A stretch of 64,000 bases of DNA from Gammaproteobacteria bacterium UBA3067 (GCA_002366835.1 DFBZ01000038.1:12689-76688), one strand, 5' to 3'. Positions 1 to 64,000 are shown, counted from the first letter of the stretch. Notes: generated by a model from the sequence alone, not told the origin. Program-made: numbers and translations.

Positions 1-903
1 ATGGAACAAGAAATGTTCCGATTTGCAAAGTCAGAAGATGTCTATGAGCGAGCATTAGGCAGAAGGATTAGGGAAGTACGTGAATACCTGCGCTCGGAAG
101 TGCGTGACTATGTGGAAAAACAATTCCTCGTAGTGGCTGATGCGGAAGGCAAAGAGCTTAAAGATGAAATTACTCGCCATATCAAGTTGACGAATATTGA
201 GCTGCGTGGTTTTTCTAACATCAAACAAGTCGTTCATAAAATGGCGAAACGACTTATTTCTATGCACTCGCGTCGAAAAAGAGTCAAAAATCGCGGTGTT
301 ATTGATATTCGAAAAACCCTAAGAAAAAATACAGCAAATGATGGTGTGCTGTTTGATCTGCACTGGAAAAGCACCAAAATTGACAGACCGAAAGTGATGG
401 TGGTTTGTGATGTAAGTGGCTCTGTGCGAGAAGTGTCGCGTTTCCTGTTAATGTTTATTTACAGCATTACGGAAATTCTTCCCAACGTGAGGGCGTTTGC
501 CTTTTCTGGGCGGCTGTTTGAAGTCACTCACATTTTTAAAGAAAAAACTCTGGAAAGTTCCGTAGAGCAGACTCTCGATGACTGTGGTTTTGGCTCTACT
601 GATTACGGGCAGTCATTACAGGATTTTAAAGATATTTGTTTCGATGAGATCGATAATCGCACCACCATTATGATTCTCGGAGATGCACGAAATAACAATA
701 ATCCAAATCAAGAAAAAATTCTTGAAGAATTATATAATCGTGCCCGTCAGGTTATCTGGTTAAACCCGGAAGATAAAAGCCACTGGCGTTCTGGTGATTC
801 TGAAATGCGTAATTACGCAGTTTATTGTCACATGGTGGAGGTGTGTAATAGTCTTGCTCATCTTGAGCGCATCGTAAACCGTTTGTTACTTCGAGCAGGT
901 TAA
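1..903 (+). CDS. VWA domain-containing protein, CoxE-like; probably 5'-truncated by the window edge
   Basis: The ORF is open from base 1. It carries a MIDAS-like motif VMVVCDVSGSV followed by the GSTDYG and ILGDARNN motifs typical of CoxE/VWA proteins, which usually partner MoxR ATPases. Family members are usually about 100 aa longer at the N-terminus. Confidence 0.7.
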   Translation: MEQEMFRFAKSEDVYERALGRRIREVREYLRSEVRDYVEKQFLVVADAEGKELKDEITRHIKLTNIELRGFSNIKQVVHKMAKRLISMHSRRKRVKNRGVIDIRKTLRKNTANDGVLFDLHWKSTKIDRPKVMVVCDVSGSVREVSRFLLMFIYSITEILPNVRAFAFSGRLFEVTHIFKEKTLESSVEQTLDDCGFGSTDYGQSLQDFKDICFDEIDNRTTIMILGDARNNNNPNQEKILEELYNRARQVIWLNPEDKSHWRSGDSEMRNYAVYCHMVEVCNSLAHLERIVNRLLLRAG

Positions 904-910
904 GTAATCA

Positions 911-1648
911 ATGACAGTTGCGATTATTGGAGGAACAGGCCTCTGTGAGCTGGATGACTTTGTATTAAAAGAGTCTCTTGATATAACCACGCCCTTTGGC
1001 GAAACCTCCGCCCCAATTCTGGCAGGGCTTGTGGCAGGAAGGCCCATTTGTTTTCTTGCGCGACATGGCAAGCCGCATAGTATCCCCCCTCATCGCATCA
1101 ATTACCGAGCTAATATATGGGCTTTAAATAGTATCGGTATAAACAGAATTATTGCTGTCAACGCAGTGGGTGGTATTGCCGAATCTATGGGGCCAGCCCA
1201 TATAAATATCCCTGATCAAATCATTGATTACACCACCCGCCGAGTGGGTAGTTTTTGTGATGATGATAAGGAAATGCCAACCCATATAGACTTTAGTTTT
1301 CCTTTTGACGAAAAACTCAGAAAAATACTCATAACTAAATCCGAAGCACTTTCTTTAGATTACTCCGCAGGCGGCGTATACGGGTGCACAGAAGGACCTC
1401 GTCTCGAAACGGCGGCGGAAATAAATCGTCTTGAAAACGACGGCTGTCATATTGTTGGAATGACGGCTATGCCCGAAGCTGCGCTCGCGAGAGAAAAGGG
1501 GATTGCTTATGCCTCAATTTCGTTGGTGGTAAATAAGGCGGCGGGGAAAAGTGAAACAATTATAACGATGGGTGACATCGAAGAGGCATTAAAAAGTGGT
1601 ATAGCCAGCGTATATAAGCTGTTGAGAGAAGTGCTTCCTGATTTGTAA
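911..1648 (+). CDS. mtnP: S-methyl-5'-thioadenosine/thioinosine phosphorylase (MTAP family purine nucleoside phosphorylase)
   Basis: 245 aa. It has an N-terminal IIGGTGL motif, then ARHGKPHSIPPHRINYRANIWAL, then EGPRLETAAE and GMTAMPEAALARE, all typical of MTAP/MtiP. It starts 8 nt after the upstream stop. Confidence 0.8.
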   Translation: MTVAIIGGTGLCELDDFVLKESLDITTPFGETSAPILAGLVAGRPICFLARHGKPHSIPPHRINYRANIWALNSIGINRIIAVNAVGGIAESMGPAHINIPDQIIDYTTRRVGSFCDDDKEMPTHIDFSFPFDEKLRKILITKSEALSLDYSAGGVYGCTEGPRLETAAEINRLENDGCHIVGMTAMPEAALAREKGIAYASISLVVNKAAGKSETIITMGDIEEALKSGIASVYKLLREVLPDL

Positions 1649-1672
1649 AAGCCTTTCTATTTCTCGGTTCAT

Positions 1673-1710
1673 AAAAAAGCCCGCTTATCGATGATAAGCG
1701 GGCTTTTTTT
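1673..1710. terminator. Bidirectional rho-independent terminator between convergent genes
   Basis: A perfect 12-bp stem (AGCCCGCTTATC / GATAAGCGGGCT) with a 3-nt loop is flanked by an A-run upstream and a T7 run downstream. It lies between the mtnP stop (1648) and the stop of the minus-strand ORF (1724). Confidence 0.85.
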
Positions 1711-1723
1711 ATTGCCTTAGGTA

Positions 1724-3019
1724 TTAGTGAACAATAACTTTGGCAGGGTTCATTATTTGCTGCGCTGCTTTTTCAGGGTTATTCCCCTGCCACAAGTCAG
1801 GTGCAAAATATAAGTTGAAGTTTAAGATTCCTTCACTACCAAAAGGGATGTCGGTTATTGATGGCCCTAATTCTGAGTTGCTGCCTTTGTAACGCTCGGG
1901 TTTATTTGCCTTATCTCCAGCATTCTCGTCGGCATAAACGGCACTAAGGGTCGGGTCAAAACCTTCGTTTCTAAAGAAGAAGAAAAACATATCCCAGTTT
2001 TTACCTGAGCTAATAGCGATCCACGGATTATCTAGATCGGTTGTGTACTTCTCTCTTTGTTTTTCAGCTTCTTTGCTACCAGTAATCATGGGCTCTTTGG
2101 GGCCCAATGCTGTGCGGTAGCGACTGCCTTCAAAATCAACATAATCGAGGGTAACGTCAATGCTTAGGGCGCTTAGTGCTTTACCTGCTGAAGGAAAGAA
2201 AACAAATAGAGGGTACTCAATTGTCTGTGCGGTGAAAGTAGTGGTTAATCCACCTTGTGCCAAATTAATTCCGAGTATGGCGATCGTAGCATCCGCTTCA
2301 ACAATGGCTCTAACCGGGCCGTTTTTTACTGCAAGTGTATTAACTGGCACGATAGCGTTGTGCAGTGTTGCTTTGATAAAACCAAGCTTGGCTTTAATAC
2401 GTACCTTCATGGTGTCTAGAACATTGGGTGCGGAAGGCGTTCCTTCGAACCCTTTGATTATCCAGTCTTCCCACACGAGGATGTGCTCAGGGTCAACTTG
2501 TAGAGTGTAGGATTCAGCGTCTACTAGTCCAGTTTCAAAGTTGTAGTGAGCATAATGTTTGTCACTTCGTTGGCTATTACCCTCTACAACATATGCGTAG
2601 CGTTGAATGCCGTCTTCAGAAATTTCTAGCTCTGAAATGATGCTCCCTTCAATACCTTGAAGCTGCTCTTGGGTCGCTTTTGGCCCCATATCCTTGTACA
2701 TGAATGCTAGCTGGTCATTTTCTTCGAAAATGCCTACTTGGCCTTGGACAGAAATTTTGCCGCCAGGTACGTGAACGAGGCCTTTAATGTTTAGATCATC
2801 AAATTGAAATGGGATAGCAGTGAGCTTGTTGTCACTAATCGCCATAACTGAATAGGGTTCGGCTGATTTATTGAGCAGTTTTGGCAGCTCTTTGCCCGTT
2901 ACAATGGTTATTTCCAGATTTCTTGCGGGGCTCATTTGGCTGGTGTCATTCGCAAATAATGAAGTGCTTAAAAGCGAAAAGACAAAAGCAACATATAGCT
3001 TTTTTAGAGTTAGAGGCAT
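1724..3019 (-). CDS. Hypothetical exported protein (431 aa)
   Basis: A long ORF with an N-terminal signal-like segment (KKLYVAFVFSLLSTSLFA/ND). I recognise no family. It lies 149 bp downstream of the MerC-like gene on the same strand. Confidence 0.6.
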   Translation of the reverse strand: MPLTLKKLYVAFVFSLLSTSLFANDTSQMSPARNLEITIVTGKELPKLLNKSAEPYSVMAISDNKLTAIPFQFDDLNIKGLVHVPGGKISVQGQVGIFEENDQLAFMYKDMGPKATQEQLQGIEGSIISELEISEDGIQRYAYVVEGNSQRSDKHYAHYNFETGLVDAESYTLQVDPEHILVWEDWIIKGFEGTPSAPNVLDTMKVRIKAKLGFIKATLHNAIVPVNTLAVKNGPVRAIVEADATIAILGINLAQGGLTTTFTAQTIEYPLFVFFPSAGKALSALSIDVTLDYVDFEGSRYRTALGPKEPMITGSKEAEKQREKYTTDLDNPWIAISSGKNWDMFFFFFRNEGFDPTLSAVYADENAGDKANKPERYKGSNSELGPSITDIPFGSEGILNFNLYFAPDLWQGNNPEKAAQQIMNPAKVIVH

Positions 3020-3168
3020 GCGCCACTCCTTGAGTGTTTTTGAGGTTTCTAATTGTTGTTTAGCGGTCGCAGATTAAAACAAAATCTACTGGGTAATTCA
3101 AGGTGAAGACACAGGGCACGTGCGGTCTATGCGGGCAGGCAGGTGATATAGCTTGCTTACCTAGAGGG

Positions 3169-3900
3169 CTAAAGTTGCTTCTTTTTCGTGATTCGCAAGG
3201 CCCTGCAGCCAGGGCAGTCCCGAAATTCCAAGTGACTACTATCAACGAAATGCCATATAACAGCGGCAATATATAAGAATAGCCCTCCGTACTCCATGGC
3301 AGGTTCGCGGGAGATGACTTTACTACTTAATATTAAAAGCGCAGCGCAAACTGCCAGTAAGAAGGGTTGGTAACTACCTTTTAAAATTGAGCGGTATATA
3401 AACGATACTAGGGATAATCCGAGCGTAATCAGAATAACGGGAAACAGGTAGGCCGTAAAATTTCGAATGCCAAGCATATCGATGTTGCTGTACCCTTCTT
3501 CGTGGCTGTAACCCGGCCAGCAAATGGGGCAGTCTAAAGAGGGGATAAGCATCAGTATAAAAAAAGGAATGGTGGCCACTACAAATAAATACCGCCCTCG
3601 TTTACTTGGTCTAAAACTTAGCCAAGTGTTTCGTTCTTGGAAAGCTGTTTCCAATAAATCTGGAGAGGGTGTTGTAATGTGACTCGGCTGCCCACCTTTG
3701 GGAGGCTGTAGTGGTGCGCCGTTTATAAAAACCGTAAGAGGAGGGTAGCCCTTAATGTAATAGGGTGAGCTTTTATCCTTAGGCGACCACTCATGCCAGT
3801 GCGGCGGCAGCCCAAGGCGCGTATACGCAGCAATCAGGCTTGCACGCAGAGATTGAAGTTGGATTTGATCGTTGCCGTAAATCACATCTACTCTGATCAT
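3169..3900 (-). CDS. Membrane protein: Cys-less glutaredoxin-like N-domain fused to a MerC-like 4-TM domain (paralog 1)
   Basis: 243 aa. The N-domain has the LPPHWHEW and LTVFINGAPL motifs. The membrane domain has DCPICWPGY, MEYGGLFLYIAAVIWHFVD and a C-terminal DCPGCRAL motif. As I recall it, this layout parallels Tn21 MerC (CxxC at TM1, YxGLxLxIxxxIWxFV, C-terminal Cys pair). The paralog is at 27510..28259. Confidence 0.55.
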   Translation of the reverse strand: MIRVDVIYGNDQIQLQSLRASLIAAYTRLGLPPHWHEWSPKDKSSPYYIKGYPPLTVFINGAPLQPPKGGQPSHITTPSPDLLETAFQERNTWLSFRPSKRGRYLFVVATIPFFILMLIPSLDCPICWPGYSHEEGYSNIDMLGIRNFTAYLFPVILITLGLSLVSFIYRSILKGSYQPFLLAVCAALLILSSKVISREPAMEYGGLFLYIAAVIWHFVDSSHLEFRDCPGCRALRITKKKQL

Positions 3901-4087
3901 TGAGAATGCCCTATGAGGTCGAAGTACGATTCAAGGGTTCGACTTCACCAGAAATGGCACTTTAGTGCAATGACATGTGGCACGGCTTATAGTAACTTGT
4001 CTCCTATCCTATAGGGCAAGCAGTGGCCAGTCGGTCGATTGCCAACCTGCAATTGCGTGTTTTGATTAAGGAAGAATGTAAACAGCT

Positions 4088-4597
4088 ATGGTGACATTTA
4101 CGCTTAACGGAGAGCAGGTTGCGCTTCAGATTGACCCTGAAACCCCCCTTTTGTGGGCGCTAAGGGAGCAGTTAAAAAGCACCGGCACCAAATTTGGGTG
4201 TGGGAAGGGTTTATGTGGTGCATGTACTGTCCATATCAACGGGAGTGCAATGCGCTCATGTATTACCCCCGTAAGTAGCATAAACGGAATGGCCGTTACC
4301 ACCATTGAAGGCCTTTCGGAATCAAACTCTAACCCGCTTCAACAGGCATGGATTGCCGAAAACGTTCCCCAGTGCGGATACTGCCAGTCTGGTCAGATTA
4401 TGTCTGCTGCTGCACTGCTTATGAAAAACCCTAACCCCGATGATGAAGAAATTAACCGCGCCATGTCTGGCAATTTATGCCGCTGTGGCACTTATCCGCG
4501 TATTCGGCGCGCCATTCATCGAGCCGCGAAGAATGCGGCATCTCTTGAGTCGGCTCAAAATGTACGCGCAGATTCCCACGGGAAAATGACGCCATGA
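4088..4597 (+). CDS. (2Fe-2S)-binding small subunit of a molybdopterin oxidoreductase (IorA / aldehyde oxidoreductase gamma-like)
   Basis: 169 aa with [12 protein letters not shown] and [10 protein letters not shown]...NLCRCGTY, the two [2Fe-2S] cysteine clusters of the xanthine-dehydrogenase-family small subunits. Its stop overlaps the next gene's start in an ATGA overlap. Confidence 0.85.
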
Positions 4598-6816
4598 GCT
4601 TAAACAGACGGGACTTTTTGAAAGTTGGGGCGGCCAGTGGTGGGGGTTTGTTGTTATCGGTCGCCCTTTCGGGTTGTGAAAGCGCTCCCGAGGATGACAA
4701 AAGCTGGGCAGGGGATGACTTTATACCAGCGGCTTGGATACGGATATCTTCTGATAATGCGATTACTTTCTACATTGATCGCTCCGAGATGGGCCAAGGT
4801 GTGAGCACCTCGCTGCCAATGCTACTGGCAGAAGAGCTTGATGTTGTTCTTGAAACGGTTAACGTGGAATTTGCTCCTGCCCATCCTCGTTTCGACTCAC
4901 CTCGTCTTTTTATGATGATGACGGGTGGCAGTACGAGCATTGCTGAAAGCTTTTTACCTATGCGGCGTGCCGGTGCCACCGCACGGCTTCTTTTAATAAA
5001 CGCTGCGGCGCAACGCTGGGGCCTAGATTCTTCAGCGTGTACTACAAACAAGGGCAGGGTAATGCACCCTGATGGTCAGCAATCCTTTCATTATGGTGAA
5101 CTCGCTAGCCTGGCAAGTACGCTGAGTGTTGATGAAAACAAGGTGAAGCTTAAACTACCATCAGAATACCATTATATCGGCAAGCCCATCCCAAGGCTGG
5201 ATAACGAAATCAAGGTGAACGGTCGAGCAGGTTTTGGTATTGACCAGGATCTTCCTGGTTTATTAGTAGGCGTCGTTATTCGCTCCCCCTGGTTCGGCGG
5301 ATTTGTAAGTAGTTATGACGCCGAAAATGCCAAAGTCATGGGCGGTGTTCAGGGTGTTGTTCCTATTTCTTCAGGCATTGCTGTTGTTGCAGATTCCTAT
5401 TGGCAAGCACGTGAGGCCACAAAATCAGTAATAATAGAGTGGGACAAAGCTAGCTTCTCGGGAGCCAACGAGGGGGATCTCCGCGCAGAAATGCAGGCGC
5501 TGGCGGGTGAAAAGGGCAGTAAGTTGCTCGATATTGGCGATTTCGAAGGCTCTTTTTCTAGCGCCGATAAGACCCTTGCGGCGAGTTATCGGGTGCCGTA
5601 TTTGGCCCATGCCACGATGGAGCCTATGAACTGTACCGCTCGTGTGCAAAAAGACCACTGTGATATCTGGGTGCCTACACAAGCACAAAGCAGTGCGCAG
5701 GCCCTTGCTGCCGGAATCTGCGGCTTTAAACTTGAGCAGGTCGCTGTGCATACCACCTTTTTGGGGGGAGGGTTCGGAAGGCGCGCGAAGCAAGACTTTG
5801 TGGTGGAGGCAGTTGAAACCTCTAAGGCCCTTGGCAAACCGGTAAAAATCATCTGGTCGCGCGAAGACGATATGCAGCATGATTACTATCGGCCACCTGC
5901 TGTCAGTGTCCTGAAGGCGGGCTTGGACTCGAATGGCTTCCCTCAGGCTTGGTTTCATAAAATGGTTAATACCTCTGTGGTTGCCGACTCGCTGGAAGGA
6001 GGCTTACTCGCAGGCATGTTCCCTGGATGGGTGCCGTATAGCTTAAAAGATCTGGGGGGTGACCTTGGTGCGAAACTGGTTCGCAATACCAATGAGCCCA
6101 TTTCCACAGAAGGTGGCGTGGATATTCCTTATTCTATTCCTCATCAGCGGGTAGAAAGAGTGAAGTTTAACTTCCCAGTGCCATTAGGGTTCTGGCGTTC
6201 GGTGGGTCACTCTCATACCGCTTTTATGATTGAAAGTTTTATTGATGAACTGGCTCACTTGGCTGAGCAGGATCCCTTTCAATACCGATTGAGACTTTTA
6301 AAAAATAAGCCTCGGCATAGCGCTGTACTGGAGAGAGCTGCTGCACTGGCTGGTTGGGGTGCTCAGGTTCCGGCAGGTCGAGCCAGGGGAGTCGCTCAGC
6401 ACTCCTCCTTTGGAAGCTATGTGGCCCAAGTGGCGGAGGTGTCGGTGGATAAAAGCGGGGGCTTACGTGTTCATAAGGTGGCGTGCGCAATAGATTGTGG
6501 TCAGGTAGTTAACCCCGATATCGTAGTGGCCCAAATGGAAAGCGCTATCATATTTGGTTTAACCGCTGCCCTGAAGGGGGAAATTACCATTGAAAACGGA
6601 GGGGTAAAGCAGTCCAATTTTCATGACTACCCTCTGTTGCGTATCGATGAAGTGCCTGAAATAGAGGTGTCCATCATCGATAGCACAGAAATGCCGTCTG
6701 GTGCGGGTGAGCCCGGCACCCCGCCTATTGCACCGGCTGTTGCCAATGCTTTCTTCGCCTTGAGCGGCAAGCGGGTACGGGAGTTGCCTCTGTCCAGCGA
6801 GGTCTTAGGTAGCTAA
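4594..6816 (+). CDS. Molybdopterin-dependent oxidoreductase large subunit (IorB-like), with a Tat signal and lipobox
   Basis: 740 aa. It has an N-terminal twin-arginine motif ([12 protein letters not shown]) followed by LSGC. IorB/aldehyde-oxidase-like motifs are present, including EMGQG, GGGFGRR and [15 protein letters not shown]. Confidence 0.8.
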
Positions 6817-7028
6817 AGAATCTACTGTGCATCATTTCTTTGGCCATAAAATTACCAGCGCATTCATCCTCGACTAATCCTTAATCAGCGAAACTAAGCT
6901 GGATCACGGCTTGTCGAGATTCCCCGTAACCATGTATGCGACCCCTCTGGCTAAGTAAACAAATGTCCTCTTGAACATAATTTGAACTCGTGTAAGCTGC
7001 TGGTTGAAATATAACCAGATTTCGGTCT

Positions 7029-8015
7029 ATGAAGGAACTCTCTGTTATGAATTATTTTAAAGAAGTTGTGCTTTCCACTGCATTGATATCTCTTGCAGCT
7101 TGCGGGGGTGGAGACGGCGATAATAAGGTAACTTTTGGTCAGAGCGGTGATCTCCAACTCAGTATTACCGATGCTCCGGTAGATATGGCAGAGCAGGTCA
7201 ATATCACTTTCGAAAAAGTAACAGTAAAACCCCTTGATGGCCGCCCGAAAGAACTCGAAGACCTGAAGATAACGACTATTAACCTTCTTGATTACACAGG
7301 TGGTGAGAGTGAGTTGCTGCTTGATACTTCGGATGAAGGACCAGATGCTACTCCCTTGCCAGCAGGCGAGTATGAGTGGATGCGTTTTCATATAAGCGAA
7401 GCAAACATCGTCATTGATGGTCAACAGTATGAGTTAGACGTACCAAGCGGCGATACTTCTGGACTAAAAGTTAATACCCCCTTTTCAATCCCTGCGAACG
7501 ACATTGGTTTCTTTACTATCGATTTTGATTTAAGGCATTCGGTTATCGGCCCTTTCGACTTAAAAGTGGGAGGTGTTGGAACGGGTGAGCAATACTACAA
7601 ACTGAAGCCCGTATTGCGACTGGTTGAGAATAATGACGTAGGCAAGGTAACGGGTACCGCAGACAGCACGCTACTCGCTACTTGCAGTACAGAAGAAGAT
7701 TTACCCGCAGCGGTTTATCTTTTTGAGGGCGAGCTGGAAGAAGAAGAGCTTGATGATGTTGATCATGAGGTAGCAGACGAAGACCGTCAGGTAGCTGATT
7801 TGATAGATCCATTTATGTCGGTTTCACTTTCTTATCATGCTGGTGATGCGGCATTCAGCTTTGGCTTTGTGCCTGCAGGAACCTACAGCATTGTGCTTGC
7901 TTGCGGGGAAGATAATGCCGATAAAGATGAAGATGAACTCGAGTATGAAGGCTTACAAGAAATAGTCGTCACAGCCGGTGAAATAACCGAAGTTACCCTA
8001 ATAGATGAGTCATAA
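7029..8015 (+). CDS. DUF4382-like lipoprotein with an acidic insert
   Basis: 328 aa with a signal and lipobox (LISLAAC/GGG). The LSITDAPVD motif is typical of DUF4382. An acidic EELEEEELDDVDHEVADED stretch is present. The start may instead be the ATG at 7047. Confidence 0.6.
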   Translation: MKELSVMNYFKEVVLSTALISLAACGGGDGDNKVTFGQSGDLQLSITDAPVDMAEQVNITFEKVTVKPLDGRPKELEDLKITTINLLDYTGGESELLLDTSDEGPDATPLPAGEYEWMRFHISEANIVIDGQQYELDVPSGDTSGLKVNTPFSIPANDIGFFTIDFDLRHSVIGPFDLKVGGVGTGEQYYKLKPVLRLVENNDVGKVTGTADSTLLATCSTEEDLPAAVYLFEGELEEEELDDVDHEVADEDRQVADLIDPFMSVSLSYHAGDAAFSFGFVPAGTYSIVLACGEDNADKDEDELEYEGLQEIVVTAGEITEVTLIDES

Positions 8016-8046
8016 CACTCAGATCTAGTTGGTATATATTGACTAA

Positions 8047-8082
8047 GCGGCCTTTGATAAAATATCAAGGGCCGCTTTTTTT
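8047..8082 (+). terminator. Rho-independent terminator after the DUF4382 gene
   Basis: Stem GCGGCCTTTGATA / TATCAAGGGCCGC (one G-U pair) followed by a T7 run. Confidence 0.8.
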
Positions 8083-8232
8083 ATGTTGAGGTTTGTGCAG
8101 GAGAGACGGCTTTCAGAGTGTAAGGTGATGAGAGAGTAGCTTCGCGTCTCCCCTCACTGGAGTTTCTAGGAAACCATAGTTGGGGCACCAAATGAGAAGG
8201 GTGCTTATAATACTGCTAATTAGCACACTGCA

Positions 8233-8808
8233 TTAGAACTGGTATCTGGCCCCAAGGCTGTAATGGGAAAGACGAAACTCATCGTCATAAGGGCGCCCGT
8301 ATTCCGCAAAAAATATAAGCTGTTTCATAAGTTTGAAGTGCTCCTCCAGGCCCACACCCCAAGCGACCGAATCAAAACTCTCTTCTACTGTTACTCCGCC
8401 CATTTCGGTTTCGGATAGGTCTAGCGTGTTGAAACCCCCAAATAAGTAAACCCGAATACCCTGTTGAATGGGCGATTGAAAGCGTACAAATAGCCCCGTT
8501 TGGGAGCCTAATTCGATCTCACTACCATCACTGATGGTGTCGGACTCAAGACCACTACTGTAGGTGGCCTCTAGTGCGACATTGGTAAGAAAAAAAACAC
8601 CGACACGCAACTTGGCGCTTATTGGGTTGTATTCAATTTCACCGCTTTTAATGGTGTTATAAACACCATCTACGCCAATGTATACGGTTTTTGGGGGAGC
8701 AAAAGACAACTCGTAGGCAAATGAGTTGGCTGAGAAGCTGGGTAGTGAGGTGGCAAAAAGTAGGAGGAATAAGGGGGCTGTAAAATATGTTTTCAATGAG
8801 AGGTCCAC
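8233..8808 (-). CDS. Small outer-membrane beta-barrel protein
   Basis: 191 aa with a signal peptide (LFLLLFATSLPSFSA), alternating hydrophobic beta-strand patterning and a C-terminal aromatic residue (ARYQF). Confidence 0.65.
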   Translation of the reverse strand: MDLSLKTYFTAPLFLLLFATSLPSFSANSFAYELSFAPPKTVYIGVDGVYNTIKSGEIEYNPISAKLRVGVFFLTNVALEATYSSGLESDTISDGSEIELGSQTGLFVRFQSPIQQGIRVYLFGGFNTLDLSETEMGGVTVEESFDSVAWGVGLEEHFKLMKQLIFFAEYGRPYDDEFRLSHYSLGARYQF

Positions 8809-9047
8809 TTAAAATACGGGTTGCTAGGGAAGAATCGGAGAGGTTTTACTATTAACCGATTGCAAACCTAGGCATCGGGGTGTCTTAAATAGTAGCTGCA
8901 ATAATTAAGTCTATAGCCGAATTACTTCCAGTTCAAAGCCAATCTGCCTGTATTTTGGTGTTTTATGACCGGCCTCAAATTGGAAGTGGGTGTTGTTGGT
9001 AAGCATTGATAGCTGTATTACATAATTTGCGCGGTCTCGTCGTTCAC

Positions 9048-9458
9048 TTATAGAAGCCGTTTGAGGTGAGGGTAAGCGATAAAACTGCCGCCCCAATACA
9101 ACAATATGCCGAATAAGTCTGCGCCCATATCGGCAAATGAAAAAGAGCGATAAGGAAGCTGCCACTGGACTATTTCAATCAATAAGCCGTAAGCAAGGAT
9201 TGTAATGGTGACCCATTTGACCCGCCCAGGGAGTTGTCGGTCTGTGGACATGTCTGCGAGAAAAGTAAGCACCACGAATGCGAAAATGTGGTTCATTTTA
9301 TCGTTTGAATGACTCACGACGGGGATATTTGTAGAAGTAGTGGCCAAAAAGAATACGCTCACTACACAAATAAGTAACAACAGGCGAAAAAAGTTTTTTG
9401 AATTCAAAGTAGTGTTTTTGTGCTTCTGGCGGAAGGGATTATTATATCGAGATAACAA
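9048..9458 (-). CDS. VanZ-like family membrane protein
   Basis: 136 aa with four hydrophobic segments and the VanZ-type motif IEIVQ...RSFSFADMGADLFG. Confidence 0.6.
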   Translation of the reverse strand: MLSRYNNPFRQKHKNTTLNSKNFFRLLLLICVVSVFFLATTSTNIPVVSHSNDKMNHIFAFVVLTFLADMSTDRQLPGRVKWVTITILAYGLLIEIVQWQLPYRSFSFADMGADLFGILLYWGGSFIAYPHLKRLL

Positions 9459-9534
9459 TGAGCAAATTATAGAGATTAATGTAGCGGCATAGGGCTGAAC
9501 GCGCCAACTCTATGCCTATTCAAATGATAAAAAC

Positions 9535-9903
9535 TCAGGGCTGGCCTTTTCTCAGGGGGTTGCAGTCTTTGATAATGACTTTTCCCTCAAGCAGGTTCCC
9601 TTTGGAATATTCGTTAAATACACAGGTATTGTTTTTGGGATTGTAGTTTTCTATCCATAAGTTATCTTCTTTCCACGTGGCTTGCATATGGAGCTGCCCC
9701 TTGGGCACAGAGATATGCATGGTGCCACCCCAGTGTTTTACAAATACCTGCTGCAGATTAAAGTAATAAAGCAGAGATCCGGCTCCCAACAATATCAAGC
9801 CTGCGGTCCCGGCAACTTTCCAGTTCTTGGTTTGTTTGCTTAACAATAAAAAAGTGCCAAAGCTGAGAGCGATAACAAGTGCCCAATAAAGATATGTGAT
9901 CAT
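9535..9903 (-). CDS. Hypothetical membrane-anchored protein (122 aa)
   Basis: Two N-terminal hydrophobic helices and then a small soluble domain. I recognise no family. Its start lies 43 bp from MITE copy 1. Confidence 0.5.
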   Translation of the reverse strand: MITYLYWALVIALSFGTFLLLSKQTKNWKVAGTAGLILLGAGSLLYYFNLQQVFVKHWGGTMHISVPKGQLHMQATWKEDNLWIENYNPKNNTCVFNEYSKGNLLEGKVIIKDCNPLRKGQP

Positions 9904-9945
9904 TTGTATTCAACCTTCCATCTGTTAGTGTCTTGATTTTATATA

Positions 9946-10085
9946 GGGCATCTCTAAAAATTAGAATTTTTATTTGAGAGCAAGGAAGCACCGCACGGAA
10001 ACCCGCAGTGTACAAGGGCTACATGAGGAGTTGAGTACGGAGCTGACGCCGCTATCGGGTAAAAAGACAATTTTTAGAGATGCCC
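9946..10085 (+). mobile_element. MITE-like element, copy 1 (140 bp)
   Basis: Perfect 17-bp terminal inverted repeats, GGGCATCTCTAAAAATT ... AATTTTTAGAGATGCCC. It is flanked by TATA at 9942-9945 and at 10086-10089. Homologous copies are at 29317..29455 and, inverted, at 54003..54188. Confidence 0.85.
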
Positions 10086-10162
10086 TATAGTATTGCTATG
10101 TAAGGATGACTGTCTATATTAGTGATAAATTTTAGAAAGAAAAAATGGCAGGGAGCTGGAAA

Positions 10163-11644
10163 ATGAATCAATTCATCTTGGCGATCGACCAAGGCACCAC
10201 AAGTTCTCGTGCAATTCTATTCTCCCCAGAGGGGGAAGCCATTGGAAGTAGCCAACAGGAGTTTAAGCAGTATTACCCAGAGAGCGGCTGGGTAGAACAT
10301 GACCCAGAAGAAATTTGGACTACAACACTGGCCACTTGCCGAGCAGTGATCAAACAATCAGGTCTAAGCGCCTCTGAAATCAAGGCGATTGGTATCACCA
10401 ATCAGCGGGAAACAACCTTGCTTTGGGATCGCCGCAGCGGCAAACCTTTGCATAACGCTATTGTGTGGCAGGATCGTCGCACCACTCAGATGTGCGAGAA
10501 GTTGAAAGCGGATGGAAAGGAGTCCTTTATTCAGGAAAAAACCGGCCTATTGCTTGACCCTTATTTTTCCGCCAGTAAGTTGGTATGGCTTCTGGATAAT
10601 GTTCCAAATGCGCGTGAACTGGCTGAACAGGGGCAATTAGCATTCGGCACGGTGGATACGTTTCTACTCTGGCGCCTTACGCACGGTCAGTCCCACTATA
10701 CCGATGCAACAAACGCTTCCCGCACCATGCTGTTTAATATTCATGATATGCAATGGGATGAGGATTTACTGGCACTGTTTGGCATTCCCGAAACCCTGCT
10801 ACCCAAAGTAAAAAACAGTGCTGACAGCTTTGGTGTTACAAATCGCACATTGTTTGGAGAAGAGATTCCCGTTACGGCGCTTATTGGTGACCAGCAAGCA
10901 GCCCTTGTGGGCCAGGGCTGCTTTGCACCGGGCATGGCTAAAAGCACCTATGGAACGGGTTGTTTTCTCATGCTGAATAGCGGCAATAAACCTTTAAAAT
11001 CCACCAATCAGTTATTAAGCACCGTTGCCTATCAGATTAATGGAAACACGACGTATGCCCTGGAGGGCAGCATTTTTATAGCCGGTGCAGTGGTGCAGTG
11101 GCTAAGGGATGCTCTAAAACTGATTGACTCAGCGGAAGAAACAGAACGACTCGCAGTAAAATGCGGCCATGTAGAGGATGTTTACGTGGTGCCCGCTTTT
11201 ACTGGGCTGGGGGCGCCTCATTGGGACCCCGATGCACGTGGGGCTATTCTGGGTTTAAGTCGAGATACCGGCATAGAAGAAATTGTTACGGCAAGCTTAC
11301 AGTCCGTCGCTTATCAAACAAAAGATTTGCTCAACGCAATGATTAATGACGGTGCGCAATTATCTACAGCGCTTCGAGTTGATGGCGGCATGGCCAATAA
11401 CCGCTGGTTTGTGCAGTTTCTTGCTGATGTGCTGGGGCTTGAGGTGGATATTCCCGAGTCGGTAGAAAGCACTGCTTTGGGTGCAGCCTATATGGCAGGC
11501 TTGGGAGCAGGGATTTATCAGTCTTTAGAGGAGCTGAAGGAGCTTTCTCAAGGTAAGCAGCGCTATCAGCCGCAAATGGATGAAGCCAAGCGTGAAGCAC
11601 TTTATACTGGGTGGCTCACAGCCCTGCAGAGAGTGAAATCTTAA
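10163..11644 (+). CDS. glpK: Glycerol kinase
   Basis: [22 protein letters not shown] and [10 protein letters not shown] motifs are present, and the length is about 493 aa. The start at 10163 is preferred over 10145 because a GGGAG sequence sits 7 nt upstream. Confidence 0.95.
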
Positions 11645-11686
11645 TCGGCAGTTCGTTCTACATCGAAGGAAAGCAGCTCTCCTAGC

Positions 11687-12619
11687 ATGCATCATACTGA
11701 TCAACAGAAACATGCAGACCATCGTGGGCACCATCATTCGTCGCACCTTCCTGATAGCATTGCGGACATTAAACTGGCTTTTTTTCTAAACCTCTCCTTC
11801 ACAGTGGTAGAGCTCATTGGTGGAATTCTAACCAATAGCACGGCAATTATTGCTGATGCCATTCACGACATGGGAGACTCCATTGCCTTGGGGCAAGCAT
11901 GGTATTTTGAGTCCTTAACGAAAAACCCCGGTAGCAGGCGTTATACTTACGGCTATCGTCGTTTTACCTTGCTAGGCGCTTTGATCAGTATCGTAATACT
12001 GCTGTTAAGCTCGGTTTTCGTATTAACGGAAGCAGTTCCTAGGTTGATAACACCCGAGCCAGCCAATGCACAGGGAATGCTGCTGCTCGCTATTTTGGGT
12101 GTGGCGGTAAACGGCTTTGCTGTTTTGAGACTGTCGGCAAATAAAGGCGTTAACGCACAGGTTGTGACGCTCCACCTGTTAGAAGACGCACTGGGTTGGG
12201 TTGCTGTTTTAGTCGTCGCGATTGTTCTACTCTTTAAGGATATTCCAATACTCGACCCCATTCTGGCTATTCTTATCACTCTTTATATCCTTTATGGCGT
12301 CATTAAAAACTTAAAGAAAACAGTCGACCTGTTGTTGCAGGCAACACCTGAAGAGCTTGATATTGAGAGACTAAAAACAGAGCTTCAAGAACTGAGTCTC
12401 GTTAAGCGCGAGCATCATACCCATGTGTGGTCTCTGGATGGTGAACACCATGTGCTCACGGCACATTTGCTTACCGAACGCCCGCTGAGCGCATTGGAAT
12501 ATAAAGATGTAAAACAAGCAGCCGGTGAAATAGTGGCTCGATACGGCTTTTTTCATTCCACCATTGAATTAGAATGGCCAGAAGAAGCCTGTCGTATTGG
12601 CGCTAATCACTGTCACTAG
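11687..12619 (+). CDS. Cation diffusion facilitator family metal exporter (CzcD/ZitB-like)
   Basis: 310 aa with a His-rich N-terminus (HADHRGHHHSSH). Six TM segments carry DAIHDMGDS (TM2) and HLLEDALGW (TM5) metal-site motifs, followed by a C-terminal cytoplasmic domain. Confidence 0.85.
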   Translation: MHHTDQQKHADHRGHHHSSHLPDSIADIKLAFFLNLSFTVVELIGGILTNSTAIIADAIHDMGDSIALGQAWYFESLTKNPGSRRYTYGYRRFTLLGALISIVILLLSSVFVLTEAVPRLITPEPANAQGMLLLAILGVAVNGFAVLRLSANKGVNAQVVTLHLLEDALGWVAVLVVAIVLLFKDIPILDPILAILITLYILYGVIKNLKKTVDLLLQATPEELDIERLKTELQELSLVKREHHTHVWSLDGEHHVLTAHLLTERPLSALEYKDVKQAAGEIVARYGFFHSTIELEWPEEACRIGANHCH

Positions 12620-12682
12620 GTTTTTATTCAAGATTTTTTGCGTGGAGTCTATCCAACAGTGCCGTTGCATATAGAATATTCA

Positions 12683-13249
12683 ATGATTGCTGGAAAGGGA
12701 GTACAGCTAGAACCCTTATCGCTAGCCCATGCAGGAGGGCTGTACGCCATAGGGCAGGAAGCGGATGATTGGCGTTACTTACCACGGCCATGCTTTACAA
12801 GCTTGGAAGATACAGAGGAGTGGATCGAAGAAGCTTGTTTGCTTTCCGAGAAGCACCTGCACTATAGCTATGCCATTATCGACTCGGAAAATGATGAGGT
12901 AATGGGCTCTACGCGCTACCTGAATATTGTGCCCCAGGATTATGTTCTCGAAATTGGTTACACCTTTTTAGGAAAGGCTTATCAGCGTACTTGGGTCAAT
13001 ACGCTTACCAAATACTTAATGCTGGAAAATGCATTTGAGAGGCTCTGTGCCAACCGCGTTGAATTGCGTACCGATCAGCGCAATATCCGTTCCCAGCGTG
13101 CTATTGAACGGATTGGTGCCATTAAAGAGGGCGTGCTAAGGAAGCATCGTATCGTGCAACAAGCGTATGTCCGTGATACGGTGGTATACAGTATTTTAGC
13201 TGACGAGTGGCCCTTGATACAGGCAGGTCTCTCTAAAAAAATACCGTGA
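12683..13249 (+). CDS. GNAT family N-acetyltransferase (RimJ/RimL-like)
   Basis: A GNAT-like core is present (VELRTDQRNIRSQRAIERIGAIKEGVLRKH). I chose the ATG at 12683; the ORF opens at a TTG at 12638. Confidence 0.6.
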   Translation: MIAGKGVQLEPLSLAHAGGLYAIGQEADDWRYLPRPCFTSLEDTEEWIEEACLLSEKHLHYSYAIIDSENDEVMGSTRYLNIVPQDYVLEIGYTFLGKAYQRTWVNTLTKYLMLENAFERLCANRVELRTDQRNIRSQRAIERIGAIKEGVLRKHRIVQQAYVRDTVVYSILADEWPLIQAGLSKKIP

Positions 13250-13296
13250 ATTCAAAATGATACATTTCACTAACTATTAATTACTTGAAGTTTTTC

Positions 13297-14103
13297 ATGA
13301 GCAAAAAGAAACGAGAAATACCCCAGTTCAATAGCCCGATTATTGAAACCCACTGCCATCTCGATTACCTCAAACAAGAGCCCTTGGACGTGCTCCTTGA
13401 GCGCTGTGAATCACTGGGAATTGAGCGCATCATCACGATTGCAGTATCCCCAGATAACCAAAAAACAGTACGCGACCTCACAGAGCAGCACCCCATGATT
13501 TACGGTACGCAGGGGGTTCATCCTCATGATGCCGAAAAGTATACCCGTGATACCGAGGATGAAATTAAAGAATGCTTGAGCCTCGAAAAAATTCGGGCAG
13601 TGGGGGAGATCGGTCTCGATTACTATTACGAACACGCACCCAAAAAGGTGCAGCGCGAGGTATTAGAAAGGCAACTACAAATTGCCGTCGATGCAGAGAA
13701 ACCGGTAGTGATTCATAGCCGGGATGCTGACGAAGATATGCAGGCGATACTGACTAACTTCTCATCCACGCTACAAAAGCGGGGTGTTATTCATAGCTTT
13801 ACGGCAGGGATTGATCTGGCAAATTATTGCCTCGACGAGGGGTTTTGTTTAGGTTTTAATGGAATATGCACGTTTAATAAAGCAGAAAATGTGCGGCAGG
13901 TGATTAGTCATGCGCCAATTGGGCAAATATTGCTCGAAACGGACGCGCCTTATTTAACCCCAGTACCTTATCGGGGAGAGGAAAACGCGCCTTATTACCT
14001 GCCCTTTGTTGCTGAGAAGATTGCTGAGGTTAAAGGTATATCAATCGAAACTGTTTTGGAAAGTACCTATCAAAATAGCGTAAAAACATTTTTTGCTGCA
14101 TGA
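13297..14103 (+). CDS. TatD family metal-dependent hydrolase/DNase
   Basis: ETHCHLD, GVHPHD, GEIGLDYYY, VIHSRDA and ETDAPYL motifs are present. I chose the ATG at 13297; a TTG lies at 13285. Confidence 0.85.
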   Translation: MSKKKREIPQFNSPIIETHCHLDYLKQEPLDVLLERCESLGIERIITIAVSPDNQKTVRDLTEQHPMIYGTQGVHPHDAEKYTRDTEDEIKECLSLEKIRAVGEIGLDYYYEHAPKKVQREVLERQLQIAVDAEKPVVIHSRDADEDMQAILTNFSSTLQKRGVIHSFTAGIDLANYCLDEGFCLGFNGICTFNKAENVRQVISHAPIGQILLETDAPYLTPVPYRGEENAPYYLPFVAEKIAEVKGISIETVLESTYQNSVKTFFAA

Positions 14104-14215
14104 TAAAAACGCCTCTAAAATCAGAAAGCCAGCATACTTAAAAAGGTTTTGTCGGTGGGTGAAATAATCACTGCACAAATGCTTCGGAAATAATTACCTC
14201 TAAGGGGTCATACTC

Positions 14216-15091
14216 ATGGAAACCATGTTGCCCTATCACGCAAGCCAAGCTTTGGACTCGTTATTGCCAGCCGATATCGAATTCGATAATAATAACGACC
14301 TGGCAAAAGCAGCGCTTTTATTTGCTTTAGAGAACGGACAAGAGTTTTTGCTGGAAGAGCAGCTTGAACTAATAGATGAACTCTCGAAGGAAGCGTCTAT
14401 TTACGTAGATCTCAATGCAAGCACAACAGAAATTGCCAACAGTCTTTGCTACTTTTTTAAAGACGTAAAAGGTTTTCAAGGTAATTCTGAAAACTACTAT
14501 GATCCTGAAAATAGTTTCTTAAATAAGGTATTGGAAAATCGTCGAGGAATCCCAATTAGCATGGCGGTGCTATATATCAGCGTAGCGAGCAGGCTGGGTT
14601 TTAGTGATGTTGTTGGTATCGGCTTTCCAGGACATTTTCTGATCAGGTTCGGCGAGGATGACAACGTAAGCGGTGAAGGGGTTTATGTCGATCCCTATTA
14701 TCATAAGCTGATCAATGACAGTGAATGTGAAGAGAGACTTAAATCCTTGTTTGGTTCACATGCGCGCATGCATCGCTCTTATCTAGGTACGGTGAGCAAT
14801 CGAGAGTTCGTGGCCAGAATGGCGCGGAATCTTGTTGAGATATATCAGGAAAAACACCTTTATGAATTAGCACTGATATGCTGTACAAGAGCCATTAATA
14901 CGGAGCCTGGTCTGGCTGAAGATCACTATGTTCGTGCAAATCTTTATGAAAAGCTGGATTGTTATGGCGCTGCGGTGCAGGAATTTTCCCGCTTTATTTA
15001 TTTGTCACCGAAAGATGACCGTATCGGCGATATAAAAGTACGAATAAGAAGGCTAAGAGAGGCCTCTAATAAGCCAAAATACGTACACTGA
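14216..15091 (+). CDS. SirB1-like protein (transglutaminase-like plus TPR-like C-terminus)
   Basis: 291 aa. The central RRGIPISMAVLYISVASRLG...GFPGHFL motif is typical of the SirB1/YchA family, and the C-terminus is helical and repeat-like. Confidence 0.6.
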   Translation: METMLPYHASQALDSLLPADIEFDNNNDLAKAALLFALENGQEFLLEEQLELIDELSKEASIYVDLNASTTEIANSLCYFFKDVKGFQGNSENYYDPENSFLNKVLENRRGIPISMAVLYISVASRLGFSDVVGIGFPGHFLIRFGEDDNVSGEGVYVDPYYHKLINDSECEERLKSLFGSHARMHRSYLGTVSNREFVARMARNLVEIYQEKHLYELALICCTRAINTEPGLAEDHYVRANLYEKLDCYGAAVQEFSRFIYLSPKDDRIGDIKVRIRRLREASNKPKYVH

Positions 15092-15156
15092 TAAACACAT
15101 ATTTCCTCCGTCATTTTTAAGTTCTAACAATTGATTTCGTTTTAAAGGATTCCGTA

Positions 15157-16386
15157 TTGTTATCCCGCTTGTGGTTTTCTTTTTTCTTTCTTTCTTTTGT
15201 GGCTTGTTTTTATCAGTGGTGGGGGCTGGATAACCCAGAAGTTTATTCTGTCGTGGTAAAGGCCAGCTTCGACATGGCGAAGTTGGCCGTGGAAATTGCC
15301 ATTGGGCTGATTGGTGTTATGTGTCTCTGGCTGGGTATTTTTAAAGTGGCTGAGGCTGCTGGTTTAATTGATGTGCTGGCAAAATTATTATCCCCGCTTT
15401 TTGAACGTCTTATGCCTGAAATACCGAAAGGGCACCCAGCCATTGGGTCTGTCACCATGAATCTATCTGCTAATCTCCTTGGGCTGGATAACGCAGCGAC
15501 CCCCATGGGCCTAAAAGCCATGCAGGATATGCAGGAATTAAATAGCGAAAAATCCGTTGCCAGCAATCCGCAAATACTTTTTCTCGTTTTAAACACCTCT
15601 TCCGTCACACTGTTACCCATTACCATTTTTTTATATCGCGCTCAAATGGGTGCGGTTGAGCCCACTTCAGTATTTTTGCCCATCATACTGGCTACTTCTA
15701 CATCAACGTTGGTGGGCCTGCTTGCAGTGGCATGGATTCAAAAACTAAAATTATTTAACTGGGTGGTATTAAGTTATTTTTTTGGTTTTGCATTACTTAT
15801 TTCTAGCTTGCTATACGCGGTACAGACTCAGCCGGCAGCTGAGATGAATACTTTTTCAAACTTGCTTGGTAATTTGGCACTGCTCACAGTAATTGTTGGC
15901 ATCTTGGGTATCGGTATATTAAAAAATGTTCCGGTCTATGAGGTGTTTATTGATGGTGCCAAAGAAGGCGTTTCGGTTTGCGTTAAAATTGTGCCCTACC
16001 TTGTCGCTATGCTGGTAGGTATTGGTATGTTGAGAGCGAGCGGGGTGCTCGATTTAGGTGTCGAAGGACTTACCTTGTTTTTTACAAGTGTAGGGATGAA
16101 TACGGACTTTGTTTCAGCATTGCCTACAGCCCTTATGAAACCGTTTAGCGGTAGTGGCTCAAGGGCAATGATGATTGAAACGATGAATAATTATGGTGTT
16201 GATTCTTTCCCTGCCAAAATCGCCGCGATAGTGCAGGGGAGCACCGAGACCACTTTCTACGTTCTTGCTGTATATTTTGGCAGTGTTGGAATTCAGCAAG
16301 TGCGACATGCAATTTTTTGCGGTTTGTTAGCGGATTTTGCAGGTATTATTGCGGCAATATTACTGGGTTATTGGTTCTTTAATTAA
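15157..16386 (+). CDS. Nucleoside-recognition (Gate) domain membrane protein, SpmA/SpmB-like fusion
   Basis: 409 aa and polytopic. The GLDNAATPMGLKAM and GSGSRAMM motifs are typical of this family. The start is a TTG and is uncertain. Confidence 0.6.
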   Translation: MLSRLWFSFFFLSFVACFYQWWGLDNPEVYSVVVKASFDMAKLAVEIAIGLIGVMCLWLGIFKVAEAAGLIDVLAKLLSPLFERLMPEIPKGHPAIGSVTMNLSANLLGLDNAATPMGLKAMQDMQELNSEKSVASNPQILFLVLNTSSVTLLPITIFLYRAQMGAVEPTSVFLPIILATSTSTLVGLLAVAWIQKLKLFNWVVLSYFFGFALLISSLLYAVQTQPAAEMNTFSNLLGNLALLTVIVGILGIGILKNVPVYEVFIDGAKEGVSVCVKIVPYLVAMLVGIGMLRASGVLDLGVEGLTLFFTSVGMNTDFVSALPTALMKPFSGSGSRAMMIETMNNYGVDSFPAKIAAIVQGSTETTFYVLAVYFGSVGIQQVRHAIFCGLLADFAGIIAAILLGYWFFN

Positions 16387-16410
16387 TCAGAGCTGCTAGA
16401 GCCTTCTTGA

Positions 16411-18345
16411 TCACTTAAGATACTTATGTAGCATTTCAAGAACGACTGTTTGTTTTATTGGTTTTTCGATACGGTCATTCATGCCTGCATCAAAACACAT
16501 TTTTCTTTGTTCTGGCATTGCATTTGCTGTGATGGCAATAATGGGTGTTTTTTCGTTAGTAAGCTCGGCTCTAATAGCCTGGGTTGCCTGGTAGCCGTCC
16601 AACACTGGCATTTGGCAGTCCATAAAGATAATGTCGAATTTATTCTCGGAGCACTTTTCTACGGCAAGTTGTCCGTTTTCTACTATCTCTACAGTTATCC
16701 CGTGTTTTTCGAGTAGAGTTCGGGTGATGATTTGATTAACAGCGTTATCTTCAACGATTAATGCTTTAGCGCTCCAGCGAGGAGTGTCGTCACTTTTGTT
16801 TGCTTGTGATTGAGGCAAGACATGTGCTTCTCGTGCCTGCATAGGTATGGCTATCGTAAAGATTGAACCCGAATTGACCTGGCTTTCAACGCTAATGCTA
16901 CCTCCTAATAACTCAGTAAGTTGTTGGCTGATGGCGAGGCCCAAGCCGGTTCCTCCATAGCTTCTTACCGTTGAGTTATCTGCCTGCTCAAAGGAATTAA
17001 ATATATGTTCGAGGTGATTTACGTCTATACCAATCCCCGTGTCCTCAACCTTTATGACAATTAAGGACCTACCATCTGTTTGAACCGTCTGGCTGGCACT
17101 ACATCGTACATACCCTTTATGTGTAAACTTTATGGCGTTACCAATAAGATTCACTAAGATTTGTCGTAGTCGTATAGGGTCCGTTTCAATTTCAATTTTA
17201 TCAAAGCCTGGCTGATAAATAAGTTCGAATTCAATGTCTTTTCTCTTGGGGTTCCCCCTAAAACCGTCGACACATTCGTTGATAAGATTGACAGGATTTA
17301 TAAACGTTTTTTCAATGACAAACTTACCTTTCTCCATACGGGAGAAATCGAGGATATCATCAATAATGGTGAGAAGATCGGTGCTGGAAGATTTGGCGAT
17401 GTCAATATAACGTTTTTGCTTATCTTCTAGCTTGGTATGCTCAAGAATTTCGAGCATACCAAATACGCCATTCATGGGAGTACGGAGCTCGTGGCTCATC
17501 ATCGCAAGAAAGTTGCCTTTTGAAATGTTAGCAACTTCAGCATTGCGCTTGGATGACACAAGGGCCCTCGTGAATTCCTCTTGTTGCTGTTTGTTTTGTT
17601 CAAGTGTCTGCGCCATGCTGTTTATGTTTTTCTGAAGGTCCCCAAGTGCGTCGTTAGAATCAATGCTAGATCTTACGCCGAGGTCACCTTTTTCAATTCG
17701 CGCTAATATCTCTGCCGTTCGTCGTATGGGATTAATGACACTGCGAGCGGCGAAAGCCGAAACGAGAGCGGCAATTATAATGACCCCAAGGGTAATTGCG
17801 ATGCTGAGAAGAATTCTTTTTCTTTCGATTTCATAAGAATTTTTCAAGCTAATACCAAGCTCTAGATATCCCTGTTTTTCTTCATGCTCCGCACCACCAG
17901 AAAGAGATAGTTTATCAAGGGACTCTTCCTGCGGTAGAGTGGTGTCTGATTGAAATGATTGATGGAAGGTAAGATAGGGGGTGCTTTCAAAAATAGAGGG
18001 GGTTTTATGATACGAAGCGGACTTGTTCCCTTGAATATCTTTGTAAGCAATTATTTCATTTTTATTATCGTAGATAGCAGCGTACAAAATATCATCTTGT
18101 CCAATCGCAGTTTTGAGCGTGTGATTAAGTGATTTGGTATCGCCAGTGTAAAATCCAAATTCACTTTTATTGACGAGATTGTTGGCCAATAGTTGACCTT
18201 TAACCGATATGGCTGCGCGTTGATCGTTTATATGGGAGTATATAAGGAAGCTCGACAATACAATTGTCGTTGCTACCGCAGGTATAATGCCAAGTAAATA
18301 TGCTCGTGTGCCGATATTGAGATGAGCCCGCTTTTTATTTTTCAT
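16411..18345 (-). CDS. Hybrid sensor histidine kinase/response regulator (periplasmic sensor, HAMP, HisKA, HATPase, REC)
   Basis: 644 aa. Two TM segments bracket a loop of about 150 aa. The H-box is MSHELRTPMNG, with the N and G boxes (NLIGNAIKFT, DTGIGI, GGTGLGLAIS). A C-terminal receiver carries IFMDCQMPVLDG. No Hpt domain is present. The start overlaps the upstream gene by 11 nt. Confidence 0.9.
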   Translation of the reverse strand: MKNKKRAHLNIGTRAYLLGIIPAVATTIVLSSFLIYSHINDQRAAISVKGQLLANNLVNKSEFGFYTGDTKSLNHTLKTAIGQDDILYAAIYDNKNEIIAYKDIQGNKSASYHKTPSIFESTPYLTFHQSFQSDTTLPQEESLDKLSLSGGAEHEEKQGYLELGISLKNSYEIERKRILLSIAITLGVIIIAALVSAFAARSVINPIRRTAEILARIEKGDLGVRSSIDSNDALGDLQKNINSMAQTLEQNKQQQEEFTRALVSSKRNAEVANISKGNFLAMMSHELRTPMNGVFGMLEILEHTKLEDKQKRYIDIAKSSSTDLLTIIDDILDFSRMEKGKFVIEKTFINPVNLINECVDGFRGNPKRKDIEFELIYQPGFDKIEIETDPIRLRQILVNLIGNAIKFTHKGYVRCSASQTVQTDGRSLIVIKVEDTGIGIDVNHLEHIFNSFEQADNSTVRSYGGTGLGLAISQQLTELLGGSISVESQVNSGSIFTIAIPMQAREAHVLPQSQANKSDDTPRWSAKALIVEDNAVNQIITRTLLEKHGITVEIVENGQLAVEKCSENKFDIIFMDCQMPVLDGYQATQAIRAELTNEKTPIIAITANAMPEQRKMCFDAGMNDRIEKPIKQTVVLEMLHKYLK

Positions 18346-19348
18346 GCTTTTCTAACCAATCCATTCCTAATGCCCTGTTTATTACCCTGTCTGGTGGGAT
18401 ATTTATATTCATAGATTTCGCGACATTTTTATTTATGACGAAATTAAACAGATTCAGGTTTTGTGGGCTTGGTGCTATTCCTGTATCTCTGAAATATAAT
18501 ATGACCTTTTTCGATACGCGCAGCATTTCTTTGTCTGGGAAATAGATTGATGCAAGGCTGCCACCTGAAACGGCCTCATTATTTGGGCCTATTACACTGA
18601 TATTGTTTCTATATCCCTTTAAAAGAATATGTTTAAGGCTCCTGGCGTTAAATATTAACGGATCAGCATGGGAGAGTATAAAAGTGGGTTTAAATACACC
18701 TGACTCGAATAGCTTGTTCAAAGAAGATCGGTTTTCAAAGACGTGTACATTTGCTTCAATGTTGTTTGCGCGTGCAGATTCTATAATAGTGTTCTTATGA
18801 TGCTGGGATTGCTCACTGATAAGAGTCGTTAAGTGAGTGCTTTGTGGAAGCAGTGTTTTCGCAAGCCGAATTTGTTTTCCTAAAGGTATCTCTGAAAAAA
18901 TTGCGGTAACTGAGGGAGTTTCTTCTTTATAGACCTCAAGCACCTTAAAATAGGTATTTTTGGAAATATAGGTGGCTAGTATGAGGGTATGGGGAAGGTG
19001 TGATTTGAGCACTTGATGAAAGGCAACGGCCCCCACGGTAATAATAATCTGCTTATTTTTTTCCAGTGCTAAGAAGTTATCGGTGCTTGATCTTGTAATG
19101 GTAAGATTTGGGTGTTTCTTCAATGCATCCTCAATCAGTATGCCTTTTTTTGTATTTTTAGGTGTGATAATTCGTATACTTAGCTTGTTTTCGGTGTCTG
19201 GGTATCTATTGATGCCGTCCTGAATAGTTTTGGCATTTGTAAGTGATGACGTACTTAATAGTGCGACTAGAAGGCAAAGCGAGGCCCAGTAGCATTTTTG
19301 AAGATAAATGCCGAGATGGGAATACCTTGTCTGGGCCTCTTTATGCAT
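18335..19348 (-). CDS. Periplasmic solute-binding-like protein of unknown ligand (ABC-substrate-binding-fold-like)
   Basis: 337 aa with a signal-like N-terminus (LCLLVALLSTSSLTNA). It is sandwiched between the TonB-dependent receptor gene (8-nt gap) and the histidine kinase gene (11-nt overlap). My family recognition here is weak. Confidence 0.5.
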   Translation of the reverse strand: MHKEAQTRYSHLGIYLQKCYWASLCLLVALLSTSSLTNAKTIQDGINRYPDTENKLSIRIITPKNTKKGILIEDALKKHPNLTITRSSTDNFLALEKNKQIIITVGAVAFHQVLKSHLPHTLILATYISKNTYFKVLEVYKEETPSVTAIFSEIPLGKQIRLAKTLLPQSTHLTTLISEQSQHHKNTIIESARANNIEANVHVFENRSSLNKLFESGVFKPTFILSHADPLIFNARSLKHILLKGYRNNISVIGPNNEAVSGGSLASIYFPDKEMLRVSKKVILYFRDTGIAPSPQNLNLFNFVINKNVAKSMNINIPPDRVINRALGMDWLEKHEK

Positions 19349-19356
19349 TGCGGGGA

Positions 19357-21570
19357 TTAATAGGTCATTTTGATTGATGCGCTAAGACGTTCGTCAGACG
19401 CATAATAACTGTCAGGGTTAAATTCAAAATCATCTCCAATCAGTCGTTGGTATTTAAGATTGATGTTCAAGGAAATTGGCCCAGGAATAGCTAAGTCGTG
19501 GCCTATGTTCCATTCGGCTCTGTTGTACTCTGTTCTTCTGGTTCCGTAGTCAAAACTTGCGTAGTAATGCAAAAAGGAAAGCTTGAGATCATCTCTTAGC
19601 GAATATAACCACACTAAGCTTGTATTGTGCTGGGGAATGTATTGTTCTTCTTTTTTCAAGCTTGCATCGGAGTCCATGTAGCCGTATGTGATTCTAAAAA
19701 GATGCTTGCCTTTATGCTTGTAGCTGCCTTCAAATTCCACTCCTTCGAGTTTCACACTTTCAGCGTTTGTATTGTCGGACTCTATTTGTTGGGACCCACT
19801 AATGAGGTCGTATAGCCGATCATGAAAAATTTTCATGTCCCATTGCAGTGAGTAATCAGACGAATGGCCGTAATAACCGAACTCTTTGGAAATGATGTTT
19901 TCATTTTCGAGTTTTCCCGTGGCGACGCTAATCGGGTAAAAGCTTGCTTTTTCACTGACGCTATTTTTAGCATCGATAGGATGAAGATAGTAACTCCACT
20001 GAGCTTGTTCTTGGAATATATCCGGTGAACGGTGAGCTTTAGCGTAAACAAATCGAAGATGATTAAATGCGTTAATATGGCTGTTTAATGCAAGCCTGGG
20101 GGTGATTGTGGTGCCGATTTGACTGTCTTCTTCAGCAAGTGTGCTCAGGTTGATGATATTTCTTGGGCTGATTTTATATTCGGCATTTGCGAAGACTCGG
20201 TTAATGGTGTTGCTGGCTTCGCCGTTAATGTAAGTTTCACTTTTTAGTCCGTCTTCTCGATAGCTTAATCCGGTGACCACTCTGAAACTATCGTTAAAAA
20301 GGTAGGTGTCCTGAAATTCTATATCCACTCTTGATTCGCGCGTATTTTGATTAGATAAACCGCATACTTCGCTGGCAGCATCCCCTCCTAGCTCTAAATA
20401 TTTCACAACAGCCTGTTGGGCAACAAGGTTATCTGCATTGGATGCGTCCGCGAGAGGAAATTCGTTATTTAATACTCTCTCAACGTAACTGGGGTCTAAA
20501 AGGTATAGCTGTCGCAGTTCATCACTAATGAATATAGGGTGCAAGCAAGTTGTCCATTGCTGCACCTGTTTGTGCTCCATTTTGTATGTTCGGATGTAGG
20601 CCTGATGTTGATGGCTAAAATCATGTGTCCACTGGGCCTGGAGGTAATAATCTCTTGTGTCTATATTTGGCTTACTCGTGATAATGGGGTCCCAAATATC
20701 CTCTTGCTTATCTCCCTTAATGTATCCCGCTTGCAGCGCTAACTGATTATTATCGTTAATGCTTGAGTCAGAGTGGAGTCTGATGAAGTTTGCACTAAAG
20801 CCATCTTGAGTTGGCTTGTTATTTCTATCGTGGATAAATCCTTCTTCTTCTCGGCCGCCTATGTTGATGCCTATTGTTGTATTGTCAAAATGAAGGGTTT
20901 GATGAGCATGATAGAGCTTAAGGCCGTTACTTCCCGTGGTGTATTTAATTTGGGAGCTAGAAAAATCCTCAGGGTGTTTGGTGATGATATTTATAACGCC
21001 TAAAAAGGCATTCGCACCATAGGTGGCCGCCCCTGGGCCACGAATTATTTCTATTTTGGCAATGTCGTCCACCGTAATCGGTAGCATTTCCCATTTCACC
21101 CGAGCAAGCCCTGGCAGGTATACCGATCGACCGTCAATCAATACCTGCTGGCGTATGGCAGGTTCCATTTCGGTGCCGTGATAACTGATTGAGGAGCTAT
21201 GTCCTTCATTACTATGATCGTAGCCCACGACCATGCCAGGAACTAATCGTAGTACCTCGGGGATGGTTGCTATTCCTAATGATTCAATAAGTCGGCCGTC
21301 AATGCTTGTTACCGAGGCGGGTGTTTCGGAACGGGCTTGGTTTAATCTGGATGCTGACAAGATCATTGGTGGGGCAGCGGAGAGACTAAAAGTATCCTCA
21401 AGGTCGAGATCAAGCTCGTTTACCTCGCTCGCGAATACTGCACCGGTGGTGCCAAGTGACATTAATAGGCCTTGAGCGAATAAACGCTTAAACCGGTGAG
21501 CGGTATTGGTTTGTTTGATTTGATGAGTCTGAAGAGATGGGGAAATAGGCGCTGTGGTTTTCGGGGGCAT
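19357..21570 (-). CDS. TonB-dependent outer-membrane receptor
   Basis: 737 aa. Plug motifs are present (IEIIRGPGAATYGANAFLGVINIITK), followed by a long beta-barrel region and a C-terminal aromatic residue. There is no FecA-type N-terminal signalling extension. Confidence 0.85.
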   Translation of the reverse strand: MPPKTTAPISPSLQTHQIKQTNTAHRFKRLFAQGLLMSLGTTGAVFASEVNELDLDLEDTFSLSAAPPMILSASRLNQARSETPASVTSIDGRLIESLGIATIPEVLRLVPGMVVGYDHSNEGHSSSISYHGTEMEPAIRQQVLIDGRSVYLPGLARVKWEMLPITVDDIAKIEIIRGPGAATYGANAFLGVINIITKHPEDFSSSQIKYTTGSNGLKLYHAHQTLHFDNTTIGINIGGREEEGFIHDRNNKPTQDGFSANFIRLHSDSSINDNNQLALQAGYIKGDKQEDIWDPIITSKPNIDTRDYYLQAQWTHDFSHQHQAYIRTYKMEHKQVQQWTTCLHPIFISDELRQLYLLDPSYVERVLNNEFPLADASNADNLVAQQAVVKYLELGGDAASEVCGLSNQNTRESRVDIEFQDTYLFNDSFRVVTGLSYREDGLKSETYINGEASNTINRVFANAEYKISPRNIINLSTLAEEDSQIGTTITPRLALNSHINAFNHLRFVYAKAHRSPDIFQEQAQWSYYLHPIDAKNSVSEKASFYPISVATGKLENENIISKEFGYYGHSSDYSLQWDMKIFHDRLYDLISGSQQIESDNTNAESVKLEGVEFEGSYKHKGKHLFRITYGYMDSDASLKKEEQYIPQHNTSLVWLYSLRDDLKLSFLHYYASFDYGTRRTEYNRAEWNIGHDLAIPGPISLNINLKYQRLIGDDFEFNPDSYYASDERLSASIKMTY

Positions 21571-21832
21571 TATATAACTCTAGGGCTTATTCATATTGTG
21601 ATCACAGGCCGCATTATGGACGTGCTATGGACTATTCATCAAGCAGGTGTTTCTTTAGGTTCCATGACTATGTCATTGATTTTCGTCGTTGTTATTGGCG
21701 TCTTTCCATTAGTTATATTAGCTGGGTATGCGCTTATTTCCTCCTTTGCAATGAAAGAACAAGAGGTTGCCATTCGCTGGATTACCGAGTACATTTCACC
21801 ATCTCGTCACATAGCGCATTAACTTTGATCAA

Positions 21833-21844
21833 GTTTGCGCAAAC
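21833..21844. promoter_or_regulatory. Perfect 12-bp palindrome GTTTGCGCAAAC upstream of oadG (candidate operator)
   Basis: The sequence is self-complementary and ends 81 nt upstream of the oadG ATG, in the divergent intergenic region shared with the TonB-dependent receptor operon. Confidence 0.3.
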
Positions 21845-21925
21845 GTGCGTCGTTGCGTAATGGCATTATTTCCAACAAAAGCGAGCAAGGGGCCAAAAGC
21901 TCCTGCGAATAATAAGGAGTATCAG

Positions 21926-22174
21926 ATGGATGGGATAGCATCTCAAGCAATAGACTTGCTTGTTGTCGGTATGGGCACAGTTTTTTCTTTTCTCGCGTTG
22001 CTTATATTGGCCACCACTCTGATGTCTCGCTTTGTAGATCTAATTTCTCGTCCAGAGACTCGCCAGCCTTCCGCTTCTTCTGCACCGACTCCAAACCCCC
22101 AAAACTTGGAAGATCAACAGCTTATTGCTGTGATCTCCGCTGCCTTGCATAAGCACCGTACCCGCAAGCACTAG
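21926..22174 (+). CDS. oadG: Oxaloacetate decarboxylase gamma subunit
   Basis: It has a single TM helix ([23 protein letters not shown]), as in OadG, and lies immediately upstream of oadA/oadB. I chose the ATG at 21926 because an AAGGAG sequence sits 6 nt upstream; the track ORF opens at 21845. Confidence 0.8.
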
Positions 22175-22202
22175 TACCTGCCTGAATCAAAAGGAATTAC
22201 AC

Positions 22203-23984
22203 ATGACTTCTGCGAACAAGTCTCTCGGAATTACTGATGTCGTATTACGCGACGCCCACCAGTCACTTTTTGCTACACGGCTTCGTTTGGACGATATGCT
22301 ACCAATATGCGAAAAGCTTGATCAGATGGGCTACTGGTCAATTGAGTCATGGGGCGGCGCAACGTTTGATTCCTGCATTCGCTATCTTGGTGAAGACCCA
22401 TGGGAGCGCATTCGCAAGCTCAAGGAAGTGATGCCTAACACGCCTCAGCAAATGCTGTTCAGAGGGCAGAATATTCTTGGTTATCGTCATTATGCCGATG
22501 ATGTGGTCGATAAGTTTGTAGAGCGAGCTGCGGTAAACGGCGTGGATGTTTTCCGTGTTTTTGATGCAATGAACGACCCGCGTAATCTGGAGACTGCCAT
22601 TAAAGCGGTGATTAAGCAGGGTAAGCACGCCCAAGGAACACTTTCCTATACGGTGAGCCCCGTTCACGACATCAATAGTTGGCTAAATTTAGGTAAACAA
22701 ATAGAGGCGATGGGTGCCCACTCTGTTTGTATCAAGGATATGGCTGGCTTATTAAAACCCTATGTAGCTTTTGAGCTTGTTAGCAAACTCAAAAAAGAAC
22801 TCTCTATCCCAGTGCATTTACACTGCCATGCTACAACCGGGCTTTCCACTGCCACGCTTCTCAAAGCCATCGAAGCGGGAATTGATAATGTCGATACCGC
22901 AATTTCCTCGATGAGCATGACCTACGGTCACTCGCCTACAGAATCCATCGTTTCTATATTAGAAGGCACAGAGAGGGATACTGGGCTTGATATTCACAAG
23001 CTTGAAGAAGTTGCCTCCTATTTTAGAGGCGTGCGTAAAAAATACGCCCCCTTTGAAGGGGCACTACGAGGAGTAGATTCTCGAATTCTTGTAGCACAAG
23101 TGCCAGGCGGTATGCTAACAAATATGGAAAGCCAGTTAAGAGAGCAGGGTGCCGCTGATAAACTTGATGCTGTATTAGAAGAGATACCTGCCGTGCGTAA
23201 GGACCTTGGTTATCTTCCGCTGGTGACACCCACATCTCAAATCGTTGGAACACAGGCTGTTCTCAACGTATTGACTGGAGAACGCTATAAAAGTGTTTCA
23301 AAAGAAACGGCGGGCGTATTAAAGGGCGAATACGGCAAAGCACCCAGTGAATTTAATAAAGAGCTACAGCAGAAAATACTCGATGGGCAAGAGGCTATAA
23401 GCTGTCGGCCAGCTGATTTACTTGAGCCAGAAATTGAAAAACTAAGTGCGGAACTTCTCAAACTTTCAAAAGAAGAGGGTTTTCCTCTTGCTGAAAATTC
23501 AATTGATGACGTGCTTACCTACGCGTTATTTCCTCAAGTTGGTTTAAAGTTTCTCAAAAATAGAGGCAATGCAGACGCATTTGAACCTGCACCTCAAGCC
23601 AAAACCCCTGATGCAGTCCAAACCAAAGATAAAGCCCCCGCGCCGACTTCTGACTCTGGCGTGTATACGGTTACGGTAAATGGCCAATCGTACGTGGTAG
23701 AGGTAAATGAAGGCGGTGACATTAGTGCCGTTCAGCCTGTTGTTTCGCAGGTAGTCGCTGCCCCTGTCTCCGCTGGTGAAGTGGTAGCAGCCCCTCTAGC
23801 GGGAAACATTTTCAAAGTGCATGTTAAAGCTGGCCAGGTTGTTCAAGAGGGTGATGTGCTAATTATTCTTGAGGCAATGAAAATGGAAACAGAAATACGT
23901 GCACCACGCGCTGGAACTATCAGTGATATCGAGGTAAGCGAAGGTGATGCTGTTGTGGTGGGTGACCCACTTTTATTTCTTTAA
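22203..23984 (+). CDS. oadA: Oxaloacetate decarboxylase alpha subunit (carboxyltransferase plus biotinyl domain)
   Basis: 593 aa. It has an N-terminal carboxyltransferase TIM domain ([13 protein letters not shown]), an Ala/Pro linker, and a biotin attachment motif (EAMKMET). The flanking oadG and oadB distinguish it from PycB. Confidence 0.9.
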
Positions 23985-24025
23985 TCGGTATTCGTATTTC
24001 AATGTAATAGGGAGCTCGGCATTAC

Positions 24026-25210
24026 GTGGAAAGTTTGATTTCGCTCTGGCAGGGCACAGGCATTTACTATTTGATGACTCAAATAGAGCTGAATGGGCTA
24101 AGTGGCTTCGGTCCACTATTTATGATTGCGATAGGCCTATCGTTGCTCTTTTTGGCGATTCGCAAGGGCTTCGAGCCCTTACTACTTGTCCCTATCGGCT
24201 TCGGCTGTATATTAGTTAATATTCCTGAGGCTGGCTTTTCTAATAAGCCGACTGAGACGGAAGCGGGTGGTCTTCTTTATTATTTTTTTCATATAGGTAT
24301 TGCCTCAGGGGGTATCTTCCCCCTATTTATTTTCATGGGGGTAGGGGCAATGACAGATTTTGGCCCACTGCTTGCCAACCCTAAAACATTACTTCTTGGG
24401 GCTGCCGCACAATTCGGCATTTTTGCTACATTGCTTGGTGCGGTGGCTCTTAATTCTTTTGATATAGGTTTCAATTTTAGTTTAAAGGAAGCGGCCGCTA
24501 TCGCTATTATAGGTGGAGCCGATGGCCCCACTGCTATTTTTGTAGCAGGTAAATTAGCCCCTGAGCTCCTCGGTGCCATTGCCGTTGCTGCTTATTCTTA
24601 TATGGCGCTAGTGCCTCTCATCCAACCGCCCATTATGCGAGCGCTGACCACAGAGGAAGAGCGTGCAATCGTAATGACGCAGTTAAGGGATGTTTCGCGG
24701 ACAGAAAAAATATTCTTCCCCTTGATGCTGCTTTTATTGGTGGCGCTTTTATTGCCTTCAGCCGCTCCTCTTTTGGGTATGTTTTGTTTTGGAAATTTAA
24801 TGCGCGAGTGCGGGGTGGTGGATCGTTTAAGCGATACGGCCCAAAATGCCTTGATAAATATCGTCACTATTTTCCTCGGTTTGGCGGTAGGGTCAAAGCT
24901 TAGTGCGGATAAATTCCTAGATATGAATACCCTGGGCATTCTAATCTTGGGCATTATCGCTTTTTGCATAGGTACAGCAGCGGGCCTCTTGATGGGTAAG
25001 TTGATGAATAGATTATCAGGCGGAAAAATTAACCCACTCATCGGTGCAGCCGGAGTATCTGCCGTGCCGATGGCTGCGCGTGTAGCGAATAAAGTGGGTC
25101 TCGAGGCAAACCCTCAAAACTTTTTGCTCATGCATGCCATGGGGCCAAATGTAGCAGGGGTGATTGGCTCGGCTGTTGCGGCGGGTGTTATGCTAAAAAT
25201 GGTGGGTTAA
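24026..25210 (+). CDS. oadB: Oxaloacetate decarboxylase beta subunit (Na+-translocating)
   Basis: 394 aa and polytopic. OadB-like motifs are present ([24 protein letters not shown]). The start is a GTG with GGGAG upstream. Confidence 0.9.
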
Positions 25211-25226
25211 AAAATCTGTTTTTTCG

Positions 25227-25263
25227 CCTTACCCGAAGCTATGCCCTTTAGCTTCGGGTAAGG
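25227..25263 (+). terminator. Strong hairpin after oadB (terminator-like, no T-run)
   Basis: A perfect 14-bp stem (CCTTACCCGAAGCT / AGCTTCGGGTAAGG) with a 9-nt loop begins 17 nt after the oadB stop. It is not followed by a U-tract. Confidence 0.45.
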
Positions 25264-25439
25264 TGGTATTCCTTAAAAGCGTCTTCTTTTTTAGGTTTTT
25301 CTTTCTTCATAATCGTCCGATAGTTATTTATTCTAAATAAATTTAAAAACCTGCCTTATTCGTCCTAAACTTGATGGTTAGTTTGTTTAGAATAGATGCC
25401 TTTCTTTCTTGAGCAAGCATTACCCTAAGAGCAAAATAA

Positions 25440-27209
25440 ATGCTAGATATCGCATTAACCATCATCACTCTTGCATCACTGATCGTGTTGTTGGTTTTTT
25501 CAAAAGTTAGTACCGATTTGATTTTTGGTGGTGCCATTGTCGGGCTGATTACTTTTCAGGTTATCACTCCCGAGCAGGCTTTTAGTGGTTTCACCAACCA
25601 AGGTTTTCTGACCATTGCTGCTTTATATGTCGTAGCGGCGGGTCTGGTTCGTTCAGGCGCGTCTTTTTCCATGACCCAGAATATATTTGGCAACACCAAT
25701 CACCTGCGCTGGGCTCAGTTTCGAATGTCGGTAATTATTGCCTTATTGAGCGCCGTCGTTAATAACACCGCCGTTATTGCGTCCTTATTAGCAAATGTCC
25801 GTGACTGGGCAAGGTCACACAATATTCCTCAAAGCCAACTGCTTATTCCCATGAGCTATGCAGCGATGCTGGGCGGCAACTGTAGTTTATTCGGTAGCAG
25901 CACCAATGTCGTTGTATTCGGCTTGCTACTGGCCTCGCATGACGGTTTGAACCTTGGGATATTTGATATTGCCCTCGTTGGGCTGCCTATCGTGTTTGTC
26001 GGTATCCTTTATATGGTTGTCTTTGCAGGTCGAATTCTTCCCAATCAAGCGAATGGGAGGGACCAGTTTAACAACACCTTAAAGGAATACACGGTAGAGG
26101 CAGTTGTCGAAACAGACAGCCCTGTTATCGGGAAAACCATTGCCCAGGCTGGCCTGCGCCATCTTGAAGGTTTATTCCTGGCGGAAATTCAGAGGGGAGC
26201 ATCCATACTCAGTGCAGTGGGGCCGCAGACGGTATTAAATGAAAATGATCGATTGATTTTTGTTGGTGACACGAGTGCCATTGTCGATTTGCGAAAAATT
26301 AAAGGCCTTAGCTTGCTTGATGCCGTGTCCTTCCCGGACAGTAGCCAAAGGGTTTTTGTAGAGGTTGTGGTTGCTCAAAACTCTAGGTTGGTTGGTAAAT
26401 CCATAAGAGAGTCAGCATTTCGTTCTCATTTTAATGCGGCGGTTTTGGCTGTTTCCCGTCACGGTCAGCGTTTAAAGGGGCGAATAGGGGACATTGTTAT
26501 CGCTCCCTCTGATGCCTTGCTTTTAGAGTGCGATGAATCTTTTGTAAACCGATTTGGCAGAACCCCTGAATTTCTTTTAGCCAGCAACGTCGAAAACTCA
26601 GAAGTGCCTAATTTTGAGAAAGCCAAGCTTGCCTTGTTCATTCTACTATCCATGCTTGCACTCGCCACAAGCGGCATGACCAGCTTTTTTAACGCCTCCA
26701 TTTTGGCAGCAGGCGCGATGGTGCTTACACGTTGCGTCTCCGGTAGGGAGGCGCGGGAAAGTATCGACATGGTAGTTATGTTGAGCATCGGCCTATCCTT
26801 TGGCGTGGCAGAAGCCGTCAATGCCTCTGGCCTTACCGGCATTATTACTCAATCGCTTCAAAATTTGAGTGGCTTAACGCCATTTGCCTTACTCGCTTGC
26901 ACATTTCTGCTTACTTCTCTTCTGACCTTATTAATCACCAATACCTCTGCCGCCATTCTGGTATTGCCCACGGTGATGGGCATTGCAGAGAGCCTGTCGT
27001 TATCACCGCTGCCATTCGCTATAGCGGTAATGATCTCGGCTTCTGCGAGCTTCGCCTTACCCACTGGTTATCAAACCAACCTCATGGTTTATTCCGTCGG
27101 GGGATATACCGTCGGCGATTTTATTAAATTTGGCTTACCATTGCAGGTTCTGGTTTTCTTTGTTGCAATGATCATCATACCTTTGGCTTGGCCGCTTCAG
27201 CTTATTTAG
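25440..27209 (+). CDS. SLC13/DASS-like anion permease with central tandem TrkA-C domains
   Basis: 589 aa. N- and C-terminal polytopic halves flank a soluble region of about 200 aa that contains two RCK_C-like repeats (SPVIGKTIAQAGLR..., SRLVGKSIRESAFR...). Confidence 0.75.
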   Translation: MLDIALTIITLASLIVLLVFSKVSTDLIFGGAIVGLITFQVITPEQAFSGFTNQGFLTIAALYVVAAGLVRSGASFSMTQNIFGNTNHLRWAQFRMSVIIALLSAVVNNTAVIASLLANVRDWARSHNIPQSQLLIPMSYAAMLGGNCSLFGSSTNVVVFGLLLASHDGLNLGIFDIALVGLPIVFVGILYMVVFAGRILPNQANGRDQFNNTLKEYTVEAVVETDSPVIGKTIAQAGLRHLEGLFLAEIQRGASILSAVGPQTVLNENDRLIFVGDTSAIVDLRKIKGLSLLDAVSFPDSSQRVFVEVVVAQNSRLVGKSIRESAFRSHFNAAVLAVSRHGQRLKGRIGDIVIAPSDALLLECDESFVNRFGRTPEFLLASNVENSEVPNFEKAKLALFILLSMLALATSGMTSFFNASILAAGAMVLTRCVSGREARESIDMVVMLSIGLSFGVAEAVNASGLTGIITQSLQNLSGLTPFALLACTFLLTSLLTLLITNTSAAILVLPTVMGIAESLSLSPLPFAIAVMISASASFALPTGYQTNLMVYSVGGYTVGDFIKFGLPLQVLVFFVAMIIIPLAWPLQLI

Positions 27210-27509
27210 CGCTTTAGCTCGAATACCTTAAAAGAACAGGCACCAGAACAGTATTACGTTGTGCGCCTAATATCGCCATAGGCGGAGTGATTACTCCCCC
27301 TATGGCGTTTGAATATTTAAAGGCTTGAATCTTTAAAGCGTGACGCAGTAAGCGCTTTCCCATCTCTGGATATTAAGCCTCTATCCAGGCTACAAAAAAT
27401 TACTTTGTATTCCAGGTGAAGCATCTGCAGTCGTAATGCATTACTGCTAATACTTAATTAAAGGGTAAGTTTTGATCTCTTTTATTTTGATGTTTAGTGA
27501 GGGTGAGAG

Positions 27510-28259
27510 ATGCTGCGTGTAGATGTTCTTCACAATAGTAATGATTTTGAGAGCCATGAACTTCAACAATTAAGGGCGCGGGTTCTGGCTGCATTTAAGG
27601 AATCAAAATTGCCGCCTCACTGGCATGAATGGTCGGTTGATGAAGAAGGTTTGCCATATTACCTTCGGGGTTTTGATCCATTTTCGATTTTTATCAATGG
27701 CAAGAAAGTGAACCCTGGTAAGTGCGTTGATTTGTCTGCTGATAAGCGAGTTCGGGCAGTACGATACAACTTGCCGAGTAAGGGTCTTCTTCTCCAGGTG
27801 CTGGAAAAGCGAGGTCATTGGCCCAAGATGAAAATGAGCCTAGTACCTAAGATATTTGCATTTCTATTCGTGCTTCCTTTTTTCTTTCTTATGATGTTGC
27901 CTGTGTCGGTATGCAGTGATTGTTGGGTTGGTTACACCGATGGTTCGCTAGAGTCTTTAAGGCAAATTAATTTTTCAAAACTGAATCGCCTTGTCTATCC
28001 CGCTTTGTTGATGTCGACGAGCCTTGCGCTTCTATCTGTTTTCTTTCGATCTTTTTTCCTTCAGAAAATGGGACTTTTTGTGGTGGTTTTGGTTTCAATG
28101 TTGGCGGTACTCAGTAGTAAGCTGGTCAATATGGATATCATGCTTGAATATGGCGGTTTGGGTTTGTTTTTAGCTTCAAGTATTTGGCTGTGTTTTGTGG
28201 ATAAACAGCCTGAGCCATGCCCTAGCTGTGCGGCGCTGAGAATGGATGATTCCCATTAA
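27510..28259 (+). CDS. Membrane protein: glutaredoxin-like N-domain fused to a MerC-like domain (paralog 2)
   Basis: 249 aa. It shares the LPPHWHEW, PYYLRGF, IFING, CSDCWVGY, LEYGGLGLFLASSIWLCFVD and PCPSCAAL motifs with the protein at 3169..3900. Confidence 0.55.
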   Translation: MLRVDVLHNSNDFESHELQQLRARVLAAFKESKLPPHWHEWSVDEEGLPYYLRGFDPFSIFINGKKVNPGKCVDLSADKRVRAVRYNLPSKGLLLQVLEKRGHWPKMKMSLVPKIFAFLFVLPFFFLMMLPVSVCSDCWVGYTDGSLESLRQINFSKLNRLVYPALLMSTSLALLSVFFRSFFLQKMGLFVVVLVSMLAVLSSKLVNMDIMLEYGGLGLFLASSIWLCFVDKQPEPCPSCAALRMDDSH

Positions 28260-28346
28260 TCCGTAGTGCCCTAATAGCTCTCCCTTTTACATAATGTCGT
28301 GTACAATCGTTGTAAATTCTAAAATTAACAATGATAAGAATGACTT

Positions 28347-29222
28347 ATGGATAGCATATTACAAAGGAAAAAATTGGCGCTGGAAGATGGCGCAATCTCC
28401 TATCTGTGTGGCGAAATAAAGCCAAATCGGCCCAGCTTTCATCTGCTTCACGCTACCGGGTTTAACGCCCATACCTACCGGCAAATTCTTGAACCTTTGT
28501 CGGAACACCTTAACGTTTACGCCTCTGATTTACGGGGGCATGGTTTGGGTTCACTCGCTGCAGACCCAGCAACGCTTAGCTCTTGGGATAGTTACCGCCA
28601 GGACTTCTTTCATCTTCTTGATTTTATCAATGAACCTATCTACCTCATGGGGCACTCTGTGGGCTCGGTGGTATCCATTGCTGGTGCGCTTCATAGACCG
28701 GATCTCGTGAAGGGGCTTATTTTAACTGAGCCGCTCATTTACCCTGAATCAATGATGCAAATGTTCGACCAGAGTAATGCTGATGTGAACCCTATGGTGA
28801 TGGGTGCACTGAAAAGACGCGCTGTGTTTGCTTCGAAAGAAGAAATGGTACAAAACTACGTGGGGCGTGGGGCATTTAAGACTTGGAGCGAGCCCTGGAT
28901 TAGAGATTACGTAGAAGGTGGTTCGATTCCAAATGAAGATGGAGGAGTGCAATTAAGCTGTCGGCCAGAATGGGAGGCCAAGTCGTTTCAAGTGGCTGAA
29001 GATACACCTTGGCATGATATTAAGCAGTTGTCCTGTCCCAGCTCTATCGTTTACGCTGAGGGTGCTGCATTTTCCACTTGCCATAAGGAGGGTGTTGATA
29101 AGTATCTAAGCCTGCAGCCAGAGACGAAGGTGACCGTAAGCAATGAGGCTTCTCACTTTTTACCAATGGAGCAGCCCGCTATGGTGATTGATGCGGTACT
29201 GGAAATGCTGCGCAATACGTGA
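28347..29222 (+). CDS. Alpha/beta-fold hydrolase
   Basis: 291 aa with the HATGFNAH oxyanion region, a nucleophile elbow (GHSVGS) and a C-terminal SHFLPMEQP His motif. Confidence 0.8.
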   Translation: MDSILQRKKLALEDGAISYLCGEIKPNRPSFHLLHATGFNAHTYRQILEPLSEHLNVYASDLRGHGLGSLAADPATLSSWDSYRQDFFHLLDFINEPIYLMGHSVGSVVSIAGALHRPDLVKGLILTEPLIYPESMMQMFDQSNADVNPMVMGALKRRAVFASKEEMVQNYVGRGAFKTWSEPWIRDYVEGGSIPNEDGGVQLSCRPEWEAKSFQVAEDTPWHDIKQLSCPSSIVYAEGAAFSTCHKEGVDKYLSLQPETKVTVSNEASHFLPMEQPAMVIDAVLEMLRNT

Positions 29223-29316
29223 GAATTCCTGCCTAGATTTTATCTTGCTTAATGGTGCTCTCTACTGGCATGGATGCTGCTGAGTTTTTATCAGACGGCG
29301 TTAAACATTGTTTTAA

Positions 29317-29455
29317 GGCCATCTCCAAAAATTAGAATTTTTATTCGAGAGCAAGGAAGCGCCGCACCGAAACTCGGAGTGTAGAAGGACTACATGAGGA
29401 GTTGAGTACAGAGCTGACGCTGCTATCGGGTAAAAGGCAAGTTTTAGATATGCCC
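29317..29455 (+). mobile_element. MITE-like element, copy 2 (139 bp)
   Basis: It aligns end to end with copy 1, with about 15 mismatches or indels by hand alignment. It is flanked by TTAA at 29313-29316 and at 29456-29459, and ends 22 nt before the ppc ATG. Confidence 0.8.
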
Positions 29456-29477
29456 TTAAGTAATTGAGGGAAAAGTC

Positions 29478-32204
29478 ATGCCTATAGAAAGTCAGAATCA
29501 AGACAATCAAGCCCCGCTTCGAGATGATATTCGCACCATGGGTCGCTTACTCGGAGAGACGATTAGTGAGCAAGCGGGGGAGCAGGTGTATGACCTAGTT
29601 GAAACAATTCGTTTGTTATCTAAAGATGCAGCGAATGGAAATCATCAGGCGATATCGGAATTACAGGTGCTATTATCGGGCCTCGATGATGCCCACCTAG
29701 TACCCACTGCCCGCGCTTTTGGGCACCTCCTTAACCTTATGAATATCGCAGAACAACAACACCGTGTTCGCCGTTTACGCCAGTCGCGCAAAACCAGTAC
29801 TTCAGAAGTTTATCGTAAATCCCTGGATCACTTGCTTGAGCACCTTCTGGAGGAGGGAATATCGAAATCCTCCATTATGGAAAGCTTTGAAGCCTGTCGC
29901 ATTGAACTAGTGCTGACCGCCCACCCCACCGAGGTTACGCGACGAACCATTAGCCAAAAGCATGACCATATTGCACGGCTGCTCGCATCGCGAGATCGCA
30001 GTGATATGACGGAATATGGCTCTGCCCGTTTTGAAGAGCAACTGCGCAGGGAGATTGCAGCCGTATGGGCAACGGATGAAATTCGCCACCATAAACCGAC
30101 TCCCATAGATGAGGCAAAATGGGGCTTCACTACGGTTGAGCAGACCCTTTGGCAATCTGTGCCAGACTACTTGCGTTATGTGGATTTTAAACTGCGCAAA
30201 CACCTGGGTGAGGGGCTCGATTTGCAAGCCAGCCCGATACGATTCGCCTCGTGGATGGGTGGCGATAGAGATGGAAACCCCAATGTGACCGCCCAAACCA
30301 CCAATGAGGTGTGCTGGTTATCCCGCTGGCAAGCAGCGGAGCTATTACATCGGGATATTGATGCGCTGCGTAACGAGTTGTCGATGTCGGAGTGTAGTGA
30401 TGAAATCAAGAAGCTGGTGGGTGGACACGCTGAGCCTTACCGCGTACTGCTTCGTACCGTTCGGGATAGACTCGCCGAGACGCGTGAATATCTGTCTGCA
30501 AGGCTCGCTGGGCACCATGTGGATGAAGGCAACATTTATGTTGATGTCGATGAATTAAAAAACACTCTCATGCTTTGTTACCACTCTCTGGTAGAGCATG
30601 GCATGCAGCGCATTGCTGATGGTCTGCTTACGGATATTATTCGTCGCGTTAACTGTTTTGGGCTAAATTTGTTGCCTTTGGATTTGCGTCAAGAATCTTC
30701 CCGTCATGCCGAAGTGCTCGATGCCGTGACGCGTTATGTGGGCCTGGGCAGTTATTTAAGCTGGAACGAACAGCAGCGGGTGGATTTTCTGGTAAACGAG
30801 CTCGAAGGGCGTCGCCCACTGATACCTTTTGAGTTTTTTGAACAAAACCTCGATGCTGTATATCTGGACGAGCTTGAACGCGAGGCGGACTATCCCATCG
30901 AGAACGTTTACGAGGTGCTTGCGACGTTTAAAACGATTTGTTTACACCCTCGCAGTAGTTTTGCAAATTACATTATCTCTATGGCGCATGGGGCTTCGGA
31001 TAGTTTGGCTGTAATGTTATTACAGCGTGAAGCCGGTGTTGTAGAGCCTTTGCCTGTTATGCCTTTGTTTGAAACCCTTGATGACCTCAATTCCTCTGGC
31101 GAGGTTATCGAGCAATTGTTTCAGATCGAAGGTTATCTAAAGCGAACCGGAGCCAAGCAGGGTGTGATGATCGGCTACTCCGACTCTGCAAAAGACGCAG
31201 GTTTTCTTGCAGCTTCCTGGGCACAGTATCGTGCGCAGGAAAAACTGGTGGAAATCTGCCAACGCTATGGGGTAAAGCTTAACTTGTTTCATGGGCGTGG
31301 TGGCTCAATGAGCCGGGGCGGCGGTTCGGCCCACGATGCGCTACTTTCCCAGCCACCCGGCGCAGTGAATGGCCAAGTGCGTATTACCGAGCAAGGCGAG
31401 ATGATTCGTTTTAAGTTCGGCCTGAGTGGTATTGCTCTGCGTACCCTGGAGCTGTACACCTGTGCCACCCTCGAAGCGACGCTTACTCCCCCTCCCGCGC
31501 CCTCAGACCAATGGCGCAAGGAAATGGACGTTTTAACCACGAGTGCGCTCAACAGCTATCGAAGTACCATTAATGACGCGTCTTTTCTTGATTATTTCCA
31601 CAGGGCAACGCCTGAAAAGGAGCTGCAACGCCTTTCTTTAGGCAGCCGACCAGCGAAGCGTAGCGCCCAAGGGGGAATAGAAAGCCTGAGGGCAATCCCG
31701 TGGGTTTTCGCGTGGACACAAACCCGCTTACTGGTTCCCGCCTGGTTGGGGACGGAGCAGGCGCTAGAAGCATCCATCAAAAATGGGCAGCTGGGCGTGA
31801 TTCGTGACATGAATACCAACTGGCCATACTTTTCTTCCATTATCGATATGCTCGAAATGGTGCTGGCCAAATCTTTTCCCCTGGTCTCGGAGTATTACGA
31901 GCACCGTTTAATGCCTGAAGGAAAGTCAGGCACCGGTGATTTGCTAAGAACAAGGTTGGAAAAAGCAATCTCTTCCATGTTGGCTTTGCGAGGTGCTGAT
32001 CAACTTTTGCAACAATCTAATGTTATTCAACGCTCTATTACAGTGAGAAATCCCTATGTGATGCCGCTGCATTACCTGCAGGCAGAAATTATGTACCGGC
32101 TCAGAAACAGTGAAACAACGGGAGATGAGAAGGAGGGTGTTTATGAGCAGGCTCTTAAAATTTCTATCGCAAGTATTGCCGCGGGTATGAGAAATACCGG
32201 GTAA
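29478..32204 (+). CDS. ppc: Phosphoenolpyruvate carboxylase
   Basis: 908 aa with VLTAHPTE, GYSDSAKDAG, FHGRGGSMSRGG and the C-terminal AAGMRNTG signature. Confidence 0.95.
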   Translation: MPIESQNQDNQAPLRDDIRTMGRLLGETISEQAGEQVYDLVETIRLLSKDAANGNHQAISELQVLLSGLDDAHLVPTARAFGHLLNLMNIAEQQHRVRRLRQSRKTSTSEVYRKSLDHLLEHLLEEGISKSSIMESFEACRIELVLTAHPTEVTRRTISQKHDHIARLLASRDRSDMTEYGSARFEEQLRREIAAVWATDEIRHHKPTPIDEAKWGFTTVEQTLWQSVPDYLRYVDFKLRKHLGEGLDLQASPIRFASWMGGDRDGNPNVTAQTTNEVCWLSRWQAAELLHRDIDALRNELSMSECSDEIKKLVGGHAEPYRVLLRTVRDRLAETREYLSARLAGHHVDEGNIYVDVDELKNTLMLCYHSLVEHGMQRIADGLLTDIIRRVNCFGLNLLPLDLRQESSRHAEVLDAVTRYVGLGSYLSWNEQQRVDFLVNELEGRRPLIPFEFFEQNLDAVYLDELEREADYPIENVYEVLATFKTICLHPRSSFANYIISMAHGASDSLAVMLLQREAGVVEPLPVMPLFETLDDLNSSGEVIEQLFQIEGYLKRTGAKQGVMIGYSDSAKDAGFLAASWAQYRAQEKLVEICQRYGVKLNLFHGRGGSMSRGGGSAHDALLSQPPGAVNGQVRITEQGEMIRFKFGLSGIALRTLELYTCATLEATLTPPPAPSDQWRKEMDVLTTSALNSYRSTINDASFLDYFHRATPEKELQRLSLGSRPAKRSAQGGIESLRAIPWVFAWTQTRLLVPAWLGTEQALEASIKNGQLGVIRDMNTNWPYFSSIIDMLEMVLAKSFPLVSEYYEHRLMPEGKSGTGDLLRTRLEKAISSMLALRGADQLLQQSNVIQRSITVRNPYVMPLHYLQAEIMYRLRNSETTGDEKEGVYEQALKISIASIAAGMRNTG

Positions 32205-32444
32205 ACCCAGGAAGGCTCTGATTAAGTCATAATCGAAAGCCTTGATCAGAGCTTTTTAGGCAAAGGATTGATTTTTCTTTGCTTCGCGAAGCGCAGAGTA
32301 AATTCCATAGCTAGACTTGATAACAGGGAGCTGTTATCGCTCTTTCCAGGTGCAGGGCTGCTTACTTTAAGCCGAAGCTAACTTTAATATCTAAGCTTTT
32401 CAGTTGCCTGCAATACTCTATTAGAATTTATATTGCGAAGTGGA

Positions 32445-34040
32445 ATGTTTACAAATCAAACTGATTATTCGGAAGTTGTTCTTTTATTTGGGAAAAACAC
32501 TATTTCCAAACAAATGCCGTTTTCTGAATTTGAAGCGGTTCTTGATACCTACGCCACGATACCGGAGTTTGGTGGGAGGGAAGCGCGTGCCGCTTATCTA
32601 GTGGTGGATGCCTCTCTCAGCATTACCTCCTGCGTTCTTTTTCTCGTGGAGTTCTGTGAAGATGGCAGCGTGAATAAGTCGTGGAACGTGCCACTGAGGC
32701 ATATGGCAGAAATAGCCGCACCAGGGCCAGACTTGGGTTCTGGCCCAATCCGTCTCGTATGCCATAGTCAGTGCCCCATTGCCTGGCAGCAAAATGCAAC
32801 CTGGGATCCCAGTATGGGGGGCGGTGCCGATGACTTTAAAATGATGGTTGCCATCATAAAAGAAAACAAGCTATGTCTTTCTACCCAAGCCCGAAGCGGG
32901 GGCGCAAGTGAGTCGCCTTCCGCACAGCAACCCGCCTGGGCTGAGCAGCCCCAACAAACGGCCCCACAGCAAGCCCCTTTTGGAGCGCAGCCCCCTGCCT
33001 GGGGGAGTCAGCAAGCCTCCCCGCAGTGGGGAGGGCAGCCAGTGCCTCAACAGGGGATGCCAGCACAGATGCCTCAAAATGGTGCTTGGCCACCCCAGGC
33101 TCAACAGTGGCAACAACCTCCTCCTAATTGGAACGGGGCGCCTCAGCCTAACTATCCACCTCAGCAAGCACCTCAGGGCCAAGCTTATCCGCCCGCGCAA
33201 CAACAGGAGGATGAGGCCAATCGTGCGAAAACAGCCAGTTTATTAAGGAAGCTGCGCCTACGCCTGACTACCCTTGAAAACGCTAAAAGTAAGGAGCTTG
33301 CTGAAATCCAGTTTGAGCGGAAAAAAGAAAGCCAGCATTTTAAAATTCAGAAACGCCGCTTACAAAGTTTTATTAACAGCTTAACCGAGCAAAACGAAGC
33401 ACTAAAAGAACAACTTAATTCACAAAAAAATCAAATTAGAACACTAGAAGAGAGTGTTGGAGCGAAACTCGAACAGGCTGTCGAGCATGAAAAAAAGGAA
33501 ATCATGGCGCTCAAACAAAACTTCCAAAAACGGCTTGAAGAAAATGAAGTCGAAGAAATAGCGCATTTAAAAGAAGTCTGCCAAGTAAAAGAAATGGAGC
33601 TCCTTTACAAAGAAGAAATAAGCAATCAGCTGCGTGAAGAGGTAGTGGTTTTAAGAAGGGATAAAATTCGCCTGGTGGATTCTGGCGCTGATAACTTTCT
33701 AGGTAAGCTTGAATCTTTGGGGGTTAGTTTTATTAACTTCCACCCGGGTATCGGTCATCTCTCCATTCCCCTGGAAGACATGAGTAAGTATATGGAAGAC
33801 ACAGAAGCCTACGTGGCTGAAAAGTGTCTGGTGCCTCAAGAGCTGTATGCAAAGTGGCGCGCCCATTACGACCAACCGACCTGTCAGTGCGAGACCAGCC
33901 CCGGAAAAGTTTGCGGTGAGAGAATACAGCGGCAACAGGTTCCGTCTCAATATAGTGAAGGCGAAACCGATCGTTGTGCCAAGCATAAAAGACAGGGCGC
34001 TAACGATGAGGGGTATAAAAGTAGTAATGATGGGGGCTAG
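32445..34040 (+). CDS. Hypothetical protein: globular N-domain, P/Q/W-rich low-complexity region, long coiled coil, Cys/His-containing C-domain
   Basis: 531 aa from the ATG at 32445. Roughly 110 residues are rich in Q, P, A and W (QQPAWAEQPQQTAPQQAPFGAQPPAWG...). About 170 residues then show heptad-like K/E/L composition. The C-terminus carries CQCETSPGKVCGE...CAKH. I recognise no family. Confidence 0.6.
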   Translation: MFTNQTDYSEVVLLFGKNTISKQMPFSEFEAVLDTYATIPEFGGREARAAYLVVDASLSITSCVLFLVEFCEDGSVNKSWNVPLRHMAEIAAPGPDLGSGPIRLVCHSQCPIAWQQNATWDPSMGGGADDFKMMVAIIKENKLCLSTQARSGGASESPSAQQPAWAEQPQQTAPQQAPFGAQPPAWGSQQASPQWGGQPVPQQGMPAQMPQNGAWPPQAQQWQQPPPNWNGAPQPNYPPQQAPQGQAYPPAQQQEDEANRAKTASLLRKLRLRLTTLENAKSKELAEIQFERKKESQHFKIQKRRLQSFINSLTEQNEALKEQLNSQKNQIRTLEESVGAKLEQAVEHEKKEIMALKQNFQKRLEENEVEEIAHLKEVCQVKEMELLYKEEISNQLREEVVVLRRDKIRLVDSGADNFLGKLESLGVSFINFHPGIGHLSIPLEDMSKYMEDTEAYVAEKCLVPQELYAKWRAHYDQPTCQCETSPGKVCGERIQRQQVPSQYSEGETDRCAKHKRQGANDEGYKSSNDGG

Positions 34041-34220
34041 GGCGCCTCTGACTAATTCTGAGCAAAGTAGGTCACATTTAAAGTATTCAGAGATGTCCTG
34101 GCTTAAACGTAAATTTATCGGTAAGCTCCGAGCTTTAATCATCACTTCTGCCATCGAAAGGTTCCTGGGTTTTTTCCAAACAGTTGACGAGTGCAGCCGC
34201 AAGTTTGCACGAGCCAAGAT

Positions 34221-35183
34221 ATGAAGCTCAACAGAATCGCTGTTCTAATTTTATTGGCTCTAACCCCCCTGTTTTTCACCACTATTTCTGGTTATCAGAC
34301 GGCGCTTGAAAAGCGCCTGTGGGATTTAGGTCATTTGCCCTTCTTTATGCTCTTAAGTTTTGCTTTTTTACCTTATGTTAAACAAAAAATGGAGGTTTCC
34401 AAAAGACCAGTTTTTGTGGTGTTTAAATTTATTGTTTCTATTTTTATTCTGGCGGCAGGAGTGGAGGTCGCGCAGCTAATGGTTGGTCGAACGGCTTCAT
34501 TTTCTGACCTTAGAAAAGACACCTTAGGTATTATTATTACCTTTCAGGTATATCTCCTGTTCAACGGAATAATAGATAAAAGATGGAGGCTATCATATGT
34601 ACTTACAATCTTATGGTGTTTGTTTGAATTGTATCCCCTTTCCGAAGCTGTCCTGGATAGATGGCGTATGGGGAAATCCATGCCGAATTTGGCAAATTTT
34701 GAAACCGAAGCCGAGCTTCTGCGGTGGAGCGAGGGTAGCTATGAGCGCCTTCCTTCTGAGGTTTTAACGTTCTCTGAAAGTTTTGCCTCGCACCCGAAAA
34801 AAATCAACAATCACGTTTTGAAAATAGCGCTTAATACAAAGCGTTATACCGGTATAGTGGGTGCTGGCCTTTTTCGCGACTGGTCTGAATATAAGGTTCT
34901 TCAATTCGACATCTATAATCCTAATGACTACCCCCTTCGTTTAAATGTTAAGGTTGAAGATGCGTCTGCTATGAGTGGGGAGATGGTATACCACGATCGT
35001 TTTAACGGCATATATAAGCTGCTTCCTGGCTCTAATCGAATTCACGTGTCTTTGGATGAAATTGCTAATGCACCACGTGAGAGGAAGATGGATTTATCCG
35101 CAATACACCGTTTAAGTTTCTTTTTTTCGCGTCTTCCTGAATCGAGTTTTATTTATCTCGATAACGTTATGCTGGTCAAATAG
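34221..35183 (+). CDS. VanZ-like membrane domain fused to a C-terminal beta-sandwich (carbohydrate-binding-module-like) domain
   Basis: The N-terminal 150 aa contain TM helices and a VEVAQ...RTASFSDLRKDTLG VanZ-type motif. The C-terminal 170 aa are soluble (YTGIVGAGLFRDWSEYKVLQFDIYNP...IYLDNVMLVK). I chose the ATG at 34221. Confidence 0.55.
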   Translation: MKLNRIAVLILLALTPLFFTTISGYQTALEKRLWDLGHLPFFMLLSFAFLPYVKQKMEVSKRPVFVVFKFIVSIFILAAGVEVAQLMVGRTASFSDLRKDTLGIIITFQVYLLFNGIIDKRWRLSYVLTILWCLFELYPLSEAVLDRWRMGKSMPNLANFETEAELLRWSEGSYERLPSEVLTFSESFASHPKKINNHVLKIALNTKRYTGIVGAGLFRDWSEYKVLQFDIYNPNDYPLRLNVKVEDASAMSGEMVYHDRFNGIYKLLPGSNRIHVSLDEIANAPRERKMDLSAIHRLSFFFSRLPESSFIYLDNVMLVK

Positions 35184-35261
35184 CATTGGGATTTAAAGTG
35201 AGTAGAAACTTAACTTCTAATTAAGTCATCACTACGACTTTAAATATAGCGACTACGATTT

Positions 35262-36239
35262 ATGAGTATGAAACTCCAAGAAGTTAGTGATTCGCCGCAA
35301 ATTACAATTCAGCGCCTGTCAGACGACCTGTGCTCTAAATATGGCGTGAAGCTGGATGTGATGCGTCTGGATAAGGTGGATGCAGAGCTATCAGGAAATA
35401 AATGGTTCAAACTTAAATATAATCTCATGCATGCTCACGCTTGTAATTATAAACGCCTGCTAAGTTTTGGTGGTTATTATTCGAATCATCTCCATGCTTT
35501 GGCTGCAGCGGGGCACCGCTTTGGTTTTCAAACGATCGGCGTGATACGAGGTGCCGAGCCACAAGAATACGGGCCGACCCTACAGGACCTTGTGAAATAT
35601 GGTATGTGCTTAAAATTTGTTTCACGAGAATCCTACCGAAATAAAACCTGCGATACATTCCTTTCCACTCTTAAAGAAGAGTTGGGTGATTTTTTTTTAA
35701 TTCCCGAAGGTGGTAGCAATGTTCTTGGCGTAAAAGGCTGTACGGAAATAGTGACTGGGCTATGGAGCGATCCCTCTTCTGCGCCTGATTACATCGTAAT
35801 GGGCTGTGGAACCGGGGCCACGCTTGCCGGCGTTATTTTGGGAACACAGGGGCGGTGTAAAGCTCTTGGGGTTTCTGCCTTAAAGGGTGCGCAGTATTTG
35901 GAACAAAATGTACTAGACTTAATGGCAGAGTTTGCTAAATACGAGGGGATTGCACCTGCCGTATCACGTGATTCGTGGCAGATATACCATGACTATCATT
36001 TTGGTGGTTTTGCTAAATTAACACCTGAACTTGTTAGCTTTATGGATGAATTTACCACAGGCTCCGGTCTACCCCTTGAGCCCGTATATGTCGGTAAAAC
36101 GCTTTATGCCGTTCACGACCTTATACGAAAAGCGGTCATCCCAGAGGGCGCGCGTGTTTTGCTTGTCCATACTGGCGGCTTGCAGGGAGTTAGAGGGATG
36201 GAAGCCCAGATGCAAAAACAAAGAAATCGGGCTGTGTAA
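35262..36239 (+). CDS. PLP-dependent enzyme of the ACC deaminase / D-cysteine desulfhydrase family
   Basis: 325 aa. It has the GNKWFKLKYN motif (PLP lysine region, compare GGNKxRKLE), the GCGTGATLAG glycine loop and a C-terminal HTGG motif. Confidence 0.7.
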   Translation: MSMKLQEVSDSPQITIQRLSDDLCSKYGVKLDVMRLDKVDAELSGNKWFKLKYNLMHAHACNYKRLLSFGGYYSNHLHALAAAGHRFGFQTIGVIRGAEPQEYGPTLQDLVKYGMCLKFVSRESYRNKTCDTFLSTLKEELGDFFLIPEGGSNVLGVKGCTEIVTGLWSDPSSAPDYIVMGCGTGATLAGVILGTQGRCKALGVSALKGAQYLEQNVLDLMAEFAKYEGIAPAVSRDSWQIYHDYHFGGFAKLTPELVSFMDEFTTGSGLPLEPVYVGKTLYAVHDLIRKAVIPEGARVLLVHTGGLQGVRGMEAQMQKQRNRAV

Positions 36240-36327
36240 TGCGCTTATCAGTCAGCAGGGTTCTTTTAGGCGAAGGGATATTACTTGTTTTTACAATTGT
36301 TGCGCAGGGAAATAATAAGGTATTGGT

Positions 36328-37395
36328 ATGATTGAATCAGATGAAAGGCTAGAGCAAGCAGGGCAACTTGACGTGGGTTCTCTTATCCCCGTTACTACGG
36401 TTCATACCGATCAACTGGCGAAATTTCTGAAGCATCAAGAGGTTCAGTACCTGTTAAGCGGGCAGACACTTTTTAATTTTGGTGATAAAGACGACGCAAC
36501 TATCTATTTATTAAGCGGCGAACTGGAGGTAATAAATAAAGAGGGGAGAAGTGAGCGTATTGTTGCCGGAACAAGAGATAGCTGGCACCCCATTGCTCAC
36601 CATCAGCCTCGGCAGGCAACTGCCAAAGCGTTAACTGACATTAGCTATATCAGTATCGACAGTTATCGATATGACACCTTATTGGCCTGGGATCAAACAG
36701 CCGGTTATATAGTTTTGGATATCTCCAGCAACCGAGAGTTTGATGACGATGCTGACTGGATGATTAAACTTTTACACACTGATCTTTTCTACCGTGTTCC
36801 TCCTGGCAACATCACCAACATTTTCCGGAATTTTCAACGCATTGACGTTTGTGAAGGTGATATTGTTTTTAATCAGGGCGAAATGGGAGATAGCTGCTAC
36901 TACATCAAATCAGGCGAATTTGCTGTCCTGGTGAATTCAGATTCCGGAAGCCATCAGGTGGCAACACTTAGCGAAGGCGGAAGCTTTGGTGAGGATGCGC
37001 TACTTTCAGATAATCCAAGAAACGCCACCATTAAGGCTCTAAGCGCTGGCACGCTTATGCGCTTGGATAAAGAGCATTTTGATGCCTTGTTAAAGGCCCC
37101 AGTTGTCTCAGAACTGACTTTTAGCGATGCACAGGAGATGGCAGAGCAGGGTGCCAAATGGATCGATGTACGCATGGATGATGAATTCAACTGTGGCCAT
37201 CTCGAAAATAGCACCCATATGCCACTTCACTTATTGCGCCTCAAGATGCGCCTTCTTGATAAAAAGACACCCTATATTGTTTATTGTGACACCGGCCGTC
37301 GCAGTTCTGCGGCGACCTATTTGTTGTCGCAGGCTGGTTTTGAGGTGTATTTGCTTAAAGATGGCTATTCAGAAGGAGCGTTTCCTGCTCATTAG
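36328..37395 (+). CDS. Cyclic-nucleotide-binding domain(s) plus rhodanese domain protein
   Basis: 355 aa. A canonical CAP-type cNMP motif is present (GGSFGEDALLSDNPRNATIKA), preceded by a degenerate cNMP-like repeat. The C-terminal rhodanese domain has the active-site loop CDTGRRS. Confidence 0.75.
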   Translation: MIESDERLEQAGQLDVGSLIPVTTVHTDQLAKFLKHQEVQYLLSGQTLFNFGDKDDATIYLLSGELEVINKEGRSERIVAGTRDSWHPIAHHQPRQATAKALTDISYISIDSYRYDTLLAWDQTAGYIVLDISSNREFDDDADWMIKLLHTDLFYRVPPGNITNIFRNFQRIDVCEGDIVFNQGEMGDSCYYIKSGEFAVLVNSDSGSHQVATLSEGGSFGEDALLSDNPRNATIKALSAGTLMRLDKEHFDALLKAPVVSELTFSDAQEMAEQGAKWIDVRMDDEFNCGHLENSTHMPLHLLRLKMRLLDKKTPYIVYCDTGRRSSAATYLLSQAGFEVYLLKDGYSEGAFPAH

Positions 37396-37432
37396 TGCTT
37401 AAGGGCTGTGCGACTCTTTTAGCCCTTAAGCA
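37396..37432 (+). terminator. Strong hairpin immediately after the cNMP/rhodanese gene (no T-run)
   Basis: A perfect 12-bp stem (TGCTTAAGGGCT / AGCCCTTAAGCA) with a 13-nt loop starts at the base after the stop codon. Confidence 0.45.
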
Positions 37433-37666
37433 TAGACGCCTCACTTAAGTACGAGCTTCTGCACAGTCTTTCGCCTAAGAGTGACGAGAGCCTGCTCCAT
37501 GAGCACAGCGAGTGCATTGGGTACTGTCGGTGCACATCTGCTTCGCACTCTATTAAGATTTCTAGGCTGAAACCGAGCTGGTGTAACCCCTTTCATTTGT
37601 TTTATCATTCAGGCTTGTAGCACTCTTTTCTAAACCCTTCCCCACCAACTTAAATCATCCTTATTT

Positions 37667-38542
37667 ATGAGTGAATTCAGAAATATAGGGCTAATCGGCC
37701 GCAGGCATAGCGATAAAGCTCTTGAAACTGTACTGGCTTTAAAGAAGTTTCTGCTAAGCGTAGATGTTAATGTCATTATTGCACCTGACTTGGCCGAGCT
37801 GATTCCCGATTGTGGTCTGCAGGTTTGTACGCCTGGGCAAATGGGGGTGAGCTGTGATCTTGTGATCGTGGTGGGGGGTGATGGCTGCCTGTTAAGCGCC
37901 GCAAGAGCACTGGTGAGGCATCATGTGCCCGTTTTGGGCATCAACCGTGGCCACCTTGGTTTTCTCGCTGATATTGCTCCGGATGAAATTGAAACGAAAG
38001 TCGCTGAGGTCCTTGCCGGAAAGTACACGCGTGAGAACCGCTTTCTTCTGGAAATGTCTATAAACCGCGACGGAATGCTGATCAGCGAAGGCCATGCTCT
38101 GAATGACGTGGTGATTAACCGTGGTAAATCAGTGCGCATGGTTGAGCTGGAGCTTTATATCGATGGTGAATATGTAAACACCCAGAGATCCGATGGTTTG
38201 ATTGTCTCCACGCCTACTGGGTCCACTGCTTATGCGCTTTCTGGAGGTGGACCGATAATGCATCCGAAACTGGATGCCCTGGTGCTGGTGCCGATGTTTC
38301 CGCACACTTTGACCAGCCGCCCCATTGTGATTGATGGGAATAGCGAAATAAAAATTGTTGTTAGCCCGCAAACCGTTGTGAATCCACAGGTGAATTGCGA
38401 CGGGCAGCCTGGGGTAGAAGTAGCGCCCCACGATATTATTAGCATCCGCAAAAAGCCGCATAAACTCGAACTTATTCACCCCTTAAGCTATAGCTTTTAC
38501 GAAGCTTGCCGATCCAAACTAAGCTGGAGTTCGACTCTATAA
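37667..38542 (+). CDS. nadK: NAD+ kinase
   Basis: 291 aa with the VVGGDGCLL (GGDG), NRGHLGFL and STPTGSTAYALSGGGPI motifs. Confidence 0.95.
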   Translation: MSEFRNIGLIGRRHSDKALETVLALKKFLLSVDVNVIIAPDLAELIPDCGLQVCTPGQMGVSCDLVIVVGGDGCLLSAARALVRHHVPVLGINRGHLGFLADIAPDEIETKVAEVLAGKYTRENRFLLEMSINRDGMLISEGHALNDVVINRGKSVRMVELELYIDGEYVNTQRSDGLIVSTPTGSTAYALSGGGPIMHPKLDALVLVPMFPHTLTSRPIVIDGNSEIKIVVSPQTVVNPQVNCDGQPGVEVAPHDIISIRKKPHKLELIHPLSYSFYEACRSKLSWSSTL

Positions 38543-38573
38543 CGTCGCTCAACTAAAGAGATATTTAAGAACT

Positions 38574-38843
38574 ATGAATTACGATGACCTCATTGCCAGC
38601 ATGACTCCAGAAATTTACACAAATATAAAACGGGCTGTGGAACTGGGTAAGTGGCCAAACGGCATAAAACTCAATGATGAGCAGCGAGAAACCTGCATGC
38701 AGGCTGTTATTACCTACGAGAGTCAAAATCTTAATCGTGAAAAACGTAGCGGCTATATTTACAATACTAAAAAAAATGTGAGTAATTTTGACCAACTTGA
38801 CTCACAAGTTGATAGTGATACACAAATTATTGACTTTAAGTAA
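38574..38843 (+). CDS. yeaC: DUF1315 (YeaC-like) protein
   Basis: 89 aa. The motif AVELGKWPNGIKLNDEQRETCMQAV matches the conserved core of YeaC/DUF1315 as I recall it. Confidence 0.7.
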   Translation: MNYDDLIASMTPEIYTNIKRAVELGKWPNGIKLNDEQRETCMQAVITYESQNLNREKRSGYIYNTKKNVSNFDQLDSQVDSDTQIIDFK

Positions 38844-38919
38844 GCCGCTTCCTCTTCTTTTTAAGCTCTAAAACTCCGTTTAACTTTCTATTTTTATTCT
38901 CAAATATAATAGGTATCGA

Positions 38920-39744
38920 ATGACTGTAACACTCCGCAAGATGCAAGCAAGCATCGACGCGAATACCGACGCTCCGGTTTCATATAACTTTGTACTAGGG
39001 GAAGAGCGAGTACCACTTAAGGAATCGTTGGGCCAGAATGTTCAATTAAAATTTTCAGGTGAAATATTCTGTATTCACTGTGATCGTAAGACCAAAAAAA
39101 GTTTTAGCCAAGGTTATTGCTACCCTTGTTTTAAAAAACTAGCCCAGTGCGACATGTGTATCGTTAAGCCTGAAACTTGCCATTTTGATCGGGGCACTTG
39201 CCGAGAGCCAGATTGGGCAGAAAAACATTGTATGCAAGGCCACACTGTTTATTTGTCTAACTCATCGGGCTTAAAGGTTGGTATTACGCGAAACACCCAA
39301 ATTCCTACACGCTGGATTGACCAAGGTGCCATTCAGGCACTGCCAATTTTTCAGGTGAACACTCGTCTGCATTCAGGGCTTGTAGAAATACTGCTCGCAG
39401 AGCACGTGGCAGATAAAACAAATTGGCGCACAATGTTAAAGGGTGATGTGCCGGTGCTTGATCTTCAACAGGAAAGGGATAAATTAATCGATACCTGTGA
39501 AGCCGAGTTGGAACAATTATGGGAAGAAGTGGAAGACTTTGCTTTAGAACCGCTTGAGGATGAAGCGATCTCTATTAAATACCCGGTGCTGGAGTACCCT
39601 AAAAAGATTGTCAGCCATAATGTTGAGAAAACGCCACTGATTGAGGGCACCTTAATGGGCATTAAAGGCCAGTACTTGATACTCGATACAGGTGTGATCA
39701 ATATACGAAAACATACCGGTTACCAAGCAGAGATTTCATTCTGA
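38920..39744 (+). CDS. DUF2797-like protein with an N-terminal multi-CxxC zinc-ribbon region
   Basis: 274 aa with CIHCDRKT...CYPCFKKLAQCDMC...C motifs. It lies in the conserved position next to pepN. The family assignment is from memory only. Confidence 0.55.
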   Translation: MTVTLRKMQASIDANTDAPVSYNFVLGEERVPLKESLGQNVQLKFSGEIFCIHCDRKTKKSFSQGYCYPCFKKLAQCDMCIVKPETCHFDRGTCREPDWAEKHCMQGHTVYLSNSSGLKVGITRNTQIPTRWIDQGAIQALPIFQVNTRLHSGLVEILLAEHVADKTNWRTMLKGDVPVLDLQQERDKLIDTCEAELEQLWEEVEDFALEPLEDEAISIKYPVLEYPKKIVSHNVEKTPLIEGTLMGIKGQYLILDTGVINIRKHTGYQAEISF

Positions 39745-39825
39745 TTTTCTCTCTAATATTTAAATTATAGTCAGAGCTAAAGGCAGCATATTCTTGCTTG
39801 TAATTAAAAACATAAGGAAATGAAA

Positions 39826-42495
39826 ATGAAAGATCATATTTCTCCTAAGTCCATTTATCTCAAAGATTATGAAGTGCCGGTATTTTTAATCGATAAAACT
39901 GAACTTGATTTTAATCTTCAAGATACAGAAACCATTGTAAGCTCACGTCTTACCATGCGGCGTAACCCAGAGTGTGGGAATAGCTCACTAAAACGCTTGC
40001 TGTTAAACGGTGGCGAAGACTTGGTTTTGTTATCAGTCGCATTGGACGGCCAAGTATTACCCGATACGGACTATCAGCTATCAGACGAAAGTTTGGCGCT
40101 GGATATAGATCTGGAATCGTTTGTATTAGAGATTGAAACGCGTATTCAGCCTCAGAATAATACCCGCCTCGAAGGTCTTTATAAATCAAATGGTATGTAC
40201 TGCACGCAATGTGAAGCAGAAGGGTTTCGGCACATCACCTATTACTTAGATAGACCAGATGTCATGTCTAAGTTTACAACAAGAATTGAAGCCAATAAAA
40301 ATACTTACCCGATATTGCTTTCCAACGGTAACAAAATCGATAGTGGTGATTCTGCTGGGGATAGGCATTGGGTCAGATGGGAAGACCCCTTTAAAAAACC
40401 ATGTTATCTATTTGCATTGGTTGCGGGTGACCTCGCTGTAAAAGAAGATCACTTTATTACAATGAGTGGACGAAGTGTTTTATTGCAGCTATTTGTCGAA
40501 CCTCACGATTTAGACAAGTGCGACCACGCATTACTTTCCCTTAAAAACTCTATGAAATGGGATGAAGATGTTTACGGTCGAGAGTATGACCTGGACATCT
40601 ATATGATCGTGGCAGTAAGCCATTTTAATATGGGGGCAATGGAAAATAAGGGGCTAAATATATTTAATACCTCCTGTGTATTGGCAAACCCAGAAACAAC
40701 CACGGATATGGCCTTTCAGCGTGTTGAAGGTGTCGTAGCACATGAATATTTTCATAACTGGAGTGGTAATCGTGTTACCTGTCGTGATTGGTTTCAGCTT
40801 AGCCTCAAGGAAGGTTTTACGGTGTTTCGCGATGAAGAGTTCTCCGCAGACATGGGCTCGCGCACGGTTAAACGTATTGAAGATGTCACCTTTCTAAAAA
40901 CGGTGCAATTTTCTGAAGATGCAGGTCCGCTGGCCCACCCCATTCGGCCAGAAAGCTATATTGAAATGAATAACTTCTATACCACCACCGTGTATAACAA
41001 GGGTGCAGAGGTTGTGCGGATGATTCACACACTTGTTGGGAAAGACGGTTTCAGAAAAGGTACAGACTTATATTTTGAGAGATTTGATGGCCAAGCAGTG
41101 ACAACCGATGATTTTGTTTCTGCGATGGAGGAGGCTAACAAGATAGATTTGAGCCAGTTTAAACGCTGGTATAGTCAGGCTGGCACGCCACATTTATCCG
41201 TTAGTGATAGTTTTGATGAAAAAGCCGGAACCTATACGCTTCACGTTAAACAGCAAACAAAACCCACGCCCAAGCAGGAAGAAAAAGCTGCGTTTTTTAT
41301 ACCCTTAAAAATAGCTCTTCTGGATAGCAGTGGAGCCGAGCTAAATCTTTCGTTAAAAAGCGGGAATTCGGCTGGTTCAGAGCAGGCTGGTGATAATGAA
41401 CTGACTCTCCTTGTTGATCAGTTTGAGCAGGATTTTGTTTTTTCTAATGTTCCAGTTAAACCAGTACCCTCCTTGCTCAGGGGTTTTTCGTCGCCTGTGA
41501 CGCTAGAATATAATTACTCTAACGATCAGCTCGGCTTGTTAATACGACACGATAGCGATGGGTTCATTCGTTGGGATGCAGCGCAGCAGCTTTCAAAAAA
41601 CTGTATCTTTGCACAGATTGATAACGTACACAGTGGAAAGCCTGTTGTGTTGGAAGAGGCGCTACTGGAGGGTTTTAGGGACGTATTGTCCGAGAAGGGC
41701 CTGGATAAGGAGCTGGTCTCCAAAATTCTGACATTGCCGAGTGAGGCCTATTTAATGGGGCTGATGCAGCCAGCAAATATTTCGGCGATACACGCGGTAC
41801 GACAGTCTTTAATCATGCAGCTGGCAAGGGCATTAAAACAAGATTTTATGGAGGTCTTTAAAGAAAATATATCGCAGTTGGCGTATCAGCCAAGTGCAGA
41901 ACAGATTGCTCAGCGCAGTTTGAAAAACTGCTGTCTCCAGTATTTAATGACACTGAAGGATGAGAGTTTTCAGAATGAATGTGCGTTGCAGTTTTCAGAT
42001 GCTAATAATATGACGGATGTGGCAGCTGCTTTGAGGGCAATGGTTCATAATGATGCGCCACAAACAGAGGAAGCATTGCAGTTTTATTATGATAAGTGGA
42101 AGCATGAGCCATTAGTGATAGATCAGTGGTTTTCAATTCAGGCCTCATCTCCAGTAGAAAACTGTTTACTTAAAGTAAAGAGTCTTATGGAGCATCCTCT
42201 CTTTGAATTAACTAACCCTAATAAAGTGAGAGCTCTTATTGCGACTTTCTGTTCTGCAAACCTGGTTAACTTCCATAACCCAGATGGGAGCGGCTACGAA
42301 TTTCTATCGGACATTGTCCTCAAGCTCGATGCAATTAACCCGCAAATTGCTGCGCGTATTGTAAACCCCTTGTCTCGCTGGCGGCAACAGGATGATTCGC
42401 GTCGCGAGTTAATGGTTGCAGAATTAGAAAGGATTAGGTCGGCACCGGGTTTATCGAATGACCTTTATGAAATGGTCAGTAAAAGCCTAGAGTAG
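39826..42495 (+). CDS. pepN: Aminopeptidase N
   Basis: About 889 aa with GAMENKG, HEYFHNWSGNRVT (HExxH) and LKEGFTVF motifs. I chose the ATG at 39826 because AAGGA sits 7 nt upstream; another ATG lies at 39820. Confidence 0.95.
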   Translation: MKDHISPKSIYLKDYEVPVFLIDKTELDFNLQDTETIVSSRLTMRRNPECGNSSLKRLLLNGGEDLVLLSVALDGQVLPDTDYQLSDESLALDIDLESFVLEIETRIQPQNNTRLEGLYKSNGMYCTQCEAEGFRHITYYLDRPDVMSKFTTRIEANKNTYPILLSNGNKIDSGDSAGDRHWVRWEDPFKKPCYLFALVAGDLAVKEDHFITMSGRSVLLQLFVEPHDLDKCDHALLSLKNSMKWDEDVYGREYDLDIYMIVAVSHFNMGAMENKGLNIFNTSCVLANPETTTDMAFQRVEGVVAHEYFHNWSGNRVTCRDWFQLSLKEGFTVFRDEEFSADMGSRTVKRIEDVTFLKTVQFSEDAGPLAHPIRPESYIEMNNFYTTTVYNKGAEVVRMIHTLVGKDGFRKGTDLYFERFDGQAVTTDDFVSAMEEANKIDLSQFKRWYSQAGTPHLSVSDSFDEKAGTYTLHVKQQTKPTPKQEEKAAFFIPLKIALLDSSGAELNLSLKSGNSAGSEQAGDNELTLLVDQFEQDFVFSNVPVKPVPSLLRGFSSPVTLEYNYSNDQLGLLIRHDSDGFIRWDAAQQLSKNCIFAQIDNVHSGKPVVLEEALLEGFRDVLSEKGLDKELVSKILTLPSEAYLMGLMQPANISAIHAVRQSLIMQLARALKQDFMEVFKENISQLAYQPSAEQIAQRSLKNCCLQYLMTLKDESFQNECALQFSDANNMTDVAAALRAMVHNDAPQTEEALQFYYDKWKHEPLVIDQWFSIQASSPVENCLLKVKSLMEHPLFELTNPNKVRALIATFCSANLVNFHNPDGSGYEFLSDIVLKLDAINPQIAARIVNPLSRWRQQDDSRRELMVAELERIRSAPGLSNDLYEMVSKSLE

Positions 42496-42536
42496 TTTGT
42501 AACAAAAAAAATATAAGTGTTAACGTTTATAAATAG

Positions 42537-42570
42537 AACCGGCTTTTTGTTTCCAAAACGCCGGTTTTTT
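42537..42570 (+). terminator. Rho-independent terminator after pepN
   Basis: Stem AACCGGC / GCCGGTT with a 16-nt loop, running into a T6 run. Confidence 0.6.
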
Positions 42571-42803
42571 ATTTCCTCAAAGTCTGAAAGTACCTCTTTA
42601 CACAATGCTTATACATGACTTTACATGGCGATGTTGTTACTCCTATCAGATCACTATTAAATACCCCTCAATGACTGGCAGCATTATTTTTGGTTTGGAG
42701 TGAAGGGTATTTTTAAAAAGAACGACCCTCTCACACTAAAAAACAGATTGTTGAAATACACTGATAGTCAATCAAGGCAAATGTTATTCAGCTGAGGGAA
42801 ACA

Positions 42804-43178
42804 ATGAAATTAGTGTGCTACTTTATTCCTGTTTTATGTGTTCTTTTAGGGAGTGGTGTATGTCGCGCGCAAGTCGCTGGGAATAATAATGGTTTTTGTT
42901 TCTCTGGGGTTCAAGATGTTGCCTCTAATCTTTCTTGTGCTGAGGTGGTGCAGGGTGGCTCGGCGTATGAAGAGCTCAGGAGCCGCTTGTGGGGTGAGGT
43001 GGTTCGGCAAGTGTGGAAAAACTCGAGAAAGCGTCATGAAAGAAGCCAGTTACAATCGGTTGAAAACTCAGAAAAAGGTCAAAAGGACGATGCCTGGAGG
43101 CGGATGCTGCGGGAAGCCGACTATGATTTAAGTGTGTCCTCCCGTCGCCTTGTTATGTCAATGAAAGTGCGATTCTAG
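42804..43178 (+). CDS. Small hypothetical secreted protein (124 aa)
   Basis: A signal-like N-terminus (LVCYFIPVLCVLLGSGVCRA/Q) is followed by a charged region. I recognise no family, and a competing overlapping ORF exists. Confidence 0.4.
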   Translation: MKLVCYFIPVLCVLLGSGVCRAQVAGNNNGFCFSGVQDVASNLSCAEVVQGGSAYEELRSRLWGEVVRQVWKNSRKRHERSQLQSVENSEKGQKDDAWRRMLREADYDLSVSSRRLVMSMKVRF

Positions 43179-43336
43179 CTCCCTCTACACCTAGCCCAAC
43201 CTCAATACCTGTAAAAGCCTGCTTCTATTGCCTGCCCCGTATGCTCCTGTGCTTGCGATTGTTCATTCTCTAAGCCCCCCCTTTTTTTATCCAAAGCCTG
43301 TAAAATCCCGCGTGTACTAATTAATGAGGAAGTAAC

Positions 43337-43618
43337 ATGTTAGAAGTGAATAGCTACTTTGAGGGTAAGGTGAAGTCAATTGGCTTTAATACGGACACTT
43401 TGCCTGCAACGGTTGGTGTAATGGTACCTGGTGATTATACATTTGGAACAAGTGAGTTCGAAACGATGACCGTTGTCAGTGGTATTTTGCTTGTGAAGCT
43501 ACCGGGCAGCGAGCAGTGGAAGGAGCTTAAGAGTGGAGAGCAGTTTAAGGTGGAGGCGAATCAAGAGTTTCAGCTAAAGGTTGCAAAGGATGCAGCCTAT
43601 ATGTGTACCTACGGTTGA
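43337..43618 (+). CDS. ppnP: Pyrimidine/purine nucleoside phosphorylase PpnP (DUF1255)
   Basis: 93 aa. The sequence NSYFEGKVKSIGF...GVMVPGDYTFGTSEFETMTVVSG closely parallels E. coli PpnP/YaiE. GAGGAAG lies upstream. Confidence 0.9.
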   Translation: MLEVNSYFEGKVKSIGFNTDTLPATVGVMVPGDYTFGTSEFETMTVVSGILLVKLPGSEQWKELKSGEQFKVEANQEFQLKVAKDAAYMCTYG

Positions 43619-43670
43619 GTCAGCTTTAGAGTTGGCGCTGGGAGTGCCCTAGGGCCAATTAGATGGAAAG

Positions 43671-43703
43671 AAAAAGGGGCGATAGTTTATCGCCCCTTTT
43701 TTT
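43671..43703. terminator. Bidirectional rho-independent terminator between ppnP and the aldehyde dehydrogenase gene
   Basis: Stem GGGGCGATA / TATCGCCCC, flanked by an A5 run upstream and a T7 run downstream. It lies between convergent genes. Confidence 0.85.
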
Positions 43704-43726
43704 ATTGAATCACCCTGCTTTATCGA

Positions 43727-45181
43727 TTAGCTGAGTATATTTGAGACAACCTTAAGCACTTTCACCACAAATGGGGGGTACGCTCGGTTCATCAAGGGGG
43801 CGGGAGACAGTGCACCCTGGAAGATAACGCTCTTCTTGTGAGAAAACTCCAGAAAGCCGGCTTGACCATGGTAACTACCGAGGCCGCTTGGCCCAACTCC
43901 ACCAAATGCCATCTTTTCATTGGCGAAGTGCAGCATCGTTTCATTAACGCAGGCGCCACCAGAGATGGTGCGACTTAGCACTTTATCGGCTTGCTTTTTG
44001 TTGTTATCAAAGTAGTAGAGCGCCAGTGGGCGAGGGCGCTCATTTACAAAGCGAATAGCTTGGTCAATGTCACGATAAGTGATAATGGGCAAAACTGGCC
44101 CAAAGATCTCTTCATGCATAATATTGCTGTCGGTATCCACGTTTAGGAGCAGTGTGGGTGGAATAATGCGTGTTCCTTCACTGATGGTGGCGTTAGTGGG
44201 GTTCACTTGTACAACCGTTGCGCCGCGCTCTTCTGCATCCTTGATCAGGTTGCTAACACGGACGAAGTGCCGGTCATTGACGATCCAGCTGATATCTTTG
44301 TTGTTCTCTACGCTTGGGTAGCGTTTAGTAAGTTTTTCTTTGAAGGTGCTAACCAGCTCGTCCACTTTTGATTCATGAACAAGGATATAGTCGGGAGCAA
44401 TACAGGTTTGCCCAGAGTTCATGAATTTACCCATCATGATACGGTCTACCGCTTTGCTGATAGGGTAGTTTGGATTAATGATGGTGGGTGATTTTCCGCC
44501 AAGCTCCAAAGTAACGGGAGTGAGGTTTTCTGCCGCCGCCCTCATGACAATTTTGCCTACGTGCGTGCTGCCGGTGTAAACGATATGGTCAAAAGGTAGT
44601 TGTGTGAAGTTAGCAGCTACTTCAACATCACCGGTTACGACACTGATGTAAGACTCGTCGAAGGTGTTTGCGATCATTTTCTTGACCACTTCACCTGTTT
44701 TAGGCGTGAGGTCAGAAGGTTTGATGACGGCGCTGTTGCCAGCGGCGATAACGCCAATCAGAGGTGATAATACGAGTAGAACTGGGTAGTTCCAGGCTCC
44801 CATGATGCCTACAACCCCTTTGGGTTGATAAATGACGCGGCTTTTTGCCATGCCGGCACTTAGGCTTCGGCCGGGATTGGAAGGCTTCATCCACTTTTTA
44901 AGGTGGGACTTTGTGGCCATAATTTCGTTAAGGACTGTCACCACTTCAGTGATCCATGTTTCAGTGTCACTTCGGTAACCAAAATCTTCCTGGACGGCAG
45001 CAACGATCTCTTCTTTATATTCGCCGATCGCTTTTTTAAGCTTATTCAGGGCTTCAATACGCTGCTTGTAATCAGGTGCACCGTTGTTAAGAAATGCAGC
45101 CTGCTGCTGGTGAAGTAGAGGTAAAAGGGGGTTGCCAATTTCGGCGCTTGTTTCGGCTGCTACAGGTTGTGGATTGTTCAC
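43727..45181 (-). CDS. NAD(P)+-dependent aldehyde dehydrogenase (coniferyl-aldehyde-dehydrogenase-like)
   Basis: 484 aa with the catalytic motifs LELGGKSP and GQTCIAPDY, and the EEIFGPVLPI motif. Confidence 0.85.
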   Translation of the reverse strand: MNNPQPVAAETSAEIGNPLLPLLHQQQAAFLNNGAPDYKQRIEALNKLKKAIGEYKEEIVAAVQEDFGYRSDTETWITEVVTVLNEIMATKSHLKKWMKPSNPGRSLSAGMAKSRVIYQPKGVVGIMGAWNYPVLLVLSPLIGVIAAGNSAVIKPSDLTPKTGEVVKKMIANTFDESYISVVTGDVEVAANFTQLPFDHIVYTGSTHVGKIVMRAAAENLTPVTLELGGKSPTIINPNYPISKAVDRIMMGKFMNSGQTCIAPDYILVHESKVDELVSTFKEKLTKRYPSVENNKDISWIVNDRHFVRVSNLIKDAEERGATVVQVNPTNATISEGTRIIPPTLLLNVDTDSNIMHEEIFGPVLPIITYRDIDQAIRFVNERPRPLALYYFDNNKKQADKVLSRTISGGACVNETMLHFANEKMAFGGVGPSGLGSYHGQAGFLEFSHKKSVIFQGALSPAPLMNRAYPPFVVKVLKVVSNILS

Positions 45182-45474
45182 GGAAGTACTCCTGAATATT
45201 ATTATTTGCGGTGTAACGGTTCAGCTGAGACCTAAATGTATGTGTTTTAGCGTTAAAAAGGTGTCTTTCCTTTTATTCTGCTCGACTTGGGCAGTCACTA
45301 TGCTCGCTGAATAGTTTCTTCGCGGTTAGCCCCGCATTTTTCGCTAAGTAAAAATCACAAAGGCAGGGTAAGCGGGGGGCGTAAGACGTTTTTTCGTAAG
45401 AAATGAACGAATCGCACAAGATAACAGAGATAAGCCGCAATGCCAAATTCGCAGCTGCGTGCGGCTGCTTTTAT

Positions 45475-46284
45475 TCAGTAAGTTGCTTGATGGGTTTTAG
45501 GCCAAGTTTGTAGCATAAGCATATGAAAAAACACACCCTTGTAACTCAAAATACAGCCGTCTTTGGTAATGGAGTGAACCCTTAGGTTATGACTTAATCG
45601 CCCCCCTTCTTTAAGGTTGTGGCTATTTATAATAACGGTGCGCTTACTCGGCTGTTTGTCATACCAGTGGGACTCGTAGCGAAGCTGCGGTAGTTGCTTT
45701 TGTATCTGTGGGCTGACCTCCTTTATGTTGGGGGTGTCCAACAGGTAAAGCTCAGAGCTTGCGCTTGTTACTTGAGGGGCAATATCGCGGGCTGTTTCTT
45801 GCTCTTTGCGCTGAGGGAGAAAAGGTTCTTCTATATGAGTCGCTACGACTGCTTGGGTAATGGTTATTGTTGTGTTCGGTTCACTATGTGGGAGGTTCAA
45901 GTTAGTACTGCTTATCTGGGGGCTGGTAGAGGCGTGCTGCTTTTCAAGTAGCTTTGGTGTAGCTAAGTCAGATTCCAAGGGGGTAGCATAAACTTGTGAT
46001 AAATGGTGGGTAATATTGCTTTCTACAGCCAGGTTCGGACTGGTCGATTTTTTGCCGCCTTCTCCATGCTGGAAATAGTCTGAAGGAGTAAGGCTTGATC
46101 TATAAGCAACGCCGAGAACAAGTAAGCCCGCTAGCATCGCAAAAATGCCTATGGCATTGCGCCGGTTTGCAAATGACTTGGCCTGATGAGCATTAGCTTT
46201 GTAAAAGGCAGGATAAAGTGTTGGTGTTTTCGGTGCTTGATCTTCTTCCTCTGACTTCCTTAAGGCCTCTAGTATCAGCGACAC
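45475..46284 (-). CDS. gspB: GspB/ExeB-like type II secretion assembly protein
   Basis: 269 aa with the N-terminal MSLILEALRKSEEE signature, a single TM helix and a Ser/Thr/Pro-rich linker. It starts 1 nt after the exeA stop. Confidence 0.7.
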   Translation of the reverse strand: MSLILEALRKSEEEDQAPKTPTLYPAFYKANAHQAKSFANRRNAIGIFAMLAGLLVLGVAYRSSLTPSDYFQHGEGGKKSTSPNLAVESNITHHLSQVYATPLESDLATPKLLEKQHASTSPQISSTNLNLPHSEPNTTITITQAVVATHIEEPFLPQRKEQETARDIAPQVTSASSELYLLDTPNIKEVSPQIQKQLPQLRYESHWYDKQPSKRTVIINSHNLKEGGRLSHNLRVHSITKDGCILSYKGVFFHMLMLQTWPKTHQATY

Positions 46285-46285
46285 C

Positions 46286-48013
46286 TTAGCTTGCCTCGCT
46301 CAAGCCAGTGAGGAGTGGAGAAGAGGCGTTGCTTAGATTGTTTATGGTTATGATGGTTTCTGGCCCTGCCAAGCCGTCGGCTTTTAGTCCGCTCTCTTTC
46401 TGGAAGAGCTTAATTTGTTTTTCGATAGGGGCTATATAAATCGGCAAATTCGTTTCAGGCGTGCTGGCAGCAATATTCAGTTGATCTCTAAACCATTGAA
46501 TGGATTGGGCTGAGCTTTGGGCGCTGATAGCCTTTGAGTATCGAAATGGCGGCCGCCATAAAAGCTCAAATTGCCCCGTCCATAGAGAGTTTAATTCATC
46601 AAGGCTAGTCATTTGCTGCTCACCTGCTACAAGCAGCTCTGCTTTCTCATCCAAAACCTTAGTGATGGTTGCAAAATACTTCTGTCCGCTGTTATTTACC
46701 AGTTCGAGAACGGCAGGGCGGTTAAGCCTTATGAGACTTTCAAGTGAGCGCTGGCCTTGCAAACACCGTAAAGCATGGCTTTCAGCAACGGCACAAAAAT
46801 CATCTCCGTATGCGAAGCTGCTTTCTATATTCCAGCGAGCGAAAAGTGTTTGGCGCGCCTGAAGTCTGTGCTCCTTAAGCCCAAGGGCTTTCGTTTTTAC
46901 AGTAAGTGCCTGGGGAATATCTTTGGTTAAGCTCTTGGTTGTAGCGTTGCCTTGGCCTTGATTGAACCTTGTTTCGTAGCTTGATAGAGGTTTTTGAGTC
47001 GAGCCGGTGCTTGTTGGTGCTGAATAGGGGCTTTTTTGGGCGATTACTTGCCCCTCGTCTGGTGGCGTTGTGAGTAAATAACTTTGAATTGTGGGCGAAA
47101 GCAAATACAGGCTTAAAGCTACTATCAGGGAAGCAAACGCTGTCGCTGCGAACGTTCGGGTTTTGAAAGCGGATGAAGCTGAGCGTGAAGGGGGTGTGGC
47201 GTCGAGAATCTCGGCGGCGGCTGATTGAATTTCTTTTTTGCTGACCTGGCTTTGCGTGTGAACGTAGGTTGCCAGTAATGCACGGTCTGACACCGTATTA
47301 ATAAGCCGAGGAACCCCTCTGGTTAACTTATGAAGGGTTTTGATGGCGCTTTTGTTAAACAGTGGTCGTTTAGAGCCGCCCGCAACATAAACGCGATGGT
47401 TTAGGTAATTTTCCACTTCGCTTAGGGATAGAGGGCCAATATGGAAGCGGGCAGTAATGCGTTGTGCTAACTGTTCAAGCTCTGGTTTTTGGAATACCTC
47501 GCGCAGCTCTGGTTGGCCAATTAAAATGATCTGCAGTAATTTCTTTGAATTTGTCTCAAGGTTGGTGAGAAGCCGAATCTGCTCAAGCACATCGATACTG
47601 AGGTTTTGTGCTTCATCGATAATTAATACGCTATGTCGGTTACGGCGATGTTGGTCTAGCAAGTGCCCATTTATCTTATCAATTACTTGCTTGATGCTTA
47701 GGCTGTTGTCTTCTGGGTTTAGCGGTACTTTAAACTCGTCGCAGATGCTTAAAAGTAATTCCAGTGCAGAAAGCTTCGGGTTAAAAATATAAGCAACTTC
47801 AACATAATCGGGGATTTGCTCTAGAAGACTACGGCACAGGGTGGTTTTGCCAGTTCCGATATCGCCTGTTAATAAGACAAAGCCCTCTCCCTCCTGGATG
47901 CCGTATAGCAGATGAGCAAGCGCATCTTGGTGCTGTTCGCTCATGTAGAGATATCGAGGATTAGGAGCGATGGAAAAGGGTTTTTCCTTGAGGCCGAAAT
48001 AGTCGGTATACAT
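46286..48013 (-). CDS. exeA: ExeA/GspA-like AAA ATPase with a C-terminal peptidoglycan-binding domain
   Basis: 575 aa. It has the N-terminal YFGLKEKPFSIAPNPRYLY motif, a Walker A (GDIGTGKTT) and a Walker B (LIIDEAQ). A TM segment is followed by a C-terminal PG_binding_1-like motif (FQKESGLKADGLAGPETI). Confidence 0.85.
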   Translation of the reverse strand: MYTDYFGLKEKPFSIAPNPRYLYMSEQHQDALAHLLYGIQEGEGFVLLTGDIGTGKTTLCRSLLEQIPDYVEVAYIFNPKLSALELLLSICDEFKVPLNPEDNSLSIKQVIDKINGHLLDQHRRNRHSVLIIDEAQNLSIDVLEQIRLLTNLETNSKKLLQIILIGQPELREVFQKPELEQLAQRITARFHIGPLSLSEVENYLNHRVYVAGGSKRPLFNKSAIKTLHKLTRGVPRLINTVSDRALLATYVHTQSQVSKKEIQSAAAEILDATPPSRSASSAFKTRTFAATAFASLIVALSLYLLSPTIQSYLLTTPPDEGQVIAQKSPYSAPTSTGSTQKPLSSYETRFNQGQGNATTKSLTKDIPQALTVKTKALGLKEHRLQARQTLFARWNIESSFAYGDDFCAVAESHALRCLQGQRSLESLIRLNRPAVLELVNNSGQKYFATITKVLDEKAELLVAGEQQMTSLDELNSLWTGQFELLWRPPFRYSKAISAQSSAQSIQWFRDQLNIAASTPETNLPIYIAPIEKQIKLFQKESGLKADGLAGPETIITINNLSNASSPLLTGLSEAS

Positions 48014-48356
48014 AGCTTGTGATCAACTAATCAGAGGGATAAGCAGGGTCGATGCGTTGATTTTACAGGATGGTGATGGGGTCGCAAGCCTTATGGGAAG
48101 CAAAACAAATGACAGCCGACTGGTGAGCCTGTGGAATATTGCTATAATTATTTCCGTTAGTACCGGCTTTGCTGATGGCGGTGGAGAGCATGGGTGCCTT
48201 TGATGGCCGGTTTGCTAAAAAAATATTTTAAGACAATGCCATTTTAAGCCGGTTTATAAGGGCTGGTTTCGCGCAAGAGTATGAATAGGAACTGGAGATG
48301 TTTGTGTGTAGAATGTCCGCCAGAAGAGCCGCAGGTACTATGGATACTGGTATACG

Positions 48357-49124
48357 ATGACTGTAAAAAGTAATAACTACGCACCCGACAAAACCTTTCA
48401 ATTAAAGGGAAGTATGGTGACGGTGATGGTGATGGAGATCTTACAGAGTGATTTAAGAGGCTTTGCCACCGAGCTGAACGAAAAAGTAAGCACTGCCCCA
48501 GAGTTTTTTCAGGACACCTCTCTAGTTTTCAACTTGGAGAAACTGGAAGAGCAAGCCGAAATAGACTTTACCTCCTTAATAGAAGCTTGTCGTGCGAATG
48601 GCTTATTTCCTTTTGCCGTAAAAGGCGGCAGTGATCAGCAATTAGTTGCCGCCCGTTCGGCAGGATTAGTGCCTGTTTCTGGTGGGAAGTCTCGTGAGGA
48701 GTCAATTGATAAGCCAGTTGATAAGCCAAGGCCTAAATCCGAACCCGTTGAAGAAAATCCGACTGAAGAATTGCCATCGCAACTGAGCCCAGCGAAGCAG
48801 CCAACAAAAATGGTGACTCAGCCAGTTCGCTCAGGTCAGCAGGTTTATGCTAAAGGCGGTGATTTGATTGTGCTTTCTTCCGTAAGCGAGGGTGCTGAAA
48901 TCCTTGCGGATGGAAATATTCATGTCTACGGCGCTCTTCGAGGTAGAGCCCTGGCAGGTGTTCAGGGTGATGAAAGCGCGAGAATTTTCTGTAGTTACCT
49001 AGATGCTTCTTTGGTTTCGATAACGGGTGTCTACTTATTAAATGACAATATAGAAAAAAGCCTTTTAGGTAAAAACGTACAAATTTCTCTTAATGAAGAG
49101 CAGCTTGAAATAAAGGCACTTTAA
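48357..49124 (+). CDS. minC: Septum site-determining protein MinC
   Basis: 255 aa. The C-terminal beta-helix motif is present (RSGQQVYAKGGDLIVLSSVSEGAEILADGNIHVYGALRGRA). It lies upstream of minD and minE. Confidence 0.9.
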   Translation: MTVKSNNYAPDKTFQLKGSMVTVMVMEILQSDLRGFATELNEKVSTAPEFFQDTSLVFNLEKLEEQAEIDFTSLIEACRANGLFPFAVKGGSDQQLVAARSAGLVPVSGGKSREESIDKPVDKPRPKSEPVEENPTEELPSQLSPAKQPTKMVTQPVRSGQQVYAKGGDLIVLSSVSEGAEILADGNIHVYGALRGRALAGVQGDESARIFCSYLDASLVSITGVYLLNDNIEKSLLGKNVQISLNEEQLEIKAL

Positions 49125-49189
49125 TACGCTGTCAATTATTGATGGGGTAATACAAAGTTTCAGTGTGGTAAAAAAAGGAAATTGAAGGA

Positions 49190-49999
49190 ATGGCTAAAAT
49201 CATCGTAGTAACATCAGGGAAGGGCGGGGTAGGTAAAACAACTACCAGCGCGGCAATTGCCACAGGGCTTGCGCAGCGAGGTTTAAAAACCGTTGTCATT
49301 GATTTTGATGTTGGGTTGCGAAACCTGGATCTGATTCTTGGTTGTGAGCGGCGAGTGGTATATGACTTTGTGAATGTTATCGCTGGTGAGGCGTCTCTTA
49401 ACCAGGCTTTGATAAAAGATAAGCGCGTCGAGGACTTGTATATACTTCCTGCGTCTCAGACCCGTGATAAAGACGCTCTCACCATGGAGGGCGTGGGCAA
49501 GGTACTTGAAGAACTAGGGAAGACGTTTGACTATATCGTTTGTGATTCTCCTGCTGGTATAGAGAAGGGTGCCCAAATGGCACTCTATTTTGCGGATACC
49601 GCCATTGTTGTAACAAACCCCGAGGTTTCCTCTGTTCGTGACTCTGATCGAATTTTGGGAATTTTGCAAAGCAAATCAAAGCGCGCCGAAGAGGGGAAAG
49701 CGCCAGTTGAAGAGCATTTGCTTTTGACTCGCTATAACCCTGACCGAGTTGAAAAAGGAGAAATGTTAAGCGTTGAAGACGTTACGGATATTCTTGCTAT
49801 CCCGCTTGTTGGTGTAATTCCTGAGTCCAAGTCAGTTCTTTCGTCCTCTAATCAGGGTGTGCCAGTAATTCTGGATCAAGAGAGCAGAGCTGGAAAGGCC
49901 TATGCGGATGTGGTTTGTCGCTTTCTAGGTGAAGAGGTCGATCATCGCTTTATAGAACCTGAAAAAAAGGGATTATTTAAACGGGTATTTGGGAGGTAG
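49190..49999 (+). CDS. minD: Septum site-determining ATPase MinD
   Basis: 269 aa with the deviant Walker A (SGKGGVGKTT) and a C-terminal amphipathic helix (KKGLFKRVFG). Confidence 0.95.
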   Translation: MAKIIVVTSGKGGVGKTTTSAAIATGLAQRGLKTVVIDFDVGLRNLDLILGCERRVVYDFVNVIAGEASLNQALIKDKRVEDLYILPASQTRDKDALTMEGVGKVLEELGKTFDYIVCDSPAGIEKGAQMALYFADTAIVVTNPEVSSVRDSDRILGILQSKSKRAEEGKAPVEEHLLLTRYNPDRVEKGEMLSVEDVTDILAIPLVGVIPESKSVLSSSNQGVPVILDQESRAGKAYADVVCRFLGEEVDHRFIEPEKKGLFKRVFGR

Positions 50000-50004
50000 A
50001 AGCA

Positions 50005-50274
50005 ATGGGAATTCTTAATTTTTTTAGAAAACAGGAAAAAGCCAGCGCTGCGACAGCCAAAGAACGATTGCAAATAGTTGTCGCTCATGAGCGCTCAAAG
50101 CGGGATGAAGATGATTTCTTACCTAAAATGCGGAAGGAGATCCTGGAAGTTATTGCGAAGTATGTACAAGTAGATATGGACGATGTGTCTGTATCGCTGG
50201 ATCAGTCGGATTCAAGCTGTTCCATTTTGGAGCTTAATGTCACTCTTCCTTCAGTTGAGGAGCAAGAGGCTTAA
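50005..50274 (+). CDS. minE: Cell division topological specificity factor MinE
   Basis: 89 aa with the N-terminal LNFFRKQEKASAATAKERLQIVVAHER motif. Confidence 0.95.
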   Translation: MGILNFFRKQEKASAATAKERLQIVVAHERSKRDEDDFLPKMRKEILEVIAKYVQVDMDDVSVSLDQSDSSCSILELNVTLPSVEEQEA

Positions 50275-50502
50275 TTAAAGAATACTCATAGCCGCATTAA
50301 ATAGACCTGCCATTTCATTGGTTTTGTAAATTATCGAAGTGGCAGGTACTTAATCTTTTTGATTTAAAGTTGTTTTAACGGCTTCGTGCTTAGTTGCAAG
50401 CCTTTGCAGATAGGCATGATTTTAAGAAGTTATCTTTGGCGGGGTGCTGAGCGTATAAGCCAGGGAGGCTTACAAACTTCGAACGAAAAAGACTAAAAAA
50501 TA

Positions 50503-50579
50503 TGGTAGCTACGGGTAGATTCGAACTACCGACCCCAACATTATGAGTGTTGTGCTCTAACCAACTGAGCTACGTAGCC
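50503..50579 (-). tRNA. tRNA-Met (anticodon CAT), elongator-type
   Basis: The reverse complement reads GGCTACGTAGCTCAGTTGGTTAGAGCACAACACTCATAATGTTGGGGTCGGTAGTTCGAATCTACCCGTAGCTACCA. It folds as a cloverleaf with anticodon loop CTCATAA and an encoded CCA. It is near-identical in the 5' half to E. coli elongator tRNA-Met. An Ile2 (lysidine) identity cannot be fully excluded. Confidence 0.9.
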
Positions 50580-50703
50580 AAAAGAGTGGAGCGGATTATC
50601 CACGTCCTCTCCCCAGCTGTCAACATCTCAGTTTAGATTCAATGAAAAATCATGTGTTTGCCGGCTGTTCTCGCGCAGAAAATGTTTAAATCGACTGCAC
50701 TAC

Positions 50704-51720
50704 TTATTTTGTGGCTTCCACGGGGAGTGACCAGATACTGCGTCTTGTCGGTTTGGATCCACTGGTTTCTGGTTCGTTCTTTTTGCTATCGTCAATAGTC
50801 TTAGCGGTGTTTTGAGTGTTAATGGTTTTTTCTTCGCTGGGCAGCGGCATCGTTTCCGAGGGCGTAACGCTTTTTAAAGGAGGCCCATCGGCTTGAGAGG
50901 CGCCTGAATCAACGCTGGCAGTATCTGGTTCGATGGGTTGCTTGGCTTTATCACCCAGCGTCATATTTTTAATTTTCGACAGCTGATATCCCATACGTTT
51001 AAAAATTACTGCGCTGCGATAAAAATAATCTTCCAATGCTTTGTGAGTTGATGCCTTATAGGCATCTAAGACCTGAGCGCTTGTAGGCGCCCCGTTGGGG
51101 AGGGGGCGGCCCGAAAAAGCCTCACCGAAGTGTTTTGTGTTGAGAATCATCTGCCCTTGGCTGTCAACAACGGCAAGGTTTAGAAATACGCTTGGTGTGC
51201 TTCGCTCTTTCTTAAGTTTGCTCAATAGGCCCTTTTTGCGCGGGCCAGTATTAATGCCCATCATTACAATGGCGTCCACATCTAGTTGTCGACACAATTC
51301 TTTAATGTAGTCTTGGGTGGCAGGGGTGGGGCTGATGCCTGACGAAAGTGCGTATACGGTTGACGCAGGTAGTAAGGACACACCATGAAGGCCTTTATCC
51401 CTTTCGTTATCAATACCCTTGATCTGTCTACGCCGAATATCCGTATCTGCTTGCCAATGGAGCTGCGTTTCTATTTGCTTTTGTAGTTGTGTGTAAGCGA
51501 ATTCAAGGAGGGCTTGGCTGTTAAAATGAGGAGGGCGATGGCTTGAGTGTACTTGGTCCGTAGTATCGTTCTTTGGTGGGACATTTCCCGATGGATTTAG
51601 CAACATGCTGACGATTGCTACTTTTTCAATCTCATCAAGGCCAGATGTTTTTTGAAAAAAGGCGGAGCAGCCTCCCAAGATAAGAATGCTCAGTAATACA
51701 GCGAATTGCCACGATTTCAT
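50704..51720 (-). CDS. Hypothetical lipoprotein (about 338 aa)
   Basis: It has a signal and lipobox (SILILGG/CSAF), and GGAGAAGGGA lies just upstream of the ATG at 51720. The C-terminus is low-complexity and rich in S, T, P and K. I recognise no family. Confidence 0.6.
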   Translation of the reverse strand: MKSWQFAVLLSILILGGCSAFFQKTSGLDEIEKVAIVSMLLNPSGNVPPKNDTTDQVHSSHRPPHFNSQALLEFAYTQLQKQIETQLHWQADTDIRRRQIKGIDNERDKGLHGVSLLPASTVYALSSGISPTPATQDYIKELCRQLDVDAIVMMGINTGPRKKGLLSKLKKERSTPSVFLNLAVVDSQGQMILNTKHFGEAFSGRPLPNGAPTSAQVLDAYKASTHKALEDYFYRSAVIFKRMGYQLSKIKNMTLGDKAKQPIEPDTASVDSGASQADGPPLKSVTPSETMPLPSEEKTINTQNTAKTIDDSKKNEPETSGSKPTRRSIWSLPVEATK

Positions 51721-51873
51721 CAGTCCCTTCTCCAAATATTTTCCTATTTGCTTGTTGGTTATTATAGTCAGGACGGTCAGTACCGTTTGCAGGATTAGTG
51801 GCTCGAATACTTATTTTCTCCTCTAGTGAATATTTAATATCTACTAAAGCTATAAGCGGCAAGGTATTTATAG

Positions 51874-52225
51874 GTGAAAAACCTTAAAGCTTTTCACTAT
51901 CTTGACGCATCCGATTCAGAGCTGATAGCGCCCCCGGTAAGGATTGTTCCAGCGTAATTATTGAAAACCTGCAAGGCCGTGCGACTCGTCAGAAGCTTGT
52001 GGAGAGGATGATGGAGAGACCGAAACACCTCCCCTGAAGAAGAAAGAGGCAGCTAGCCTCTCGTTACACGATCTGCTTGAGAGTGCGACCATTGACACAA
52101 TTAATGCTGAGCAAATGCTGGACTCAGCGGATGCTTTGTTGTCTGCAAGACAAAATTTGATTGATCAGTACTATCGTGATGGGGATCTGGGCTCGCTGCT
52201 GGAGTCATTGGAGAAAGCAGGATAA
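51874..52225 (+). pseudogene. Possible frameshifted small gene (three consecutive open frames joined at C-runs)
   Basis: The first frame runs from a GTG at 51874 to a stop at 51955. A second frame is open from 51906 to 52034, and a third from 51965 to a stop at 52223. The two overlaps contain a C5 run (51931-51935) and a C4 run (52030-52033). No single ORF of 60 aa or more exists in this 500-bp gap. Confidence 0.25.
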
Positions 52226-52360
52226 ATACATGGAAGCGCTTATGTCGGCTTTATCGCTATCTCGTGTTTCCAGTGAGGGGCAGATTAAAGGAGAGTTTAT
52301 CGATATAACGGCCTGATATTTATAAAATTATGTAGCGGTCTTGCAATAAGGTTGAAGTGT

Positions 52361-53026
52361 TTACTGCTCAAGAAAATCAAGAAACTCGGCAATCCACTCT
52401 ATGGCATCAACAATATTTTCATCGTGGGACCGAATGCTGCTCTCAGAGGGAATAAAATTGTGCCCTGCATTTTCTAGCCAGTGCAAAGTGGTAGTGTGAG
52501 AAAAAATCGAATCATCAACCTTAGTAGAGGGCCCCAAAGGGTCATCACTGCCTTGAATAATCATCGTGGGGGTGTTCATGGTTTTTAAATGGCTCTGATC
52601 AAGAATGAGATCGGGGTCTGGTGATACAAAGGGAAAGTCCATTCCAATGACGCCACGTACACCCAGTTGGTCGGCCACACGTGTAGCGGCAAATGCGGCA
52701 ATAGATTTCCCACCAATCACCAACTTTTCTGGTGAACCAATCTCCGACACCACCTTTTTCCAGTGTGATTCCAAAGACTCTGTGTTTTCGATATAGACTG
52801 GGGCGTCATGCAGCCTGCCTTCCACCATAAACGGGAACTCAAAGCGGATCACCTTAAACCCATGAGCGGCCAGGTCATCTGTGACTTTCTCCATAAGAGG
52901 GCTGTTGACACGTGAATGTAGGCCATGGGAAAGCACAAGGCTTAGGCCTTCATTGTTAATACCGTTGATCAAATATGTTGTACTATGTATCAAAGTTAAG
53001 CCCTGTTTTTTATGGCTGTATAACAC
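52361..53026 (-). CDS. Alpha/beta hydrolase (KANL3/Tex30-like predicted hydrolase)
   Basis: 221 aa with the LSHGLHS, VIGGKSIAA (a GxSxA variant of the nucleophile elbow), QGSDDPLG and AGHNF motifs. The start is a GTG and is uncertain. Confidence 0.65.
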   Translation of the reverse strand: MLYSHKKQGLTLIHSTTYLINGINNEGLSLVLSHGLHSRVNSPLMEKVTDDLAAHGFKVIRFEFPFMVEGRLHDAPVYIENTESLESHWKKVVSEIGSPEKLVIGGKSIAAFAATRVADQLGVRGVIGMDFPFVSPDPDLILDQSHLKTMNTPTMIIQGSDDPLGPSTKVDDSIFSHTTTLHWLENAGHNFIPSESSIRSHDENIVDAIEWIAEFLDFLEQ

Positions 53027-53108
53027 TTAATGGTAGCGTTAAATTAATGCGTTGATGTGCTCAATTTGCTTATCAAATCTTATTATGGGCCTATAGCGAG
53101 GATTTCTG

Positions 53109-54014
53109 TTGGAAAAAAATCAAATTAAAGCCACTCTCTCCATTTTTTTTATCAAGCTAAGCGCAAAACTATCTCTTCCTGTTGCGCAACGTCTTGGGGG
53201 CGCGCTGGGCTGGTTGGTGGCGCAGCTGCCTGTCGAGATTACTAATGTGACACAGAAAAACATTGAACTGTGTTTCCCTGAGCTGCCTGCACCGGCTCAG
53301 CGTAAGCTTGTGGTGGAGTCGCTTATGCATACGGGTTATTTAATGATGGAAATTGGTTCTGCATGGTATAAATCTTTGGAAGAGAATTTGGGTCTCGTTG
53401 CCAAGGTTACTGGGCAGTCAATCATGGATAAGGCGGCTGCTAAAGGTTGTGGAGTCATCGTAATTGCTCCGCATCTTGGTAACTGGGAGTGGTTAAATTG
53501 GTATACTTCGCAACGTCACCCTGGCGTAATGGTATACAGCCCCCCCAAGCACGAACAATTTGACGCTGTTTTACGGCAAAGCCGCGAGATCGGAGGAGGG
53601 CAGCTCGCACCGGCCAATGCCGCTGGTGTTAAGATGGTGTACAAACATTTAAAGCAAGGGGGAGTGGTTTACATATTACCTGACCAAGTTCCCGGAAAAG
53701 AAGGGGGAGTCGTGGCCTCTTTTTTTGGCATCCCCGCATTTTCTATGACTTTGGTTTCTCGCTTGGCAAGAAAAACTGGAGCGAGTGTTGTCGCTGTTTA
53801 CGGAAAGCGCCTGCCTGCACACAGAGGGTTTGAGGTGGTTTATATCGACGCCGACGAAAGAATCTATAGTAAAGATATTCAGCTTTCTGTAGCAGGGCTG
53901 AATGCCACGGTAGAGGCCTGCGTCCGTGATGCGCCGGAACAATACCAATGGAGCTATAAGCGGTTTAAGCGTTGCCCGCAGCTTGGTTTAAATATATATA
54001 ACGGGCACCTCTAA
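53109..54014 (+). CDS. Lipid A biosynthesis lauroyl/myristoyl acyltransferase family protein (LpxL/HtrB-like)
   Basis: 301 aa with the APHLGNWEW (Hx4E/D) catalytic motif, the ILPDQVP motif and PEQYQWSYKRFK near the C-terminus. The start is a TTG. The last 3 codons and the stop lie inside MITE copy 3. Confidence 0.8.
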   Translation: MEKNQIKATLSIFFIKLSAKLSLPVAQRLGGALGWLVAQLPVEITNVTQKNIELCFPELPAPAQRKLVVESLMHTGYLMMEIGSAWYKSLEENLGLVAKVTGQSIMDKAAAKGCGVIVIAPHLGNWEWLNWYTSQRHPGVMVYSPPKHEQFDAVLRQSREIGGGQLAPANAAGVKMVYKHLKQGGVVYILPDQVPGKEGGVVASFFGIPAFSMTLVSRLARKTGASVVAVYGKRLPAHRGFEVVYIDADERIYSKDIQLSVAGLNATVEACVRDAPEQYQWSYKRFKRCPQLGLNIYNGHL

Positions 54015-54188
54015 ATTGCCTTTTTACCCGATAGCGGCGTCAGCTCCGCACTCAACTCCTCATGTAGCCCTTGTACACTCGGCTTTGGCTTTCTGCTTCT
54101 CTCTACCTTCTCCATCCATGGAGTCGTGCGGGTTTCCGTGCGGTGCTTCTTTGCTCTCGAATAAAAATTCTGATTTTTAGAGATGCCC
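54003..54188 (-). mobile_element. MITE-like element, copy 3 (186 bp, inverted relative to copies 1 and 2, with a 48-nt internal extra segment)
   Basis: It aligns to the reverse complement of copy 1 over its full length, apart from a 48-nt segment at 54080-54127. It is flanked by a non-palindromic direct repeat, TAAC, at 53999-54002 and at 54189-54192. Confidence 0.85.
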
Positions 54189-54466
54189 TAACGCTAACCA
54201 GCCTGAGCGCTTTTGCTTGGGTTGCCTCTGATTAATTTCGGAGAAACTTATCTTTATTCACACTATCCAGATCACTCTGCATGAATCCTTAATAAATATG
54301 CGCCTATCTAAAAGAAACATAATTTTATTTTTTTGAATATTAGTGTGGAGCACTTACTTTTCAGCGTCTATTCTTTTATTAGCCAGCAGAACAGTGTGTT
54401 TTGGTGTCTGTTTGGCTTGGAGCAGTTTTATAATTTTCTGATTGCTGAATAACTGAGAGATACGCA

Positions 54467-54772
54467 ATGCCCATAAGCGCAGAAACAAGTAACGATGGTA
54501 AAAGTGTCACTATCGCCATTTCCGGACAATTTGATTTTAATGTTGTTCAGGAGTTTAGAAACACTTACATGAATATCGATACAGGGCAATCACATGTTGT
54601 TCTGGATATGCGGGAAGCTGAGTATATGGATAGCTCTGCATTAGGTATGTTGTTAAACATGAAGAAACACCTTGGCGTGGGGGATAACAGTATCCGGATT
54701 GTTAATTGCCGCCCGCAAGTTAAAAAAATTCTGGATATTTCTCGTTTCGATAAAAAATTTCAGATCGATTAA
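54467..54772 (+). CDS. STAS-domain anti-sigma-factor antagonist (HsbA/SpoIIAA-like)
   Basis: 101 aa. It is STAS-like, with the conserved phosphorylatable Ser context (YMDSSALGMLL). Confidence 0.8.
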   Translation: MPISAETSNDGKSVTIAISGQFDFNVVQEFRNTYMNIDTGQSHVVLDMREAEYMDSSALGMLLNMKKHLGVGDNSIRIVNCRPQVKKILDISRFDKKFQID

Positions 54773-54831
54773 ACACTTTGATTCAAACAACAAGAACAAC
54801 TGAATAGTATTTAAGCTAAGAAGGATGTGTG

Positions 54832-56514
54832 ATGCGTGTATTGCTTGTAGATGACATGGCGGTTAATAGAAAGCTGCTGCGCTGGATGCTACAAGAAGAT
54901 GAGCACGAGACCATTGAAGCCAGCAACGGTGAGGAGGCTGTCGCGTTATTTGAAAGCGAGCAGCCAGACCTCGTGTTGCTCGACGTTATCATGCCGGTGA
55001 TGGATGGTTATGAAACGGCACGTGTAATAAAACAGAAGGCGGGTGAGCGTTATGTCCCGATCATTTTTCTTACCGCTATCAGCGATGATGATGCCTTAGC
55101 AAAATGTCTTGCAAGCGGCGGTGATGATTTTTTAACAAAACCCTTTAATGAATTAATATTACAAGCAAAGATTAAGGCACATAGCCGTATTCAAGAGCTC
55201 AGTGATCAGCTTAATGAGAAAAATAAAACGCTGATGTACTACCAGGAACAAACTCAGCGCGAGCATGAAATTGTTGAGCACGTGTTCAACAATGCCCTGA
55301 GTGAAAGCTTTCTCGACTCGGGCAATCTTGATTACTATATGTCTCCAATGTCTGCTTTTAACGGCGACGTGATGCTTTCAGCGGCAAGCCCCAGTGGTGG
55401 GCTTTATGTCATGCTAGGGGATTTTACCGGTCACGGTTTATCTGCGGCAATAGGTGCTTTACCGGTTTCTCGTGTATTTTTTGCCATGACAAAAGTCGGT
55501 GCTTCAATTGGCGATATAGCCGCGGAGATGAACAAGAATTTGCTCAACCTCCTTCCTGACTATATGTTTTGCGCCGCCACTATTACTGAAATTAACGAGA
55601 CGGGCGAAGAGCTGGTAATGTGGTGCGGTGGATTACCCGATGCAGTTATTACAAAGCCCAGCGGTGATGTTGACCGTTTTGTAACGTCCATGCATATGCC
55701 CCTTGGTGCCCTGGATGAGTATGAGTTTGAGAGGGACGTATATACCCTTAAAATGTCCCAGGGTTCACGGCTTTTTCTTCACTCTGACGGAATGATTGAA
55801 TCGACCAATAAACATGGAGAGATGTTTGGCGAAGAGCGCTTTCATGCTTTATTTCAAGAGAAATCTGTCTTGGCATCTTCAAATAAAGTAAAAAGTATTA
55901 TCGAGCATTTTAACGAGTATGTTGGCTCAGGCGACGAGCAGGACGATGATATTTCCCTGGTTGCTTTGGAGTGTAAGCCGGTTAAAGGCGTGCTTATTGA
56001 TGATAAGAAAGATGGCGACATCTTAACGAATTCACCTTCATGGAAAGTGCGCTTTGAGATATCTCCAGAGCAAATGCGAGCGGGGGATCCTCCTTCTGAT
56101 ATCCTGAATATGCTGGGATCTTCTGCAGGCCTGGCCTCACACAAGGATTACCTTCATACCATTATCACCGAACTATATCTCAATGCCCTGGAGCATGGAG
56201 TGCTGAACCTGCCATCCAGCCTTAAAAGTGAAGAGGATGGGTTTTTAGCATTTCAGGCCGAGAAGGAAAGCCGTTTGGAATGCCTTGCTGACGGTAAAAT
56301 AGTGGCTGTTTTATCCTTGGTGAACCTAGAGGATCGCCCCGGAGTAAAAATTTGGATTCAGGATAGCGGCCAGGGCTTTGAGTACCAATCAATTGAAGCG
56401 GCTAATGATGATGACTGTTTTGGTCGAGGTCTCATGTTGATTAGATCGTTATGTGATGACAGGCTTAGCTTTAAAGACGGTGGAAGAGTGGTTGAGGCTA
56501 TTTATTCGCTGTGA
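54832..56514 (+). CDS. Response-regulator receiver + PP2C (SpoIIE) phosphatase + RsbW-like Ser kinase fusion (HsbR-like)
   Basis: 560 aa. The receiver has VLLVDD...LLDVIMPVMDG...TKP. The PP2C region has GDFTGHGLSAA...LHSDGMIE...DDDISLV. The C-terminal HATPase-like region has ELYLNALEHG...DSGQGF...GRGL. AAGGA sits 6 nt upstream of the ATG. Confidence 0.8.
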   Translation: MRVLLVDDMAVNRKLLRWMLQEDEHETIEASNGEEAVALFESEQPDLVLLDVIMPVMDGYETARVIKQKAGERYVPIIFLTAISDDDALAKCLASGGDDFLTKPFNELILQAKIKAHSRIQELSDQLNEKNKTLMYYQEQTQREHEIVEHVFNNALSESFLDSGNLDYYMSPMSAFNGDVMLSAASPSGGLYVMLGDFTGHGLSAAIGALPVSRVFFAMTKVGASIGDIAAEMNKNLLNLLPDYMFCAATITEINETGEELVMWCGGLPDAVITKPSGDVDRFVTSMHMPLGALDEYEFERDVYTLKMSQGSRLFLHSDGMIESTNKHGEMFGEERFHALFQEKSVLASSNKVKSIIEHFNEYVGSGDEQDDDISLVALECKPVKGVLIDDKKDGDILTNSPSWKVRFEISPEQMRAGDPPSDILNMLGSSAGLASHKDYLHTIITELYLNALEHGVLNLPSSLKSEEDGFLAFQAEKESRLECLADGKIVAVLSLVNLEDRPGVKIWIQDSGQGFEYQSIEAANDDDCFGRGLMLIRSLCDDRLSFKDGGRVVEAIYSL

Positions 56515-56690
56515 TTTTTAGCCCACTCTTTTCAATTCACTTTATTATTTTTGCTCTATAGATTCTTTCCCAGCTTCTCCGATAGCAATATGCCCTCCTG
56601 AAAACCTCGTAACGGCGCCTTAAAACATTGTTTGGCGCCTTTCCCATTGGCACTACTTATTAAAAGCGCTAAACTCCGCTAGCCCAAACA

Positions 56691-56706
56691 TCAAACGACC
56701 GTTTGA
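56691..56706. promoter_or_regulatory. PsrA-type inverted repeat TCAAACGACCGTTTGA upstream of the acyl-CoA dehydrogenase pair
   Basis: A perfect 7-bp inverted repeat is separated by 2 nt. It fits the published PsrA consensus (G/C)AAAC-N2-4-GTTT(G/C) and lies 59 nt upstream of the ATG at 56765. Confidence 0.4.
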
Positions 56707-56764
56707 ATTTGTGCTCTAGGGGGTACCCCAGGGTTCCCTTAAACAAAAAGCTGAGGAAAAAACC

Positions 56765-57877
56765 ATGTCCGAGCAAGCAAAATTATTTGATCTCACGCTC
56801 ACCGAAGAGCAGAGAATCACCCGAGAAATGATGAAAAAATTCTCCGAGGTACAACTTAGAGCAATTTCTCGTGATGCAGATGAAGCTGGGGAAGCGCCAG
56901 AAGGTTTCTATAATAAAACCATGGAGTTAGGCCTCAGCTTGATTCCTATTCCAGAAGAGGTGGGTGGTGCAGGCATACCTCGCTCCCCTGTTTCTAATAT
57001 GCTTAACGCAGAAGACCTTGGTAAAGGCGATATGTCTTTGGCACTTGGTGCTGTAACGCCGCTGGCATTTATTAATACGGTTATTGATAACGGTACTAAA
57101 GAACAGCAAGAGGCCTTCCTGTCTCCTTTTATTGCTGAAGAGTTTGTTCCTGCAACCATTGCACTGATGGAGCCTCGTGCTACTTTTGAACCAAGTGAGC
57201 TGCAAACAAGCGCCGTAAAAGAAGGCGATGTTTATGTAATTAATGGCGTTAAATCCATGGTGTTGCTGGGTGACAGTGCCCAACAGATTCTGGTTATTGC
57301 AGAGGAAAATGGTACTGCAGCAGGCTATGTTGTGCCAGCAGGTACGGAAGGCCTGGGCATTGAGAACGAAAAAAATATGGGTTTACACGCTGTAAATACC
57401 AGCAAAGTGACTTTGGACAACGTAAAAGTCCCAGTTATTAACAAGCTGGGTAGCGAAGAGCAGCCTTTTGACTTAGAACGCTTGCTAGATCTTAGTCGTC
57501 TTGGTGTTTGTGCGATGTCTTTGGGTTGTGCAGAAGCGATGCTTGAATACGTGACGGAATATGTTAACGAGCGCGTTGCCTTTGGCGAGCCTATTTCTCA
57601 TCGTCAATCTGTTGCGTTTATGGTGGCCAATATTGCTATTGAATTAGAAGCCATGCGCTTGATGGTTTACCGCGCCGCTTCCCGTGCCGAGCAAGGCCTT
57701 GATTTTCACCGTGAGGCTTACTTAGCCCAAGTGATTTGTGCTGAAAAAGCGATGGAAATTGGTAATAACGGCGTTCAGTTATTAGGTGGCCATGGTTTTA
57801 TCCGCGAGCATATGGTTGAACTTTGGTATCGCAACTTGCGCTCTGTAGGTGTTCTGGAAGGCGCCGCCTGCATCTAG
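56765..57877 (+). CDS. Acyl-CoA dehydrogenase family protein with a degenerate FAD/active-site region (putative non-catalytic partner subunit)
   Basis: 370 aa and ACAD-like throughout. The canonical TEPxxGSD motif is replaced by MEPRATFEPSE. The protein ends 5 residues after LEG (VLEGAACI), without the usual C-terminal helix. Confidence 0.7.
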   Translation: MSEQAKLFDLTLTEEQRITREMMKKFSEVQLRAISRDADEAGEAPEGFYNKTMELGLSLIPIPEEVGGAGIPRSPVSNMLNAEDLGKGDMSLALGAVTPLAFINTVIDNGTKEQQEAFLSPFIAEEFVPATIALMEPRATFEPSELQTSAVKEGDVYVINGVKSMVLLGDSAQQILVIAEENGTAAGYVVPAGTEGLGIENEKNMGLHAVNTSKVTLDNVKVPVINKLGSEEQPFDLERLLDLSRLGVCAMSLGCAEAMLEYVTEYVNERVAFGEPISHRQSVAFMVANIAIELEAMRLMVYRAASRAEQGLDFHREAYLAQVICAEKAMEIGNNGVQLLGGHGFIREHMVELWYRNLRSVGVLEGAACI

Positions 57878-57938
57878 GCGTTTAGCCTGAGCAGGTAAGA
57901 ACAAAGCCATTAATAAACGAATTTGAAGGGTTAATATT

Positions 57939-59156
57939 ATGATTAATTTAGAAATTTCTCCAGGTCACCAGAATCTCAGTAATATGATTAATGGGATGGC
58001 AAAAAGTATGATCCGTCCCTTGTCTCGTAAGTACGATATCAAGGAACATGAAAAAGCTGTAGAGCTTGAAAACCTTGCCAAGATGATGGAAAAAATGGGC
58101 GGCGGTGGCCTAGGTGGTGGGGATAAGAAAGATAAAAAAGAGGCAAGTGGCGCTCCAGAAATAAAAAATGGCATGCAAATGTTAGGCGTTATCGGTGCAA
58201 TGGAAATGTGTTGGGCATGCACCGGCCTAACTTTAGCAATTCCAGGAATGGGTTTGGGTAACGCAGCTATTGATGCTGTTGCCTCCGACGAACAAAAAGA
58301 ACGCTTTGGTAAAGTTTTTGCTGCAATGGCAATTACTGAGCCAGGTACCGGTTCTGACTCGGCAAATGTTTGCACCACTGCCGAAGCTGATGGCGATGAA
58401 TGGGTTATTAACGGTGAAAAAATATTCGTAACAGATGGCGGTCAATGTACTCATGTTGTTGTTTGGGCAACACTAGACAAGTCTGTTGGTAAGGCGGCTA
58501 TAAAATCCTTTGTTGTACCAAAAGATGCGCCCGGCCTTGAAGTAGTTCGTCTGGAAAAGAAGATGGGTATTCGCGCCTCTGATACAGCAGCGATCACCTT
58601 TACTAACTGCCGCATTCCCAGAGATAACATCCTCGGTGATGCCACCATCGCGAGAACTGCTGAAGAGCGTAAGAAAGCCTTCGGTGGCGTGATGCAAACG
58701 TTTGACAATACCCGCCCAGCAGTGGGTGCAATGGCGAACGGTGTAGCACGAGCTGCTCTGGATATGACCCGTGAAATTCTTGAAAAAGAAGGTGTTAGCT
58801 TGGACTACGGCAAACGTCGCTGGAACAGCTCAGCCCTGCAGGCCGAGTTCTACAACATGGAAGCAGATTACGAAGCCGCACGTTTGTTAATCTTAAAAGC
58901 TGCCTGGTTGGCAGATAATAAGACGCCAAACTCCAAAGAAGCCTCTATGTGTAAAGCAAAATCTGGTCGAGTAGGTAGCTACATTACTTTGCGTTGTGTA
59001 GAGATTTGCAGCAGCCTTGGTTATGGCGAAGAATACCTGTTGGAGAAGTTTGCGCGTGACTCGAAGATTCTTGATATTTTTGAAGGAACACAGCAGATTC
59101 AGCAGTTGATTGTTGCGCGTCATCAGCTAGGCTTGAGCTCTCGCGAACTCAAATAA
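57939..59156 (+). CDS. Acyl-CoA dehydrogenase (canonical motifs)
   Basis: 405 aa with AITEPGTGSDSA, INGEKIFVT and the catalytic-base context IFEGTQQIQ. A Gly/Lys-rich insertion is present near the N-terminus (GGGGLGGGDKKDKKE). Confidence 0.85.
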   Translation: MINLEISPGHQNLSNMINGMAKSMIRPLSRKYDIKEHEKAVELENLAKMMEKMGGGGLGGGDKKDKKEASGAPEIKNGMQMLGVIGAMEMCWACTGLTLAIPGMGLGNAAIDAVASDEQKERFGKVFAAMAITEPGTGSDSANVCTTAEADGDEWVINGEKIFVTDGGQCTHVVVWATLDKSVGKAAIKSFVVPKDAPGLEVVRLEKKMGIRASDTAAITFTNCRIPRDNILGDATIARTAEERKKAFGGVMQTFDNTRPAVGAMANGVARAALDMTREILEKEGVSLDYGKRRWNSSALQAEFYNMEADYEAARLLILKAAWLADNKTPNSKEASMCKAKSGRVGSYITLRCVEICSSLGYGEEYLLEKFARDSKILDIFEGTQQIQQLIVARHQLGLSSRELK

Positions 59157-59202
59157 TGGGCTTTTGATCTTTAGTAAAGTCTTGCTTCGGCAACTCTGAA
59201 AA

Positions 59203-59228
59203 CCCAGCCAAATGGCTGGGTTTTTTTT
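59203..59228 (+). terminator. Rho-independent terminator after the ACAD pair
   Basis: Stem CCCAGCC / GGCTGGG with a 4-nt loop, followed by a T8 run. Confidence 0.85.
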
Positions 59229-59456
59229 AAAAAAGAATTAACCGGGAGAGCTATAAATACTAAGGAATTTAGCAAAACTATCTGTTGCGATGAAACATGA
59301 GTGGCTTTTGATATAGCCTATTTGTTATGCAGCGAGGAGGTGCCCAGCTTATTCTCCAAGGGTGGAACTCGAGTCATTGCTTTATTAATTAGTTGATCTA
59401 GAATGGCTTATGTACGAGAAGTAATCATACTTTTAGACTTACTAGGGGATAAAAAA

Positions 59457-59915
59457 ATGGACAAGTCAAAAACAGCACCTTCTCTTTCTAAACGACAATT
59501 TTTAGGGGCAGCTGTAGCTGCATCGGCAGTCAGTATTAGCCCAAGTTTGATGGCGGGTAATCAACATGGCCACCATAAGGCTTCATATTCCAAAGCTGTC
59601 GTTAAGGCGGCCGAAGATTGTGTGAGTGTCGGCCAAGCCTGTAAGGCGCATATCTATCAGACACTGAAATCTAAGGATCTAAGTCTTGCCGAGTGTTTAA
59701 TGTTGGTGAGGGATACCATCGCAGCGTGTGCAACGTTGGTTGAAATTGTTACCAATGGTTCAGTTCATAGTAAGGCAATGGCAAAAGTTTGCATTTCAAT
59801 TTGTAAGGATTGCCGGGATGAGTGTAATAAACATGTATCTAAGCACAAGATTTGCAAAGATATGGCGGATAGCTGCGACGATACAATCGACGCTTGCTTG
59901 AAATATATAGGCTAA
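59457..59915 (+). CDS. Cys-rich four-helix-bundle copper-binding protein (DUF326/Csp-like) with an export signal
   Basis: 152 aa from the ATG at 59457, with AGGGGA 7 nt upstream. A Tat-like signal is present (SKRQFLGAAVAASAVSISPSLMA, with KR rather than RR). The mature part contains 11 Cys in helical spacing (CxxxC-type patterns such as CISICKDCRDEC). Confidence 0.65.
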   Translation: MDKSKTAPSLSKRQFLGAAVAASAVSISPSLMAGNQHGHHKASYSKAVVKAAEDCVSVGQACKAHIYQTLKSKDLSLAECLMLVRDTIAACATLVEIVTNGSVHSKAMAKVCISICKDCRDECNKHVSKHKICKDMADSCDDTIDACLKYIG

Positions 59916-60585
59916 ATTTTATTAGTTGTGTATTAGAAGAAGATAGTATTTGAAATTTATTCCCTCCACATTGGCTAGTCGATGTGGAGGGGGTTTAATA
60001 GATATCAGCCAGTTGAATTATTATTTCCGAATGAACCCGCTACACAAATGCTGGGATGATTAAGCGAGATATTTCTTTAAACAGTCGGTTTCCCTGTTCA
60101 TCATACAGAAAAAGAAAATATGCTGTCGGGGGGCATAAAATAGATGGTTAAAAATTGCGCTTCCCAACGTGTGCCATCTGCACGTATTTTTACTACAATG
60201 GCTTAGCCCTGACTCAGATAGCGGAAAAGTTTCAATCACCACAGCCAGCTTTGTATCGGCTGAGCATTGTTTTATTGTAAAGTTTGTTCCGCACGCCCTC
60301 CTTTCTAGCTCGACCATATTTGATAGCAGTGATAACGTTCTTAGGATTGCTGTTCCCACTCGGTGGAATAGCGGGCTATAGGGCTCACTTTTCCATTCCT
60401 GTGTTTTGAATGTGTATGGGTGACAACTGAGCCTCGCTCAGGGAGTCTCAAGCTCTTTTTTAGCTAATATGGTCAAAAAATTTGGAGCTGAAGCGGGTGC
60501 TGATTCTATTAGCTGGTACGGTTAACTGTAGTTTTAGGTTTATGCTATTATTTTGTAATTATAATAAAAATATGAGCTGTTTTTG

Positions 60586-61731
60586 ATGTTAAAAATCCTT
60601 TCTTTTCTTGTGTTAACTTACTTCTTTTACCTGGGTTTTATGATGCTTTACTTCGAGCTGAAGACACGGGGAGATAACTATTTCGCCTTGCCTTTGGCTG
60701 AACGCCGTCGCTTGCGCACAAAGATACAAAAGCATGGCCGATTTATTTACCCGTTTTTTGTTTTGGTAGCCAAGGTCTTTCGTTTGTCGACACCTCCTTT
60801 GATGCGTTATAAGGGCGTTACTGGCCCATTTATGATGTCCAGTAAAAAGTCTTATCGGTTCACTAAAAATCACCAACCACAATCCAACGATATTTTTGTT
60901 GCCACGCAGATGAAGTGTGGCACCACCTGGATGCAGCAGGTGGTGTTTGAAGTATTACATCGGGGCGAGGGTGATTTAAGTGATAATGGTTATCGCCATA
61001 TGTATGCGCTGAGTCCGTGGATTGAAACTACCCCTACATCCAGCGTGCCTTTCGAGAGAGCGCCTTTGGTGGGTGAGAAAAACAGCCGCATTATCAAAAC
61101 GCATATGCCTGCTGAGTTATGCCCGTATAATGAAAAGGCGAAATATATTTATGTCACCCGCCATCCAGTGAGTTGTTTTGCCAGTTGCCTCGATTTTATT
61201 CATTTACTTGCCGGCCCAGCAGTTCCTAATCGCGATAATATGCTCAAGTGGTATTGCAGTGATGACATGTTTTGGCGCTCATGGCCTGATCATGTTGAAG
61301 GCTGGTGGCGCAGGGCTGAGTCACACCAAAATGTTTTATTTGTTCATTATGAATCCATGAAAAACGATCTTCCTACGGTGGTCAATAAGGTCGCTGAGTT
61401 CCTTGAGATGGATTTATGTTCGGAGGAAATTAATAAAGTGGTGAATCGTTGTTCCTTTGAATATATGAAAGAGCATGAAGAGCACTTTTCCATGTTCTCT
61501 CCCAATGTGTTTTCTGAGTCCTTAAAGTCAGTTCGTTTTATGCAGGCTGGCACCCTTGATCGTTACAAGGATGTCAGTAATGAAGAATTCAAAACTATTA
61601 TGGATTTTTGTCACACCCGTTTAAAAGCAGCGCATTACCCCTTGGATCGATATTACCCCGACGCCCAGGCGCTTTCTGATGACATTGAGCCTGTTGATGC
61701 CCATGCGGTGAGGATGAACAACGTGATATGA
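60586..61731 (+). CDS. Membrane-anchored PAPS-dependent sulfotransferase (Sulfotransfer_1/SULT-like)
   Basis: 381 aa. It has an N-terminal TM helix, a 5'-PSB loop (TQMKCGTTW) and a 3'-PB region (YVTRHPVSCFAS). The C-terminal AGTLDRYKD resembles the SULT GxxGxxK region. Confidence 0.7.
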   Translation: MLKILSFLVLTYFFYLGFMMLYFELKTRGDNYFALPLAERRRLRTKIQKHGRFIYPFFVLVAKVFRLSTPPLMRYKGVTGPFMMSSKKSYRFTKNHQPQSNDIFVATQMKCGTTWMQQVVFEVLHRGEGDLSDNGYRHMYALSPWIETTPTSSVPFERAPLVGEKNSRIIKTHMPAELCPYNEKAKYIYVTRHPVSCFASCLDFIHLLAGPAVPNRDNMLKWYCSDDMFWRSWPDHVEGWWRRAESHQNVLFVHYESMKNDLPTVVNKVAEFLEMDLCSEEINKVVNRCSFEYMKEHEEHFSMFSPNVFSESLKSVRFMQAGTLDRYKDVSNEEFKTIMDFCHTRLKAAHYPLDRYYPDAQALSDDIEPVDAHAVRMNNVI

Positions 61732-61764
61732 TTGCCGCTTGTTAATCTTCGATTTACGAGCCAT

Positions 61765-64000
61765 TTGAATACTCTCCCAGACCTTCCCATTCAGGCTGTG
61801 CTGGCCGATATTGTGTCAGCATTGTCATCCAATAATCAGCTTGTTCTTGAGGCGCCGCCTGGTGCCGGTAAAACCACGCTTGTCCCTCTGGCTTTGCTTG
61901 AACAGCCCTGGTTGGCTGATCAAAAAATCATTGTGCTTCAGCCACGGCGCATGGCTGCACGCTCTACGGCAACACGTATGGCTTCGCTTCTTGGTGAGAA
62001 AGTAGGGCAACGTGTGGGTTATCGTGTGCGGATGGAAAGCCGCATTTCCCAGCAGACAAAAATTGAAGTGGTAACGGAGGGCGTGCTCACGCGGATGTTG
62101 TTGGATGACCCCGCACTCGAAGGTGTTGGTCTGGTAGTGTTTGATGAATTTCACGAGCGTCACCTGGAATCGGATGTGGGTTTAGCGTTTTGCTTGCAAG
62201 GGCGGATGCTTTTTCGTGAAGAGATCAACCCGCTGAAAATTCTTTTAATGTCCGCCACCCTTGATGGGGCCAAACTGGCGGGTTTTCTTGATTCCTCCCC
62301 CTTGGTACGCAGTGAAGGGAAAATGTACCCCGTGAGCCTGGAATTCGGGGCGAGTCCAGCCGTGGGGCAGCCTGTTATTGAAGCGGTGGCGCGCACCATT
62401 CTCGATGCGCTTAAACAACATAGCGGTAGTGTATTGGTCTTTTTGCCGGGTCAGGGCGAAATCCAAAGGGTTAAAGAACAACTTGAAAATCGTCTAGCAG
62501 ACGAACTCAAAACAACAACGGACATTTATCCACTTTATGGTGCCTTGCCCTTGGAAGAGCAGCAGCGTGCTATTGAACAATGCAGCGACAATAAGCGGAA
62601 GGTGGTTCTCAGTACCGATATTGCGGAAACCAGCTTAACCATCGAAGGCATTACCGTCGTGGTGGATAGTGGCCTAAAGCGAGTGGCGGAATTTGACCCG
62701 AATAATGGTATGAGTCGTTTGCATACACGCCGTATTTCCCACGCATCCAGTGTGCAGCGAATGGGGCGGGCGGGGCGGCTATCGGAAGGGGTTTGCTATC
62801 GTCTTTGGAGTGAAAGTGAACAAAAAACGCTGCAGCCTTATGACTCCCCAGAGATTCTTCAAGCAGACCTGTGCCCGCTCGTGTTACAGCTATTGAGCTG
62901 GGGAGTTGCTGACCCGCAAGAGCTGGATTGGCTCGATCCTCCCCCCAGCGGGCCATTTAACCAAGCGCTGGACTTATTGTGCACACTGGGTGCTGTGTCG
63001 AAGAATAAAGAAACAAATCAGCCAATATTGACGAGTCACGGTAAGACCATGGCGTCTTTGGCCTTGCATCCCCGCTTGGCGCATATGCTGTTGTGTTCTG
63101 CCAGGCAAGGTTTGGCAGAGGAAGGCGCTTTGCTTGCGGCCTTGCTTGCCGAAAGAGACCCGCTTCGACAGCAGGGCAGCGATCTTTTTTTTCGTATGCA
63201 GATACTCAAAGCGGAGACTCCCAGCGCGCCTAGGCACCGTGGCTGGGTGAAGCGAGTTAAGCGGCAGGCCGAGACTTATCTTCGTCAAATTAAGGCAAAA
63301 CAAGGCCTAGAGGCTTGCAACATCCATCACTCTGATGCACTGGGTTATCTCGTTGCCTGTGCATTCCCAGATCGAATTGCCAAACGCCGAGCTGGAATGA
63401 ACGCTTCCCTATGGCAGCTTAGTGGCGGCTCAGGTGTCGAGCTAGCGGAAGAAGATACTCTCGCGCAAGAAGACTGGCTAGCCGTGGCGGAAGTTGGAGG
63501 AATGGTGGATAGAAGCCGGCAAGGTCGAGCTGCCAAACGGGATAGAGTTTATCTTGCGGCGCATTTAAACCCAGCCTTATTCTCTGACCAACTATCAGAC
63601 TTGCTTGTGTCTCGAGAAGTGGTGGAGTGGGATAAACGTACGGAACGATTTATAGCAGAAGAGCAGCGTTGCATTGGTAAGTTGATTGTTCAAAAACAAA
63701 GCTTGAAAGAGCTGCCGCTAGAAGCGAAACGGACGGCTCTCATTGACGTAATCAGGCAGCGCGGTACGGAATTTCTGCCATGGACTGATAATCTGCGGCA
63801 ATGGCAGGCGCGGGTGAACTTGGTTTATCAATATCTCGAAGAAAAGCACGAATGGCCCGACCTTTCCGAGCAAGCCTTGCTGGGTTCACTGGAAACATGG
63901 CTAGGGCCATACTTGAATGATGTGAATTCGATGAAGGACATCAGCAAGCTAGATTTGTCATCCATTTTGAAAGCCTTGCTGCCCTGGTCGTTGTCGCAGC
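61765..64000 (+). CDS. hrpB: ATP-dependent RNA helicase HrpB (3'-partial, runs off the window)
   Basis: This gene is not in the ORF track because no stop is reached. My hand translation is stop-free for 62401..63999, and the 61765..62400 portion reads as continuous HrpB sequence. Motifs are EAPPGAGKTT (Walker A), DEFHER, SATLD, TDIAETSLTIEG and QRMGRAGR. The start is uncertain: a TTG at 61765, or a TTG at 61732 abutting the sulfotransferase stop. Confidence 0.85.
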   Translation, partial: MNTLPDLPIQAVLADIVSALSSNNQLVLEAPPGAGKTTLVPLALLEQPWLADQKIIVLQPRRMAARSTATRMASLLGEKVGQRVGYRVRMESRISQQTKIEVVTEGVLTRMLLDDPALEGVGLVVFDEFHERHLESDVGLAFCLQGRMLFREEINPLKILLMSATLDGAKLAGFLDSSPLVRSEGKMYPVSLEFGASPAVGQPVIEAVARTILDALKQHSGSVLVFLPGQGEIQRVKEQLENRLADELKTTTDIYPLYGALPLEEQQRAIEQCSDNKRKVVLSTDIAETSLTIEGITVVVDSGLKRVAEFDPNNGMSRLHTRRISHASSVQRMGRAGRLSEGVCYRLWSESEQKTLQPYDSPEILQADLCPLVLQLLSWGVADPQELDWLDPPPSGPFNQALDLLCTLGAVSKNKETNQPILTSHGKTMASLALHPRLAHMLLCSARQGLAEEGALLAALLAERDPLRQQGSDLFFRMQILKAETPSAPRHRGWVKRVKRQAETYLRQIKAKQGLEACNIHHSDALGYLVACAFPDRIAKRRAGMNASLWQLSGGSGVELAEEDTLAQEDWLAVAEVGGMVDRSRQGRAAKRDRVYLAAHLNPALFSDQLSDLLVSREVVEWDKRTERFIAEEQRCIGKLIVQKQSLKELPLEAKRTALIDVIRQRGTEFLPWTDNLRQWQARVNLVYQYLEEKHEWPDLSEQALLGSLETWLGPYLNDVNSMKDISKLDLSSILKALLPWSLSQ

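Follow-up and report, generated by a model that had tools for sequence, protein, structure and literature searches.

A probable IS5-mobilised MITE family with a recent expansion in one lineage of an uncultured marine-type gammaproteobacterium

Three segments of the 64-kb stretch of DNA analysed here (the window) are very probably copies of one family of non-autonomous MITEs, mobilised in trans by the transposase of an IS5-family insertion sequence (IS). The family is best explained by a recent expansion in one lineage, which has placed it at about 100 or more sites.

Copy 1 (9946-10085, + strand) is 140 bp long and represents the 140-bp class of the family. Its 17-bp terminal inverted repeats are perfect, with GGGCATCTCTAAAAATT on the left (9946-9962, +) and the exact complement AATTTTTAGAGATGCCC on the right (10069-10085, -), and the element is bracketed by TATA at 9942-9945 and 10086-10089. 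Copy 2 (29317-29455, +) measures 139 bp, shares 89% identity with copy 1 and carries two mismatches in each end; it is flanked by TTAA at 29313-29316 and 29456-29459, and the same filled site was found in L101 (L-numbers label the contigs and loci that we compared with the window). Copy 3 (54003-54188) is inverted and lies on the - strand. Its 186 bp comprise the 140-bp unit together with an internal insertion of 48 bp near the hairpin tip (54081-54128, -; boundaries uncertain by 1-2 bp). This module is missing from copies 1 and 2 and defines the 188-bp size class to which copy 3 belongs. The end of copy 3 at 54003 is degenerate, with 5 of 17 positions mismatched at that one end, and the element is flanked by TAAC (+ strand) at 53999-54002 and 54189-54192. 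An earlier reading of the window, made from the sequence only, had reported three homologous segments with these coordinates and these flanking 4-mers, as well as the perfect inverted ends of copy 1, and direct reading and alignment recovered all of them; to its description of three homologous units we add the extra 48-bp module and the single degenerate end of copy 3.

An invariant internal 18-mer occurs three times in the window, where 0.03 occurrences are expected, and the terminal repeat is found at five places (0.36 expected), so that the repeats exceed what chance would produce. Apart from this family, a repeat search revealed no substantial repeats in the window. As the sequence-only reading had stated, the elements are non-coding: the sole ORFs across them start with TTG and run in inconsistent frames. 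The two ORF entries that it had called artefacts, 9758-10015(-) and 29313-29510(-), are of this kind and cross the element in different frames. The first of them is impossible in some relatives, because the element is missing there. Its further statement that the window holds no transposase extends to the partner IS described below, of which tblastn detected no trace in the window.

Comparison with close relatives revealed precise empty sites. Copy 1 was unchanged in the same-strain contigs L004 and L005. In relatives with a 95%-identical GlpK (L006-L017) the corresponding intergenic region was exactly 144 bp shorter, which is the length of the 140-bp element together with a single 4-bp repeat and therefore identifies a precise empty site. 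When aligned, the empty allele reads ...GATTTTA-TATA-GTATTGC..., with TATA present once (as in L006, L011 and L016). At the site of copy 3, the sequence of two close relatives (L135 and L136) is ...ATATATAACGCTGGCTAG, in which TAAC occurs once and the element is missing, and exactly 190 bp (186 + 4) are absent. A 90% relative, L134, has TAGC once and likewise lacks exactly 190 bp. Since TAAC is non-palindromic and is single in the empty alleles, it is a true target duplication. Presence/absence polymorphism with precise empty sites was thus observed for copies 1 and 3. The TAAC pair had been proposed as a signature of transposition and a search for empty sites in relatives had been suggested; the single TAAC of element-free relatives bears out the first point, and the empty sites of copies 1 and 3 supply the second.

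The same relatives provided about 42 kb of DNA collinear with the window regions that hold these two copies (L006-L017 and L135-L137, compared with window positions 1-21600 and 43000-64000), and no MITE copy was found in it. They derive from 'SCHR21-1' ENA metagenomes and Logan runs, and their GlpK is 95% identical to that of the window. Because these collinear relatives carry no copy there, the expansion is specific to the lineage of the window.

To this we could add a large set of loci from metagenomes. A 21-mer taken from the left arm was used to scan JGI metagenomes and returned 112 further loci, all from 7 JGI metagenomes and many of them at contig ends. A BLAST census of these 112 loci gave at least 99 distinct left-end flanks, and hence insertion sites, a copy number that was counted on fragmented metagenome contigs, perhaps belonging to several strains, and not in one closed genome. 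The sequence-only reading had suggested counting copies and had expected a high genomic copy number. Many further copies do exist, at no fewer than 99 distinct sites in metagenomes of the same organism, but the high number applies to the strain lineage of the window only, because the 95%-identical relatives are without copies 1 and 3.

Sixty unique complete copies could be extracted from the metagenome loci, and the 17-bp terminal inverted repeats were conserved across all of them. They fall into length classes of 140 bp (31 copies), 188 bp (17 copies) and about 236 bp (6 copies), with a few odd sizes besides. The three classes differ by nested internal modules of 48 bp, of which they contain none, one or two; the module as found in copy 3 is present in 17 of the 60 copies. 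None of the 41 copies for which both flanks could be scored lies inside a long ORF.

Perfect 4-bp duplications flank 43 of the 60 complete copies, compared with about 3.5% expected from the composition of the flanks, and most of the imperfect ones are off by a single base. Twelve different 4-mers are duplicated: TTAA (8), TAAA (8), TATA (7) and TTTA (6) are the most frequent, followed by ATAA (3), TGTA (3), TCAA (2) and five singletons. Tallied by position over the 42 perfect duplications with long enough flanks, the first base is T in 37, the second A or T in 37, the third A or T in 39 and the fourth A in 41, giving the consensus T-W-W-A; in addition, G follows the duplication at +1 in 25 of the 42. 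The target had been described earlier as an A/T-rich 4-mer. Its length of 4 bp holds, and its composition can now be given more sharply as T-W-W-A.

The state of the duplications differed between the classes, being perfect in 27 of 31 copies of 140 bp and in 1 of 6 copies of about 236 bp. This contrast points to a greater age of the long forms and to recent activity of the 140-bp form. Members of the 140-bp class have a median identity of about 98% to their own consensus. A 36-bp derivative of the family, GGGCATCTCTAAAAATTAGAATTTTTAGAGATGCCC (L028, 10894-10929), contains nothing but the two ends, back to back, and is flanked by duplicated TTCA. Transposition may need no more than the ends, or else this copy lost its whole interior after insertion.

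Two loci, L050 (4582-4970) and L123 (about 330-600), share a further repeat of roughly 300-400 bp that is unrelated to the MITE; an ORF on one of its strands begins MASNNPSSVRDELDRLKHEF.... Inside this shared repeat, L123 (about 600-625, -) has an extra TAAA-GGGCATCTC-TAAA relative to L050 (about 4575-4600). The 9-bp stump of a MITE or IS end between the two TAAA could be an excision footprint or the residue of a copy that was lost almost entirely.

The 16-17-bp terminus of the MITE, GGGCATCTCTAAAAAT(T), also ends an IS5-family IS of about 1.24 kb. When all of the roughly 1 Mb of DNA collected for comparison was searched for terminal repeats followed by sequence other than MITE, one was located at position 4036 of L050. 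This locus reads TTCA followed directly by GGGCATCTCTAAAAATTGCGG, its left end being identical to the left terminal repeat of copy 1, and continues into a decayed ORF that corresponds to the N-terminus of an IS5-type transposase (translation against Pfam DUF772, E = 2e-19; NCBIfam NF033581, E = 2e-31). A protein search with the L050 fragment uncovered four further copies of the IS. L050 and L131 both belong to metagenome Ga0209345, the source of many MITE loci, and both contigs carry MITE copies as well. The L050 copy is truncated and contains stop codons. That of L131 has the end GGGCATCTCAAAAAATTGCGG, and its transposase gene is interrupted at TATA by a copy of the MITE (L131, 3001-3651; the contig stops within the interrupting copy). 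The remaining three come from other metagenomes and possibly from other hosts: L130 is full length (about 1,244 bp) and frameshifted, L133 is full length (about 1,231 bp) with one nonsense codon, TAG at 970-972 in place of a Tyr codon, and L132 is 5'-truncated and frameshifted, with the right end ...ATTTTTAGAGATGCCC followed by TGGA. All five copies examined are therefore defective by these lesions, and among the matches listed for the N-terminal fragment used as query no transposase was longer than 263 aa, compared with an expected length of about 340-365 aa. An insertion sequence represented by defective copies, one of them killed by its own MITE, fits a parasite that has outlived its autonomous partner.

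A transposase reconstructed from L130 scored 277 bits on NF033581 ('IS5 family transposase'; cut-off 140), and the genes called in the IS are annotated with Pfam DUF772 and DDE_Tnp_1. The guess of an IS5-type mobiliser in the sequence-only reading has thereby gained an IS with matching ends. Plasmid-borne transposases of the IS5 family reach at most about 52% identity to the reconstruction. Members of the IS5 group within the IS5 family are about 1-1.5 kb long, have ends that start with GG and produce a 4-bp duplication. The full-length copies found here are 1,231-1,244 bp long, have GG ends and have imperfect 4-bp flanks (TAAA/TATA and TACA/TTTA), and the 4-bp rule for the IS is supported mainly by the MITE copies. 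Like those of the MITE, the IS flanks follow T-N-N-A (TTCA, TTGA, TGGA, TAAA/TATA and TACA/TTTA). One candidate for the parent IS, the sequence that follows a left end in L035 and L057, was rejected as a truncated MITE copy (positions 1 to about 57) beside a decayed host gene, to which a second MITE is added in L035 only.

In L050 and L131 the ends of the IS are identical to those of the MITE or differ at one position. In alignments the identity covers 16-17 bp, and beyond about 17-19 bp the two are unrelated. Sharing only its termini with the IS, the MITE is of 'type II' and not a simple internal-deletion derivative. The link between the two accordingly rests on the termini and the type of target, because similarity stops past 17-19 bp.

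According to the mechanism that we propose, the DDE transposase of the 1.24-kb IS would act in trans on the MITE, bind its 17-bp terminal repeats and excise or copy the element. To receive the element, the target (T-W-W-A) would be cut with a 4-bp stagger, the repair of which would leave the 4-bp duplication. The shared termini make the transposase of this IS the candidate mover, and cut-and-paste chemistry would be expected by analogy with established IS5-family DDE transposases. Alternatively, the MITE could be moved by a different transposase, the common 16-17-bp terminus being due to convergence or to an older common ancestor. The defects in each copy of the candidate IS that was seen are compatible with this, as are the loss of MITE-IS similarity after about 19 bp and the presence in the same genomes of a second MITE family with other ends (CAGGCTGTTGAAATTC) and TTAA or CTAG duplications, which implies that at least two IS5-type transposases have acted in these genomes. 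We nevertheless consider a different mover improbable. The termini agree over 16-17 bp at both ends of the IS, the IS resides on MITE-bearing contigs (L050 and L131), its flanks also conform to T-N-N-A, a 4-bp duplication is the product of the IS5 group, and no other IS with these ends was found in the approximately 1 Mb of DNA searched.

Members of the second MITE family, which does not occur in the window, are 139-285 bp long with 4-bp flanks of TTAA or CTAG. One copy (L035, 4397-4681) was inserted at TTAA, and the site is empty in the orthologous contig L057. Further copies are located in L055 (10894-11115), L114 (3772-3932 and 7621-7759), L075 (4545) and L104 (8000). In L114 a first-family copy (7477-7616) and a second-family copy (7621-7759) abut, so that 7477-7759 contains both elements with one TTAA between them; this shared TTAA indicates that one MITE has used the other's target duplication as its insertion site. 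The centre of the second-family element holds, in inverted orientation, the module of about 100 bp that also occurs in the 236-bp class of the first family. Modules of the 48-bp type were also seen outside complete first-family copies, in L043 (1465-1619) and L116 (11198-11262), with 91-95% identity to the 236-bp consensus used as query. Its inverted occurrence in the second family and its presence at L043 and L116 raise the idea that the 48-bp module is a separate unit, capable of moving or of being swapped between MITEs, either as a very small 'MITE-in-MITE' or as a recombining cassette, instead of a remnant of shared ancestry. We regard this as rather unlikely.

The MITE forms strong predicted hairpins. 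That of copy 1 is long and imperfect, with -56.8 kcal/mol (z = -7.4), and predictions for copies 1 and 3 range from -57 to -66 kcal/mol with z from -5.8 to -7.4. The very high predicted stability, the confinement of all copies to intergenic regions or gene ends, and the position of several copies within tens of bases of start codons, because of which many must lie within transcripts, could point to a functional RNA or regulatory palindrome (a REP/ERIC-like mRNA stabiliser, a terminator or an sRNA) that is maintained by selection and is mobile only incidentally. Other properties make such a role very unlikely. Both strands of the 140-bp unit fold about equally well (-57 and -53 kcal/mol; z = -7.4 and -8.3), and in tandem gene contexts the orientation relative to the flanking genes was unbiased (16 same, 11 opposite). 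Across 31 copies, the proportion of paired alignment cells was 97.8%, compared with 97.7% for shuffles; double changes were limited to one, and covariation thus did not exceed that of the shuffles. No Rfam model matched the window at the gathering score, or the element at E <= 1, so that a known structured RNA, which the sequence-only reading had named as a possible refutation, does not account for it. A terminator-like T-tract was sought 3' of the hairpin and none was present. Finally, close relatives manage without a copy at the loci concerned. The hairpin seems to have come with the master copy and does not look like an RNA structure under selection.

The window derives from an uncultured gammaproteobacterium of marine type that is represented solely by metagenome assemblies. 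A protein with 100% identity to its GlpK is encoded on contigs in NCBI, JGI and ENA that measure up to 193 kb. Among named relatives, metagenome-assembled 'Pseudomonadales bacterium' genomes come closest, with 84% identity in GlpK, and the proteins of cultured genera (Marinobacter and Endozoicomonas, for example) do not exceed 63-64%. A provenance limited to metagenomes and the many copies at contig ends might suggest that the copies were duplicated locally, or that they reflect faulty or chimeric assembly, and are not a mobile element, but the probability of this is practically negligible given identical filled sites in independent ENA, JGI and NCBI assemblies, at least 99 different flanks, precise empty sites and 4-bp duplications in 43 of 60 copies.

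In the window, copy 1 occupies the divergent promoter region between a gene for a 122-aa protein (9535-9903, -), 42 bp upstream of it, and glpK (+), whose start is at 10145 or 10163, 59-77 bp from the element; databases begin this gene at a later ATG than the 499-aa GlpK ORF does. A promoter scan returned a weak hybrid at the right junction of copy 1, AAGACA-16-TATAGT, matching at 9 of 12 positions, which we do not take as evidence. Copy 2 stops 22 bp short of a 908-aa ORF that starts at 29478 and that we take, from its N-terminus only, to be PEP carboxylase.

Copy 3 has rewritten the end of a gene. The lipid A biosynthesis acyltransferase gene (53109-54014, +; Pfam PF03279) terminates inside the element, and positions 54003-54014 are element-derived, supplying the last three codons (GHL) and the stop. 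They are encoded by GGGCACCTCTAA of the element end, as codons GGG CAC CTC TAA. Empty alleles specify 300 aa ending in ...IYNAG*, ...IYNVG* or ...IYSVG*, and filled alleles 301 aa ending in ...IYNGHL* or ...IYNGHF*. The insertion has replaced the last two residues of the protein, and three residues plus the stop now come from the element. Local effects of copies 1, 2 and 3 on their neighbouring genes are plausible.

ERIC of enterobacteria and Correia/NEMIS of Neisseria are palindromic MITEs of about 100-150 bp. The family described here resembles ERIC and Correia in size, in being an imperfect palindrome over its whole length, in its intergenic and often co-transcribed position and in having variants with internal insertions. 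It differs from them in its 4-bp T-W-W-A duplication, where theirs is TA, and in having an identifiable partner IS. Assignment to either was rejected on the duplication, which is 4 bp and not TA and which in copies 2 and 3 is not readable as TA. Membership in ERIC was also excluded by the lack of any blastn match in 5,426 E. coli genomes, because these genomes carry ERIC. The partner IS resembles IS5 of E. coli in its length of about 1.2 kb, its single DDE transposase with an N-terminal DUF772 and a DDE_Tnp_1 domain, and its GG ends. In contrast to the YTAR target of E. coli IS5, the MITE target is T-W-W-A, and the ends of the partner IS are GGGCAYCTCTAAAAAT.

The closest parallels are type II MITEs with ends of IS5-family elements, namely ATR of Neisseria (ISNme1) and BrickBuilt, MITE293 and MITE700 of Porphyromonas gingivalis (ISPg) (PMC4596501). 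As in these four, the MITE is short, non-coding and intergenic, its ends are identical or nearly so to those of an IS5-family IS of the same genomes, and no transposase remnant is found inside it. There is no sequence similarity to the ATR/BrickBuilt group, the ends of which are GAGACCTTCGCA and similar. The variable number of internal repeats in BrickBuilt (PMC4596501) resembles the 0, 1 or 2 48-bp modules, although these are nested and those of BrickBuilt are in tandem. Whereas BrickBuilt has irregular duplications, those of the present family are regular, with 4 bp of T-W-W-A and 43 of 60 perfect. Its copy number of about 100 compares with 19 for BrickBuilt and with a range of '10-20 typical' (PMC4596501).

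Several other collections were searched for the MITE. Scanning 185,579 GTDB species genomes for the invariant 18-mer produced only three chance matches in unrelated genes, which means either that the element is absent from all species representatives or that its source species is not represented among them; this result fits an expansion specific to the lineage of the window. The 140-bp MITE had no blastn match in plasmids, nor in the 5,426 E. coli genomes at E <= 0.01, none was found in IMG/VR contigs, and a full-text search of the literature returned no paper with the terminal repeat sequence. Together with the Rfam result, this agrees with the earlier suggestion of a possibly undescribed element. 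The family is apparently undescribed, but of an ordinary and well-known kind.

The findings leave the accepted mechanism of MITEs unchanged. What is mildly unusual is the high copy number, confined to one lineage, the nested modules in common with a second MITE family that has different ends, the 36-bp derivative and a partner IS of which only dead copies were seen; by the standard of bacterial MITEs, some 100 sites is a large number. In practical terms, the family gives rise to spurious ORFs, broken metagenome assemblies and rewritten gene ends, and its filled and empty sites are ready-made strain markers. Bursts of this type are typical of genomes under relaxed selection, and the element marks a very recent transposition burst in one lineage of an uncultured marine gammaproteobacterium.
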